A DNA stretch of 64,000 nt from Candidatus Bathyarchaeota archaeon (GTDB lineage: Archaea > Thermoproteota > Bathyarchaeia > Bathyarchaeales > Bathycorpusculaceae): assembly GCA_963717465.1 (NCBI GenBank), contig OY970340.1:2989890-3053889 (forward strand). The letters run 5' to 3'. Below are positions 1-64,000 of the stretch, one piece after another. How positions within the stretch are numbered: position 1 is the stretch's first letter; each line of letters opens with the position of its first letter. Made by a program: the position numbers and the translations under genes. The notes below the pieces were generated by a model. It worked only from the letters and a program-made list of their open reading frames with translations. It did no database searches and was not told the DNA's origin.

Positions 1-136
1 CAAGAAGCATACCAAACCTTTTAGTTATTATTCTTGAGCCAATTGCAGGTCCAACGCACGCGGAGAAATTATTTCCAGCGACCAACATCACTGCGATGAA
101 CGTTAACGCAAGTAGAGCTATTGGGAGCCAAAGCAT
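1..136 (-). CDS. Inorganic phosphate transporter (PiT family), N-terminus; runs off the window
   Basis: Hand translation MLWLPIALLALTFIAVMLVAGNNFSACVGPAIGSRIITKR shows the PiT GxNxxxxxxGxxxGS signature; directly downstream of DUF47. Confidence 0.85.
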   Translation of the reverse strand, partial: MLWLPIALLALTFIAVMLVAGNNFSACVGPAIGSRIITKRFGMLL

Positions 137-143
137 TAATCGG

Positions 144-815
144 TCACTTAAGTATGGAAGTAACGGTTGAAACAAGCAAGTCTGAAAGGTCTTCGCATAA
201 GTCAAGCACATCATCGCATTTATGAAGAAGTTCCTGAAAATGATAAAATTCCAAGTAATGAATTTTAACTGTGAGACCGTACAGCTTGTCAAAACCCTGA
301 TCCTTTACATCATCACCCTGCTCTTCCAAGGACTCAATTTCTTTACGCAACTCCACAATCCGATTGATATCGGATGATGATAGAGCTTCTTTGAGCTTAG
401 AAAGCGACTTATCCGCAAGGGCAAGCATATTTTCATATACAGAGTCCCAATCAGCATGCCGCAATTCAAGCCCTGAGGAGTAGGCAGACGCCATTCTATT
501 AAGCTCTCGGGCAATATAGTAGAATGTATCCACGATATCGTCGGCTGTTTGAACGGACTCCAGCAAAGTATCTATTACATTTGGGCTAATCGCGCCGCTT
601 GTTATATCCTCGCTTACCTTGAAGGCTATCACATCTGATTTCCTTTCAAGCGTCTGAACAGCATGCAAAGCTGGCGTTAAATCCTTCCGGTTGTAATTCA
701 TTTTGAACATTTCTGCCACAAGCTTGTTGGTTTGGGCAGCAATGTCAACTATTTGTGAAAGCTCTCCGAAAATATTTTTTTCTCCAATAACTAAGATTCC
801 CTTAAAGTTTTTCAA
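144..815 (-). CDS. DUF47 family (PhoU-like) phosphate transport regulator
   Basis: Two helical repeats with LExxSD/LExxGD motifs; linked to the PiT gene. Confidence 0.85.
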   Translation of the reverse strand: MKNFKGILVIGEKNIFGELSQIVDIAAQTNKLVAEMFKMNYNRKDLTPALHAVQTLERKSDVIAFKVSEDITSGAISPNVIDTLLESVQTADDIVDTFYYIARELNRMASAYSSGLELRHADWDSVYENMLALADKSLSKLKEALSSSDINRIVELRKEIESLEEQGDDVKDQGFDKLYGLTVKIHYLEFYHFQELLHKCDDVLDLCEDLSDLLVSTVTSILK

Positions 816-944
816 TCAGCACAATCCCTATGTAACCATGGGTTACCTGCTCATACAACCAAGTATTTAGAATTTTCTGCAAGTTATTGAGCTACATTTT
901 GTTCTGCCATTTAAGCAAAGAATTTGGAAACTAAGTGCAGTTAA

Positions 945-2450
945 TTAGTTGGGAGTTAAGCTGTTTTTTTCATTTTTTGAATTGTTTCCGTTTTTGAATA
1001 TCTTGTTGTTTATTGCTAAACTTAAGATGATACAAACTATTGCTAAACTTATGCCTATAGCGAAGACAATGTTGAATGCTGCGACAGAAGGTACAAGAAC
1101 CGAAACACTGTAACCTTTTATCGTCTCCGTCGCCAGTACTGTATAAGATGCTAAGACTGTTGTTGTAAGCACTGGCCCTATGGCGCCTCCAATTTGCTTT
1201 AGCATTTGGTTTAATCCTTGTCCAACAGCCACTGATTCTTTTGGAGTAGAGACAGATATCATATTAACGACTGGCACAAACAGAGCAATAACTCCTGCAA
1301 ATGCAACCATAACATCAAGGGTTACAGAAATTCCAGTCCCTCTGTTAACAATAAGCAATAAAAAGCTGAGAATGGAAACAGCTGCACCAGTGATAATTAT
1401 TGGTTTTGGCCCAGTTTTTGCTAATATACGCCCTGCTAGCGGTCCCGAGATAAACATGACGATTGTGCCAGGCACCAGCGTTAAGCCTGTTGCGATAATG
1501 TCAAAGCCCAACCCGTACGGCGTGAATAGCTCCAAGTATTCAATTATCGAAAAGAACAGCAAGAAATTAGATAACCCAGCTATAATTGCTACTACGTTAG
1601 CAATCAACACATTCCTTACTTTTAGCAGATTTATTGGGATTAACGGTTCTTCTGTCTTGCTTTCAAAGTAGAAAAACGAAACTGTAAGTGCAAGCCCCGC
1701 AATTAGAAACACAAGTTCTTCAAGCGAAAGCCACCCTAAAGCTGACCCTTCAGTAGTGTACACCAGTATGAGCGCTATCCCCATCGATAAAAGAAAGGCG
1801 CCGATATAGTCTACCTTACATTTTATCCTTGAAACGTCTCGTTTTAAAACCGCAAAAATGGCGATAAGAAGAACCACGCTTAAGATGGCTGCCGTGTGAA
1901 AAGCATATTGCCAACTAAGATTCTGAATAACATATGCTCCGACCACTAGTCCAAGCGCGGTGCTAATAGCCGCTGAACCTGCGATGGCTCCTTGCGCAGT
2001 GGCTAACCTTTCTTTCGGAAAAATGTCAGTAAGGAAAGCGAGTGACAGAGGTATCACGGCTAATCCGACGCCTTGAATAGCTCTGGCAACAAGCAAGAAG
2101 TAGATGGATGTTGAGAAACCTGCGATGCTGACGCCGATGGTGTAGAAGAGCCAGGTTGCAATAATGATTTTTCTTTTACCATATAGATCTCCAAGTTTGC
2201 CAAATATTGGTGAGACCACAGCGCCAACAAGCAGAACAATAGCGGTAATCCAGGATCCGATTGTACTTGTGGTTGAAAGATCATTTTCTATTATAGGGAT
2301 GCCTGGAAGAACCATAGTTTCTACATAACTAACAAGAAGAACTGCTGCAGTTAAGGCTATTAGCGCTCGAACAGGATAATGATCAACTTTTCGAGCTTCT
2401 AAATGATTGGTTGTTTTTGAGTCGGATGCTAAAGGTTTTGCCGCGCTCAC
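945..2450 (-). CDS. MFS drug:H+ antiporter (DHA2-like)
   Basis: Motif A GKLGDLYGKRK, RAIQG, about 14 TM segments; divergent from TetR. Confidence 0.9.
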   Translation of the reverse strand: MSAAKPLASDSKTTNHLEARKVDHYPVRALIALTAAVLLVSYVETMVLPGIPIIENDLSTTSTIGSWITAIVLLVGAVVSPIFGKLGDLYGKRKIIIATWLFYTIGVSIAGFSTSIYFLLVARAIQGVGLAVIPLSLAFLTDIFPKERLATAQGAIAGSAAISTALGLVVGAYVIQNLSWQYAFHTAAILSVVLLIAIFAVLKRDVSRIKCKVDYIGAFLLSMGIALILVYTTEGSALGWLSLEELVFLIAGLALTVSFFYFESKTEEPLIPINLLKVRNVLIANVVAIIAGLSNFLLFFSIIEYLELFTPYGLGFDIIATGLTLVPGTIVMFISGPLAGRILAKTGPKPIIITGAAVSILSFLLLIVNRGTGISVTLDVMVAFAGVIALFVPVVNMISVSTPKESVAVGQGLNQMLKQIGGAIGPVLTTTVLASYTVLATETIKGYSVSVLVPSVAAFNIVFAIGISLAIVCIILSLAINNKIFKNGNNSKNEKNSLTPN

Positions 2451-2469
2451 TTTTTACGCCTAACTTACT

Positions 2470-2484
2470 AACTAATGGTTAGTT
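2470..2484. promoter_or_regulatory. Putative TetR operator AACTAA-TGG-TTAGTT
   Basis: Perfect 6-3-6 inverted repeat between the divergent MFS and TetR genes. Confidence 0.55.
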
Positions 2485-2564
2485 TACTAACTATAATATA
2501 AGTTATAAATCTTATGGTATAATATATCTTAAATACCAAAGTTCACATATTATTTACGATCAAA

Positions 2565-3200
2565 ATGCCAAGAGTAATTCCTGAATACAAAGAAGCGGCT
2601 AAAGACCGAATTATCAACGCAGCGATCAGAGTTTTCTCTAAAAAAGGATACCAAGACACTAGCATGGACGAAATAGCCAAAGAAGTAGGAGTAACAAAAG
2701 CGACTCTTTACTTATATTTCGAGAGCAAAAAAGACCTACTAAAGATAATTTCTAAGTTAGCAAGTCAAACTCTTAGAGAAAATCTTCACAAATCATTCAA
2801 AAACCATGATTACATGGAGGCATTTGAAGAAATCTTCAAGATGAAGAAGGATATGCTAACAAGGATTCTCCATACAAGTTTTGAAATGATTGCGCTTTCA
2901 TCAAACGATGAAAGTATCCGAAAGATCATAAGCGACGAGCGCAAAAAGGACTTAGAAGAATTAGAGGCACACATAAAAAACCAGATGAATAAAGGAATAA
3001 TTAGAAACGATGTGGATGCTTACGTGCTGGCCAATCTAGTTTTAGCTCTCTACTGGGAAATGACGACTCAATTAGTCGCGGGGTTTGACCAAACAAAAGT
3101 CCATGAAACATGGGACAAGTCACTTGCAGTTATACTAGGAAAACATAAAGTTGATCCTGCCTACGATCACAAGCCAGCAAAAAAAATCGATTTAAAATAA
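2565..3200 (+). CDS. TetR/AcrR family transcriptional regulator
   Basis: N-terminal HTH TSMDEIAKEVGVTKATLYLYFESK. Confidence 0.95.
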   Translation: MPRVIPEYKEAAKDRIINAAIRVFSKKGYQDTSMDEIAKEVGVTKATLYLYFESKKDLLKIISKLASQTLRENLHKSFKNHDYMEAFEEIFKMKKDMLTRILHTSFEMIALSSNDESIRKIISDERKKDLEELEAHIKNQMNKGIIRNDVDAYVLANLVLALYWEMTTQLVAGFDQTKVHETWDKSLAVILGKHKVDPAYDHKPAKKIDLK

Positions 3201-3390
3201 ATGACCTAGCAAGCAGAGACACTTTCTTTATAGTACTTCCCATAATTTCAGAAAAAGGCACTGCGTAAACTGCTGAGGATCCGAACAGAGAAGATAGATT
3301 GCAAAATTTCTGATGACCACCTTGTCTACTTTTGAATTAAGTTTTTAAGTTGCGACACCTTTTTATGCAAATCTGGAAAGTGTTTTTGTT

Positions 3391-3885
3391 ATGTCTTTTC
3401 TTGACTTGATTCTTAGCCGCAGAAGCATAAGGAAATATGAACCAAAAGACGTGCCTGATGATGTTTTGAAGCGGATTCTGGAAGCTGGCAGACAAGCGCC
3501 CTCCGCAGCTAATAGGCAACCCATTCATTTTGTTGTAGTCAGGGACACCGAAAAAAAGAAGAAACTGTCGGCTTTGCTTAGCCGTTTTATTAAAGACGCA
3601 CCAATTGTCATTGTTGGATGCGCAGATGAAAAATCTACTTTAACTGGAAAATGGGCCGTTGTCGATACAGCAATTGCAATGGAGAACATGGTTATAGCTG
3701 CTTGGACTCTGGGTGTAGGTTCATGCTGGGTAGGATCGTTCGATGAAGACAGCGCTAAAAAATTCTTGAACATTCCTGATAAATGGAAAGTTGTAGCCTT
3801 AGTAACCTTTGGCTATCCGGCTGAGCAACCAAAACCGAGAAACAAAAAATCATTTGAAGAACTGTTCAGCTTCGAAAAGTTCTAA
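3391..3885 (+). CDS. Nitroreductase family protein
   Basis: RRSIRKY, APSAANRQP, GVGSCW, FGYP motifs. Confidence 0.93.
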   Translation: MSFLDLILSRRSIRKYEPKDVPDDVLKRILEAGRQAPSAANRQPIHFVVVRDTEKKKKLSALLSRFIKDAPIVIVGCADEKSTLTGKWAVVDTAIAMENMVIAAWTLGVGSCWVGSFDEDSAKKFLNIPDKWKVVALVTFGYPAEQPKPRNKKSFEELFSFEKF

Positions 3886-4057
3886 GCTTTAACTGCAAAA
3901 GTATTTTTTAGATTTATTCTTTTGCAGGATTAATTTGTTAAATAAAAGAAAACAATAAAGAATTCAAGATTAGAAAATTCTTAAATTTCACTTTTTTGTT
4001 AATTAACATAGTGAGAGTTTGCTTCAAATCCATTTTAAAGATAAGTGAGGCTTAAAA

Positions 4058-4774
4058 TTGAGTGAAATTTTAAAAATAATTCAAGAAAGGCAATCTTCAC
4101 GAGTTCCTTTTGACGCCGAAAAAACTATAACAAAAGAAATTCTAAAACAGATTTTGGAAGCTGCAAAATGGGCACCCACAGCCCACAATATGCAAAACTT
4201 CAATGTGATAGTTGTAGACGACAAAAAAGTCCTTGAAAAAATAGGAAACATCAAATCCAAAATATCAGAAGATTTTCTAAGCGAGAATTATGAGCAACTG
4301 TCTTTTTCAAAAGAAGAGTTGATGAAGAAAAAAACCGGGATTTTAGGAACCATGTTTCCTCCCGGATGGACTGACCCAAAAAAATTCTCTGAAATAGCCA
4401 AAAAGACAGAAGCCAGACCATTGAATCAATCTATTGATGGCAGTCCTACACTACTAATACTCACTTATGATTCTATGAAGAGAGCTCCTGCATCAGAAGG
4501 CGATGTTTTAGGATTCATAAGTTTAGGGTGCGTGATGGAGAACATGTGGATCATGGCACAATCACTTGGCGTAAGCTTGCAGATTCTAAGTGTCTTCTCA
4601 TCGTCGCCTGTAGAAACAGAGCTAAAGAAGCTTTTAGGCATCCCAACGAATTTCAAAATCGCTTACGCTTGCCGCTTAGGATACCCAACAGAAGACAGCA
4701 AATACTTCAGAGTACGCCGAGACATCGAAGACTTTGCATATCAGAACAAATTCGGAAAAAAAATCTCACTTTAG
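4058..4774 (+). CDS. Nitroreductase family protein
   Basis: RQSSR, WAPTAHNMQ, LGYP motifs. Confidence 0.88.
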   Translation: MSEILKIIQERQSSRVPFDAEKTITKEILKQILEAAKWAPTAHNMQNFNVIVVDDKKVLEKIGNIKSKISEDFLSENYEQLSFSKEELMKKKTGILGTMFPPGWTDPKKFSEIAKKTEARPLNQSIDGSPTLLILTYDSMKRAPASEGDVLGFISLGCVMENMWIMAQSLGVSLQILSVFSSSPVETELKKLLGIPTNFKIAYACRLGYPTEDSKYFRVRRDIEDFAYQNKFGKKISL

Positions 4775-4935
4775 CTTAAGCTAACATTTGAAAAAGATTT
4801 CAGCTTATAGCGTTAAGCCAAACTTGCATTTTAGAACAAATTTAAGTAACTTGCAGATAAAAATATAAAAAAAATTTCTCAAAGTCCACCAACAACAATA
4901 ATAAGCGGGGAAACATTCTTCAAACAAGATTTACT

Positions 4936-5082
4936 ATGGTGTTTAGAGACCCAGTTTGTGGAACTGTTCTAGATGAGAACACGGCTAAATTTAAAATCTC
5001 ATACGAAGGAGAAACATACTATTTCTGCAGCCTAGTTTGCAAAAAACGATTCAAGAGACACCAGACAAAATTCATAAAATAA
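4936..5082 (+). CDS. Small YHS/TRASH metal-binding protein (48 aa, not in ORF track)
   Basis: MVFRDPVCGTVLDENTAKFKISYEGETYYFCSLVCKKRF: DPVCG...YYFCSxxC signature. Confidence 0.88.
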   Translation: MVFRDPVCGTVLDENTAKFKISYEGETYYFCSLVCKKRFKRHQTKFIK

Positions 5083-5113
5083 ATTTAAAAAATAAAAATG
5101 GGTTTTTTGCTAG

Positions 5114-5683
5114 TTACCTTAGAGCACTCCACACTGCGGCAACTAATAAACCGCCGATTATTGGAGCTACCAAAATAGCCAAAGTTGCTTTATGAATATG
5201 AAAGACATTACCACTTCAGCTACAAAACATGATGCTAAAGTAAAGCCTGCAGGAGACGCTGTACCATAACCGTTTTGGGCAAGACCATAAGCAGCTAAGG
5301 AGTATGAGGTATTACCAATTGCAATCCATAAAGCAAAGCTGAAGGAAAAATTGCACCAATGCATTGAAATATAATGTAGAAAACGGTATCTTTTACGCTT
5401 AGTTTACTGCAGCTAACATTGATATCGAAATAGCAGGGTTTATGTGACATCCAGAAATGCTGCCAATTGCATAAACCATGACAAGAACCACAAGACCGAA
5501 AGCAAAAGAAACACCAAGCCAACCAATACTCAGACCTAATACAGTTCCCCCAATTACTACACTAATTACTGTACTTCCGCAGCCCATGAGGACTAGCACG
5601 AATGTTCCAATAAGTTCTGCGAGATATTTTTTCAAGTCAGTATTAAGCAATGGCTGTTCAACACTTTTTACGATTTCACTCAT
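5114..5683 (-). pseudogene. Aquaporin (MIP/AqpZ-like) pseudogene
   Basis: [22 protein letters not shown] and QLWLFW/APIIGG are spread over several frames; the second-NPA segment is missing. Confidence 0.85.
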
Positions 5684-5989
5684 TTTAATTCCACTTTAAT
5701 TTTTGCCCTTTTTTTCAAGTTAGCGCTTATAATATTTTCCAACAAGTTATACCTAATCTGCTCCAGCCTCCAACGCAATAATGAAAAGACGGCGCTAACT
5801 CTTTTATTGATTCAGATAGTTAGGAAGCGTGAAACATTTTTGGCATTGACAAAAGAATTTCAAACACAAGCAAATTGACTCCACATTTATTGAAAATTTT
5901 GAAAAAAACTCTGCATAATTTTAAATATGAGCAGATGAGCTAAAACTAATTAGCAAGCTAGCGGTCGGCAATATGTATGGTGAGCATCC

Positions 5990-6187
5990 ATGGGCAATGA
6001 AGGGAAAGGTACGATCTTTAGAAGAAAAGATGATAGGTATTTACTGTATTTGCCTGTTAAAGTTGTAGATGACAGCATGTTTCCGTTCAAGTGCAATAGT
6101 TCGATGCCTGTTAAATTAAAGTTTAATCCTAATGAAGGAAAACTTGTCGTCGAAAAATGGGATGAGACGAAGAAAAGCAATTCTTAA
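5990..6187 (+). CDS. Small protein, probable AbrB/MazE-like swapped-hairpin fold
   Basis: 65 aa with beta-hairpin pattern RYLLYLPVKV...KLVVEK; fold is inferred. Confidence 0.5.
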   Translation: MGNEGKGTIFRRKDDRYLLYLPVKVVDDSMFPFKCNSSMPVKLKFNPNEGKLVVEKWDETKKSNS

Positions 6188-6310
6188 AACTTAAATTCTT
6201 TTACTAAATTCTGATTTCTTAAAAAAAGTTTAATTCGGTTTTTGCTATAGTTCGGCAACTTTTTATCTTGCATGTATCTAATAATTTTGAAGCAGTTGAG
6301 CGTGAATTTT

Positions 6311-6751
6311 ATGGTCGATTTTAAAATAAAAAGTTCGGTTTTTGAAAATAACAAGTTAATTCCTAAAAAATACACTTGCGATGGGGACGAAATTAACCCG
6401 CCGTTAAGTATTGAAGGCACGCCTAAAGGTACAAAAACTCTTGTTTTGATAATGGATGATCCTGATGCGCCAGGTGGAACGTTTGACCATTGGATAGTCT
6501 GGAATATCCCCGCTTCAACCGTTACGGTAAATGAGAATTCTGCGCCTGGAACTGAAGGATTGAACAGTGGTGGAAGGCGCGGTTATTATGGTCCTTGTCC
6601 TCCTTCGGGTACTCATAGGTATTTCTTTAAATTGTACGCTTTGGATTGCGAGTTAAAATCTGGTCCTAATTCAAGAAAGAAGGACGTTGAAAAAGCGTTC
6701 TCAGGGCATGTTCTCGCTGAGACTAAATTGGTAGGATTGTATCGCCGATAA
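6311..6751 (+). CDS. YbhB/YbcL (PEBP) family protein
   Basis: DDPDAP, FDHW, YYGPCPPSGTHRYFF; start trimmed to the internal ATG. Confidence 0.93.
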   Translation: MVDFKIKSSVFENNKLIPKKYTCDGDEINPPLSIEGTPKGTKTLVLIMDDPDAPGGTFDHWIVWNIPASTVTVNENSAPGTEGLNSGGRRGYYGPCPPSGTHRYFFKLYALDCELKSGPNSRKKDVEKAFSGHVLAETKLVGLYRR

Positions 6752-6775
6752 AAAATAGTGTGAAATTAAAATAAA

Positions 6776-7357
6776 TTAGTAGTTTTCTGTCCAAACTTCA
6801 AAGTAAGCTTTCGGATGAGAGCAAGTTGGACATTTCTCAGGCGCCGTTGCGCTTTCAATGACTAACCCGCAATTTCTGCATTTCCACTTTATTGGGGCAT
6901 CTTTCTTGAAGACAGTTCCGTTTGTCAGGCTTTCTACCAACTTGTTGTATCGTCTTTCGTGGTATGCTTCTACTTTAGCAATCATTCGAAATGTTCTCGC
7001 GACTTCTGGGAAACCTTCTTTTTCAGCGATATCACCAAAGTTGGGGTAGAGTTTTCCCCATTCAAGTAATTCTCCTGTGGCAGCAGCTTTCAAGTTATCA
7101 AGAGTTGAAGCAATTACTCCTGCCGGGTAAGAAGCGGTTATTTCCGCAACTCCACCTTTTAGGTGATTAAAGAAAAGTTGCGCATGTTCCTTCTCGTTTC
7201 CCGAGGTTTCCTCGAAAATTGCTGATGTCTGCTCGTAACCTTCCTTTTTAGCTACGCTTGCGAAGAAAGTATATCTGGTTCTTGCTTGAGATTCCCCAGC
7301 AAATGCGGCTAACAGATTTTTTTCTGTTTGACTACCTTTTAAATCCATAACAAACAA
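6776..7357 (-). CDS. rbr: Rubrerythrin
   Basis: AFAGESQA, ExxH diiron ligands, C-terminal CRNCG...CPTC rubredoxin-like site. Confidence 0.95.
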   Translation of the reverse strand: MFVMDLKGSQTEKNLLAAFAGESQARTRYTFFASVAKKEGYEQTSAIFEETSGNEKEHAQLFFNHLKGGVAEITASYPAGVIASTLDNLKAAATGELLEWGKLYPNFGDIAEKEGFPEVARTFRMIAKVEAYHERRYNKLVESLTNGTVFKKDAPIKWKCRNCGLVIESATAPEKCPTCSHPKAYFEVWTENY

Positions 7358-7463
7358 GCTCCTATTAATAGTCTAGTAAGGTGAAATTAAAAAGGATTGC
7401 TTGCTTCTTACAGCTGTTCGGAAGTATTTGATGCTCAGACCTTTTGGTTTTAACTCTTGAATT

Positions 7464-7988
7464 TTAGACTATGTAGCTTCCTGTTTTTTCAAAATCTCTT
7501 ACAATTTCCATGATTCTTTTTGGTGCATTGGTTTGTCCGAGAGGAATGTCTTTGAGCAGAATCCAGGGAGACTTGCGTGCGAGGTCTGTTGCTACGTGCT
7601 CTTCTCCGAAGCATTTTGTTGCAATTTCGATAACCATCTGCCTTACCTTAATTTCTGACAATTGACCTAATGCGTGGAGATATTCGTGTATTAGAAGATT
7701 GTAGACAAGTGCATTTACAGTTGATTTAGATTTCATAGAAGCTTCTACAAGATCCACTAAAGCTCTGTTTAATACTATGTTGTTTGTTCCAACGGGATAA
7801 TAAGCACCCAACTGTAAGGGTAAGTCATCTAAGAATAGCATAAGATTTCCGCCGCCTTTCTTGCCCAAAGAAAACGCTACAGTGTCTTTAACAATTTGCC
7901 AAACTTCAGCGTAACTTTTAGCATTATCCAAACTTTTGCGGAACCGTTCGGTCTGCGAATCAAGGGCGCTCAAAACATCAACTTCCAT
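7464..7988 (-). CDS. Hypothetical protein with zincin-like HExxH motif
   Basis: LIHEYLHALG preceded by LGAYYP...IVLN. Confidence 0.6.
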   Translation of the reverse strand: MEVDVLSALDSQTERFRKSLDNAKSYAEVWQIVKDTVAFSLGKKGGGNLMLFLDDLPLQLGAYYPVGTNNIVLNRALVDLVEASMKSKSTVNALVYNLLIHEYLHALGQLSEIKVRQMVIEIATKCFGEEHVATDLARKSPWILLKDIPLGQTNAPKRIMEIVRDFEKTGSYIV

Positions 7989-8071
7989 TAAAGAAAAAAG
8001 CTAAAACATGCCTTTAAGGCTTAGCAAAATATTGATAAATAACAAAACCTTTGGTTTATTTGAGTTCTTAG

Positions 8072-8515
8072 GTGTTTATTTTGGAAAGCAACATTTTAGT
8101 TAGAGATGTTATGACAAGAAACGTTAAAGTTGTAAGAGAAGACACAACTCTACACGAAATCGTAGCAACAATGAGCAAATTTGACATCGATGCTGTGATT
8201 GTCTTAGAAGGCAAAAAACCAACGGGGATAATAACGACAAAAGATGCGTTGATAAGGGGATTTGAACATGGTTTGCCCCTCGGTTCTCTAACAGCGAAAA
8301 ATGTTTTCTCAAGCCCTTTAAAAACGGTTGATGAGCAAGAAACAATTGAAGAGGCTGCTGAGAAGATGAGGCAGGCAAAAATAAAGCACTTACCAGTGAC
8401 CAATAAGGGCAGACTTGTAGGCATGCTGACAGATTGGGACATAGTTTTTGCAGTTCCATCAATGTTATCGGCTATGGAAGAAGTTTGCCGCCCCGCAAAG
8501 AAAATACAAGTTTAA
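8072..8515 (+). CDS. CBS-pair protein
   Basis: VRDVMTRNV, GIITxxD, HLPV...LVGMLT. Confidence 0.9.
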   Translation: MFILESNILVRDVMTRNVKVVREDTTLHEIVATMSKFDIDAVIVLEGKKPTGIITTKDALIRGFEHGLPLGSLTAKNVFSSPLKTVDEQETIEEAAEKMRQAKIKHLPVTNKGRLVGMLTDWDIVFAVPSMLSAMEEVCRPAKKIQV

Positions 8516-8645
8516 TTCGCCCACTTTCAATACATGATTAATTTGTGCTAAATGGTACATTAACTACAATTTTTGTTATAGAGAAGTCACAATATTTAAT
8601 AATAGTCCTCGGAACTAGTTTTAATATTCAAAGAGCGAATACAAA

Positions 8646-8837
8646 ATGATAAACGACTCCAAAGCCAAGTGCCCTGACTGCGATTCGGAACTAAAAGTTC
8701 CATTCGACGTTGAAAAAGGGGAGATATTAAGCTGCCCAAGTTGCGGCCTTGAGCTCGAAGTTAAAAAAATAGATCATGGAGGTGAATACATAGATCTTCA
8801 AGCGTTAACAATTAATGGTGAAGATTGGGGCGAATAA
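8646..8837 (+). CDS. lysW: Amino-group carrier protein LysW
   Basis: Two CPxC zinc knuckles and C-terminal EDWGE. Confidence 0.92.
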   Translation: MINDSKAKCPDCDSELKVPFDVEKGEILSCPSCGLELEVKKIDHGGEYIDLQALTINGEDWGE

Positions 8838-8920
8838 GGTTTTAATGACCACAATTTTTTTGTTTTCAAAATAGACTTTTAGAAGATGTTGTTGGCAAAA
8901 TCAAAGCCAACCAACAACTA

Positions 8921-10558
8921 TTAGACGATTAATGAGTTTAGAAGCTTAGGTTTTCCGAGTTTCTTGTTTACGCATGCTTGAATAAAACCTAAGTATTCAG
9001 GGGAAGGCTTTCCAGGACGACTTTTGAATTCACCGTGGAACTGGGAAGCAAAAAAGAAGTATTTGTCTGGTAACTCTAGAGTTTCCATTCTCCTGCCATC
9101 AGTGCTCTTACCTGAAAAAACTAGTCCGTTCTTTTGGAGAACATCCAAATAATCCAAATTAACCTCGAATCTGTGGCGGTGCCGTTCGTAGATTTCTTCT
9201 TGCTGGTACATGCTGTAGGCTAAGGTGTTTTTTTGAAGGACCACTTTATGGGAGCCTAAACGCATCGTGGCACCCTTATTCGCTACACCTTGCTGCTCAG
9301 GCATTAAATCAATTACCATATGTGAAGAATCTGGGTTAATTTCCGAGCTGTTAGCATCGCTAAATCCGCATACGTTTCGAGTAAATTCGATGACTGCTAA
9401 TTGAAAACCGTAGCAAATGCCCAGAAAAGGAATATCGTTAACTCTGGCAAAATTTACTGCAGCGATTTTTCCTTCTGTGCCCCTTGGGCCAAAACCGTAA
9501 GGAACAAACACGCCGTCAAAATTTGCAAGGTCCTTGATGCATTGTGGATTCTGCTCTAACTTTTCTGCTTCTAGGTAAGATATGCAAACTTTGGTTTTGC
9601 ATGCTGCTCCTGCATGCCTTAATGCTTCAGTCATGCTTACATAGCTGTCAGTTAACCCCGCGTACTTGCCTACTAAAGCGATTTTGACTTCATGCTCAGG
9701 ATGAATACTTGCATCAACGAATGTTTGCCATTGGCTGATGTCAGGTGTTTGACAGTTGATATTTAATCTTTGGCAAATAAAGTCGCCCATGCCTTGTTTA
9801 TCAAGGATAAGCGGGACTTGATAAACGGATTCAGCGTTGTATGAACAGAAAACTGCGCTTTCAGGTATGGTGCCAAATAATGCTATTTTCCGTAAGGCTT
9901 CAGCGTCAATCATTTTTGGGCTTCTAGCAACAATGATGTCGGGCTGAATTCCTATTCCTCGAAGTTCATTAACGCTGTGCTGTAAGGGTTTGGTTTTCAA
10001 TTCGCCAGTTACGTCTAAAACTGGAACTAATGCAACATGAACGTAAAGCGTGTTTTCATAACCCTCGTCGATACGCATTTGACGTATAGCTTCTAGAAAA
10101 GGCAGTCCTTCTATGTCCCCAACTGTTCCTCCAACTTCAGTTAGAACGACATCAACAGTAGATGCCTTACCAATATCCTTTATTCGATTCTTAATTTCGT
10201 TAGTAACATGGGGAACAATCTGTACACAGCGACCAAGAAAGTCTCCTCGGCGTTCTTTTGCAATAATCGAATTATAGATAAGCCCTGTGGTTAAATTGTT
10301 TTCTTGCTTGAGGGGTAAATTTAAGAAGCGCTCATACCATCCTAAATCTAAATCTGTTTCTCCACCATCATCGGTTACGAAAACTTCGCCGTGCATGTAA
10401 GGATTCATGGTTCCAGCATCAACATTAACGTAAGGATCAATTTTCACGACTGTAGGTTTTACTGCTCGGAACTGAAGCATTTTACCTATTGACGAAGTTA
10501 ATATGCCTTTGCCGACTGAACTTAATACCCCTCCAGTCACAAAGATATATTTTACCAA
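8921..10558 (-). CDS. pyrG: CTP synthase
   Basis: KYIFVTGGVLSSVGKG, KTKPLQHSV, GICYG, ERHRHR. Confidence 0.98.
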   Translation of the reverse strand: MVKYIFVTGGVLSSVGKGILTSSIGKMLQFRAVKPTVVKIDPYVNVDAGTMNPYMHGEVFVTDDGGETDLDLGWYERFLNLPLKQENNLTTGLIYNSIIAKERRGDFLGRCVQIVPHVTNEIKNRIKDIGKASTVDVVLTEVGGTVGDIEGLPFLEAIRQMRIDEGYENTLYVHVALVPVLDVTGELKTKPLQHSVNELRGIGIQPDIIVARSPKMIDAEALRKIALFGTIPESAVFCSYNAESVYQVPLILDKQGMGDFICQRLNINCQTPDISQWQTFVDASIHPEHEVKIALVGKYAGLTDSYVSMTEALRHAGAACKTKVCISYLEAEKLEQNPQCIKDLANFDGVFVPYGFGPRGTEGKIAAVNFARVNDIPFLGICYGFQLAVIEFTRNVCGFSDANSSEINPDSSHMVIDLMPEQQGVANKGATMRLGSHKVVLQKNTLAYSMYQQEEIYERHRHRFEVNLDYLDVLQKNGLVFSGKSTDGRRMETLELPDKYFFFASQFHGEFKSRPGKPSPEYLGFIQACVNKKLGKPKLLNSLIV

Positions 10559-10698
10559 CCATTTCTACCCCCATAATAAACTACATCTTGCGATGTGACT
10601 TAATATAACTCTTTTGTGTGCAGCTATGAAAAAATGTGCAATCAATCATCATGAGGCTTAGATGGTTAAACACTTAACGTGAAAGCGATTGCCCAAGC

Positions 10699-11016
10699 CT
10701 AGTATCTGCGGCTGCGCGTTACTGCTCGCAGGATAAGCCAAAGACCAATCAAAACCAGAATTAACGGCCAAAAATAAACAAACAGAGCAGTTATGCCAAC
10801 AAGAAGGAGCAAGCCGATGATTATGACTATTAACCCAAAGAATATGAGCCCAAGGCGGCTGCCTCTTCTGCGGTAATAGTTAGATGAATCATGGTAGGGG
10901 TGATTGTGCCTGTAATAAGACATTTCAGATTTTACTGAGGGCAATGGTGCTCCACACTTAGAACATACGATAGATTCATCAGAATTTTTTGCACCGCATC
11001 TTGTACAAAAGGGCAT
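10699..11016 (-). CDS. Zinc-ribbon membrane protein
   Basis: CTRCG...CSKCG followed by two TM helices. Confidence 0.75.
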   Translation of the reverse strand: MPFCTRCGAKNSDESIVCSKCGAPLPSVKSEMSYYRHNHPYHDSSNYYRRRGSRLGLIFFGLIVIIIGLLLLVGITALFVYFWPLILVLIGLWLILRAVTRSRRY

Positions 11017-11177
11017 TTACTTTCTTTAAAGTCTATGATTTAGTTTACTCATAAAATTTTTGGTTGAGGATTATTTTTTTGGCAAGAATAATTAAAAGCA
11101 TGCTGATTCATTGAACAAGTTGGCAGTCTAAGGCAAAAAATTTTAATTTATCGTATTCCAGTATAATCAAGATTAAA

Positions 11178-11411
11178 TTGCCTAAAGCATATGTATTAAT
11201 TAATGTGGAGTCAGGTTCGGAAGATAAGGTTATCAGCCAACTAAAATCACTGGAAGGAATAAAGGAAGCCTACTTTTCTTACGGAGTTTACGATATAATT
11301 ACCAAAGTTGAAGCCGATTCGATGGAGAAGCTTAAAGACATGGTAACCCGCAAGATTAGAAGCCTAAATAGTGTTCGGTCAACATTAACTTTGATACTAA
11401 CAGAAGAATAA
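11178..11411 (+). CDS. Stand-alone Lrp/AsnC ligand-binding (RAM) domain protein
   Basis: AYVLINV...GVYDIITKV...VRSTLTLI. Confidence 0.88.
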   Translation: MPKAYVLINVESGSEDKVISQLKSLEGIKEAYFSYGVYDIITKVEADSMEKLKDMVTRKIRSLNSVRSTLTLILTEE

Positions 11412-11470
11412 ACTCAACTGCACATCTTCTTCAGCTTGATGATTCGCTTTTCCGTCTTAGTCTTCAAGAA

Positions 11471-12839
11471 TTACTCTGGTTCGATATGAACTGTAACAAC
11501 TGCGCCTGAGAAGTGCTCTTTGACTTCCTTTTCAATTTGGGAAGCAAGCTTATGCGCTTCAGTTATCTTTACTTGTTTTGTGAAAGAGCAGTCTAAGTTA
11601 ATGAAGCGTTTGCTATCAGCTGCGTATGTTACTATCCGTTTCACATGAAGGTCACCAGGCATTTCTTTAACAACATCATTAACTACCATTCTAAGCTGAA
11701 GTTCATCGAATTCTGCGCCCTTAACAGGCGTCCCATACGGCTCCATGTGGACAGTTACGTTTTCAAGCGGTTTAATTTCTGCATGCATTCGACTTTCAAT
11801 TTTCTCTGCGATTTTATGTGTTTCTTCAACAGAAAGTCTTGGATCGACATAAGCATGTAGAGTAATGTATAATTTGCCGCACGTGTAAATTATCGAGATT
11901 TCATGCACTTCTTTGACGTCTTCAACTGACGCAAGTTTCTTTACAAGTGCTTCCATTTTTGTTGCCTTGTCTGACGGTTCAATGTGAATGGTCGGTTCAA
12001 CATTTCCAAAAGTCTTTTTTAAGTTAGTTTCAATTTTTGAAGCTAATTCGTGGGCTTCTTCTAAACTCATTAAGTTTGAAACATGAATTGTAGCCTCCAC
12101 AAAAATTTTTGAGACTCACTTTCCGAGCCTTCAAGTTATCTGCTGCTACAACACCCTCTTGATCGCAAATATTTTTTGTTAATTTTTGAATTAGCTCTTT
12201 TGAAGCAGTATCGCTTAACTCCATTACGCATGTTCTCATAAGCCTATAGCTTAAGTAAATAAGCATTACACCCAGAAAAATTGATGCATAAGCGTCACTA
12301 TTGTAAAAGCCTAAAGTAGCTAAACCGAAACCAGCCAGTGCAATTATTGTTGAGCCAAAATCGGAAAGGGCATTGTAAAATCCCGCTTTTATGGAAGTAC
12401 TTTCAATCTGGTTGGCCTTTCTGAAAATAGTAAGTCGAACAATGTCTATGAATAAAGTGTAGCCAATAGCGACGAATCCTGCGAACTCTATGCTCTGTTT
12501 AAAAGGAGCAGGCACAATTAATCTACTCCCTGCCTCATAGAATATCAACAAAGCTAAAACGATGAAAATTACTCCGGCGATCAATCCGCCTATGGCTTCA
12601 AACTTTTCATGACCGTAAGTGTGTTCTTCATCTGGCGGTTTCATGGAGGCACTTGTGGCAAAAAACAACAAGACGGTTGATACAACGTCTACGGTCGCGT
12701 GCAAACCATCGCTTAAAATGGCTAAACTGCCAACGACATAACCTATAGTGATTTCCACAATCATAACGCTGGCGAGGGTCACAGAACCCCATTTTAGGGC
12801 ACTAAGTTTATACGAATCTTGTGAACTGCTTTGCATCAC
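11471..12839 (-). CDS. Cation diffusion facilitator with repeated C-terminal dimerization domains; one frameshift near 12110
   Basis: SLAILSDGLH, PPDEEHTYGH, repeated HIEP/HMEP; two overlapping ORFs join into one protein. Confidence 0.85.
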
Positions 12840-13023
12840 GCAATCAGAAGAATATGCTTAGTTGAGGGCGATTTAAGAGTTGTGGGGATCAAGAAAAACC
12901 ATTTTTGATTTGCGTTATACATCTGAAATGTTCGTTTTTGTTAAGCGAAATTCAAAAATTTAGCTTTAAATAGATAGGCATTTAGGGTTGAATTTATTAT
13001 TTAGAGGAAACGGTTGATGGGTC

Positions 13024-14308
13024 ATGGCTTTGGTAAAGATACGGGAAATCTTAGATGGCTTGCATTCGGACCAGAAGGTAGCTGTTAGAGGTTGGGTTTA
13101 TAGAAAACGAGAAGGAAAAGAACTCATATTCCTAGTAATCCGTGATTCAACAGGCGTAATACAATGCACCGTGAAAAAGGGAAGCCCATGCTGGAACCAA
13201 GCGGAAAAATTAACGATTGAATCAGCCCTTACGCTTGAAGGCATAGCAAAACAGGATAAACGTGCTCCAGGCGGTTACGAAATAACAGCGGAAAACATTA
13301 CAATTATAGGTTTAGCTGAAGTTTTTCCCATTTCCAAAGACAAAAGCGAGGAGTTCATTCGTGACATGCGTCACCTTTGGCTGCGAAGCCGCAAAATGAA
13401 CCTGGTAATGAAGGTTCGTGCAAAAGTTTTAGATGCTGCCCGCGAATACTTTGAAAAACAAAAATTCACTGAAATTTCTCCACCCATGTTCATCTCCGCT
13501 GCAGTGGAGGGTGGTTCAACTCTTTTCGGCTTGAAAGTATTTTGATCAAGATTTGTATTTAACTCAGAGTTCACAATTGTATCTTGAAATACTGATATTT
13601 TCTTTGGAGAAAGTTTACTGTATTGCTCCTTCTTTTCGGGCTGAGAAAAGCAGGACGATTAGACATCTAACTGAGTATTGGCACATTGAAGGAGAATGGC
13701 CTTTTGCTGATATGAATGACATAATGGTTTTTGAAGAAGGCTTAATGACGTATATTTGCCAGATCATCAGCGAGAAATGTAAAACTGAGTTTGCAGAGCT
13801 AGGAGCAGACATATCAAAGTTAGCAGCAGTTAAAGCGCCGTTTCCAAGAATAACTTACAAAGAAGCCATTGAGCGTCTTCAAACTAAAAATCCAACTTTG
13901 AAGTGGGGGGTTGATTTAGGTTATGAAGACGAAAAAGTTCTAGCTGAGGATTTCGGAAAGCCCTTCTTTGTCTATGATTATCCAACTGAGATTAAAGCGT
14001 TTTATTGCAAGACATACAGTGAAAACCCAAAAGTAGCAATGTCCGTGGACATGATGGTTCCTCGAATAGGAGAAATATCCACAGGCGGCGCAAGAGAAGA
14101 AGACAAAAACATTCTCATTCAACGCATGAAAGAGCAGGGCCTAAAACCTGAAGATTACGAATGGTACCTTGACCTTAGACGTTACGGAACTGTACCGCAC
14201 GTTGGCTTTGGAATGGGCTTAGAGAGACTGCTAACTTGGATGCTTGACTTAGACAACATAATCGATGCCATCCCGTTCCCAAGGACTACAAGAAGATTCT
14301 ATCCATAA
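13024..14308 (+). CDS. asnS: Asparagine-tRNA ligase; apparent +1 frameshift near 13535
   Basis: OB fold, EGGSTLF, YLTQSSQLYLE, FRAEKSRTIRHLTEYW, GFGMGLERL; removing one A of TTGAAAGTAT restores LKYFDQDLYL. Confidence 0.9.
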
Positions 14309-14405
14309 AAAAAGCCAAAAATGACCAATTAAAGTCGCCAACTTCAATTGATTGGCAATATCCATTTTCAATTAGTGCAACGTTTCAGCGGCAATTCTTT
14401 CGGGT

Positions 14406-15836
14406 TTATACTGCTTTGCGGAGGTCATCTCTAATGTCGTTAACTCTCATCAAATTCGAGAGGAACACGTTTCTCCTGTAAGAACTCTTCAGAGTTCTCG
14501 ACAATTCTTTCATTAGGTAAGATGGACGCTTAACATGTTCAAAAAAAGCGTTATGCATCATCTTCTTGATTTCAGGAACAGGTACGGCTGTCGGGCAAAC
14601 TTCTGAAACGGCTACGCCTGTTTCCCAGTTTTCTTCAACGTTTAACGATCCCTTCGCTACCAACTCATTCCAAATTTCATTTCCGGGATGGGCTACTAAA
14701 ATGCTAAACTGAGGCAAGTCGATGGGAATGTCTCTGGCAAAGTTAATGGTGTTTTGGATTTCTTCTCTGGATTCGTCTGGTGCACCCATTATGAATGAGC
14801 CGATTATTATGTCGGTACCTGCCTTTCGAGCAGTTTTTACTGCGTTTTTGGATTTTTCAGGAGTAATGGATTTGTTGTAATAATTTAGGAGCCGCTGATT
14901 TGCGTTTTCAATGCCAAAGTATAGTATTTTTAGACCAGCTTTATTCATTTCATTGAACAATTCATGGGAACAGTTGTCAACTCTGCCCTCGCAGATCCAT
15001 TCTATATCCAATTTTTCTTTTTTGATTGCCTTGCAAATTTCAATTGCTCTTTTCGGGTTTAACGTGAAACTGTCATCTACGAATATTATTTGTTTATAAC
15101 CTTGACTCTCTAAAAGAGAGAGCTCTTCAACGGTGCTTTTAACTGACCGCGGCCTCCAATTATTTCTAGCAAGCTTGGTACAATTGCAGAATCTGCAATG
15201 GTAAACGCAACCGCGACTGGTAACAATTCCCGTAAATTTCTTGGGCGCCACATTTGCTCCGCCTATTAGACAGTGATATTCAATGTCAAGTAAACTGCGA
15301 TCCGGAAAAGGTAAAGAATCCAAATCCTGAATCAACGCTTGATCAGGAGTGGAAACAAGACTTTGATTTTTCCTAAAAGTAATTCCTCTAACGCTGGCAA
15401 AGTCGCCATTCTTAGTCATGCATTCTGCAAGTTCGATTATTGTTTTTTCTCCTTCTCCACGAACGACGACGTCTACACTCGGATACTTTTCCAAAATGCG
15501 TTCAGCATTAAATGTGGCATAATGATTGCCGAAAAGAACTTTTATGTTTGGATTAATCGTTTTTACTTTTTCACTGATTAATGCTGCAGTTATGCCTGAA
15601 GACGCAAGCGTTGAAAAACCTAATACATCTGGGTTTTCATTCAGTATCCAATTCACGGTTTCGTCTATCGTTAGGCCTTGTCCAGGCTGATCTAGCACTG
15701 AAGCTTCAAAACCATTATCTTCGAGCACAGCAGCCAAATATAAAAGTCCTAAAGGGGGAAATGCAGCGATAGACTTGTTTTTTTCGCGTTCTTCCAGACA
15801 CTCATTTGGACTGGCACTGACGAGACAGAATTTCAT
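14406..15836 (-). CDS. Cobalamin-binding radical SAM protein
   Basis: PPLGLLYLAA B12-binding domain; SRGCVYHCRFC. Confidence 0.92.
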   Translation of the reverse strand: MKFCLVSASPNECLEEREKNKSIAAFPPLGLLYLAAVLEDNGFEASVLDQPGQGLTIDETVNWILNENPDVLGFSTLASSGITAALISEKVKTINPNIKVLFGNHYATFNAERILEKYPSVDVVVRGEGEKTIIELAECMTKNGDFASVRGITFRKNQSLVSTPDQALIQDLDSLPFPDRSLLDIEYHCLIGGANVAPKKFTGIVTSRGCVYHCRFCNCTKLARNNWRPRSVKSTVEELSLLESQGYKQIIFVDDSFTLNPKRAIEICKAIKKEKLDIEWICEGRVDNCSHELFNEMNKAGLKILYFGIENANQRLLNYYNKSITPEKSKNAVKTARKAGTDIIIGSFIMGAPDESREEIQNTINFARDIPIDLPQFSILVAHPGNEIWNELVAKGSLNVEENWETGVAVSEVCPTAVPVPEIKKMMHNAFFEHVKRPSYLMKELSRTLKSSYRRNVFLSNLMRVNDIRDDLRKAV

Positions 15837-15973
15837 CTTAGCATCATTTAACTAGTAACTGTTAACAGAATTTAAATATTAGTATGCAAAAAGCAAGATG
15901 CACAAAAAACTAATCTAAAACTTGATTCATAAGAAGCAATTTAGGGCTTAAAATATAGTCATTCGATATACCT

Positions 15974-16528
15974 TCACTGAAAGGTAGTTTGCTCAATAAA
16001 TAGTCTTAAAATATCAGGGTTTCTCACTTCAGGATGAAAAAGAACACCAAATACCTGTTTTTCCTTATGCTTGATCGCTTGAACACATTTAACTGATTTT
16101 GCTAAGACGTCAAAATCTGTTATTTCTTCTATGCAGTAGCCGTGAAGAGAGTATGCTTCGAACTCTTTTTTAAAAAGCGGATTTTCTTTGAGGGTTGATA
16201 TTCGAGTCATGCCTATTTCTAGGCAACGAGTTAAACGGCATCCATAAACCAAACCGATTGTCTGCATTCCTGCGCATATGCCCAAGATTGGCTTGCTGAT
16301 TTCCTTTAGCCAAATAAATTTTTCTGGATGAGTTAAAGTCGTTGTATCTTTAAGCGGTGTTCCAGAAAGAATAATTTTATCACTTCTGGATAGGTCTTGG
16401 CTTGTTGCTTCAAGATAATGCTTTACTGAGAAATCATCCAGCGGCTTAACGATTGATATTATTGGTGTGACAAATTCGTCAAAAGCTAAGGAGTTTTTTT
16501 TCCAGTTCATGTCAATAATCAATATCAT
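15974..16528 (-). CDS. Class I glutamine amidotransferase subunit
   Basis: ILSG, GICAGMQ (nucleophile Cys), FHPE; overlaps the dph6 stop by 4 nt. Confidence 0.88.
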   Translation of the reverse strand: MILIIDMNWKKNSLAFDEFVTPIISIVKPLDDFSVKHYLEATSQDLSRSDKIILSGTPLKDTTTLTHPEKFIWLKEISKPILGICAGMQTIGLVYGCRLTRCLEIGMTRISTLKENPLFKKEFEAYSLHGYCIEEITDFDVLAKSVKCVQAIKHKEKQVFGVLFHPEVRNPDILRLFIEQTTFQ

Positions 16529-17205
16529 TTGGGAACCAACCGAGCTTGTTTAACTATAAAAACTCCAGAATTTCCCCTTGATTCAACCGTGTAATCTATG
16601 ACCTGTATTTTTTGTTTAAACAAAGGTGCATCCAAAACTGTTGTCTCAATCTCTCCACCTTCCCCTGATGGACTGATGTCAAAATCTTCTTGCAGCTTAA
16701 CCAGTCTTGCTATCACTTGAGTATCTATTTCTTTTCCAAGCCACTTTTCATCAAGCGGGTAAGCGAATATGCCAGAAATCATAACTTTGAATTGCTTCGC
16801 CACAAGAGTTTCCAGTAACGCTTTTTGGTCGTGTTTCCATAAAGGGTTAAAACACCACACATTCAATCGGTTGCAGACGCGTTGAATGCGTTGTGCTTGA
16901 TAAACAGATTCTACGGCGCCAGTAACAATTCCTTCGATTTTAAAATCCATAATTGCCTGGTCAATCGCTTTCTCTAAATCTGTCAGTTCTTCCTCCTTTA
17001 CGCCTTCAGTGACCACTGAGACTAAGGGAAGACGCAAGGCTTCTGCTTGAAGCGATGTTAAATTGATGTTTGGGGTGTGAAACATGAAGCTTTCTTTATT
17101 TCTTGAAATTACAGTAATCAGGCATTCAACTTCCTCTTTTGCCGCAGCTAAGTGTAGCGCAAGTGTTGAGTCTTTGCCTCCTGAGAAAAGAACACCCAAT
17201 TTCAT
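16525..17205 (-). CDS. dph6: Diphthine-ammonia ligase (Dph6-type PP-loop ATPase)
   Basis: SGGKDS, FMFH, GEGGEIET. Confidence 0.88.
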   Translation of the reverse strand: MKLGVLFSGGKDSTLALHLAAAKEEVECLITVISRNKESFMFHTPNINLTSLQAEALRLPLVSVVTEGVKEEELTDLEKAIDQAIMDFKIEGIVTGAVESVYQAQRIQRVCNRLNVWCFNPLWKHDQKALLETLVAKQFKVMISGIFAYPLDEKWLGKEIDTQVIARLVKLQEDFDISPSGEGGEIETTVLDAPLFKQKIQVIDYTVESRGNSGVFIVKQARLVPK

Positions 17206-17285
17206 ACGTTAAAATTAAAAAGAAGTTGTTTATATGTTACATGTTAAAAAAGCAGGCAACAATGCAATTTTATCTATGCATATAC

Positions 17286-18470
17286 TCAGACTTTGACGCT
17301 GCAGACATTTTTTATTTCTTTGAGTTTTTTGATCGTTTCAAGATTGACTTTTTGATGCAGCACGTAAACGGATATTGCAAAGTCGCCATTTCCAATCTGC
17401 CTTGAATAGTTTGATCTTATGTTTATGTCGCTGTCAGCTAAAACCTTGTCAATGTTAGCGAAGACGCCTGGAACATCCCGATGATGAATGAACAATGTGT
17501 AAACAGGTTTTTCTTCCAACTCTATGCTTTCTCCAGCATTCACCGCGTTAGTAAAGTCTCCGCCTAAAAGATAGGCAGAAATAACACGAGCCATTTCAGT
17601 AGCAGTTTCTCTTTGAGCCTCAATCGTTGAAGCACCAAGGTGACTGCTGAAAACTACCTTGTCAAGCTCCAAGAGTTTATTTTTGAATTCAGCACCCTCA
17701 GCTTTAGGCTCTTCAGAAAAAACGTCAAGGGCGGCTCCAGCAATTTTTCCTTCTTTCAGAGCATCATATAACGCTTGTTCATCTACGTTGCTGCCTCTTG
17801 AAGTATTAATCAAGTACGCAGTCGGCTTCATCAACGCTAATTCTTTTGCGCCAATTACAACGTCTTTTCCGCCTGTGTGAATAGTTATGAAATCAGCCTT
17901 TGCAAGAAGTTCTTCTTTTGCAACCATTTTTATGTTGGTTTCAACGGGTGGCTTTATATCGTAACCAAGAACTTCCATGTCAAAACCGCGTTTTGCGATT
18001 TCAGCCACTTTTTGACCAATTCTTCCACAGCCTAAAATACCAATTGTCTTTAAGGAAAGCTCAGTTCCCTTTAATTTGTCTTTTTTCCATACTTTGTTTT
18101 TTAGCGATTGATGTGCTTGGGGAGTATTTCGCGAAATACTTAACATTAAACCAAGAGTTAACTCGGCAACGGCTCTAGTGCTTCCATACGGAGCAGATTT
18201 AACGACAATACCGAATTCTGAGGCAGATGCCACATCAATGTTATCAAATCCAACACCTGCGCGTCCGATAATTTTGAGTTTTCCTTTTGCGCCTGCTTCA
18301 ATAACCTCCCGGGTTACTTTTGTTGCGCTTCTAACAATTATTGCGTCAAATTGCCCAGCATCGGCGATAAGCTTGTTCAAATCCCTTTTTTGAGTGTCGG
18401 TTTCTATACCTGCCGAATTAAGGATTTGCAAGCCTTCTTTTTCTAAACCATCATTTAATAGTGCCTTCAT
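17286..18470 (-). CDS. serA: D-3-phosphoglycerate dehydrogenase with ACT domain
   Basis: RAGVGFDNID, GCGRIG, INTSRG, HLGAST, C-terminal H-D-PG ACT domain. Confidence 0.88.
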   Translation of the reverse strand: MKALLNDGLEKEGLQILNSAGIETDTQKRDLNKLIADAGQFDAIIVRSATKVTREVIEAGAKGKLKIIGRAGVGFDNIDVASASEFGIVVKSAPYGSTRAVAELTLGLMLSISRNTPQAHQSLKNKVWKKDKLKGTELSLKTIGILGCGRIGQKVAEIAKRGFDMEVLGYDIKPPVETNIKMVAKEELLAKADFITIHTGGKDVVIGAKELALMKPTAYLINTSRGSNVDEQALYDALKEGKIAGAALDVFSEEPKAEGAEFKNKLLELDKVVFSSHLGASTIEAQRETATEMARVISAYLLGGDFTNAVNAGESIELEEKPVYTLFIHHRDVPGVFANIDKVLADSDINIRSNYSRQIGNGDFAISVYVLHQKVNLETIKKLKEIKNVCSVKV

Positions 18471-18509
18471 TTTAAGAGCCTTCCTTCTATAGGTTCTGAT
18501 GTTTGAGAT

Positions 18510-18848
18510 TTAAGCTGATTGGCTTTTTTCAATTATAAACGTTCCTGAAAACATCCCCCATAACATTTGTTCAAACTTTCGTTTTCGCTTAGCAGGCTTG
18601 CTTACCCGAGTGGATGCTATTTCAAAAGTTGATAATTGACGGCAATAGGGGCAACGTAGACGACGCTTGTTTCCATAACGCAGAGAAGTTATTGTTGCCC
18701 CTGGAACCCAATGGAAATTAAAATATTTTTTACAGTTTGGGCATATGAGTCTTGATGTATAATGCGGTCCATACCTTGGAAGAAGAATAAAGAATACTAC
18801 AAAACCAATCATTATTACTGGAAAAAGGATTAAGAGAATTTCATCCAT
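18510..18848 (-). CDS. Membrane-anchored zinc-ribbon protein
   Basis: N-terminal TM helix; CPNC...CPYC. Confidence 0.65.
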   Translation of the reverse strand: MDEILLILFPVIMIGFVVFFILLPRYGPHYTSRLICPNCKKYFNFHWVPGATITSLRYGNKRRLRCPYCRQLSTFEIASTRVSKPAKRKRKFEQMLWGMFSGTFIIEKSQSA

Positions 18849-19032
18849 GAATTTTTCAAAGTATGAAATAAATGATTACTTATTAACATTTTTGTTCAAA
18901 CATTTCAATACTTAAAGGATAGCATAAATCCTTGATTCATGAAAACAAGGAACAGGGAAGAATCGACGAAAAGAAGAGAAATATGAAAAATTATGCATTG
19001 CTTTCGGTTCTGGAAAAAAAAGGTAAAGCTTA

Positions 19033-20382
19033 CTAAGCTTTCTTGATGTATTTTAAAGCTTCTTCTAGGCTTTGGAAACAATATTTTACTTGGTTGAAGT
19101 CTTTTTTGAATGCAAGCACATCTTGCTTAACTTCGGCTGGTTTGCGCTTGCCCTTTATCACGTCAAGCATTAAGTCGCAAAGATGTTTAACATCGCTTTC
19201 TCTGAATCCTCGTCGGGTGACATCTTGCCATCCGACTCTTAAGCCTGAAGGATCTTCTTTGCCGCTTTGATTGTCATATGGTAGAAGGTTCTTGTTTAGA
19301 ATAATGTTTGCGTCTTCAAGGTCTTGGGCAATTTTATTGCCACCGCCGAAATTGCGAATATCTATTGCTATTTGATGCGATCTTGTGAATCCTTTCTTCT
19401 CAGCGAGAACTTTAACGCCGTTCTCATACAAGTATTGCCCTGCAGTCTGAGCATTCTTCACTATTTGCGTTGCATACTCAGCGCCAAATAACTTCATTTC
19501 CAAAGCAGCAACACCCAAAGCAGGCAATCTGCCTAAATGAGTATTGGATGTGCTAAGCGGAAAAATGGCTAATTGTATTTTTTTAGCGGCTTTTTCTAAA
19601 GCTGGAGTTGAGGGATTACCCATGATTACACCACCCTGCGGTCCTGGAAAAGTCTTGTGAGTTGAAGCAGAAATAAAGTCTGCACCTTCGCGAAGAGGAT
19701 CTTGGAATAATCCACCTGCAACCAAACCTAAGACGTGTGATGAATCATATACTACGTAAGCGCCAACTTCGTCGCATACAGCTTTTAGTTCTTTTACTGG
19801 GTGGGGGAATAGAAAGAGGCTTCCGCCAAAGGTTACTATTCCTGGTCTAGATGACCGGATAACGTAAGCTGATTTGTCTGGATCAATGTTGAACTCGTCT
19901 ATGTTGTAGACATGATTAATGTTTTCTAAACTAAGGACATTGCCTGCTAAGCCTGTGTAATCATGTGATATGTGGGCACCGCAGCTTAAGGGAGTTACAA
20001 CCATTTTATTTCTTTTAGAAGCTAACGCTAAGCCTTTGAACGCACAAAGGTTTGCATGTTCGCCAGAGATCAAACGTACATCAGCCCAGGTGCATTTGAA
20101 TAAGCTTTTCATAAGATCGGTTGTGCAATCTTCGATTGGTGACATGTATTTTTGGCCTTGATAATACCGTTTTTTAACGTGACCTTCAAGGTCGTTATCA
20201 CCTTCAGCGTACCTGCTTTCCAAGTCGGATGATAGGTTAAGCGCTTGGATGACTGCTGGGGATTTTAAGCCTTCACTTGCGATTAGGTTGATGCATTCTT
20301 TGTCCCTGTATTGCTCGTGCATTTTGCTTGCTTGGACTAGATCCATAAACGTGTCGTTGAAGTCTTTCATTTCTTTTACCAC
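19033..20382 (-). CDS. glyA: Serine hydroxymethyltransferase (archaeal type)
   Basis: LIASE, YAEG, STHKTFPGPQGG, PSGLRVG. Confidence 0.95.
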   Translation of the reverse strand: MVKEMKDFNDTFMDLVQASKMHEQYRDKECINLIASEGLKSPAVIQALNLSSDLESRYAEGDNDLEGHVKKRYYQGQKYMSPIEDCTTDLMKSLFKCTWADVRLISGEHANLCAFKGLALASKRNKMVVTPLSCGAHISHDYTGLAGNVLSLENINHVYNIDEFNIDPDKSAYVIRSSRPGIVTFGGSLFLFPHPVKELKAVCDEVGAYVVYDSSHVLGLVAGGLFQDPLREGADFISASTHKTFPGPQGGVIMGNPSTPALEKAAKKIQLAIFPLSTSNTHLGRLPALGVAALEMKLFGAEYATQIVKNAQTAGQYLYENGVKVLAEKKGFTRSHQIAIDIRNFGGGNKIAQDLEDANIILNKNLLPYDNQSGKEDPSGLRVGWQDVTRRGFRESDVKHLCDLMLDVIKGKRKPAEVKQDVLAFKKDFNQVKYCFQSLEEALKYIKKA

Positions 20383-20562
20383 GCTAATTATGAACGTGAA
20401 TTATCTTTGCAGTATTTAGCCGTTACTAAAAAAAAATGCGTCTTTATGGTACTAGTTTGTTGTTTTGCTTGCTCTGATTTCTTAGTCTATTACGCCTTCG
20501 CCTCAAACTAAATACGCGTTTCCCATAAAATGAGCTTACGCAGCAACAATCTAACCAGCAAA

Positions 20563-22278
20563 TTACTGCTTTAGCAATTTCTTGAAATCTTCAAGCTTTC
20601 TCGTATTAACTATATTCTTGGCGGTTGCCCATCCACGTCTAGCTTGAGCGACTCCTAACTCTAAATAATGCATGTGTGCAATGCTATGGGAATCGGAGCT
20701 AATGCCAAGTTTGACGCCTGCCTGAACAGCTTTTCTGATATGTTCATCCCTTAAATCAAGCCTGTCAGGATACGAATCGATGTCCATGATTGTTCCATTT
20801 CCTTTTGCAACCTCAAGAACTCTGTCTAAGTCAAGCTTTATTGGTTCTCTTCGCTGAATTTCCCTTGAAGTGGGGTGAAACAGAATATCTAAGTTCGGGT
20901 TCTCGATGGCTTTCATGACCCGCTTTGTCATCTCATCTTTATCCATTTCAAAATGTGAATGAACCGCTGCTCCGACAACATCCAGGTTTTTCAAGGCTTC
21001 ATCTGAAATATCCATGTTCCCGTCTTTTAAAATGTTAAGTTCAACCCCTTTAAGAACAGTTATCCCATCAAGCTTCTCATTCACCATATCGATTTCTTTT
21101 GCTTGCTCAAGCAAACCCTCTTCATCTAGCCCGCCTGTCATCGCTAAATACTTTGAATGGTCTGAAATGACAATGTATTCTAAACCATTCTTTTTTGCTT
21201 GTTCAGCCATCTCCATTATCGAATTCTGGCCATCAGTCCAGTTGGAGTGAACCTGAAGGTCACCCCGCAAATTTTTCAGCTCCACAAGTTCGGGAAGCAC
21301 ACCTTTTTTTGCCGCTTCAATCTCTCCCGTGTTCTCTCTCAGTTCAGGGGGAATCCATTGAAGCCCAAGTTTTTCATAGACTTCTTGCTCGCTTTCTCCT
21401 GCAATTTGCTTTTCTTTTTCAAACAAGCCATATTCGCTTAGTTTCCAGCCCTTATCCTGCGCGATTCTTCTTAACGCAATATTGTGGTCTTTGTTTCCCG
21501 TAAAGTACTGAGATGCTGCCCCGAAGCTTACTGCAGGCAAGGTTCGAATGTCCGCGTTCATTCCAGTTTTCAGTTTAACTGCTGACTTGGTTTTTCCCTT
21601 CTCAATAACCTGCATCACTTCAGGCATTGAAACAAAAAAATCCATAACTTCCTTTGAATTTTCAGTCTGAACAAGAAAATCTACGTCTCCGATTGTTTCC
21701 TTCATTCGCCTAACTGATCCGGAAGGCAAAACTTTCTTTACATCTGGAACATTGCTTAGTCGTTCTTCAATGTCTCGAATAAGCGGAAGAGTAAAGCCAA
21801 GAATGAATCGTCCTCTGCTTTTCTTGGCAAATTCAATTGATTTGAGGATGTTTTCTTCGGTTTTTTTCTTGAAATGTGGCAATTCTGAAATCTGATGGGA
21901 TAACGCAGCCTTTTCCAGATCATCCATGTTCTTAATTTTTAGTTTATCCCATAATACCTTGATCTTTTTTGGACCTAACCCTTCAATTCCTGATAAACTT
22001 TCAAGGTCAACTGGAACTTTTTTTCTCAAATCCTCGTAGTACTGAATTTTTCCTGTATTGATCAGTTCCTCGATTTTTTCAGCCATGCTTTCGCCGACGC
22101 CTGGTATCTGCTTCAAACCTTTGATGCCTTGTTTTCGGTAGATGCTTTCGACATCTTCTTCTAACGCTTCAATCGATATAGCGCCTTTTTCGTATGCTCT
22201 CGGCTTAAAAGGAACATCATCCATTTCTAACAATAATGAGATGTTTCTGAGAATTCGGGCAACTTCAAAATTCTTCAT
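20563..22278 (-). CDS. polX: DNA polymerase X with PHP domain
   Basis: HhH motifs, GSVRR..IGDVD, YFTG, PHP motifs HSNWTDG/DHS/SDSH. Confidence 0.95.
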   Translation of the reverse strand: MKNFEVARILRNISLLLEMDDVPFKPRAYEKGAISIEALEEDVESIYRKQGIKGLKQIPGVGESMAEKIEELINTGKIQYYEDLRKKVPVDLESLSGIEGLGPKKIKVLWDKLKIKNMDDLEKAALSHQISELPHFKKKTEENILKSIEFAKKSRGRFILGFTLPLIRDIEERLSNVPDVKKVLPSGSVRRMKETIGDVDFLVQTENSKEVMDFFVSMPEVMQVIEKGKTKSAVKLKTGMNADIRTLPAVSFGAASQYFTGNKDHNIALRRIAQDKGWKLSEYGLFEKEKQIAGESEQEVYEKLGLQWIPPELRENTGEIEAAKKGVLPELVELKNLRGDLQVHSNWTDGQNSIMEMAEQAKKNGLEYIVISDHSKYLAMTGGLDEEGLLEQAKEIDMVNEKLDGITVLKGVELNILKDGNMDISDEALKNLDVVGAAVHSHFEMDKDEMTKRVMKAIENPNLDILFHPTSREIQRREPIKLDLDRVLEVAKGNGTIMDIDSYPDRLDLRDEHIRKAVQAGVKLGISSDSHSIAHMHYLELGVAQARRGWATAKNIVNTRKLEDFKKLLKQ

Positions 22279-22406
22279 GATAATTCATCTTACAAACGCC
22301 AAAAAGAAGTAAACTTTTTCCTATTCTTTAAAAGTCCGCATTGTCTTTTTTACTTTTTGGGCTTTTTTCATGCTAAAGAAAAATAATTGCCAACTAAAAA
22401 ATAATA

Positions 22407-22925
22407 TTAAGATTGATTCTTGGGAATTTCCCAATAATTAATTGTGTCGCCTTTTACCCATCTGCCGCCTAAACTTTTGACAACATCATTAATGTCTTCC
22501 CACTCAGCCTTCAAGAATTGGGTTGGCTTAACTATCAAGTATTCGCCGTCAACTGTGAAACGCAGCAGTTTGCGTTGTTCAGGAGTAAATTCGTCTTCAA
22601 GGTTACCCGTGTCTTGGGCTTGTTGCGGCTGAAGTGTGACTTTTTGTGGTACTTTAACTTCTGCGGTTTTTAGGTCAAGTTTAGCGTTTGTAGCTTGATT
22701 TTTTGGGTTTGCTGTTGTTGTTTGTTTGTATTCTGGAAATGGATAGTTTTCTTTGATATCTTCAAAACTATCGCTTCTTACGAGTGCTATGATTTCTTTT
22801 GTGAATAGATCAAGTTTTATGTCTAAAAGTTCCGTGTCACTTGGAAAGTTGACAGCCGTTGGCGTTTTTCCCTGCAATGCTCTTATGAGCGCTTCCGGGG
22901 TTAATTTTATGACTCTTATTCTCAT
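22407..22925 (-). CDS. Hypothetical protein
   Basis: 172-aa ORF: two globular segments joined by a T/Q/K-rich linker. Confidence 0.6.
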   Translation of the reverse strand: MRIRVIKLTPEALIRALQGKTPTAVNFPSDTELLDIKLDLFTKEIIALVRSDSFEDIKENYPFPEYKQTTTANPKNQATNAKLDLKTAEVKVPQKVTLQPQQAQDTGNLEDEFTPEQRKLLRFTVDGEYLIVKPTQFLKAEWEDINDVVKSLGGRWVKGDTINYWEIPKNQS

Positions 22926-23148
22926 TGTTGAATCACTTGAAATTGCTTGTTAGATGCTATTATCCTTAAAAGTATTGTTGATTTATTCTTGTCTAAGATA
23001 AAAAGAAATAACGGTTATAACCCCATGAAAATTATCGTTTAAACTCAGGCGAACCTATAATATTTTCATAAAATTTAAATTGTAATTTCTTATTATTATA
23101 ATTGTTTTTTGCGAACTTGAATTTGTTTTTTGTTTTTCGAACCTAGAG

Positions 23149-23538
23149 GTGATTTTCTTTTTCTTAGAATCGTCTAATTTTATTGCTTTTAGAAATTATT
23201 TGCCGACTATCAAAGTAGGCACTGTTTTGAAGATTAACTTAGTTTTCACTCTTCTAAATGTATGTGATGTGACGACATCGATGGTTGGTTTAGCTAGTGG
23301 AAAAGCAATTGAGTGTAACCCGCTTTTTCACGGCTCTTTTCTTTTTTTTGGCTTGTACAAGTTTGGATTGTGCGCGCTTATTTTTGTTTTATGCTGGGCT
23401 GGCTGGAAACGGCTTGAGATGGAAAAATATCGCAAAATGTCCTGGGTTATTATGTTTGCTCTGTTGGCTCTGACAATTTTTTACGTTGCTGTTGTTACAA
23501 ATAACATTATTGTCCTATTTCAGATATATAGCAATTAA
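23149..23538 (+). CDS. Small membrane protein (DUF5658-like)
   Basis: LN.CD..T...ECNP pattern with three TM helices; start uncertain. Confidence 0.6.
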   Translation: MIFFFLESSNFIAFRNYLPTIKVGTVLKINLVFTLLNVCDVTTSMVGLASGKAIECNPLFHGSFLFFGLYKFGLCALIFVLCWAGWKRLEMEKYRKMSWVIMFALLALTIFYVAVVTNNIIVLFQIYSN

Positions 23539-23914
23539 AAATGCCAAATTTTATTGAAAATCTTGTTTGCTATGCCCCAATAAATGAATAAATACGAGAG
23601 AATTATTACGAAATTCGGCAGTGTACCAGTTTAGATTTGTTAATATATTTCCGCTTTTTCTGTAACCCTTTTTCAATTGTGTATGGCAGAATAGACCATG
23701 AATTATTGAAAATCTACTACAACATGTAGTTTAAGTCGCGATTTCAGAAGCTCGAGAATTAAACAATCTAAATTAGGACAATGCCAAAGTTTTGATTAAA
23801 ATTATTTAATTAAAAATGTTGAGTGTAATTTTAAGACGAACAAAGGCTTATACCATGACTAAAATAATATTTTCCATAAAGTAGCTCAATTAAACTTCCA
23901 TTAGGGGCAGATAC

Positions 23915-24367
23915 ATGTTAAAGATTTCCAAGATACTAGTCATCGATGATGATGACACGATTTGTAAAACATTAGCAGTAACTCTTGAATCCGAAGGTTA
24001 CCAAGTTGACACTGCAAAAACTGGTGAAGAAGCAATTGCAAAATCTTATTCTCACTTTTACAATTTAGCTATTGTTGACTGGCGTTTGCCTGACATGCAT
24101 GGAACCGACCTATTGAGAAGCCTAAAAGAAACTACTCCGAAAATGATGAAAATCATGTTAACTGGATATCCATCCATGAACGTGGCTATCGACGCAGTTA
24201 ACAGGCATGCTGACGCTTTTCTTGTAAAACCTCCGAAGATGGATGAACTACTGGCTAAAGTCAAGGAACTGCTTAGTCTTCAAGATGAAGCGGATCAATA
24301 TAGTCAAATGAAGGTTGTCCAATTCATCGAAAGTAAAACCAAAGAAGCTATCGAATCCAAACGATAG
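23915..24367 (+). CDS. Response regulator receiver protein
   Basis: ILVIDDD, phospho-Asp in IVDWRLPD, LTG, KP. Confidence 0.93.
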   Translation: MLKISKILVIDDDDTICKTLAVTLESEGYQVDTAKTGEEAIAKSYSHFYNLAIVDWRLPDMHGTDLLRSLKETTPKMMKIMLTGYPSMNVAIDAVNRHADAFLVKPPKMDELLAKVKELLSLQDEADQYSQMKVVQFIESKTKEAIESKR

Positions 24368-24395
24368 ACCGAAACATTTATTGAAGGATGGTTTT

Positions 24396-24803
24396 GTGAA
24401 AAAAAATTACGAGGAGATTGAGTTTAATAAGATACTTCTCAGCTCCATCGATGAAGCTCTAACCTTACTTGGCAAAGATGCAAAAAACGCCATTTATTTT
24501 TATCTTGAAGTGCACAACCTCACTAAAGAAGAAATCCCAAACAAAATAAATGAGTTTTCAAGCACTCTAGACAAGCTTGTCGGCGTGGGAGCAAAATTAA
24601 TTGAACTAGCAATCATGAAGAACCTTCACGCTAAAATTGAGGTTGAATGGTCATGGAAACCACAAAATCCCTGGGCACTACCTGACTTAACCTTCAAAGA
24701 ATACGTAGATAAAGCAAAGGAACAATTTATCAATGCCATAAAGTTCGCTCCAGAAACTGGAATTTTACTTACTGAAAAAGAGGCAATGGAAAAATACAAG
24801 TAA
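24396..24803 (+). CDS. Hypothetical helical protein of a type associated with archaeal two-component loci
   Basis: IDEALTLLG...IYFYLE...LVGVGAKLIE pattern; follows the receiver gene; GTG start chosen. Confidence 0.65.
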   Translation: MKKNYEEIEFNKILLSSIDEALTLLGKDAKNAIYFYLEVHNLTKEEIPNKINEFSSTLDKLVGVGAKLIELAIMKNLHAKIEVEWSWKPQNPWALPDLTFKEYVDKAKEQFINAIKFAPETGILLTEKEAMEKYK

Positions 24804-24864
24804 AAATCCTTTTTTGGGAATCATTGCCGCGACAAAAGTTGATATTGGACTTTATTGATGCCTA

Positions 24865-25128
24865 GTGATAATGGTTAAACATTCTGATTCAGCTATTAAG
24901 AAGAGAGAGAAAATTCAAATCCATTTTTGGAATCAAGTTGGCATCGTTGAACACATTTCAATTCATATGCTAGAAGACGCGATTAAAAAGGAGTTTAACT
25001 GCACTGACGACAGGTTCATCCAAGCACAAATCAAGCTGATGCAGACAGAAGCAAGGATAAGAGTACAAAGCAAAGTTAAAGTGTGGATCAAACAGCCAAC
25101 CGCTAACCTTTCAAATACGCCGGAATAA
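24865..25128 (+). CDS. Hypothetical protein
   Basis: 87-aa ORF co-oriented with its neighbours. Confidence 0.55.
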   Translation: MIMVKHSDSAIKKREKIQIHFWNQVGIVEHISIHMLEDAIKKEFNCTDDRFIQAQIKLMQTEARIRVQSKVKVWIKQPTANLSNTPE

Positions 25129-25290
25129 ACCTTTTTTTGTTGAAAGCGCTATGAAATTCAGTCAGATGCTTAACAGAAACGTTGAATTTGAAGAGCAACT
25201 TGTATATTGTTAAACAACCTTCTTTTTAAATGATGAATGATTTTGATCATCAGCTAAAACTAAGATAATTATAGATTCATTAGAAAAATC

Positions 25291-27293
25291 GTGAAAAAGC
25301 TACCGCCTAATAAAAGAACCCTTTCAAATAGGGAGACAGAATTAATGCAGCATTTGAAACTTGCGGCTTTTCCGATAATAGTTTTAGTAGGTTTAGTTTT
25401 GGCTTTAAACATTCTGAATGTTAATTTGCCCGTTTTTAACGCACCTTATTTGAAGCTCGGTCTCAATTTAGTTTTTTTAACTGCAATAAGTATTTACGTT
25501 GCCATTATTTCGGCCAAGAGTTACTTGAACTTTGGAGCGCTTAACCTTCTGGTAATTAGCAACGTTTTTCTATATCGTTGGAATCATTTTTTCCATTTCT
25601 AGCTTAATATCATTTATTTCTTTAGATTACGCTGCAGCAATACAAGATATTGGCTTATTAATTGCCTCAGGATTTCAAGTCTTGAGTGCCATAATCACTA
25701 TTTCAACTACCAGTTCAAGTGAACCGCTTAATCGAAGAATTGCTTTGGGAGCCTCCTATTTCATAGTAATTTGTTGCATCGGATTCTTCACCGCAGAAGT
25801 GCTTGCAGGTATTGCACCACTTTTCATAACAAGTGTGCGATCAACGCTGATTGGTCAATCAGTTTTAGCATTAACTTTATTCTTTTTTGCATCAGCTGGC
25901 TTCTTGTTTTTATGGCAATATATTAAGTCTAAGGAAGAGGCTTTGTATTGGTATTCTTTAGCACTTTTCTTGTTTGCATTATATCCGTTGGAATTTGTTC
26001 TTCAAACCCAATTTGGAAATGACCTATACACATGGATAGCAATGATTGCGCTGTATATTGGAAGTCTTTATTTTTTGATGGCTCTTTTACGATTGCGCAG
26101 GGGATTGGAACCTACCAGAGATATTTCTGAGAAATGGGCGGAATCTCTTATTCTTGATCGTAAACAGATATCTGCTTTGTTTGCTAACATGCTTAACGGT
26201 TTTACGTATAATAAAATTGTTTTAGATAAAAATGGGAAGCCCGTTGACGTAATTTTGCTCGAAGCAAACAATGCTTTTGAGAATATTTTTGGAATGTCCA
26301 GGTTTGAGCTCTTAGGTAAAAGAGCGAGCACGGTATTTCCCATGCCTGCTATAGGTGATAAGTCTTATGAGGCAAGTATGGCACTTGTTAATTTATTCGG
26401 GCAGGTAGCGGTTACCGGCAAATCGGTTGTTGATGAATTGTATTTTGCTGACATTAAGAAATGGCTGCATATTTTGGTTTATAGTCCTAAGAAATACTAT
26501 TTTGTTGCATTGTTTGAAGATGTTACTAAGCGTAAGGAATTGGAGGAGAAAATTTCTGATTACACTAAGAATCTTGAAGAAATTGTTGAGGATAGGACAA
26601 GGCAGTTACAAGAGTCGGAACATTTAGCTGCTATTGGCCAAACTGCGGGCATGATTGGACATGACATCCGCAATCCGCTGCAGGCTATTACTAACGAATT
26701 GTATATTGCTAAACAAACGGTTGATAAGGAAGCAGAATGCAAAGAAAAAAAGGAAACTCTAGACAGCTTAAGCTTAATTCAGGAACAAACAGATTACATA
26801 AGCAAAATAGTTTCTGATTTGCAGGATTATTCAAGACCATTAAAGCCGGAATGGTCAGATGCCAATATTTATGAGATAATTTCAGGTGTACTCCAGACTT
26901 CCAGATTTAAGGGCGAAGTTGACGTTTCATTAAATGCTGACAAAGACTTTAAGTTCAGAACAGATCCAGTTTTTGTTAAACGCATTTTAACGAATTTAGT
27001 AAGTAACTCCATTCAGGCTATGCCTGAAGGCGGCAAATTAGATGTTTCAGCGGGCAAAAAAGAAAACCAAATCACAATAACTGTATCTGATACGGGTAAG
27101 GGTATACCTGAAGCGGTTAAGCCTAAAATTTTCAAGCCCCTATTCACTACAAAAGCGAAGGGTCAAGGATTAGGACTAGGCAGTAGTAAAACGTCTGGTC
27201 GAAGCGTTAAACGGAACGATAACTTTTGAGAGCCAAGAGGGCAAAGGAACAACATTCACAGTAACTCTTCCAATTCAGGGAAGCAGTAGGTAG
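25291..27293 (+). CDS. Membrane-bound PAS sensor histidine kinase; two apparent +1 frameshifts (about 25570 and 27180)
   Basis: Multi-TM N-terminus, PAS, HDIRNPL H-box, N/G1/F boxes; the tail AVVKRLVEALNGTITFESQEGKGTTF lies in another frame. Confidence 0.85.
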
Positions 27294-27338
27294 TAACCAT
27301 GGATTCCAACTTGCGTTTTTCACATGTTGAACGTAGAA

Positions 27339-27978
27339 TTACCGCAAGGAGACTTTTTCTCCAGTTACTATGTAAACAATTGACTGCGCAACATAAATGG
27401 TGTGGTCAGCTATGCGTTCAAGAAACTTTGCGATTAATAAATCCGCCATTGCATATTTGATGTGTTTTGAATTTGAAGCTAATTGATCCATAAGTTTGAA
27501 GTATAAAGTATCAACTTGCCGTTCTATAGTTATCAAAGTTTTTGCTGTTTCGGCATTGTTGTCTTTGAGAGCCTTCACGCTTATTGAAACCATTTCTGAA
27601 ACTTTACCGATGAGTGACTGCATCAAGTTTAGGGAATTCCGAGTGTTCAAGGTTCGTGCTTAATCGTTTACATGTAGAACAGATATCCCAAGCATATCTG
27701 CCATAACGTTCAAAATCATAAGCTATCTTAATGTAGGAGTTTACGATGCGCAAATCTGAGGCTACTGGCTGGTACTTAGCGATTAATTCGAAAGCTTTCT
27801 CTTCCACTTCTACACTCATAGCAATAAGCGTATTGGACAATTCAAGTACTTGGCCAGTGACATCTTGCTTTTCCAAATACCCATCCATCGATAATGCGGC
27901 TGCTTTTTGGGCGATAATGCCCATCCTATAGGTTTTTGCAGTTAGCTGTTCTAAAGCAACATCCAAGAGTCTACTCAA
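27339..27978 (-). CDS. phoU: Phosphate signalling protein PhoU; one frameshift near 27640
   Basis: YQPVASDLR, DFERYG and LERIADH lie in two overlapping ORFs. Confidence 0.85.
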
Positions 27979-28232
27979 TTCTTTTCACCTCAACAAATTT
28001 TCCCGTTAAACGTTTTTCCGATAACTTGCCTTTCATCCAACAAATTAGGTTGAATAGACTGCAGCTAAAGACTTTGCCAAGGTTATCTTTTTTTAGTTCA
28101 ATCAAACTACTCAGCAGCAACACTATCATAAATTGATGTTGTTGAAAAATGTTATGCTTTTTAAGAAAATACGAAATGAAAATCAGTAACCTCGCTTCGA
28201 CAAAAGAATTGCTTCATCACTTAAAAATGCCA

Positions 28233-28310
28233 ATATTATATAGAAGAGCGCTATAGAATATATAATATATATACTAATAGTTTGTATATTTCCAAATATT
28301 TAGAACTATA
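28233..28310. promoter_or_regulatory. Putative operator elements upstream of the AbrB-PhoU regulator
   Basis: ATATTATATAG-N7-CTATAGAATAT imperfect inverted repeat, plus TAGAACTATA shared with the pstS upstream region. Confidence 0.4.
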
Positions 28311-28321
28311 AATAACAGTAG

Positions 28322-29386
28322 TTGTTTGACTTGTCCAAAGAAACAAAAAGAAACCCATCTGAAGACCAAAGAAAACTCCAGGTTACAGGAGGATCAACAT
28401 TCATTTTATCCCTACCAAAAGAGTGGGCGATGCGCAACCAGCTTAAAAAAGGCAGCCTAATCTCGCTCCGCGAGGAAGACGATGGCTCTCTTGAGGTTTC
28501 GCCGACAAAATTTGAAAAAAAAGAGCAAAAAGATGAAGTGTTTATCAGGGTTCAACCATCAGACAATCCAGACGCAATTATTAGAACAGCAATCTCCGCT
28601 TACCTGAATGGATACAATGTTATAAGGTTAAGACCGCAAGGCCAGCAGTCAACATTGTCAATAAAACTCCGAAACCAACTGAAGAATTTTGCGAGACATT
28701 ATCTTGTCGGAACTGAAATTGTAACAGACACACCCCTTGATTTGACTTTGCAGGTGCTTCTTAATTATCCAGAATTGTCTGTTCAAAATGCACTTAGCCG
28801 AATGAGCATTATCGCATCTTCGATGCATAAGGAGGCTATAATTGCTCTACAAAAACTTGATTATTCTTCTGCTAAATCGATTATCGAAACTGACAAAGAA
28901 GTTAATCGTTTTAGTCTTTACATTGTTCGTTTGCTCAAGCTGGCGGTTACTAACCCAAGACTTGTGAAAGAAATTGGTTTAAGCAACCAAAGAGATTGCT
29001 TAGGCTACAGGCTTATTGCGAAATCCGTGGAAAGGACGGCTGACCATGCAACAAAAATTGCTGAAAACGTTTTACTACTCAAAGATCCTGTAAACGAGAA
29101 ACTCTTAGAAAAAGTAGTCCAGCTGAGCAGTTTGGCAATTGGAATGTTTGAAAAGTCGGTGGAAGCATTGTTTAAGCATGATTTCAACTTAGCTGAATCT
29201 GTTATCGAAAAGCTCGTGATCATTCATAAACTGGAAAGGGAAGCGGTGATTTTTTCGCACGAGACTAAAGTTGAGGAAGTTGCTAATCTACGCTTGCTTA
29301 TTGAAAGTGTAAGAAGAACAGCTGAATACGCAAGTGATATTTCTGAAGTGGTCTTGAACATGAATGTTGAATCTGTACTTGGATAA
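28322..29386 (+). CDS. Archaeal phosphate uptake regulator (AbrB DNA-binding domain plus PhoU repeats)
   Basis: RKLQVTGGSTFILSLPKEW N-terminus; ERTADH and RRTAEY PhoU repeats. Confidence 0.92.
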   Translation: MFDLSKETKRNPSEDQRKLQVTGGSTFILSLPKEWAMRNQLKKGSLISLREEDDGSLEVSPTKFEKKEQKDEVFIRVQPSDNPDAIIRTAISAYLNGYNVIRLRPQGQQSTLSIKLRNQLKNFARHYLVGTEIVTDTPLDLTLQVLLNYPELSVQNALSRMSIIASSMHKEAIIALQKLDYSSAKSIIETDKEVNRFSLYIVRLLKLAVTNPRLVKEIGLSNQRDCLGYRLIAKSVERTADHATKIAENVLLLKDPVNEKLLEKVVQLSSLAIGMFEKSVEALFKHDFNLAESVIEKLVIIHKLEREAVIFSHETKVEEVANLRLLIESVRRTAEYASDISEVVLNMNVESVLG

Positions 29387-29427
29387 AAAAACTCATTTCT
29401 ATTAAAAATTCTTACATGCTAATCGTT

Positions 29428-30216
29428 TTAGCCGAACTTGCCAGTTATGTATTTTTCAGTTAACTCGCTTTCAGGATTCTCAAATACCTTTTTTGTTTCC
29501 CCAAATTCGATTAATTTTCCAAGATACAAAAATGCTGTATAATCTGAGATGCGTGCCGCTTGCTGCAAATTATGTGTTACTATAATAATTGTAAAATCAC
29601 TCTTAAGAGCGATAATGGATTCCTCAACCTTTGCCGTGGCGATTGGGTCAAGAGCTGAACATGGCTCATCCATAAGAATAACCTCAGGCTCAACAGCAAG
29701 AGCCCTAGCAATACACAGACGCTGTTGCTGTCCACCTGACAGATTCGTGCCTGACTTTTTCAAATCATTCTTAACCTCATCCCACAAGAATGCCATTCGG
29801 AGACTCTTTTCAGCTAGCGCATCGAGCTTTTTCTTATCTGTTACACCGTTAAGTTTCAAGCCTGCAACAGCATTATCATAAATAGACATTGTGGGAAATG
29901 GATTAGGCTTCTGAAAAACCATCCCAATTCGCCTACGAATAGCAACTGGGTCAACCTTTGGAGAATAAATGTTCACCCCATCCAAGATTACTTCACCTTC
30001 AACTTTCGTATTAGGGGTCAGTTCATGAATCCTATTCAAACACCTAATCAGCGTGCTTTTTCCACACCCAGATGGACCCATAACAGCAGTAACACGCTTT
30101 TCCGGAAATTTCATAGTGATTCCCGTGAGCGCCTGCACTTTGCCATACTTAGCCTTCAAGTCTTTCGTTTCAATTTTAGATGTCAACAAGTCTTTGTTAT
30201 CAGGGGTTATTGTCAA
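29428..30216 (-). CDS. pstB: Phosphate ABC transporter ATPase
   Basis: [37 protein letters not shown]. Confidence 0.97.
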
Positions 30217-30257
30217 TTCCTCCAGTTTATCGTTTCTTGCTCCGTTTCTTTGTCATT

Positions 30258-31130
30258 TTATTCCATCCTCGCTTCAGTTAAATTCCTTCCTATTACAAGC
30301 TTAACAAAAAGATTTAACGCTAGCATTATTAATATTAGAATTAATGCTGCTCCCCACGCTTGAGCCTGCCAGGCGGTCCCACTGGTTGCGTAATTATAAA
30401 TGAGATAAGTCATGGAGCCAGTCTGCTGATTAAATATATTTGTTGTAATGAAGGTACTGTAGCCCGCGGTTAATAATAATGGAGCTGTCTCCCCTGCCGC
30501 GCGAGCAACAGCCAAAACTATACCTGTCAAAAGCCCATTTTTCCCTGTACTTATAACGACTCTGAAAATGGTTTTCCATCTTGGAACCCCTAGAGCCATT
30601 GAGGCTTCTCTTAATGTGATTGGAACTAGCTTAAGAGATTCATCCGTCGCTCTTGTGATGATAGGAATCATAATAAAACTTAAAGCAACAGCGCCTGCAA
30701 TAGCAGAAAACTCTTTGGTAGCAACTACGATAATTATGAAAACGAATAAGCCTAGCACCATTGATGGGAAACCTGTAAGCACATCATTCATGAAGCCGGA
30801 AATTTTCGAGATATTAGATGAAGACCACTCGGAAAAAAATATGCCTGCTCCAACGCCTATTGGTACAGAAAAAAGCGCGGCTAAACCAACCATTATGAAG
30901 GAGCCAACTAGCGCATTAGCTATTCCTCCGCTTGAAGGGTATAGAGCATTTGGTAACTTTGTTAAGAAAGTTAGATTTACGGCAGAGGCGCCTTGCATGA
31001 AAACGTCCACGAGAATGAATACCAAGGGTATTACCGCTAGAGCTACTGCTACAATAATTAGAATAGTCATCAATTTGTTGACGATTTTTCGCCAAATAGA
31101 TATGCTTGTAGACAGATTAGAGTTTGTCAT
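30258..31130 (-). CDS. pstA: Phosphate ABC transporter permease
   Basis: REASMALG, ARAAGETAPL. Confidence 0.95.
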   Translation of the reverse strand: MTNSNLSTSISIWRKIVNKLMTILIIVAVALAVIPLVFILVDVFMQGASAVNLTFLTKLPNALYPSSGGIANALVGSFIMVGLAALFSVPIGVGAGIFFSEWSSSNISKISGFMNDVLTGFPSMVLGLFVFIIIVVATKEFSAIAGAVALSFIMIPIITRATDESLKLVPITLREASMALGVPRWKTIFRVVISTGKNGLLTGIVLAVARAAGETAPLLLTAGYSTFITTNIFNQQTGSMTYLIYNYATSGTAWQAQAWGAALILILIMLALNLFVKLVIGRNLTEARME

Positions 31131-31142
31131 TATCTCAATCTC

Positions 31143-32078
31143 TCAAACGTTAATCCGTCTACCACCAGACATCCTTCTAAGCAGAAGCCTAGCAAACATG
31201 TTAATTAAAAGTGCAATAAAAAATAATATTAAAGCTATTTCAATTATTGCTGATTGATAAAGTGTTCCCTGTGAAGTGCCTCCGAATTCGTTCGCTATTA
31301 ACGAAGAGAGGGTGTAGCCAGCTGAAAACAAATTTGCTGTTATGGTTGGACTGTTACCAATCACCATAGTTACCGCCATAGTTTCGCCCACAGCGCGTCC
31401 CAGTCCAAGAACGAACGCTCCAAAGATACCTGTTCTAGCATAGGGCAAAACGCTTTTCTGTGTAACTTCCCAGTCAGTAGCGCCAAGCGAGTACATTGCT
31501 TCGCGCTGGCTATTTGGAACAGCACTCAAAACATCTCTAGATACTGCAGACATTGTTGGGATCACCATTATCGCCAAAATGATTCCAGCTATAAAAAAAT
31601 TATAGCCGTGGGACGTCCCTGAAAATAGAGGTATGAAACCAAGATATTCATGCAAAGGATTTTCGACATAATCACGCAATAACGGTGCCAAAATTATCAG
31701 TCCCCATAAGCCGTAAATAACACTGGGCACAGCTGCTAAGAGGTCAACTAATGTTCCTAGTAAATAACCGAAGGTTCTGTGAGCTTTCAACTTCTCTGAG
31801 ATAAAAATTGCGATGCCCAAGCTGATTGGGAAGCCTATGAGGAGAGCAATACCTGATGTTAATAAAGTTCCGTAGATAAATGGTAAAGCGCCAAATATTT
31901 CATGGACAGGGTCCCATTTGGTTCCAATCAAGAAGCCTGGTCCAAATGTGCATATTGAAGCGGCTGACCCCATAAAAAGTTCAATTGCAAGTGCAACAAG
32001 AAGACCTACCACAAATAGAGCTGCAGCAGCAAGAAGAATTTTTACGATTGTATCTCCCCGCACCAGTTTGGAATGCAC
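31143..32078 (-). CDS. pstC: Phosphate ABC transporter permease
   Basis: PSVIYGLWG, GRAVGETMAV. Confidence 0.95.
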   Translation of the reverse strand: MHSKLVRGDTIVKILLAAAALFVVGLLVALAIELFMGSAASICTFGPGFLIGTKWDPVHEIFGALPFIYGTLLTSGIALLIGFPISLGIAIFISEKLKAHRTFGYLLGTLVDLLAAVPSVIYGLWGLIILAPLLRDYVENPLHEYLGFIPLFSGTSHGYNFFIAGIILAIMVIPTMSAVSRDVLSAVPNSQREAMYSLGATDWEVTQKSVLPYARTGIFGAFVLGLGRAVGETMAVTMVIGNSPTITANLFSAGYTLSSLIANEFGGTSQGTLYQSAIIEIALILFFIALLINMFARLLLRRMSGGRRINV

Positions 32079-32150
32079 CCGCCTTTAGCTGCCTCATTAT
32101 CGTTATTTTGTTAGTTAATATTAAAAAAAGGGATAAATAATCTATTAAAG

Positions 32151-33308
32151 CTAGCCTTCTATTGACGTTCCGTTGTATGTTATCAATTTGAGTGTTGTAT
32201 TGTCAACGGCAACTATGTTCGCAGGTAATGCAGCATAGCCTAACCCTTTTCCTAAAGACTGACCTGAGTTCACGATCCACGAAAGGAAGTTGACGAGAGC
32301 AGCACCTTGAGCTTGATTAGTCTGCGCCTGGTAAACAAGAGCGTAAGTCAATGTTGTAATCGGGTACGAGGTTGAAGCTGTTGTATTGGTGAATATGTTA
32401 TCGACGATAGAGACATTTGTCCAAGCAGCATTTCCCACTGGAAGACCAGATGAGGCACCTGCTTCGAGCGCTGCAGTTATGTTTGTGACGTTAGCTAGGA
32501 TGAAATTTCCGGCAGCATTTTGAACAGCTCCATAGTATAGTGAAGCTTGACCTGTGTTTTCAAGTATGTAGGCTATTTCGAGCGGACCGATAGAGTAGGG
32601 TGTTGCACCAATTTCGTCTGCTACCCCTGCGTTTTTAGGAGCCCCTATTGCATTTCCATTATCAGTTGGCCAACTTACCGAAGTTCCTTTCCCAACAGTT
32701 GTATTCCAAGTACTGCTTGAGTCAGATAAGAAATCGGTGAAGGCAAACATGGTTCCACTGCTATCAGATCGGTGAACAGTAATGATTGTTTGATCAGGCA
32801 ATAGAGCGGCTATAGAAGGGCTTTGGAGCGCTTGGATAGCGGAATCATTCCACGTAGTTATTGTTCCCAAGAAAATAGCTGCAAGAACTGAACCCGTGAA
32901 ATTAAGGCCATTTTGACATAATGAGCCGTTGGTAAGTTTTACGTCGTATGCTGGTACTACTGCGCTGGCTGATATGGGTATAGTTAAAGCTGTTGAGGGT
33001 AGCTTCGCGTATTGTGCTGCAGTCATTGGTGCATCGGATTCGCCGAAATTCACGGTTTGGTCTGTAAAGTCGGTAATTCCAGTGCCACTTCCTACAGCGC
33101 TATAACTAACTTGTATATTTGGCTGTACTGAAGAATACTCTGATTGCCAAACGGACATTATCGGATAGACAAGTGTTCCTCCTGCACCGCTAACAGTTGC
33201 GGCTGCTAATCCTGTTGCTGGTTTTGACAGTTCTACGTAGGCGAATACGCTTCCGACTATTATGATAATTACTGCTACAACAATTGCAATTATATAGGTT
33301 GTTTTCAT
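32151..33308 (-). CDS. pstS: Phosphate ABC transporter substrate-binding protein
   Basis: N-terminal TM anchor, GSGTG, FGESD, HRSDSSGT, YPI. Confidence 0.93.
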   Translation of the reverse strand: MKTTYIIAIVVAVIIIIVGSVFAYVELSKPATGLAAATVSGAGGTLVYPIMSVWQSEYSSVQPNIQVSYSAVGSGTGITDFTDQTVNFGESDAPMTAAQYAKLPSTALTIPISASAVVPAYDVKLTNGSLCQNGLNFTGSVLAAIFLGTITTWNDSAIQALQSPSIAALLPDQTIITVHRSDSSGTMFAFTDFLSDSSSTWNTTVGKGTSVSWPTDNGNAIGAPKNAGVADEIGATPYSIGPLEIAYILENTGQASLYYGAVQNAAGNFILANVTNITAALEAGASSGLPVGNAAWTNVSIVDNIFTNTTASTSYPITTLTYALVYQAQTNQAQGAALVNFLSWIVNSGQSLGKGLGYAALPANIVAVDNTTLKLITYNGTSIEG

Positions 33309-33342
33309 TTTTGTTTTCTCCTTAGTTGCTTACACTCTAATA

Positions 33343-33399
33343 ATAGTTATATAGTAATCTAATATAGACTATAGATTGACTTATAGAACTATATAAGTC
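33343..33399. promoter_or_regulatory. TATAG-repeat region with palindrome GACTTATA-N6-TATAAGTC upstream of pstS
   Basis: Five (T)ATAG units; perfect 8-bp inverted repeat at 33378-33399. Confidence 0.5.
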
Positions 33400-33467
33400 A
33401 CATATTTTTCATTAGAAAATCTGATAACGAAAATGTAGGAAACAGGAAAAAAGAAAAAAGTTTACGA

Positions 33468-33638
33468 CTAACATAAAACATCGGTATTTACAAGCTCAAT
33501 GTTTAACTCCACACTTCCGCAATCAATTAGATGCGCAGTGCCATCCGGGCAGTAAACTTTATCACCTTTCCGGGTTTTATGATAGCGTTTACCGCATTCT
33601 TTAAACAAGGAGCAACCGTCACAATCTCGTGACAACAT
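33468..33638 (-). CDS. Small Cys-rich protein (56 aa, not in ORF track)
   Basis: MLSRDCDGCSLFKECGKRYHKTRKGDKVYCPDGTAHLIDC...; SD-like AAGGTGG upstream. Confidence 0.6.
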   Translation of the reverse strand: MLSRDCDGCSLFKECGKRYHKTRKGDKVYCPDGTAHLIDCGSVELNIELVNTDVLC

Positions 33639-33987
33639 TCATTCCACCTTCAATATTGAATAGAGATTATTACAAATCCCAGCCTATAGAGATGATGAAT
33701 GTAAAATACATATTATAAATAGAAAAGAATGCGTAGTCAAACGTTTTCCCCAAGAAAAAAATATTAAATAACGCATGTCACTAAAATTCTTCAATAAATT
33801 CAAGAAAACAAACATTTTCCCTAAAAAAGGCAAAAATAATAGAAAAAAGGGAATGTACTCAACTTTTCTTTTAGGCATAATTTGGACAAATTATTTTCTA
33901 TTTTCCATGATTGTGGCTGTGATTGGTCAATCACATACGATTAAGTATCATCTGATAAATCTCAATATTTCAGTGGAGGTGAAATGT

Positions 33988-34419
33988 TTGGCTGATATTG
34001 TCGATACAGCCATGGCGGCAGGTAATTTTAAAACGCTTATTAAAGCAGTTCAAGCTGCTGATTTGGTGGGAACGTTAAAGAGTGCGGGTCCGTTTACTGT
34101 TTTTGCTCCAACAGATGAAGCTTTTTCGAAATTGCCTCAAGGAACAGTTGAAGGCCTCCTTAAAGATATTCCAAAATTGAAATCGATTCTAACTTATCAC
34201 GTCGTCTCTGGTAAAGTTATGGCTGCTGATGTTGCTAAACTTAAAAATGCCACAACCGTCGAAGGCGAAGAAATCCATATTGACGCTTCAAGATGGCATC
34301 TTCACAGAAACATCAAGGTCAACAACGCCGAAATACTCAAGGCTGATATAATGGCTGACAACGGTGTTATTCACGTGATTAACAAGGTTTTGATGCCGCC
34401 AATGGAAATGAAGCATTAA
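33988..34419 (+). CDS. Fasciclin (FAS1) domain protein
   Basis: [30 protein letters not shown] start after SD GGAGGTGA. Confidence 0.93.
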
Positions 34420-34557
34420 GACTTTTTAAAGACCCAATTGAAAACTTATTTTAAGTAAACATATTTTTCTTTTTATTTTTTCTTAACTTTTTCATAATTT
34501 TCTTCGTAATTTTTCATTAAAAATTTCACTGTAAAGAAAACGAAATATGGCAGTTAT

Positions 34558-34631
34558 CCATGCATAGGCAAAACAACGACACCTTCTTGTAAGATACTCA
34601 CGCAAATATCGCTCAAACACTACCATCGGCC
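34558..34631. repeat. 3' arm of the 23S pre-rRNA processing stem
   Basis: Inverted relative to 37662-37744, including an exact 23-bp CCATGCATAGGCAAAACAACGAC. Confidence 0.85.
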
Positions 34632-37660
<3,029 letters not shown>

Positions 37661-37661
37661 G

Positions 37662-37744
37662 GGCCAATGGTAGTGTTTATTGGCGTTTGGTGAATACCTT
37701 ACATATTTTATTGTGTTTGGCGTCGTTGTTTTGCCTATGCATGG
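37662..37744. repeat. 5' arm of the 23S pre-rRNA processing stem, with a BHB-like bulged region
   Basis: Pairs with 34558-34631. Confidence 0.85.
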
Positions 37745-37848
37745 TGTCATTTTGAGCGAATTTTTTGCTCAGTTCACCCTTCACTCCACATCGTTGCGGG
37801 TGTGGAGTTGCATTTTGGTTGCTGAATTGCATTAGAAGCTTATTACGG

Positions 37849-37868
37849 TAATATAAGTATATCGTTGG
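37849..37868 (-). promoter_or_regulatory. Putative BRE/TATA promoter of the stand-alone 23S gene
   Basis: Minus strand reads CCAACGATATACTTATATTA, about 110 nt upstream of the processing stem. Confidence 0.5.
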
Positions 37869-38059
37869 CGATACTAAAAGATTGTTGAAGATGGCATTTT
37901 TACGGTTGATTGTTCTATTTTGATGGTTTATTGCTTAATGCCTATGTAGAATGGTTTTTGAGTAGCTTACTATTGGAAGAATCATGGATTTAAGGGTAGT
38001 AAGTTTTATTTGCTTAATCCTTCATGTCATGATGTCAAACTAGGCTAGTTTGCTGATGT

Positions 38060-38136
38060 GCCTCGATAGCTCAGCCCGGTAGAGCGGCTGCCTTGTAAGC
38101 AGCAGGCCGCGGGATCAAGGCCCGCTCGAGGCTCCA
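38060..38136 (+). tRNA. tRNA-Thr(UGU), CCA encoded
   Basis: Acceptor GCCTCGA/TCGAGGC; anticodon arm GCTGC-CTTGTAA-GCAGC; T arm GCGGG-ATCAAGG-CCCGC. Confidence 0.96.
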
Positions 38137-38194
38137 CTAATCGAAAGATTGGGTCTACTCCAAATACGGTTATAGTGCTCGATATTGAACTTCA

Positions 38195-38252
38195 GGAAAA
38201 CCCCTGAGAATCTCGGAAAACCCACGAATAACATGGAAAATCTCGGAAAACC
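38195..38252. repeat. Phased GGAAAA boxes; AATCTCGGAAAACC present twice
   Basis: GGAAAA at 38195, 38215, 38235, 38245; 14-mer at 38209 and 38239. Confidence 0.7.
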
Positions 38253-38370
38253 GAATTATACTCAAACCTTCAGCAGAAAATTGCTGCCAGCGTTGACGAG
38301 TCGATGAACTACGTAAAACTTGCAAAAAGGCAGTAAAAGTGATTTTTTTGGATAAGAATCTGCTCGGAAG

Positions 38371-38526
38371 AAACTCCGGAGGAAAAAATTATTTGCTTCC
38401 TCTCTTTGTAGCAACAGACGCACACTGTGCGTGTGTGAATGTTGTATGTTGTGTGTTAGAGTTAATTTGCGGTTGTAGTTGTTAGTAAGTTGTTAGTTTT
38501 TGGTTGGTTGGATTAAAATTTAATCC
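38371..38526 (+). repeat. About 156-bp GT-rich repeat, copy 1, ending in palindrome GGATTAAAATTTAATCC
   Basis: About 90% identical by eye to 46917-47071, with a 56-nt identical core. Confidence 0.92.
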
Positions 38527-38594
38527 AAAAAAAATTACGCTAACTCTCACTCTCATTCTCACACACATAAATACAAACAGGCACACACAATGGA

Positions 38595-38623
38595 GGAGGC
38601 GCACAGGGAGGGAGGCGCACAGG
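38595..38623 (+). repeat. GGAGGCGCACAGG tandem duplication
   Basis: Copies at 38595 and 38611, at the truncation point of the DUF1269 pseudogene. Confidence 0.75.
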
Positions 38624-38624
38624 C

Positions 38625-39105
38625 CTTGACACGTCTCTAGCGTCTTGTTCATGCTCAATGTTCTGAGGCGTTTGACGAAATACAGTTCCGCCAAGCGCAG
38701 CCATCCGCGTGTCAACCGGAGTTGTCCATTCTTCGCTGATGTCTGACACCGTCGCCCATTTCCCAGGCGTTAGTTTAGCTGATACTTCGTCAAGAAACTC
38801 TGCGTCGACCCCAGAACGATGAAGATCCAACATGCCTCCCGCAAAAGTTCCAGTCACGGCACCTATGCCAAAACCGATTGTCCCCCTAAAAGCCCGATTA
38901 AAGCACCGATTGCTGTTCCACTAATTGTGCGGATTGGAAATTCTTCTCCTTTCTCCTTCACGATTACTTTTCCCTCCGAATTCTTTTGTATGACCGCTTA
39001 TGCATGAATAGAAATGCTGCCTTCAGAATCAAGTTCGGCTAGAGCCCTGTAGCCGTTGTAGGCTTTTAGCTCATTATCAAAAACCACTACAACCATTTGC
39101 TCCAA
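38625..39105 (-). pseudogene. Truncated, disrupted paralog of the DUF1269-like gene at 43488-44297
   Basis: Aligns to LDSEGSISIHA...SAKLTPGKW...PVDTRM; in-frame TAA, frameshift, C-terminus lost. Confidence 0.85.
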
Positions 39106-39266
39106 CTAAAAATCTCGACTAAAAATCAACTTAAGAGCTTTTCCCACTGACAATTAGTTTTGGTGAAACAAATAAGTTCAAAAAAATTGCTACTTTTATT
39201 TTTTTAAAAATAATATGCAAAATTTGTTTAGCCATAGCATCACGCTTAGATGCATATTGTGCAGTT

Positions 39267-40169
39267 TCAGGTTTTCAGGCAATTATCAATCAGAAATTTT
39301 GGCGCTTCCATAAGTAGAGATCGGTATTTATTCTCAGGGAGACGCATGCTATTTATTAAATTCTCCGCTGATTTTAGTGATTTTCTTATTTCAACATCGA
39401 ATATGGCTTGAGTATTGATGTTCATTTCTGATAACAATTTTCTAGGAGATAAGCCTTCATTTAAGCCATTAATAAAAGATGTACGCGTGCTAAGGTCTAA
39501 TTCTTTAATAATCCATGGTATAGAAACTATATCTCCTTTTATGCAATCCTTACTGTCGTCAGCTAATTGATAGCCTATTCCAATTTGTTTTCCGTACTCC
39601 CAAAAAAGGTTAGACAAATTTTCTGAAGCTTCAGCCTCCAAGCTTCCTAATTTTGCTGAGCCCGCAAACAAAGCAGCCGTTTTATTTGTAATAATATCGA
39701 AATACTTTTCTTCTCCTGAACGAAGCATAGATTTAAAATTTTTACGATATTCTAAATCATCGATTTCTCCTTCAAGAGATTTTTCCAAAATATCCCAAAA
39801 TGTCTTCATTATTCTCGGGTTGCCTACCGCTTTTTTTAGTCCTAACACGAGCGCCCTTGTTCCAGTAAGAAAGGCATCTTCAATTCCAAACAATTTATAA
39901 TAACACAGTTTATCTCTTCTTTCTATATCGCCATCCATAATATCATCATAAACAAGGCTTGTTGAATGCTGGAGCTCAATTGCGACTGCAAGATCCAGCA
40001 TATTAATATAGTTTTTTTCTATACCTCCGCAGGCTCTAAAGGTAAGCAAACAAAGCAGCGGCCTTAACCTTTTGCCGTTTTGTACAAAATATTCTATTTT
40101 TCTTTTTCTGTCATATTTGCGTAAGTAATAATTAAGCCTTTTTTCAATGTCCCCTCTAGGCAGATTCAA
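39267..40169 (-). CDS. Trans-isoprenyl diphosphate synthase (polyprenyl synthetase family)
   Basis: GKRLRP, FARM YDDIMDGD..RR, KTAALF, SARM QLADDSKD. Confidence 0.9.
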   Translation of the reverse strand: MNLPRGDIEKRLNYYLRKYDRKRKIEYFVQNGKRLRPLLCLLTFRACGGIEKNYINMLDLAVAIELQHSTSLVYDDIMDGDIERRDKLCYYKLFGIEDAFLTGTRALVLGLKKAVGNPRIMKTFWDILEKSLEGEIDDLEYRKNFKSMLRSGEEKYFDIITNKTAALFAGSAKLGSLEAEASENLSNLFWEYGKQIGIGYQLADDSKDCIKGDIVSIPWIIKELDLSTRTSFINGLNEGLSPRKLLSEMNINTQAIFDVEIRKSLKSAENLINSMRLPENKYRSLLMEAPKFLIDNCLKT

Positions 40170-40602
40170 AAAAACTGTCCAAATCCATAATATGACACTT
40201 CAATCGATTACATTCGTAAAACTTCGACGAGGCAATCTACATTGAATACTTATTATCCAGAGGAATAATAAGGTTGCACTTCTACAGCCCGTATCAATTT
40301 AATGAAATTTAGGATCATTTAAAGGAGCAATTTTCTATTACTTTTTGTCCTCTCGCATTATGCTTTATTTTATGAGGAGTTATTTTTTGTTAATTTTTAC
40401 CCCTCGCAGTTGAGTTAGAGGTCGCCATTTTAAGAAATATCCACTTGGCAAATATAATGTTGGAGGTATGGTGGAAATATACTAATCGGCACTAACGCGT
40501 TTTGGGTTCGTATCAATTGTCCAGCCGAAATTGCAGTTATTACTTTGAAGGGAAATAACTGCTGTGGCAGTGAATGTTAAGCGAGCGAGCGCTTTTGAGC
40601 TT

Positions 40603-41199
40603 TTAATAAAGCAAGAAAGCGACCACTGTTAGAATAATGCTTGGGATGAAAACTAAAGCCCAAAGTATCTTGTTATAAGTAAAAACTTTACGTCCATCCA
40701 AATCTCCAACAGGAATTAGATTAAAGGCTGCTATCCAACCGTTGATGTAAGCGACAAAAAACAGCATCAGACCATACGCGCTTGGATATAAAACAAACGC
40801 CAATCCAGAGAAGACACCTGATAAAATGAGGTTAGTGAGGGGTCCAGCAATAGAAATTTGGACAATTTGATCAGCATCAGGTGAACCACCAATCATCATC
40901 ACACCTGGCGCAATTATCCTAAACGGCAAAAATATGGAAATAAAAGTCAAGACTACGCCCCAAGTTGTTAACCGGAATTCTGCCCATAAACCGTTCTTAT
41001 TAGCCATAACTTTATGCATAAGCTCATGCAACAAAAAAGATGCTGTCATAAGAAACGCGAAAGCAGCCATAAGATCCCAAGTCCACGTAAAATCGAAATC
41101 TCCGAAATAGTTTCCAAACAACCCGATAGAGAAGCCAATAGCGATAACGAGCAGCGCCGCAACGATTACGTTTCGTATCTCTTTATAGCTAAAGGACAC
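40603..41199 (-). CDS. M50 family (site-2) intramembrane protease
   Basis: HELMH, AGPLTN, FNLIPVGDLDG. Confidence 0.9.
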   Translation of the reverse strand: MSFSYKEIRNVIVAALLVIAIGFSIGLFGNYFGDFDFTWTWDLMAAFAFLMTASFLLHELMHKVMANKNGLWAEFRLTTWGVVLTFISIFLPFRIIAPGVMMIGGSPDADQIVQISIAGPLTNLILSGVFSGLAFVLYPSAYGLMLFFVAYINGWIAAFNLIPVGDLDGRKVFTYNKILWALVFIPSIILTVVAFLLY

Positions 41200-41428
41200 C
41201 TCTCATGCCTCGATTGCTAACACACGCTGCTCCAAAATATTCAGCATCAGTATTTTTAAAATCATTTCTCTCACTTTTGGTATTTTTAAAAATATTTCTC
41301 TCAATTTTTTATGTTTAACCAATTATTAAGACCTAGCTTCCACATTTTTTCTCACGCTTCATACGTCATTCTTGAACAATACTTTCCCAAGAAGGCCAAA
41401 AATTTAATTTCATATTATTTTATTTGAA

Positions 41429-43267
41429 CTATTTTGAAGTGAAGGTTATGGTGAATTCTGTACCTTTGCCAACTTGGCTTTCAAAAGTAACTGTTCCCCC
41501 AAGTGCTTCTGTCATGCGTTTAATAACGGCTAAGCCAAATCCCTGCCCTTTAGATCGCGTCGTGAACAAGGGCGTGAACAGTTTAGGTTTAATCTCGTCA
41601 GGGATACCTGCGCCATTATCCTGCACAGATATGGCCAAAGCTGATCCTTCGCGATATGCATTCATAGAAAGTTTTCCGCCTTCTGGCATCGCTTGAACAG
41701 CATTATTCACCAGATTAATTAGTATGCGTTTAAGCATGTCAGGATCAGTAAATAGCTTGTTTGCCCCTGCCTCAACTTTTCGAGACACCTCAATGTTTTC
41801 TGGAATGACATTTTTAGATAGTATATCGTCAAATATTGATTCGATGTCAGTTTCCGTTATAGTTGGCTCAAACACTCTAGCGTAATCCTGCAGGTCAGCA
41901 ACAATCTTATCTACATAATCTAAATTCTTTTGAATACTATTCAAACTCTCTTTTATGCTCACTTTTGCATTACATTCAGGTATCAATTCTAAATCAGAGT
42001 TTGCCAAGTAAACATCGCCAGTCATTGCTTGCAGAGGATTGCGAATATCATGACCAACCATACCTGCAGTCTGACCTATTGTTGATAAGCGCTTATCGTT
42101 TTCTTGCTCAGTTTTATCCTCAATAATGTAAATTATTCCTCTTGGAGAAGGATAAGCAGAAATTTCAAAAATCACCTGTTTACCATTTTCCCTACTAATA
42201 GTATTTAACATAAAATGAATAGCCTCCCCTTTCTGCAAAACCTCAAAGTAAGGCTTAATATCCACCGCCAGCGTTTCGAGTAAAACATCGTTAACACTTT
42301 TGCCTAAAGCATCTTGCGCCTTCATTTTTGTTAGTTTTTCTGCGACTTTATTCCAATGAATAACGTTAAGCTCCCAATCAGTAGCAATGAAAGCTCCACC
42401 AAAACTCTCGTAAAGATCTCGATAACTTTGTTCGCTCTCAACGATTTTCTTGTTGCGATCTTCAAGTGCCTCTTCAGCTTTCTTGCGTTCTGTTATGTCT
42501 CTAAATAAAATGCCGACTTGGCCTTTCGCAAAAGGAAAAATATGAGCATCATACCACCTGCCCGTATGCTGGCTAAAACTCTCATAACGTACCATCTCAC
42601 CTATCTTAACGACCTTACCAATTAGCGATTTCCATTCTGTCTCAAAAATCCCTGCAATTTCTTTTGCCATTTTACCCTCAACAATGGCAGCGCTTGTACC
42701 AGTTTGGCGCTCATACGCAGGATTAACCTTCAAAAACCTAAAATCACACACTCCGCCACTTTGGTCGTAAATTGGCTCAAGCAGAATAAAACCATCAATA
42801 CTGTTATTAAACAACGCTTTGTACAGCTGTTCACTTTCTTTAATCGCGTTCTCAGCCTTCTTGAGTTCAGTTATATTTTGGGCAAAAACTAAAAGAGAAT
42901 CAGGTTTGTTGTTCTTAAAAATCACTCCGGCATTAAATAGTCCCCAAGAGACTTGGCCATTCTTTGTTTCTACTTTTAGCTCAGCTTTAAGATTCCTTTT
43001 CCCAGGTAACGCTTCCTTGAAACCTTCTTGAAAGTTGTTTTTACTTTCACCAACTAATATTTCATCTAAAAGATTCATTTTGAGAAGTTCTTCTTTTGAA
43101 TAACCCAAAAATTTACTTACCATTGAATTTGCATTTCTAAGCTTTGAGCCGTCAAGACTAACTTCGAAGATTGCAATAGGTGTATCTTTTATAATTTGCC
43201 AAAATGTTTCTTCACTTTCCATTTGGAGATTCTCTTGCTCCTTCGCCTGTTTTCGTGTGAACCTCAA
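41429..43267 (-). CDS. Cytoplasmic multi-PAS sensor histidine kinase
   Basis: Three PAS-like repeats, GHDIRNPL, NAVQA, DNGAGI, GQGFGL. Confidence 0.93.
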   Translation of the reverse strand: MRFTRKQAKEQENLQMESEETFWQIIKDTPIAIFEVSLDGSKLRNANSMVSKFLGYSKEELLKMNLLDEILVGESKNNFQEGFKEALPGKRNLKAELKVETKNGQVSWGLFNAGVIFKNNKPDSLLVFAQNITELKKAENAIKESEQLYKALFNNSIDGFILLEPIYDQSGGVCDFRFLKVNPAYERQTGTSAAIVEGKMAKEIAGIFETEWKSLIGKVVKIGEMVRYESFSQHTGRWYDAHIFPFAKGQVGILFRDITERKKAEEALEDRNKKIVESEQSYRDLYESFGGAFIATDWELNVIHWNKVAEKLTKMKAQDALGKSVNDVLLETLAVDIKPYFEVLQKGEAIHFMLNTISRENGKQVIFEISAYPSPRGIIYIIEDKTEQENDKRLSTIGQTAGMVGHDIRNPLQAMTGDVYLANSDLELIPECNAKVSIKESLNSIQKNLDYVDKIVADLQDYARVFEPTITETDIESIFDDILSKNVIPENIEVSRKVEAGANKLFTDPDMLKRILINLVNNAVQAMPEGGKLSMNAYREGSALAISVQDNGAGIPDEIKPKLFTPLFTTRSKGQGFGLAVIKRMTEALGGTVTFESQVGKGTEFTITFTSK

Positions 43268-43317
43268 AAAAAATAGTTATTCCTTAACGCGCGTGACGAC
43301 AAGATTGGTGGATCCCG

Positions 43318-43430
43318 CTTTGGGTTAGCTGCAGTTAAATGATTCACGGAGGCGAGGGCTGATCCATCTCGCTTGAGAGTGAAGCTGGGAAAGGAACTAA
43401 ATTCATAGTCGAATTACCATCTAAAAATTA
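43318..43430 (+). pseudogene. Remnant of a histidine-kinase C-terminus
   Basis: Reads FGLAAVK*FTEA then, after a shift, ISLESEAGKGTKFIVELPSKN*. Confidence 0.65.
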
Positions 43431-43487
43431 AGTTGAAGGCCAACAAGCCAGTTATTACCTCTAAGTCGCGGATCCAACCCGGCTGTT

Positions 43488-44297
43488 TTAATCCGTTCGC
43501 GTAAACTCTTCTTCATTGAATAACTTGTCTAAGTCTTCTGAGGACTTTCTCAAACTTTCTTTGATGTCGGCGATTCGTGCTTCAAAAGCCGCCTTCCTTT
43601 CACCCGTAGCCTTTGACGCTTTCTTTTCTAAAGCCTCCACTTTAGCGTTGGCTTCTTTCTTCTGCTGCTCTGACCTCTGCTTTGCCTGCTCTAACTTAGC
43701 ATGCCGCTTCTCCTGCAAGTTATGAATCTTAGTCTGAAGCTTGGCTTTTTGGTCTGCTCGTGACTTAGCTTCCTCTGCCTTCAATTGTGCAATATCCGCT
43801 TTTAAATCTGCCACATCCTTAGCGTATTGTTCATGTTCAACGTGCCTTCGTGTAGTGCGAAATACAGTGCCGCCCAGCACTTCCATTCGGGTATCGACTG
43901 GAGTAACCCAATCCTCACTGATTTCTGAAACTATCGCCCACTTGCCAGGCGTAAGTTTAGCAGATACGTCATTAAGGAAATCTGCATTGACTTCTGCCCG
44001 GTCTATCTCCCAGGTACCTCCAACGAAAGTTCCAGCTACAGCGCCAACGGCCACACCGATTGGTCCCCCTAGAAGTCCGATCAAAGCGCCAATTGTCGTT
44101 CCACCAAATGTACGAATCGGAAAATCGTCTTCTTTCTGCTTTACAGTAACCGTGCCATCATCATTTTTCTTTATTACAGCTTCAGCGTGAACAGAAATGC
44201 TCCCTTCAGAATCAAGTGCCTTTAGCGCTCTAGATCCATCATATGCTTTCAACTCGTTTTCAAAAACTACAACCAACATTCTTTCCGTAAAATTCAC
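43488..44297 (-). CDS. DUF1269-like glycine-zipper membrane protein with coiled-coil tail
   Basis: GALIGLLGGPIGVAVGAVAG; LTPG; heptad-rich C-terminus. Confidence 0.8.
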   Translation of the reverse strand: MNFTERMLVVVFENELKAYDGSRALKALDSEGSISVHAEAVIKKNDDGTVTVKQKEDDFPIRTFGGTTIGALIGLLGGPIGVAVGAVAGTFVGGTWEIDRAEVNADFLNDVSAKLTPGKWAIVSEISEDWVTPVDTRMEVLGGTVFRTTRRHVEHEQYAKDVADLKADIAQLKAEEAKSRADQKAKLQTKIHNLQEKRHAKLEQAKQRSEQQKKEANAKVEALEKKASKATGERKAAFEARIADIKESLRKSSEDLDKLFNEEEFTRTD

Positions 44298-44352
44298 CTT
44301 TAAAAATTAAGTTTCACCTTTAAATTAAGTGAACACTTTAAATTAAGGTGAA
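44293..44352. repeat. Three tandem CACCTTTAAATTAAG-like units
   Basis: Units at about 44293, 44313 and 44334; the end AATTAAGGTGAA is inverted relative to the unit. Confidence 0.7.
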
Positions 44353-44435
44353 GAAAAAGATATACGTTTCTCTTTCTACAGCGCGCGAAAACACATGTAC
44401 GCTACAAAATGGAGCGAGTTTAATCGCCACAAGTC

Positions 44436-44960
44436 TCACCTTTTGTGTTCGAGATTGTATTTGGCCATTAACTTTTTGTTTCGTGCTTCTATTTCGGCTT
44501 TTCTCTTTTCTAACTCTTGTTTAATCTTATCTTCGTCTAAGAACTCTTCTAAGAACTCCTTCAAGTTTTCATGCATTTTTTTGGCTGGCACTCTTAAATG
44601 CTCTGTTGTCTGCGTGCTAGGTTGAAGGTAACCGTGTTCTGTCAGGTAAAAGATAACGCTTGAAATGTCCTCCGCTACCGCGCAATTAATGGAATCCTTG
44701 CCTAACTCTTTATAGGCATAATATCTATGATGGCCATCTAAAACGGCATATGCGTCTTGCCGTGGATGTTTCACAACAACTATGGGATCTATCGCTTCGT
44801 TCGCCTCAATTTTTTTCTTGTAAAATTCAACACCTTGTCTGAAAACTTTTGTATCAGCAATTATCTTATCAATGGCAATGGTTCTCGCGTATCTGTGCGG
44901 ATTGATCAAAACATCTGGGTTAAACTGTTCTCGCTCACCTTTCTTTCTTCTATCCATCAA
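44436..44960 (-). CDS. Stand-alone ParB/Sulfiredoxin-like domain protein
   Basis: PIVVV...YAVLDGHHRY; no HTH. Confidence 0.8.
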   Translation of the reverse strand: MMDRRKKGEREQFNPDVLINPHRYARTIAIDKIIADTKVFRQGVEFYKKKIEANEAIDPIVVVKHPRQDAYAVLDGHHRYYAYKELGKDSINCAVAEDISSVIFYLTEHGYLQPSTQTTEHLRVPAKKMHENLKEFLEEFLDEDKIKQELEKRKAEIEARNKKLMAKYNLEHKR

Positions 44961-45284
44961 GGTCAGCGCATCTTTCCTAACAATATCAATAAAATCCGTT
45001 GTGATATCAAGAGCACCTCAAGGATATTTTGCCTATCAGTAATATCTAGTTTTCTTTGCTTGGACAGTAAAATAGAAGGCGTGCGCTCTGTGTTCAAACC
45101 ATTTCCGAGGTATCAAGCGATCTCACTTTTTATTTAAAGAAAAAAACACCATAAGATAAAGACTCATCAATTTGGACTCACGCGTCATGACGCGATCAGG
45201 AAAAAACTTCCTCGAACATTTGAATCAAAAATTTATTATTTTTCAATAAGCTAAACTACTATCTTGACAAGAGAGTGAATACTT

Positions 45285-45971
45285 GTGAGCAACGAAACAA
45301 ACTATTTTCACCATGGCTTTTGGTACTATTTACTTTTCGGATTATTGATTTTCGTTGTTTTTATGTTAATATTTACAGGCATAATAAGCATAGTTGCATT
45401 TACACCATTTGCCATCCTGATCATATTGGTTGCCTGCCTAATTGGAAGCTTCATTAACATTCCATTGTTTAGGATCAGATCCAAAACACCCATGGTGAGA
45501 GAAGAATACGTAAGGTGGTTTGGCATCCCTTACCGAGTTCCAAGAGTTTCGTATGAAGAAACATCCACTAAAGTGGCCATTAATGTTGGAGGCGCACTAA
45601 TACCAATATCTATGAGCATCTATCTTCTCAGCATCTCCTCAGCATCCACCATCCTGTTAAGTTTTGCAGGCGTATTAATAGTAACAGTGGTAACATATTT
45701 AGTAGCTCGACCGGTCAAAGGAGTGGGAATAGTCACACCTGGACTCGTTTCTGCTATCGCTGCAGCATTTACGGCTGTGGTGCTTTCTCCTGCTCAACCA
45801 GAAATCATTGCTTACGTTGGAGGCACGCTTGGAACGCTCATAGGCGCTGACCTGTTGAATTTAGGAAAAATCCCTGAGCTTGGGGCTCCAGTTGCAAGCA
45901 TTGGCGGGGCAGGCACTTTTGATGGTGTGTTTTTAACAGGAATAATCGCCGTGATTATAGCAACATTGTAG
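45285..45971 (+). CDS. DUF1614 family membrane protein
   Basis: GSFINIP, AINVGGALIP, SIGGAGTFDGVFL. Confidence 0.88.
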   Translation: MSNETNYFHHGFWYYLLFGLLIFVVFMLIFTGIISIVAFTPFAILIILVACLIGSFINIPLFRIRSKTPMVREEYVRWFGIPYRVPRVSYEETSTKVAINVGGALIPISMSIYLLSISSASTILLSFAGVLIVTVVTYLVARPVKGVGIVTPGLVSAIAAAFTAVVLSPAQPEIIAYVGGTLGTLIGADLLNLGKIPELGAPVASIGGAGTFDGVFLTGIIAVIIATL

Positions 45972-46079
45972 AATAACATAGCTTGCCACTGAGAATCGAA
46001 ACTAAAAACGCACGCTTTAAATGCTTAAAACTATATTGCGCTTGCGACAAACTGTACCTTCAACTTTGGGGCTAGAACT

Positions 46080-46703
46080 ATGGCTGAAGAAAAAGAGTGG
46101 TCAACGCCGAAATCCCGCATCGAATCGCTTTCCGACTTGATTTTCGGGTTAGCTCTATCTATAGGCGCCCTCGCTCTTATCGGTAGCGCGCCAAATAGCT
46201 TTGAGAATTTGCTTAAATCCATTGTTTACTTTGCATTTAGCTTTCTCATACTCATCAGTGTCTGGTACGCCTACACTCGAACCATGTCAAACGTACGTAT
46301 AGAAACACGCAGTGATGTTGAACTCAACATTGTTCTGCTTTTCCTGGTGTCGATCGAACCTTTTCTTTTCAACGAACTAGTCGTTCCGAATCTTCCTGCA
46401 GAATACGTTTCCATACTTTACGCTTTAGATCTCGGCGGATTATTTGTGATCCAAGCGCTCTTCGCTAACTCGATTTTAGCAGACAAGAACAGACCGGAAA
46501 AACTGCTCCGAGAATACGCGGCACGAAGAAATGCTGCGATAACAGGTGGAGTAATCTTCTTCATTTCAACGTTGCCGATCTTTTGGAGTTGGTCGATACC
46601 GATAAACAGCCAAACGCACATCCCCTTGCGGTTTATAATGTGGATAGCGCCGCTTTTCGCACACAACATCCGACGTTTATGGGAGCCACGCACATTAGAT
46701 TGA
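46080..46703 (+). CDS. TMEM175/DUF1211 family channel
   Basis: RIESLSDLIFG TM1 motif; 6 TM segments. Confidence 0.8.
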   Translation: MAEEKEWSTPKSRIESLSDLIFGLALSIGALALIGSAPNSFENLLKSIVYFAFSFLILISVWYAYTRTMSNVRIETRSDVELNIVLLFLVSIEPFLFNELVVPNLPAEYVSILYALDLGGLFVIQALFANSILADKNRPEKLLREYAARRNAAITGGVIFFISTLPIFWSWSIPINSQTHIPLRFIMWIAPLFAHNIRRLWEPRTLD

Positions 46704-46718
46704 TGACCTAGTGCGCTT

Positions 46719-46745
46719 AGATTAAAATTTAATCCCCAAACCAAC
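46719..46745. repeat. 17-bp palindrome copy AGATTAAAATTTAATCC with a C-rich flank
   Basis: 16/17 match to 38510-38526. Confidence 0.8.
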
Positions 46746-46916
46746 CTATCGAGCAAAAAATTCACAAGCGCTAACTTAATAGTATTTCGTTGCGCGTGGT
46801 AAACCCAATTACTTTATGCGTTTTAGTTAATAAGCATCAAAGTAACTGAATTATCCTTACCCAAACTGGCGCAGTTATTCATTTAAACCGCATTTTTTCG
46901 TCTTCCCGTAGCGAGC

Positions 46917-47071
46917 AAACTCTGGAGGGAAAAAATTATTTGTTTCCTCTCTTTGTAGCAATTGATACACATTGTGCGTGTGAATGTTGTATGTTGTGTG
47001 TTTGAGTTAATTTGCGGTTGTAGTTGTTAGTAAGTTGTTAGTTTTTGGTTGGTTGGATTGAATTTTAATCC
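46917..47071 (+). repeat. About 155-bp GT-rich repeat, copy 2, ending in GGATTGAATTTTAATCC
   Basis: Direct repeat of 38371-38526. Confidence 0.92.
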
Positions 47072-47145
47072 CTAAACCTATCTCTTAATTGTTCAACTAT
47101 CTAAAATCAAATTTAAATATACAGGCTTTTGTAATATTGGAATCT

Positions 47146-48282
47146 ATGGCTGACCCGACTGAGTTCATACTACAATTATCCATATTATTAGTGGCTGCTA
47201 TCACCGGTGGGTTACTGATGAAAAGAGTCGGTTACCCAGCTGCTTTAGGGGAACTCTTAGTTGGAATTATATTGGGACCTTCAGTTTTTAATGTGATTAC
47301 AGATCAAGCAACCGTAAGTGTATTTGCTGAGTTAGGAGCCATAATTCTGATGTTTTATATTGGTCTTGAAACAGAGATTGGAGACCTGAAAAAACAGCTT
47401 TTGCCTTCACTCACAGTAGGTGTGCTCGGTGCAATAGTGCCTTTGATACTTTGCTATTTTACTGCGCTGACCTTTGGGATTTCAAGTAATGAAGCACTTT
47501 TCTTAGGTGTAGTGTTTACAGCAACCAGCATTGGAATAACTGTCCGACTATTGAAGGATATGGGGAAGCTATACAATCCAATCGGGTTAACGGTTTTAGG
47601 AGCAAGTGTTGTGGATGATGTGGTTGCAGTTGTTCTTCTTTCTGTTGTTTTAAGTATGCTTTCTGGCGCTGTTAGCGTAATTGACATATTTTTTATTGTT
47701 CTAAAAGCTATCGCGTTTTGGGCTATAATTGTTCTGATTGGCTCAAAACTGGTGGCAAGATTTATTGATAGGCTGAAATTTGATAATGAATATATTATTC
47801 TCTTCTTGCTTGCATATGGATTCTTATCTGCTTACATCTCTGCAATAATCGGGCTATCCGCTATAGTTGGAGCGTTTGCAGCAGGCTTACCATTAACAAA
47901 AAAACAAGTCAAAGTCAAGATGGCTCTTGAACAAACTAAGAGTCTGTACATGTTCTTCGTGCCAATTTTCTTTATATCGATTGGTACTCTAATCAACTTG
48001 AACGTTTTCGGAGAAGCTGCATTTCTTGGACTTATAATAACAGCTATGGCATTCTTAGGAAAGATATTAGGCAGTGCCTTTGCTGCTCGAGCTAACAAGT
48101 TCTCGGTTAAAGATTCCTTTAAGATTGGTGTTAGTATGACTCCAAGAGGAGAGGTGGGACTTATTATTGCAAGTCTTGGTTTAACAAGTGGATTAATTTC
48201 TTCTCAAATATACACTATTGCAGTTTTTGCTGTTATTCTAACAACTTTCATAGCTATACCGATTCTTAAGCAGATACTATAA
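47146..48282 (+). CDS. Cation:proton antiporter (CPA2/NapA-like)
   Basis: GELLVGIILGP, ATSIGIT, VVDD, PRGEVGLI. Confidence 0.92.
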   Translation: MADPTEFILQLSILLVAAITGGLLMKRVGYPAALGELLVGIILGPSVFNVITDQATVSVFAELGAIILMFYIGLETEIGDLKKQLLPSLTVGVLGAIVPLILCYFTALTFGISSNEALFLGVVFTATSIGITVRLLKDMGKLYNPIGLTVLGASVVDDVVAVVLLSVVLSMLSGAVSVIDIFFIVLKAIAFWAIIVLIGSKLVARFIDRLKFDNEYIILFLLAYGFLSAYISAIIGLSAIVGAFAAGLPLTKKQVKVKMALEQTKSLYMFFVPIFFISIGTLINLNVFGEAAFLGLIITAMAFLGKILGSAFAARANKFSVKDSFKIGVSMTPRGEVGLIIASLGLTSGLISSQIYTIAVFAVILTTFIAIPILKQIL

Positions 48283-48384
48283 TGCGCGCTTTTTGGTTCC
48301 ATTATCTTTGTTATTAAAACTGTGGAAAACCTGCAAAGACGATATTAAACTTTATATTTCATTGTTGCCCTTTGACGATTTTTA

Positions 48385-50058
48385 ATGAGTAAACTGAGCA
48401 GGCCACAATTTTACTTGCTAGTTGGCTGTGTAGGGATATTAGCTGCTTCCATATCTATTTGCTTTTATCGTTTATACGAAATGATTTGGAATTTAACGCT
48501 AAATGCATTAACCTACTCAATACTCATAATCATTCCAATATCCATTCTTGCAATCGGCGTCCCATACATACTGGTAAAACGTTTCGCCAAGACTAAAACT
48601 ACAGGATCAGGTACCCACGCAGTACTTGAAGCCTATCACCTTACAAACGGCGAAATCAGCATAGAAGACACAATAGTTAAGCCAACCGCTGCCATGTTGA
48701 CTATAGGCTTAGGTGGAAGCGCAGGACCTGAAGGCCCAAGCCTGCTAGTAGGAGGAGGTATAGCCTCCGCTATATCAAGGCGCTTCAAAATTCAAGCAGA
48801 CCTGCGAAGAAGATTATTCATTGCAGGAGCCGCAGCAGGCTTAGCCGCCACCTTCAGAACACCATTAACAGCCATTCTCTTTGCTTTGGAAATTCCATAC
48901 AGGAACGATTTAGACAGAGAAACATTCATCGAAGCAATTATTGCTTCTGTACCCGCCTACTTGCTAGCCATCACTATACTAGGCAGCCAACCGATCTTTG
49001 GCACAGTACCGAGCGTTCCCATCAATTTACCCGTCATACTTCTATCACTATACCTCGGCTTAATATGCGGACTGTACTCGATATTTTTTGTTAAAACTTT
49101 TTCGTGGATAGAAACCCTCAGCTTACTAATAAGAAAAAAAATTGGCAGCATCGGATTAATTTTAATCGGAGCTGGCACACTTAGCGCGTGTTGTTTCGTG
49201 TCAATTTACACGATTGGAGTCGGCTTTAATTTTACCACTGCAATTATTGCAGGCACAAGCTTCAGCATTTTTGCGCTAATCACAATCGTTCTATTAAAAA
49301 CAATTCTCACTTCGGTCACGCTGCGCTTTGGTGGAAGCGGCGGATTATTCTTTCCGACAATAGTAATCGGTGGAGGAATAGGGTACATTTTTGCACATTT
49401 CTTTGACCCCCAGTATTATGTTTTTTTTATAGCGGTAGGCATGGCAGCGCTTCTAGGTGGAACCCACAAAGTTTTGCTTACACCAGTAGCCTTTGTAATT
49501 GAAACCTTAGGTGGAATCTTCGCTATACCAGCATTGCTGGCAAATGCCGTTAGCTACATAGTATCAGAAAAATACTCGTTTTACCCACTTCAACCCAAAA
49601 CTAGACTTAAAAAAGAAGAGCTGGCACTTGAAAGATTCTACCTTAAAGCAAGAAAGCAGGTGCCAGAAAAACTGCAGAAAACTTTTGTTAGTGAAGTCAT
49701 GACTAAAAAACCAATAGTTCTTCATCAAGGACAATCAGTTAAGGAAGCGTTAGAGGTATTTGAAGGCACCAAACTTAGGGTTCTACCTGTAATCGATAAT
49801 TTTGATCATGTTGTCGGAGTTGTCAATTTAGAGGACATTGGATACATCGACGTTCACAGACAATCAATGAGCCTCGCCGAAACCATAATGCATAACCCAA
49901 TATTAATCGAAGAGCAAACAAGCATCGAAACAGCAGCACAACTAATGATGGATAAAGAGCAAGATCACGTTTTCGTCATTGACAAAGAAGGAAAACTGAT
50001 TGGTGTAGTATCTGGAATAGATATCGTTAAAAAATTAATCGACCTGTCAGCTCAATAG
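48385..50058 (+). CDS. ClC family Cl-/H+ transporter with CBS pair
   Basis: GSG, GPEGP gating Glu, FALE, GGLFFP; C-terminal CBS pair. Confidence 0.92.
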   Translation: MSKLSRPQFYLLVGCVGILAASISICFYRLYEMIWNLTLNALTYSILIIIPISILAIGVPYILVKRFAKTKTTGSGTHAVLEAYHLTNGEISIEDTIVKPTAAMLTIGLGGSAGPEGPSLLVGGGIASAISRRFKIQADLRRRLFIAGAAAGLAATFRTPLTAILFALEIPYRNDLDRETFIEAIIASVPAYLLAITILGSQPIFGTVPSVPINLPVILLSLYLGLICGLYSIFFVKTFSWIETLSLLIRKKIGSIGLILIGAGTLSACCFVSIYTIGVGFNFTTAIIAGTSFSIFALITIVLLKTILTSVTLRFGGSGGLFFPTIVIGGGIGYIFAHFFDPQYYVFFIAVGMAALLGGTHKVLLTPVAFVIETLGGIFAIPALLANAVSYIVSEKYSFYPLQPKTRLKKEELALERFYLKARKQVPEKLQKTFVSEVMTKKPIVLHQGQSVKEALEVFEGTKLRVLPVIDNFDHVVGVVNLEDIGYIDVHRQSMSLAETIMHNPILIEEQTSIETAAQLMMDKEQDHVFVIDKEGKLIGVVSGIDIVKKLIDLSAQ

Positions 50059-50064
50059 TAACAA

Positions 50065-52569
50065 CTAACTTTGATTGTTTCTTCTCATCTTTAGGAGTTT
50101 GCTAAAGCCAGCACGAATTTGAGGAATATAACCGCTAGCAGTTGTCTTTATGCCGCCATTTTCATACATTCGGAAATACTTGATTTTCAAAAAGTCCGTT
50201 ATCACAAACTCAAGCAAGGCATAACCCCACACTAATCCAGCTAGACCCCAGCCTATAGGCGTCATTAGCACACCATAAGCTGCCAGGACCGTTGCGAGAA
50301 TTTGAGTTCCTTCAGCTGCCACTAGAAGAACGGTTGCAGGATAAGGTTTTTCCCAGAAATGATGCTCATGAGTGCGTGCAAGATAAATAGTCATGTGCCC
50401 AGCTACCGCCATTTTGAGAAACATAAGCGTCATAATGACTCCCGTGCTTAAATGAAACACGTTTAGGGCGAGGACGAATAGTAGAAAGCTGGCAATTAAT
50501 CCTGTTGTGCCAAGCAATGAAGCAACCATAATAACTTCACGCATGTTCCAACGTACAGGTTTGCCCTGAATCCGCACGTTATCATAGGCAATCATAATAA
50601 TCGGCAAATCATTAAGCAAAGCCAAAACAACTATCATAACAGGCGTTAACGGGTAAAAACTAAAAATTATAATTGCCAGTGACAAGAATAACAGGACACG
50701 CATCGTTTCTGCAATGCGATAAATTGCATAGTTATTCATTCTGGCAAAAATTTTACGTGCTTCCTTAATAGAATCAATAATAACTGAAAGACCAGGTTTA
50801 GTAAGCACAACATCTGCTGCTGCCTTAGCTGCATCCGTAGCTCCCGCGACGGCGACGCCAGCATCCGCTTTCTTCAAAGCTGGAGCGTCATTTACACCGT
50901 CACCAGTCATGCCAACTATGTGACCCTTTTCTTGGAGCAACTCAACGATTCTATACTTATGTTCAGGGAAAACTTGGGCAAATCCATCAGCATTTTCCAC
51001 TATCCCTTTTGATTCACTATCAGGCATATCAACAAAAGCAGAGGCTGGAAGAATATTTGTCCCAAGGTTTACTTCCCGAGCAATTTCTTTAGCGATAGCG
51101 ATGTGATCGCCAGTGACCATTTTAACGTCTATGCCCATTTTTTGAGCAGTCTTAATAGTTTCAGCAGAATCTTCCCTTGGCGGGTCATAAATCGCAATTA
51201 AGCCAACCAATTGCCAAGTGCCTTTATCATCTCCTTTGACTACGCCTAATGCGCGATGCCCTTTACTAGCAAAGGATGTTACAACCTCGTCAACTTTTGC
51301 TGCAATCTGAGATTTGTTGGAAACAAGTGCTAAGACTGCTTGGGGTGCACCCTTCGAAATTCTTATGGTACTGCCATCGGCACTTTGCACTTTAGCTTCT
51401 GTACGTTTTGAAACAGGATCAAACGGCTTAAAGTCAAGAACTTGATAACGGCTAATCACATTAGCGACTGCTTCAATTGTTTTGGCTTTCGCGATTATGG
51501 CGTCATCTATAGGATCGTGATTTTCTTCTCTTGAAGCTAATGTTCCAAACAAAAGAGCATCGTCAATTGTGAATTGCCCGAATGCACGAGCCTCAGCGAC
51601 AGTGAGTTCATTTTTGGTTATAGTGCCCGTTTTATCGGAGCAAAGAATGTCTACTCCAGCCATTTCCTCAATAGAAACTAGCTTACTCACAATCGCTTCT
51701 TTCTTGGCAAGTGCAATGGCTCCAACAGCCATAGTCACTGTTAAAACAGCAGGCAGCGCCACTGGAATTGCTGCAACAACTAGAACCAATGCGTACTGCA
51801 AAAGCACTAAAGGATTAGCCTGACGTGCCAACTCTACTATGAATACTGCCGAAACCATTATCGCAGCGAGAATAATCAGGTAATTACCAATTCTGACTAC
51901 AGCTTTTTGGAAATGGCTTCTTGCTTTAGTTTCTGCTACAAGCTTAGTGGTTTTCCCAAAGAAGCTGCTGATTCCAGTTGCCGTAACAATGGCGTCCATT
52001 TCACCCTGCTTAACGATGGCTCCTGAATAAGCAAGGTCTGAAACATGCTTTTCTACTGGAAGAGATTCTCCAGTTAAGGCGGATTCGTCAGCCAGCAGGT
52101 AATCGCCTTTCATAAGCTTAACGTCTGCGGGAACTATATCGCCAAGACGGATACGAACGATGTCTCCTGAAACAAGTTCTTTTGAAGGTATTTCACGCCA
52201 TGTTCCATCTCTTAGAACACGAGCTTTGAGTGCTAGTCTCTTTTTCAGTAGTGCGATAGCGTTTTCTGCTTTGTGCTCTTGCCAGAAGCCAACAACTGCA
52301 TTCACTATTAGCAAAAGGAATATGACGGCAAAATCATCATAGTGCTGGATAATTATTGATAGGGCAGCTGCGATTTCTATCATCCAGGGGATTGGCCCCC
52401 AAAAGTAACCTACGAATTTACGCAAAGGATTAACTTTCTTTTCGGGAATCTCGTTAGGACCATATTGTTGAAGCCTGTTCGCAACTTCTTGGGCAGATAA
52501 TCCGGTTTTTGGATCCGTGACAAATGGCGTATCTTCTCCCGCTGAATTATGTGATTTTTCAAACACCAA
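50065..52569 (-). CDS. P-type (IIIA) proton-efflux ATPase
   Basis: FWGPIPWMIE, TGES, PVALP, DKTGT, GDGVNDAP, LLND proton-acceptor Asp. Confidence 0.95.
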   Translation of the reverse strand: MVFEKSHNSAGEDTPFVTDPKTGLSAQEVANRLQQYGPNEIPEKKVNPLRKFVGYFWGPIPWMIEIAAALSIIIQHYDDFAVIFLLLIVNAVVGFWQEHKAENAIALLKKRLALKARVLRDGTWREIPSKELVSGDIVRIRLGDIVPADVKLMKGDYLLADESALTGESLPVEKHVSDLAYSGAIVKQGEMDAIVTATGISSFFGKTTKLVAETKARSHFQKAVVRIGNYLIILAAIMVSAVFIVELARQANPLVLLQYALVLVVAAIPVALPAVLTVTMAVGAIALAKKEAIVSKLVSIEEMAGVDILCSDKTGTITKNELTVAEARAFGQFTIDDALLFGTLASREENHDPIDDAIIAKAKTIEAVANVISRYQVLDFKPFDPVSKRTEAKVQSADGSTIRISKGAPQAVLALVSNKSQIAAKVDEVVTSFASKGHRALGVVKGDDKGTWQLVGLIAIYDPPREDSAETIKTAQKMGIDVKMVTGDHIAIAKEIAREVNLGTNILPASAFVDMPDSESKGIVENADGFAQVFPEHKYRIVELLQEKGHIVGMTGDGVNDAPALKKADAGVAVAGATDAAKAAADVVLTKPGLSVIIDSIKEARKIFARMNNYAIYRIAETMRVLLFLSLAIIIFSFYPLTPVMIVVLALLNDLPIIMIAYDNVRIQGKPVRWNMREVIMVASLLGTTGLIASFLLFVLALNVFHLSTGVIMTLMFLKMAVAGHMTIYLARTHEHHFWEKPYPATVLLVAAEGTQILATVLAAYGVLMTPIGWGLAGLVWGYALLEFVITDFLKIKYFRMYENGGIKTTASGYIPQIRAGFSKLLKMRRNNQS

Positions 52570-52738
52570 TTTTATAATTGCCTTCTATTACATAACCAAG
52601 CGAACAGATTAAGGACATGCATACCAACATTCCTTTTTAATTTTACGCTAGCGATTAAGCAAAAATGCTTAACAATTAAGGTACAAAAGATGAATTTCTT
52701 TCGAAACTTGCAACGTCGATAACAAGCAGGTTGTCAAC

Positions 52739-53120
52739 TTACTTAGGTTTATATCTTAAAAGTGCTGCAAAACCGCCTAAAGCTGTTAGCTTTCCTTTTT
52801 CTTCTGAATCTGTGGCTATCACCTGAACCCTTGCATCTGTCTGCGAAGCAGCATCCTCTAAGACATCAATCATATCTTTCTCCTGCGGCTCATATTCAAC
52901 CGCATGACATCTCGCACATGAGACGGATATGATTTCCCGAATAGCTTTGGCATCCTCCTTATTCACTATTTGAATCTTTGTCAACCCACATTTCTTGCAC
53001 ATAGCAATAACCTCAATTAGGGGAGAGCTATCTGTTGCCAAGACAACCTCCACTTCGCCGTTTTTGAGCCCCTTCAACACTGCATTTAATCCAGCAATAG
53101 CCAAACCGTCTTGTTTGATA
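52739..53120 (-). pseudogene. C-terminal fragment of an aRF1/eRF1-family protein (domain 3 with zinc ribbon)
   Basis: GLAIAG...CKKC...CARC...EEKGKLTALGGFAALLRY; N-terminal domains absent. Confidence 0.75.
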
Positions 53121-53169
53121 AAGAACAAGCTCTACAATATCACCTAAAACTAAGAAAAAACTGCAAAGC

Positions 53170-53500
53170 CAAGCGCGGCACGATCTGCAATGGTGCGGAA
53201 CGCCCTACGTTGCTGACTACCGCCCGGTGTGTTACGGCGAAGGAGGAGGAGAGGAAGAGCGAGTCCAGGCTTCGATGGGCGGTATCGCCACCCCAGCACC
53301 TTTCGGAGATGTCGCCCGTCAAGGTCGGGTCTTTCGAAGATACTCGATCACGAGGCGACGGAGAAGGAGCACAACATCGCGAGGGGCATCCACGTAGACA
53401 GCGTGCAAAAGTCCATTCATGACAGGGCGTCAACAGCGATTGCTCAGCTCAACCTTTCAGCAGAAGTGAGAGCGAGAGTTCTTGAGGGGGTGGTTTCTCT
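53170..53500 (+). pseudogene. GC-rich degraded gene fragment, possibly TFB-like
   Basis: Joining frames gives ICNGCGTPY...LSKILDHEATE...AIAQLNLSAEVR; visibly higher GC than its flanks. Confidence 0.3.
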
Positions 53501-53611
53501 ATTTTCTCTAAGTAATATTATCCTCTTCTCTGAAAGTTAATAATAGTCGTTCAGTTTGGGGAATTAACAGGGTCTCGCCACAGCTGCAAGAAAAACAAGA
53601 AGGGGTGTTAC

Positions 53612-54013
53612 TTAACCCAATACAGCGGGCGGCAAGTCGGTATAGGTCCGGATACCCGCGATCTTATCTCCCTCGAATGTAAAAAGATCCACTGCCTCAA
53701 ACTCTATTTTGCTCCCGTCTTTCATGACTCCCTTCATTCGCAGGAAGGCGGTTGCCTTGTTGTCCTCAGCAATAATATCTATCACCTCATGAACTCCGCT
53801 TCCGACCACTCTTGTCTCTTTGTAGTACTGGATTACTTTGGAGGCGCCCACAATGGGCGCTCGACCGATGATCGTTTGGTACACCACTTTTTCTGAAAGA
53901 ACTGGGAATAGCTCGTCGTATCGTCCCGAATCGACGAGCTCTAGATACGTTTTCACTATCTCTTTCATTTTCTCAAGGGACGGCAATCTGGCCACCATAC
54001 AGATCAAGAACAA
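53612..54013 (-). CDS. SnoaL/NTF2-like protein
   Basis: IVKTYLE...IIAEDNKA...DLFTFEGDKIAGIRTYTD; true start probably near 53998 or 53968. Confidence 0.85.
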   Translation of the reverse strand: MFLICMVARLPSLEKMKEIVKTYLELVDSGRYDELFPVLSEKVVYQTIIGRAPIVGASKVIQYYKETRVVGSGVHEVIDIIAEDNKATAFLRMKGVMKDGSKIEFEAVDLFTFEGDKIAGIRTYTDLPPAVLG

Positions 54014-54036
54014 AACATTATTTATAGTTTTAGAGT

Positions 54037-54084
54037 AGCGCGCTGGCTTGTCCCTAAATTAAAAAGCTCATTTGAAGAAACGCA
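54037..54084 (+). repeat. 48-bp repeat, copy A
   Basis: AGCGCGCTGGCTTGTCCCTAAATTAAAAAGCTCATTTGAAGAAACGCA; 47/48 identical to 54700-54747. Confidence 0.92.
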
Positions 54085-54169
54085 ATCTCGCCCAATCTTT
54101 GTTTGATTCTCAATAAGGAGCCAGCCAAAAACATTGGTAAACAAGAAAAGGCAGTATCACCAACCTACT

Positions 54170-54391
54170 TCAATATCTAATTAGGGACAAAGCGGCGCGC
54201 TGAACTAGAAAAACGCTATTTTTATTCGCCTTGGAAGGAGAACGTGTGAATCCATGCGAATCAGGATAATGATCTAGGCTGTGACTTGCAAAACACTTTA
54301 TTCCAATCGTCTTTCTATCTTGCGAAACCCAAACAATGCGTCCCATTCGAGTGCATTGTGGACACTGCGCATAGTCACCTATGGTATCCAT
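54170..54391 (-). CDS. Small putative zinc-binding protein
   Basis: CPQC...CxxxH; 73 aa. Confidence 0.6.
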   Translation of the reverse strand: MDTIGDYAQCPQCTRMGRIVWVSQDRKTIGIKCFASHSLDHYPDSHGFTRSPSKANKNSVFLVQRAALSLIRY

Positions 54392-54699
54392 GTTGCTGCG
54401 TCGCCTCTCTTCTTGTTATAAACGTAATTACTGTGTATTGATGATTTAGATTCAATACAATTTTTCAATATACCCACTCTTAATATGCACATTTTGTTTT
54501 GCTCCTATTTTTTGAAAAAGCATCTGCCAATTAGCCTAAACCCAAGCAAAAAGAGACACAAAAGATCCTTTTCCTTAGTAATGTACACTGCGATACTTAT
54601 AAACAAATGTTAGCGCACGTGTGCGCCGGTCCTAAAATAGTTATAAGCAGTTTTGGTTAGCGCACGTTAAAAGACACTAAGAAAAAAAGAAGCAACAGA

Positions 54700-54747
54700 A
54701 GCGCGCTGGCTTGTCCCTAAATTAAAAAGCTTATTTGAAGAAACGCA
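54700..54747 (+). repeat. 48-bp repeat, copy B
   Basis: Direct repeat of 54037-54084. Confidence 0.92.
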
Positions 54748-54902
54748 CTCTTCAGTGAATGCGTTAATAAATTTGATGTTACTTTCAACCGTGTTAGCTT
54801 TGAATGTTAATTACTAAGCCCTAAGACTGGTACTCTTGAAGGCCAAGGCTCGCTCGTCACTCCCAAAATTACAACCCTTTTTTGCCGAAAATGGTTCTTG
54901 GT

Positions 54903-55148
54903 TTATTCTGCCGATTCATCTTCTGGTTTAGCTGCAAGTTTTTGCTTGATTTCATTCATATCCTTAAACAACAGTTTATATTTACGGGCTTGGGTTGACA
55001 CTATTTCATTTTCGAAAAGTTTGCGAAGTGAACGAAAAATTTTTTTCGACGGTTCGCCTGTTTTATCCGTTAATTCTTGAAGGGTCAATTCTTTGCCTTC
55101 TGCAATTAGCGTTTTAATCACTAATTCGTCAGTTTTATTAAGTTTCAT
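54903..55148 (-). CDS. Small winged-helix protein
   Basis: LTLQELTDKTG..KKIFRSLRKL. Confidence 0.75.
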   Translation of the reverse strand: MKLNKTDELVIKTLIAEGKELTLQELTDKTGEPSKKIFRSLRKLFENEIVSTQARKYKLLFKDMNEIKQKLAAKPEDESAE

Positions 55149-55268
55149 ATCATCTTAACTTCCTTGGAGTTTTTTCTCTCTCTTATGCGACTTTTAGCTT
55201 TTTCAATTTTGCGGTTAACAGACCCATGGCAATAACCCAAAACTTTTCAAACCACATCATAACCCTCT

Positions 55269-55778
55269 ATGAAGGACAACAAAATGCCCAAAACAAACAA
55301 TACAATCCAAAAAGAACTAAAAGAATGGTTCAAAAATGCAGAAAAAATCGTAATTGCAGGCATCGGAAACCCTATCCGAAAAGATGATTTCGTGGGCACA
55401 AGAATAGTTCAAGACTTGGAAGGCAAGCTGCCAAAAAACGTCTTATTAATTGAATGTGAAACCGTTCCTGAAAGTCACATCTTTGAAATTGAAGAATTCA
55501 AACCGACACACGTCCTCTTGATAGACGCAGCACTATTACAGTTAAAACCTGGCCAAGCAAAACTTCTCACTCCAGAAGAAATTCCAGATTTTTCAACAAT
55601 CAGTTCACATACACTTCCGCTGCGAATTTTCAGCGAGTACATTTCAAAATCAACATACGCAAAAATTGCCCTGCTACTTATTGAGCCAAAAAACGTTGAG
55701 TTCGGGGAAGAATTAACCGTTGAAGCCCAATTGGCAGCAAAAAAAATCTCTTCAATGCTACAGAAAATGCTGAAATAA
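55269..55778 (+). CDS. Hydrogenase maturation protease (HycI-like)
   Basis: GIGNPIRKDDFVG, PE, IDAA, SSHTLPL. Confidence 0.9.
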   Translation: MKDNKMPKTNNTIQKELKEWFKNAEKIVIAGIGNPIRKDDFVGTRIVQDLEGKLPKNVLLIECETVPESHIFEIEEFKPTHVLLIDAALLQLKPGQAKLLTPEEIPDFSTISSHTLPLRIFSEYISKSTYAKIALLLIEPKNVEFGEELTVEAQLAAKKISSMLQKMLK

Positions 55779-55857
55779 TAACTTTGAAAATGTTCGAGTA
55801 ACTGTTCAGGGTGGCATTAACTATTTATTTTTTAGAACTCTAAACTAGCGGGTATAG

Positions 55858-56577
55858 ATGCGTATGCAAGACATCATTGAAAAGCTAAGAAAAGTGGGAT
55901 TAACAGAATATGAAGCCAAAGCGTACATGGTACTTGTAAATGCGCATCTAAGTACCGCAACGCAAGTTTCCCAAAAATCAGGAGTCCCAAGAACAAAAAT
56001 CTACTCAGTGCTTGAATCACTTAAGAATAAAGGCTGGGTACACGTGTACTCCGGCGTTCCATTGCTGTTTAAGGCAGTTGAACCCCTGCTTGTTTTTGAG
56101 AAAATCAAAGAGGACTACAGTGTCTTCTTGCAGTCAGTCCAATCAACTCTTAAAAAAGAGGTTAATAACTTGAAAGAAAAATTTGTAATAAAAAAATTTG
56201 ATATCGGCTTGGATAGCCTCAAACAGGAAATTAGCCAAGCTAAAACCGTAGAAATCAACAATGCAACAGCGAGCTTCATAAAAAAAATTAACGATTCCTT
56301 CAAACCTGAAGCACAAATCAAAGTGCTCCTGTTTCCAGGAGAAGCAAAACCATTCTCAAATCAGCAGGTACTGTTTAAGCAGGCTGAAGTAGCCATCGTC
56401 AGCATCGTGAGAAACAAAGAAGTACCATCAATGAGCATAACGCTTGATGAAAACCGAACTTTTACAGTCTTCCAAGACCCCGTTGATCACAGATACGTTA
56501 TCGATGAAATGCTTTACGATGAATGCCAAAACTGCTTTGCCAGCTGGAGCAATCTAAGCTGGAACGCAAACAACTGA
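55858..56577 (+). CDS. TrmB-family regulator with an atypical CxxC C-terminal domain
   Basis: GLTEYEAKAY...SGVPRTKIYSVLESL. Confidence 0.9.
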   Translation: MRMQDIIEKLRKVGLTEYEAKAYMVLVNAHLSTATQVSQKSGVPRTKIYSVLESLKNKGWVHVYSGVPLLFKAVEPLLVFEKIKEDYSVFLQSVQSTLKKEVNNLKEKFVIKKFDIGLDSLKQEISQAKTVEINNATASFIKKINDSFKPEAQIKVLLFPGEAKPFSNQQVLFKQAEVAIVSIVRNKEVPSMSITLDENRTFTVFQDPVDHRYVIDEMLYDECQNCFASWSNLSWNANN

Positions 56578-56592
56578 AATGGAGAAAATCGA

Positions 56593-57027
56593 ATGCCAAT
56601 CGTCGATGGAAAATTTGAAGCAAAAATCTCAACAACTTACGCTTCACCGCAAGAAGGTATAGGTGAAATAAAACAGATGGTACAGAAATCTCGAAGACTC
56701 AGAATCAGCAACATACCAATGCCATTGCTTGAAGAACTAAAACCGCTTCTGAAAAAAAAAGACCTAATGATCGTTCTACCGCAAAATCATACGCCAAACC
56801 AAGAACTCAAAGATTTGGCACCCATAGCCACGATGAAAGCAAGAATATACGTTGACTACATGGGACAAGAAGCCAACTCTGGATCAATCAACTTTGCAAA
56901 CCGAACATTCAACATCATCTGGCTAAACGATAAAATCCTAAGCATCTCAGCAATGGAATACAGCAAATGCGCCAAATGCATGCTGGAAACCTTTGAAAGC
57001 GGATGGCACTACGCTCAAAAATGGTAA
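56593..57027 (+). CDS. Hypothetical protein, paralog of the C-terminal domain of the upstream TrmB
   Basis: Shares GxxxxKQ, SIx(3-4)NRTF and MxYxxCxxC...W; SD GGAG. Confidence 0.75.
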   Translation: MPIVDGKFEAKISTTYASPQEGIGEIKQMVQKSRRLRISNIPMPLLEELKPLLKKKDLMIVLPQNHTPNQELKDLAPIATMKARIYVDYMGQEANSGSINFANRTFNIIWLNDKILSISAMEYSKCAKCMLETFESGWHYAQKW

Positions 57028-57028
57028 A

Positions 57029-57538
57029 TCAGTTCCCCCACTTTTCCCTTAATAATTTAAAATCTTCCTCAAACTTTTTACGCATCTTCAAAAAACGCAT
57101 CGCCGCAGATGGATGATAAATCAAAAAATACTCCACGCCATCAAGCCGTGGAGCCTGCCAAGCAACCGCCCCCATCAAAACAACAATTTTCGGTTTAATT
57201 TCCTCGATTTGAACAGTCAAGTAAGGCACGCAAGCTTCAACCTCATCCGAGAAAGGCGCTCTATTGCTTGGAGTGACATGCTTCACTATATTCGTAATGA
57301 AAATTTCTTCACGCTTAAACCCGTTTTCAGCTAAAACTTTATTCAAGAATTTGCCCGCTCGCCCCACAAAAGGCCTGCCCACCTTGTCTTCCTCGCCCCC
57401 AGGGTTTTGCCCAACAAGCATGATTTTCGCGTCAATTGGTCCTTCTCCTGGAACCGCATGACATGCTCCTCGATAAAGCCTGCATTTACGACAAGAGCGT
57501 ATTTGCGCGTTCAAATTTTCAAACAGCATAAAAATCAC
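57029..57538 (-). CDS. Uracil-DNA glycosylase family 4-like
   Basis: CRKC.L, VPGEG, GQNPG, PFVG, HPSA. Confidence 0.88.
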   Translation of the reverse strand: MIFMLFENLNAQIRSCRKCRLYRGACHAVPGEGPIDAKIMLVGQNPGGEEDKVGRPFVGRAGKFLNKVLAENGFKREEIFITNIVKHVTPSNRAPFSDEVEACVPYLTVQIEEIKPKIVVLMGAVAWQAPRLDGVEYFLIYHPSAAMRFLKMRKKFEEDFKLLREKWGN

Positions 57539-57627
57539 GTAACCAGAAACAAGTATAATAATCAGGCTTAAAAAATTCGCTACTTTACGAATTCGAAAGT
57601 TTTTTAGGATGTAAAATTTACTTTTAT

Positions 57628-58215
57628 TTGGCTAAATGTATGGGTAATCACGGTGGTTTCTTTCTTGATGAAGCTATGAGAAGATCATGGTATAATCCAG
57701 AGCAAATTCTTCAATCCGCAGGTTTACAATCAGGCATGGTTTTCATGGATATTGGCTCGGCAGACGGTTTCTTCACCATTTTGGCTGCGAAGATGATGGG
57801 AAAAAAAGGAAAAGTCTTCGCTCTCGATATTGATGCGGATGCCATTAAAACGATAAAGAGTAAGGCTCGAAAAGAAGGCTTAAGAAACGTGCAAGCAGTA
57901 GTTGGGGCAGCCGAAGAAACTGTCATCTGCAGCGCTTGTGCAGACATAATTTTCTTTAGCATGGTTCTTCACGATTTTAAGGACGCTTCTAAAGTTTTGT
58001 TGAACGCTAGAAAAATGATTAAGCCCGATGGATTACTGGTCAATTTAGATTGGAAAAAAAAGGAAGACAAAACCGAAATTGGTCCACCGCTAACAATTAG
58101 GTTTAGCGAAGAAAAAGCTTGCAGCATGATTGAGGCTGCGGGTTTTAAATGCTTAAATCCGAAAAATATTGGACCGTACCATTATGTTCTATTTGGCAAG
58201 CCGCTTGCACCTTGA
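57628..58215 (+). CDS. Class I SAM-dependent methyltransferase
   Basis: DIGSADG motif I, ALDID, KPDG. Confidence 0.85.
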   Translation: MAKCMGNHGGFFLDEAMRRSWYNPEQILQSAGLQSGMVFMDIGSADGFFTILAAKMMGKKGKVFALDIDADAIKTIKSKARKEGLRNVQAVVGAAEETVICSACADIIFFSMVLHDFKDASKVLLNARKMIKPDGLLVNLDWKKKEDKTEIGPPLTIRFSEEKACSMIEAAGFKCLNPKNIGPYHYVLFGKPLAP

Positions 58216-58820
58216 GATTGCTCGGCAGTAGCATAAAGTTCCAAAAGGTCATGTTTGAACCTGTCAATTTGGTCTTTATACGCTGAGTGACCAGCGCCAG
58301 CATAGACTGTGAGTTTGGCGATGGGAAGCTTCTCAGCTAACGTACGCATTTCTTCTCCTGAAACAATATTGTCCTCAGAACCCCAAATCAGCCTAACTGG
58401 AAACTTAAACTGTTCAAAATTATCTAAAAGTTTCTTATCCAATGCTCTCGCAGGCGCAATAAGCAACAAGCCTTTAACAGGAAAACTAGCGGCATAATGC
58501 AGCGCGATGTTTCCGCCGATGCTTGCTCCAACGAGGACTGGAGTAACTGAACCGAAAACGCTTTGGATAACCTCATAAACTACTTGAATGTTTTTCTGCG
58601 GATTACGAGTTCTTGGACTACATTTAGTTCTTATCCCATACGGCATGTCTAAAGCTAAAAACGGAACACGCTTTTCAAGCAAAAGATTTGTAATGCCCAA
58701 TTGTTCCCAAATGCTGATTGTGTAGGATAAACCGTGAAGAAAAACTATTGGGACACCCGAAGTTTTATAATATTTTACTGGACACTTGAAACCTGCAGCA
58801 GTCAATATTTTCTGAGGCAA
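58182..58820 (-). CDS. Alpha/beta hydrolase
   Basis: FLHG, GASIGG, GSED, AGH. Confidence 0.88.
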   Translation of the reverse strand: MPQKILTAAGFKCPVKYYKTSGVPIVFLHGLSYTISIWEQLGITNLLLEKRVPFLALDMPYGIRTKCSPRTRNPQKNIQVVYEVIQSVFGSVTPVLVGASIGGNIALHYAASFPVKGLLLIAPARALDKKLLDNFEQFKFPVRLIWGSEDNIVSGEEMRTLAEKLPIAKLTVYAGAGHSAYKDQIDRFKHDLLELYATAEQSQGASGLPNRT

Positions 58821-58920
58821 AACAGTTTCAACCTGCTTTTTAATAGGTACTCGGCTCTTATAACATTGATTTTTCTAAAGTATACCTTAAAAACTATAAT
58901 AAGTGCTTGCTTACTAGATA

Positions 58921-59406
58921 TTGTGGTGGAATTTTTTGGAAGTTAAAGTTGGAGATAAAGCTCCAGATTTTACTTTGCCCTCTCAAATGGGCGATAACGT
59001 TACACTATCTGAATATTTCGGAAAGAAAAATGTAGTCTTGTACTTCTATCCTAAAGATGACTCACCTGGATGTACACGCGAAGCCTGCAGTTTCAGAGAT
59101 AGTTACGAGGCTTTATCAAACTTGGGTGCAGAAGTGCTCGGTGTAAGTTCACAAAGCGTGGAAGCGCACAAGTCTTTTGCCGGACACTATGGGTTGCCGT
59201 TCATACTTCTCAGCGATAAAGATAAAAAAGTCAGAGAGCTTTATGGCGTTCATTCTTCAATGGGTCTTATCCCTGGCCGAGTCACGTTTATTATCGATAA
59301 GAAGGGGATTGTGCGCCATGTTTTCTCGTCTCAAACTCAGACTGAACGTCACGTGCAAGAAGCTATGCAAGCGCTAAAACAGATCGATGAAGACAAAACG
59401 GCTTAG
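58921..59406 (+). CDS. bcp: Peroxiredoxin (BCP/PrxQ)
   Basis: [16 protein letters not shown]; start probably TTG near 58937. Confidence 0.93.
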
Positions 59407-59416
59407 GAGAAAAAGC

Positions 59417-60658
59417 TTGCTCAGGTTATTCAACACTTTATCTGGGCAAACTGAAACATTCAAGCCCCAAGAAGACAAGCTTGTTAAGATGTACACTTGT
59501 GGGCCTTCTACTTATCAGCCAGCACACATCGGCAATTACCGTACTTTCGTTTTTGAAGATGTTCTTCAGCGTTATCTTGAATATTTGGGTTATAAAGTTG
59601 TTCGCGTAATGACGCTAACAGATGTGGAAGACAAATCGATTGCTCAAGCAAAAAAAGAAAACTTGTCAGTCGAGGAGTTAACGCGAAAAAACGAGGCGTG
59701 GTTTTTTGAGGAATTTGAATTTTTAAGAATTAAGAAACCAGATTTCTCGGTTAGAGCTTCAACAACTGTAGACCAAGCTGTTAACTTAATTGATAAGTTG
59801 GTTGAAAAAGGAGTAGCGTACTGGTATACGTATAAAGGAGCGAGAAATGCCTATTTTGACCCGCATAAATTTGCTGGTTTCGGCAAACTGGCGCATTTAG
59901 ACATAAGTAAATGGCCAAAGAGGAAGCGCAGATTCCATAAGGACACTTACCCTGGCACCCCATGGAATAAGGGGGATTTTATTCTTTGGCATGGATGTGA
60001 AGAAAATGTTTGCTGGAACACTCGCTTTGGCAGAGGAAGACCAGCGTGGAATCTTCAAGATGCAGCTATTGTAACTAAACATTTAGGGTTTAGCATTGAC
60101 GTTGCCTGCGGCGGAATAGATAATCTCGTTAGACACCATGATTACACGCTTGCTATTGCTGAAGCAGTTTCAGGAGAGCAGTTTTCAAAATTTTGGCTTC
60201 ACGGTGCTCACTTATTTGTAAACGGAGATAAAATGTCTAAAAGCAAAGGCAACGTGATTTACCTCAAAAACCTTTCAGAAAAAGGTTTTAAAGGCGATCA
60301 GATTCGTTTCTTTCTATCTTATGGATGCTACAGAGAGAAAATAGATTTCACTTATGAAAAATTCGCCGAAGTAACTCGCAAATTGGATTCATTCAAGAGA
60401 TTAGTTGAAGATTTACAAAAACTAAATTCTGCCACTACCACTAACTCCAATGAAGAGTTGAGGACTCTTGTCGAAAGCATACCGTCAAGTTTTGAAGCTA
60501 AAATGAATAACAACCTAGACGTTAAAGGCGCATTCGATAAACTGTATGAGATAATTGGCAAGTTGCATGAGAATAAAGAAAAACTAAGCAGAAAAGATGT
60601 ACAAGATATCTTGCAGAACTTGCGCAAAGTTGACTATGTACTGCAATGTATCTTCTAA
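59417..60658 (+). CDS. Cysteinyl-tRNA synthetase-like paralog with altered active site and no anticodon-binding tail
   Basis: CGP, HIGN and KMSKS present; WHIEC reads WNLQD and FPHHENE reads VRHHDYT; TTG start after AGGAG. Confidence 0.85.
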   Translation: MLRLFNTLSGQTETFKPQEDKLVKMYTCGPSTYQPAHIGNYRTFVFEDVLQRYLEYLGYKVVRVMTLTDVEDKSIAQAKKENLSVEELTRKNEAWFFEEFEFLRIKKPDFSVRASTTVDQAVNLIDKLVEKGVAYWYTYKGARNAYFDPHKFAGFGKLAHLDISKWPKRKRRFHKDTYPGTPWNKGDFILWHGCEENVCWNTRFGRGRPAWNLQDAAIVTKHLGFSIDVACGGIDNLVRHHDYTLAIAEAVSGEQFSKFWLHGAHLFVNGDKMSKSKGNVIYLKNLSEKGFKGDQIRFFLSYGCYREKIDFTYEKFAEVTRKLDSFKRLVEDLQKLNSATTTNSNEELRTLVESIPSSFEAKMNNNLDVKGAFDKLYEIIGKLHENKEKLSRKDVQDILQNLRKVDYVLQCIF

Positions 60659-60665
60659 AGAGAGT

Positions 60666-60905
60666 TTAGACTAAATCTCCCACGTATTTTACTTTTTCAA
60701 GGTTTGCTTCCCCATGGGGGGCATTTGCTAATTCTTCAGTTAAGTCCTTTCCAGCTTGATGTGCCCCAAAATGGTCGCCTCCAATCCAAAAACTATCTTC
60801 CGTCACATCGTAGACCTTGCCATTGTACGCAATGTAAGCAGGTTTGCCGTTGGTCCCATCATTTTTTTCAAGCTCTTGCCTTGAAATTTTTCTCGCGGCA
60901 CTCAA
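60666..60905 (-). CDS. Cytochrome b5-like heme/steroid-binding domain protein
   Basis: YIAYNGKVYDVT...HQAGKDLT...PHG; TTG start after GGAGG. Confidence 0.88.
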   Translation of the reverse strand: MSAARKISRQELEKNDGTNGKPAYIAYNGKVYDVTEDSFWIGGDHFGAHQAGKDLTEELANAPHGEANLEKVKYVGDLV

Positions 60906-61237
60906 AAAAAGTTTCCTCCAACAATTAATAATTCTTATTGCACTTAAACGTTTCAATAAAATGACTTTAAAGCTGACGCCTTTTCTACTAAAAATGATAC
61001 TACAAACGCGAAAAATTTCAAACAAAAAACAATAACTTCCGTCATAACTACTACTAGTACGACTGAGGATATGGCAGAAACCATTAAAGCATAGCTTGTT
61101 AGGAACCTCCATAAAGATTGGATTCCAAGACTGCAGAACATTAAATTAAGCTAAAGAATGAGAAAAACATGTAAATATTTCCTAATCGAGGCAAATACAA
61201 ATAAGACTGCTTATTGACTGCTATGATTGGAGGCTAA

Positions 61238-61459
61238 ATAATCAGAAAAAAGAAGGCTTTTTTTCTGACTGGAGGAGTTCACTCTTTTCTTCTCTGGTTC
61301 TACACAGTTGCGAGAGTTTTCGTAAACAGAATATGGCCAAATGAATTATTCATTAATAATGTGCCATTTTTAAGTTTCTTCACAGTTGGCGGTCTAGCAT
61401 TTCTTGCATGCATTGTGTTTTTTTACTGTTACTTCTCACAAAACTTAGAGCCTAACTAG
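61238..61459 (+). CDS. Small two-TM membrane protein; no ATG/GTG/TTG start at its 5' end
   Basis: Open frame IIRKKKAFFLTGGVHSFLLWFYTVARVF...VPFLSFFTVGGLAFLACIVF; GGAGG just upstream; similar to 61495-61746. Confidence 0.55.
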   Translation: MIRKKKAFFLTGGVHSFLLWFYTVARVFVNRIWPNELFINNVPFLSFFTVGGLAFLACIVFFYCYFSQNLEPN

Positions 61460-61494
61460 ATCAGGTTCCTTTTGCTCAATCCTGACTAATAGAT

Positions 61495-61746
61495 TTAGTT
61501 TTCAATAAGAAACAAAAACATGAAAATAATGCTCAAAAGAAAAGAAGCTGCACCTAATCTTATGTAAGTCAAGAATGGCAAACTAGAAAAGATAATGCTT
61601 AATGGATCATTATAAATAAGTATAGTCGCAGCATCGAAAAGCCAAACTATAAAAACAGCCAGCCAAATGGAAAAAAATAAGACTTTCTTTATCCTCGTAT
61701 TCTCAATTCCTTTAACCCTTGTTAAAAGCTTGGCACTATTTAACAA
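61495..61746 (-). CDS. Small two-TM membrane protein
   Basis: KKVLFF...FIVW...LPFLTY..LG..SFL. Confidence 0.6.
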   Translation of the reverse strand: MLNSAKLLTRVKGIENTRIKKVLFFSIWLAVFIVWLFDAATILIYNDPLSIIFSSLPFLTYIRLGAASFLLSIIFMFLFLIEN

Positions 61747-61891
61747 TCATCTAACAAAAGATTTTGTTTATTTATCTTTCCGTGCATGTGAGACTGATTT
61801 GAGGGAGCGAACTAACAAAAGAACAAATTAACGAGTGAACGAACGACAAAATGAGGAAGGGAAGAGTAAGAGAAATGATATGAGAGTATGA

Positions 61892-61920
61892 GGTTTGGGT
61901 TTGGGATTAAAATTCAATAG
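61892..61920. repeat. Fourth palindrome copy GGTTTGGGTTTG-GGATTAAAATTCAATAG
   Basis: Reverse complement shares ATTGAATTTTAATCCC with 47057-47072. Confidence 0.75.
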
Positions 61921-62146
61921 CCGTTAATTACACATCACGCCACACAGTTAGAAAAGCCAGTTTGTGGTTCTTACTGAAAAATCAATATTTTAAGCTTTGA
62001 AAATTATTCTTCTATTACTGCCTATTCTACGTTTTACTTATATTTTTAAGTGCACGCTTATTACATGTGTTGACAGTTGAAAGTCTTACCAATAGACTGA
62101 TTAAGGTGAAAATATTCATTTTAAGTTGATTTTTGAGGTTTAGTTT

Positions 62147-63904
62147 ATGGCGCGTTACCGGTGTATTGTTTGTAATTATGTTTATGATGAAGCTAAGGAA
62201 AAAATAAAATTTAGCGATCTGCCCAAAGAATGGGTTTGCCCTGTTTGTGGTGCACCGAAAAGCAATTTTGTCCTGTTATCAGAGGAATCCGTTGAAGAAA
62301 AGAAGGAGCGCACGGTTTCAGAAGTTCTAATTGATCAAATTGGACAGTGGGGTGTTCAATACGTTTTTGGCATCCCAGGCACTTCAACTTTGGGCGTCGT
62401 TGACGCGATACGCAAAAGCAACAAAGTGAAATACCTGCAAGTGCGGCATGAGCAGACTGCAGCATTTATGGCTTCAGCTTACGGAAAATTAACCGGTCAC
62501 GTTGCAGCGTGTCTGGGAATTTCTGGACCGGGCGCTACGAATTTGGCTACGGGCTTGTACGATGCAAAGCTTGATCATTCGCCTGTTTTAGCGTTAACTG
62601 GATTGGTAGCTAGGCAACTCATTGGTCCAGGTTCAATGCAGGAGATTGATCAATATTCTTTTTTTGAGCCGATCTGCGTGTTCAACAAGATTTTAATGTC
62701 GCCTGACCAAACCACTATGCTAGCTACTTTGGCGATTAAGTATGCATTAGTTGACAAGGGAGTTTCCCACATTGGAATTCCTAACGATGTTCAAAAAATT
62801 CGTTATAAAACTGAAATTTTGCCTTTTGAGGGCAGGATGCCAAACTTCGCTTATGCACAAGACGAACAGCTAATTGAGAAAGCCGCCAAGATTGTAGATA
62901 AAGCAAGCAGACCAGTGATTATAGCTGGTTTTGGCGCTATGGGCCAAGGAGGCAAACTTTTAGAGTTGGCAACAAAAATTTGCGCTCCAATCGCGACTAC
63001 TTTCAAAGCCAAAGGAGTCATCGATGAACAAGATACCCTGTCCATTGGATGCCATGGTGGTGTTGGTTCAACTGCCTCGGCTGAGCTTGTCCGCAAAGCA
63101 GACTTGCTTATTATCATAGGCTGTTCTTTTTCTGAGTTGACACAGATTCCATCAAAGAAAACCGTTCAAATCGACATTAATCCTTTGATGATTGCAAGAA
63201 GATATCCTGTTGAAGCGGGATTATTAGGCAACAGCGCTTCATTAATTCCCAAGCTAACTGCTAAAGTCAGCGAAAAACACAATGCACCATATCTTTACGA
63301 AGTTGCCCGGCTAAAACGAAATTGGCTGAGCAGGCTTCAGAAAGAAGCAGACCGCACAAAAAAACCCATCAGACCTCAATACATAATTAAAGTTTTAAAC
63401 GAGAAACTTGCTGATGACGCAGTGATTTCGCTTGATGTTGGGGAAAACTGCTGGTGGTTCGGACGCAACTTTTTGATGAAAAAGACCCAGAAGATGGTGA
63501 TGAGTGGTTACCTTGCCACGATGGGTTTCGGTTTACCTGGCGCCTTGGCAGCGGCACTTGCTTACCCAGATAGGCAGATTGTTTGCGTAACTGGCGATGG
63601 AGGATTAACTATGGTGTTAGGCGACTTTTTAACGGCAGTCAAGTACGGTTTGCTCGTAAAAGTTTTCGTTTTCAACAATAAAAGTTTAGGAATGATTATG
63701 CAGGAACAAAAAGTGGAAGGCTACACGGGCTGGCAGACAGACCTGCAAAACTATGATTTTGCAAAGTTCAGTGAAAATGCTGGTGGATTTGGAATTAAAG
63801 TGAGTGAACCTAATCAACTTGAAGATGCCGTAGATAAAGCATTGGCCGCTAAAAAGCCTACTATTGTTGACATCGACACTGACCCAAGAAGATTCATCAC
63901 GTGA
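62147..63904 (+). CDS. Rubredoxin fused to a ThDP-dependent pyruvate oxidase/dehydrogenase-like enzyme
   Basis: CIVCNYVY...[27 protein letters not shown]...NN. Confidence 0.9.
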
Positions 63905-64000
63905 AATGTTTACTCAAGCACCACTGTTTAGAAAAAATTTACAGCTTCATAATTGCGAAGGTTCGGCAGTTTATTTTATCCTACCATTAAACCGATGATC

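Follow-up and report, generated by a model that had tools for sequence, protein, structure and literature searches.

A short cysteinyl-tRNA synthetase paralog of Bathyarchaeia with a rebuilt amino-acid pocket and a probably changed substrate

Introduction

The window analysed here, i.e., the whole stretch of 64,000 nucleotides from a Candidatus Bathyarchaeota genome, contains a gene whose product retains the ATP-binding motifs of cysteinyl-tRNA synthetase (CysRS) and departs from that enzyme in the residues surrounding the amino acid. The locus raises the question of which substrates such a protein uses, namely whether it still activates cysteine and whether tRNA is still the acceptor. A sequence-only reading of this DNA had answered that the protein is a candidate tRNA-independent ligase with a changed, possibly redox-related, substrate. 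CysRS paralogs without an anticodon domain are a known type, and two of them, CysRS* and MshC, are named in a review (PMC9437257), and both still use cysteine; what is new here is the rebuilt amino-acid pocket, the clade appearing to have changed the metal-based pocket itself. The clade is apparently undescribed, as no description of it was found in the full-text literature searched, a body of text outside which most subscription papers fall, including those on the CysRS and MshC structures.

Results

Gene, translation signal and fold

The gene of the short CysRS paralog (59417..60658, + strand) starts with TTG and encodes 413 amino acids with no internal stop codon. A Shine-Dalgarno-like AGGAG (59405..59409, +) overlaps the TAG stop codon of the upstream bcp gene (59404-59406) and lies 7 nt 5' of the TTG, for which reason TTG at 59417 is preferred as the start over an upstream ATG at 59387; this overlap suggests that bcp and the paralog are translationally coupled. 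A promoter scan, of a type ill suited to archaea, returned chance-level matches only. The motifs previously read from the DNA, i.e., CGP, HIGN, GRPAWNLQD, DVACGG, VRHHDYT and KMSKS, and the terminal VDYVLQCIF, are all present in the translated open reading frame. The Pfam profile matched by the protein is tRNA-synt_1e (PF01406 and TIGR00435 are CysRS families), while its score of 310.5 bits against TIGR00435 (NCBIfam cysS) lies under the cut-off of 340 and that of 184.7 bits against TIGR03447 (MshC) lies far under the cut-off of 485.1. In the databases, homologs bear the plain name cysteinyl-tRNA synthetase or the label ‘class I tRNA ligase family protein’, and these named homologs, like their loci, are indicative of Bathyarchaeia; matches in the ESM Atlas were to CysRS/MshC-type clusters only.

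An AlphaFold model built from a deep alignment (pLDDT 95.9, pTM 0.94), used instead of an earlier fold from 21 sequences that was unreliable in the pocket, is closest to CysRS (TM 0.90 to 8qhp and 0.83 to 1li5), with TM values of 0.82-0.84 to MshC. The 413 residues comprise a Rossmann catalytic domain, a CP domain, the stem-contact fold and a helix bundle. The bundle, four class Ia helices recognized by model and structure comparison (residues 313-409; 60353..60643, +), is retained, and is listed as the class Ia anticodon-binding superfamily in AARS Online (PMC11580382). The missing part is only the C-terminal GCA-reading extension of ~60 amino acids, so that the earlier description of a protein without an anticodon domain is right for this extension and wrong for the bundle. 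A split CysRS was considered and rejected, there being no separate anticodon-extension gene in the genome or in the fetched clade loci.

A remodelled amino-acid pocket

Sequence and alignment place the first metal ligand, which is kept, in C28-G-P-S31, followed by HIGN at residues 37-40 (59498..59536, +), and the KMSKS ATP motif at residues 272-276 (60230..60244, +). In the alignment, WHIEC is replaced by W211-N-L-Q-D215 (60047..60061, +), with D215 at the position of E. coli C209, and PHHENE by R239-H-H-D-Y-T244 (60131..60148, +), where H240 equals E. coli H234 and is preceded by a new, invariant Arg. The zinc ligands of E. coli CysRS are C28, C209, H234 and E238, and its contacts to the alpha-amino group are G29, T31 and T68.

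A residue comparison of 50 diverse clade rows, six of which were picked after the motifs had been seen, with 68 full-length CysRS rows separates what has been kept from what has changed. Kept in the clade are C28, G29, H37, T68, W211, H240, H241, H262, K272, M273, K275, R297 and Y305, while T31S (Ser in 50/50 clade rows), H206N, E208Q, C209D, P233R, E236D and N237Y are fixed differences; H224, E238 and Q241 are lost, the E238 position varying across the clade between T, N, I and V, and K185 is mostly His. Two of the four zinc ligands have changed, Cys209 to Asp and Glu238 to varied residues, and the equivalents of Cys28 and His234 stay. The Cys in DVACGG is not new relative to DIHGGG, since DIHCGG is already found in the canonical CysRS of this genome, and only His224 has been lost from this motif.

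CysRS selects cysteine via a zinc-thiol bond, while Zn sites made of Cys/His/His in ThrRS and containing Cys/Glu in methanogen SerRS bind hydroxyl amino acids, according to PMC7373986. The site has been remodelled to Cys28/Asp215/His240 and is not necessarily lost, and by this precedent the triad could still hold a metal, with oxygen ligands favoured. R239 would add positive charge to the pocket, a geometry read from the alignments. With two zinc ligands altered, an invariant Arg entering the pocket and both changes shared throughout the clade while the ATP motifs are kept, a changed substrate is likely, as the sequence-only reading had proposed.

A conserved clade and its short relatives

The pocket residues N212, Q214, D215, R239, H240 and H241 are present in 120/120 rows, and D242 and Y243 in 119/120, of an alignment of the query and its 119 top-scoring homologs. 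The same six residues are invariant in 27 Bathyarchaeia rows of 50-69% identity, rows chosen by score, with one left-out locus reading WDIQD. The clade signature is WNxQD, RHHDY and WPxxKRRF, and the dN/dS among 58 close pairs has a median of 0.12 and a maximum of 0.28. On these alignments and ratios the paralog is under purifying selection, and the pocket changes are due neither to chance nor to decay.

In a quick IQ-TREE run with 85 rows, the clade together with a single degenerate row received a support of 100. In a second run with 65 rows (26 dropped and 6 added relative to the first; SH-aLRT support only, midpoint root), from which the pocket and CP1 columns had been removed, the clade received a support of 99; conservation of WNxQD and RHHDY within a clade is thus borne out by alignments and tree alike. 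In this second tree, a branch of support 98 parts the clade and nine short proteins from the full-length CysRS enzymes, among which three other short rows are grouped. MshC and CysRS* sequences were not among the rows of these trees, and MshC also stood outside the charge comparison given below.

The short relatives of the clade derive from Micrarchaeota, Iainarchaeota and Methanoperedens-class genomes. They share with the clade the absence of the C-terminal extension, the CGPS motif and a basic surface, but most of them keep WHIEC and HHEN, one reading WNVQC. Three short forms (P0163, P0205 and P0240) have a partly changed pocket motif, and remodelling of the pocket seems, on these sequences, to have happened repeatedly. 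On the simplest reading of the midpoint-rooted tree, loss of the anticodon extension would have preceded the rebuilding of the pocket. A short sister form is the sole CysRS homolog found in 4/5 Methanoperedens-class genomes, and SepRS is present in the one such genome examined for it.

The acceptor side

The sequence-only reading had noted a basic insert, KWPKRKRRFHK. This segment is instead a replacement of the CP1 loop (E. coli Q164-V169), only ~4 residues longer than the original: the alignment defines a rebuilt acceptor-contact loop, W166-N184 (WPxxKRRFHxDxYxGxxWN; 59912..59968, +), in place of a QAGARV-type loop. Its motif WPxxKRRFHxDxY is nearly invariant in the clade, and its mean net charge is +5.4 in the clade versus -1.1 in full-length CysRS. 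The protein as a whole has also become more basic, with a median pI of 9.2 in the clade (>8 in 43/50 rows) against 5.9 in full-length cores (>8 in 15/71), and in 5/5 genomes the paralog has a net charge of +8 to +25 and the canonical core one of -1 to -12. Canonical CysRS cores bind tRNA although they are acidic. A basic loop, a basic protein and a kept helix bundle favour a polyanionic partner, although the charge, which bears on this indirectly, could serve a polyanion other than tRNA.

PMC5389517 indicates that this CP1 position reads the first acceptor-stem pair, that an engineered CysRS without the anticodon domain and with PTVS at CP1 supported opal suppression by the selC* tRNA, and that native CysRS* was inactive in E. 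coli. Because a variant lacking the domain supported tRNA-based suppression, tRNA independence does not follow from the missing anticodon extension, and the earlier proposal of such independence is not established, the acceptor-contact loop and the whole protein having become more basic.

Rfam searches of 25 loci, which may miss 8/4 tRNAs, revealed no tRNA within 4 kb of the paralog and no dedicated tRNA beside the gene, the only one seen being an ordinary tRNA 5 kb away. In the host genome no odd tRNA came to light, and its extra tRNA-like loci look like ordinary intron-containing tRNAs and one 3' fragment; a relaxed ARAGORN run produced mostly noise. A 3' tRNA-Gly-like fragment (G000:C1:1131133-1131205) could be the scar of an integration, and a tRNA-Thr(GGT) gene occurs as two identical copies 600 nt apart (G000:C1:2554848-2555524).

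An accessory gene of patchy distribution

A separate canonical cysS, the presence of which had been proposed as a check, lies ~70 kb away in the same genome and encodes 474 amino acids with WHIEC, FPHHENE and an ADxIR tail; the paralog, which is 35% identical to this enzyme, is therefore not the housekeeping CysRS. The canonical protein (L001:6120-7544, -) reads KMAKR where KMSKS is expected. One ordinary tRNA-Cys is found in the host genome.

The paralog is present in 49/401 Bathyarchaeia genomes (match at E<1e-100), 44 of which have a second CysRS match, while two further carriers have canonical CysRS fragments at contig ends; in the remaining three, fragmented bins of 70-170 contigs, neither a canonical cysS nor a clear SepRS was found. 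Broken copies exist in three genomes (G334, with 15 stops, G304 and G175), showing that the gene is dispensable. Among 301 genomes of the host's own phylum the clade is restricted to Bathyarchaeia (five genomes at E<1e-200), and it occurs in 7/301 genomes of Desulfobacterota (the Syntrophobacter phylum); its members outside Bathyarchaeia belong to Syntrophobacteraceae, Desulfobacterales, Methanocellales, Methanoperedens and one Promethearchaeota bin. A viral scan returned four distant CysRS-like loci (24-32% identity), none of them a clade member. One clade member (L207:5607-7220) has a DUF488 domain on its N-terminal side, either as a fusion or lying in the same frame.

Gene neighbourhood and the redox question

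Directly upstream of the paralog lies a gene for a bcp/PrxQ-type peroxiredoxin (58921..59406, +; profile searches and locus comparison), preceded by a divergent alpha/beta hydrolase gene (58182..58820, -) which serves as a marker of the locus and is still present in 12 members of the family where an intact paralog is missing. A convergent cytochrome b5-like gene (60666..61112, -), with its domain in the last ~75 codons, follows and is syntenic only in the host's Bathyarchaeia family. The supposed rubredoxin neighbour is, according to profile searches, the N-terminal domain of a pyruvate-oxidase-like TPP enzyme (62147-63904), which adjoins the gene only here among 41 loci. The gene order in the host's family is UDG, small proteins, a methyltransferase, the hydrolase, bcp, the paralog and the cytochrome b5-like gene, often followed by metG.

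The bcp gene directly precedes the paralog in 25/28 loci of this family and in none of 23 contexts outside it. Its ortholog is present in 30/34 carriers versus 1/20 non-carriers among 54 genomes of the family, which as kin are not independent, and is missing from four family carriers and from 10/14 carriers examined outside the family. Outside the host's family the gene stands alone, with unrelated neighbours in bacteria and, in one gene-tree sub-branch to which the C1 gene context is confined, in front of dinB within methanopterin/methanofuran genes. In five Bathyarchaeia loci (L062, L067, L312, L328 and L331), dinB (DNA polymerase IV) is directly downstream and co-oriented. A biosynthetic partner gene that recurs from context to context was not seen, and no shared motif was visible by eye in 23 upstream regions.

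Redox-defence families occur within 4 kb in 10/24 contexts versus 4/19 control windows, a difference that is not significant (Fisher p=0.20) and that was obtained with a family list fixed after the test set had been seen and with differing cut-offs (1e-8 and 1e-10). The main scan covered 119 neighbour ORFs and the control 150/164 ORFs, one short control window being dropped. Of the proposed redox link, the conserved bcp partner therefore stands, within the host's family only, while enrichment of redox neighbours does not; the link is a weak lead and not a result.

Comparison with known systems

The paralog shares with CysRS the fold, HIGH/KMSKS, C28, W205, H234, H235, T68, the stem-contact fold and the helix bundle. 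It differs by C209D, H206N, E208Q, P233R, E236D, N237Y and the loss of E238 and H224, as well as by its rebuilt CP1 loop, the absence of the GCA-reading extension, its accessory nature and its patchy spread. MshC, which ligates Cys to GlcN-Ins in Actinomycetota and keeps the zinc-site Cys of WHIEC, has the same length (413-414 amino acids), domain content and fold, and likewise no anticodon extension; the query, with WNLQD, departs from this motif and is closer to archaeal-type CysRS. YadB (Glu-Q-RS) also lacks an anticodon domain. PMC7373986 and PMC4721953 describe it as a class I synthetase paralog acting on tRNA outside decoding; unlike the clade, it is GluRS-derived, keeps its own amino acid and modifies queuosine.

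CysRS* of Desulfobacterales (PMC5389517) resembles the clade in being a second cysS copy without an anticodon domain and with a changed CP1 position, and some hosts of the two belong to the same phylum. The CysRS* gene lies downstream of selC*-selB*, and its product, with PTVS, is considered to supply Cys (PMC5389517), whereas the clade has PxxK/KRRF, no adjoining selB*/selC* and mostly genomes without SepSecS; no SelB-like gene was found among the paralog's neighbours. The comparison with CysRS* covers the CP1 motif and the gene context.

Discussion

We tentatively prefer, at somewhat less than an even chance, to read the protein as an accessory class I enzyme which uses ATP to adenylate an amino acid other than the ancestral one and for which RNA is the acceptor; in this last role we rank RNA just before a small molecule or a protein. 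The enzyme would descend from a CysRS without the anticodon extension in which both substrates subsequently changed. An aminoacyl-adenylate is probably still formed, in view of the retention of HIGN, KMSKS and the residues that contact the alpha-amino group (G29, S31 and T68). The amino acid is probably not ordinary cysteine; Cys28/Asp215/His240 together with Arg239 would suit a side chain that is anionic or donates oxygen, e.g., that of oxidised cysteine (sulfinate or cysteate), Asp or Ser. Given these steps, there is about an even chance that a polyanion serves as acceptor, most probably a tRNA, through its acceptor end, or some other RNA, which the basic-aromatic CP1 loop would grip without anticodon reading. 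The enzyme might then charge, modify or clear tRNA outside normal decoding in a dispensable, stress-related role in anaerobes. A bolder version, which we consider rather doubtful, is that a CysRS-fold enzyme no longer using cysteine still works on tRNA: with its Cys/Asp/His metal site and Arg239 it would recognize an oxidised or other anionic cysteine analogue, and it would load this onto acceptor ends or strip it from them, the anticodon being left unread. Against the preferred reading stand the lack of a dedicated adjoining tRNA gene or of an odd tRNA in the genome, the fact that acidic canonical cores bind tRNA, so that the charge could serve another polyanion, and the three fragmented carriers without canonical cysS or clear SepRS. 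Since mshC is also a lone gene, missing partners are compatible with a small-molecule ligase as well.

Such a ligase, MshC-like or EpmA-like and independent of tRNA, would adenylate an amino acid and join it by an amide bond to a protein, a small molecule or an anionic cofactor, its loop binding a phosphate- or carboxylate-rich acceptor. We regard this as possible, if doubtful: length and domain content are those of MshC, the anticodon extension is lost, the acceptor loop is rebuilt, a partner tRNA was not seen, and one sub-branch lies among methanopterin/methanofuran genes, but this C1 context does not extend beyond that sub-branch, no pathway gene recurs across contexts, the protein has become more basic and its TIGR03447 score is 185 against a cut-off of 485. 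A further reading is that of a back-up CysRS for zinc shortage or oxidation, in which Asp would stand in for an oxidation-prone Cys ligand and tRNA-Cys would be read by its acceptor end only. The retention of C28, W211, H240 and H241, the operon with bcp in one family, the three carriers without a canonical gene and the short sister form as sole homolog in 4/5 Methanoperedens-class genomes (SepRS being present in the one examined) would fit; nevertheless, cysteine is selected by the zinc-thiol bond (PMC7373986), nine pocket positions have changed in concert, including the new Arg, the 23 upstream regions share no motif visible by eye and the three exceptions are fragmented bins, which makes this reading improbable.

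A detoxifying or hydrolytic enzyme with no acceptor, which would either dispose of a toxic cysteine analogue after adenylating it or make or cleave dinucleoside polyphosphates, would agree with a stand-alone gene and with recurring stress and repair neighbours (dinB in one sub-branch, SOD, disulfide reductases and ferritin), but it leaves the invariant CP1 loop unexplained and the neighbour enrichment is not significant; we judge it quite unlikely. Slightly less likely still is a dead RNA-binding or regulatory subunit of the HisZ type, for which the two changed zinc-ligand positions and the broken copies speak, and against which HIGN and KMxK are kept and the new pocket residues are invariant. 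Least probable, and only barely credible, is a sulfiredoxin-like repair of over-oxidised Bcp, in which ATP would activate the sulfinate, R239 hold it and C28 attack. The new Arg beside a kept Cys and the distribution of the bcp ortholog in the family (30/34 carriers versus 1/20 non-carriers, with the flanking hydrolase kept) are in its favour; however, four family carriers and 10/14 carriers outside lack this bcp, a single deletion can remove both genes, and the kin are not independent. Furthermore, C28 is situated at the bottom of the pocket for the side chain and not at the alpha-phosphate.

If the bolder version, that of tRNA loaded with or stripped of an anionic cysteine analogue, is true, anaerobes exposed to oxygen would possess a new route of aminoacylation or trans-editing, and its intermediates would be visible as a series from full-length enzymes via short forms with an intact zinc site and partly changed forms to the fully rebuilt pocket. 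With its apparently changed pocket, the clade also offers a natural test of a specificity shift within the class Ia fold for which living intermediates exist, and efforts to expand the genetic code could find a scaffold in an enzyme that has a new pocket and does not depend on the anticodon.

Other CysRS-like proteins and selenocysteine genes

Short CysRS-like proteins with an intact zinc motif and without the anticodon extension were seen in L171, L211-L215, P0130, P0137 and P0145, while P0163, P0205, P0240, P0228 and P0230 comprise varied pockets (WNVQC, NAIYC, THSYC and WHIQD) and one degenerate clade member. One genome (G403) carries all three CysRS forms. Long CysRS-like proteins of deltaproteobacterial type, of up to 886 amino acids (L173 in G401, L172 in G404, P0157, P0227, P0234 and P0243), have N-terminal extensions, some with altered motifs.

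A role for the paralog as SepRS substitute in the two-step Cys route was rejected, SepCysS being present in 1/10 carriers examined and 0/5 single-contig Bathyarchaeia genomes. A link to selenocysteine was likewise rejected, as SepSecS was found in 13/401 genomes of the class and in only 5/49 Bathyarchaeia carriers. The host genome itself contains two tRNA-Sec genes (G000:C1:845695-845779, L002, and 2829638-2829723, L003; Rfam 71.8 and 61.8 bits), one beside SepSecS and the other upstream of an ORF with a PSTK-like P-loop start, as judged by eye, and its SelD gene carries an in-frame TGA.
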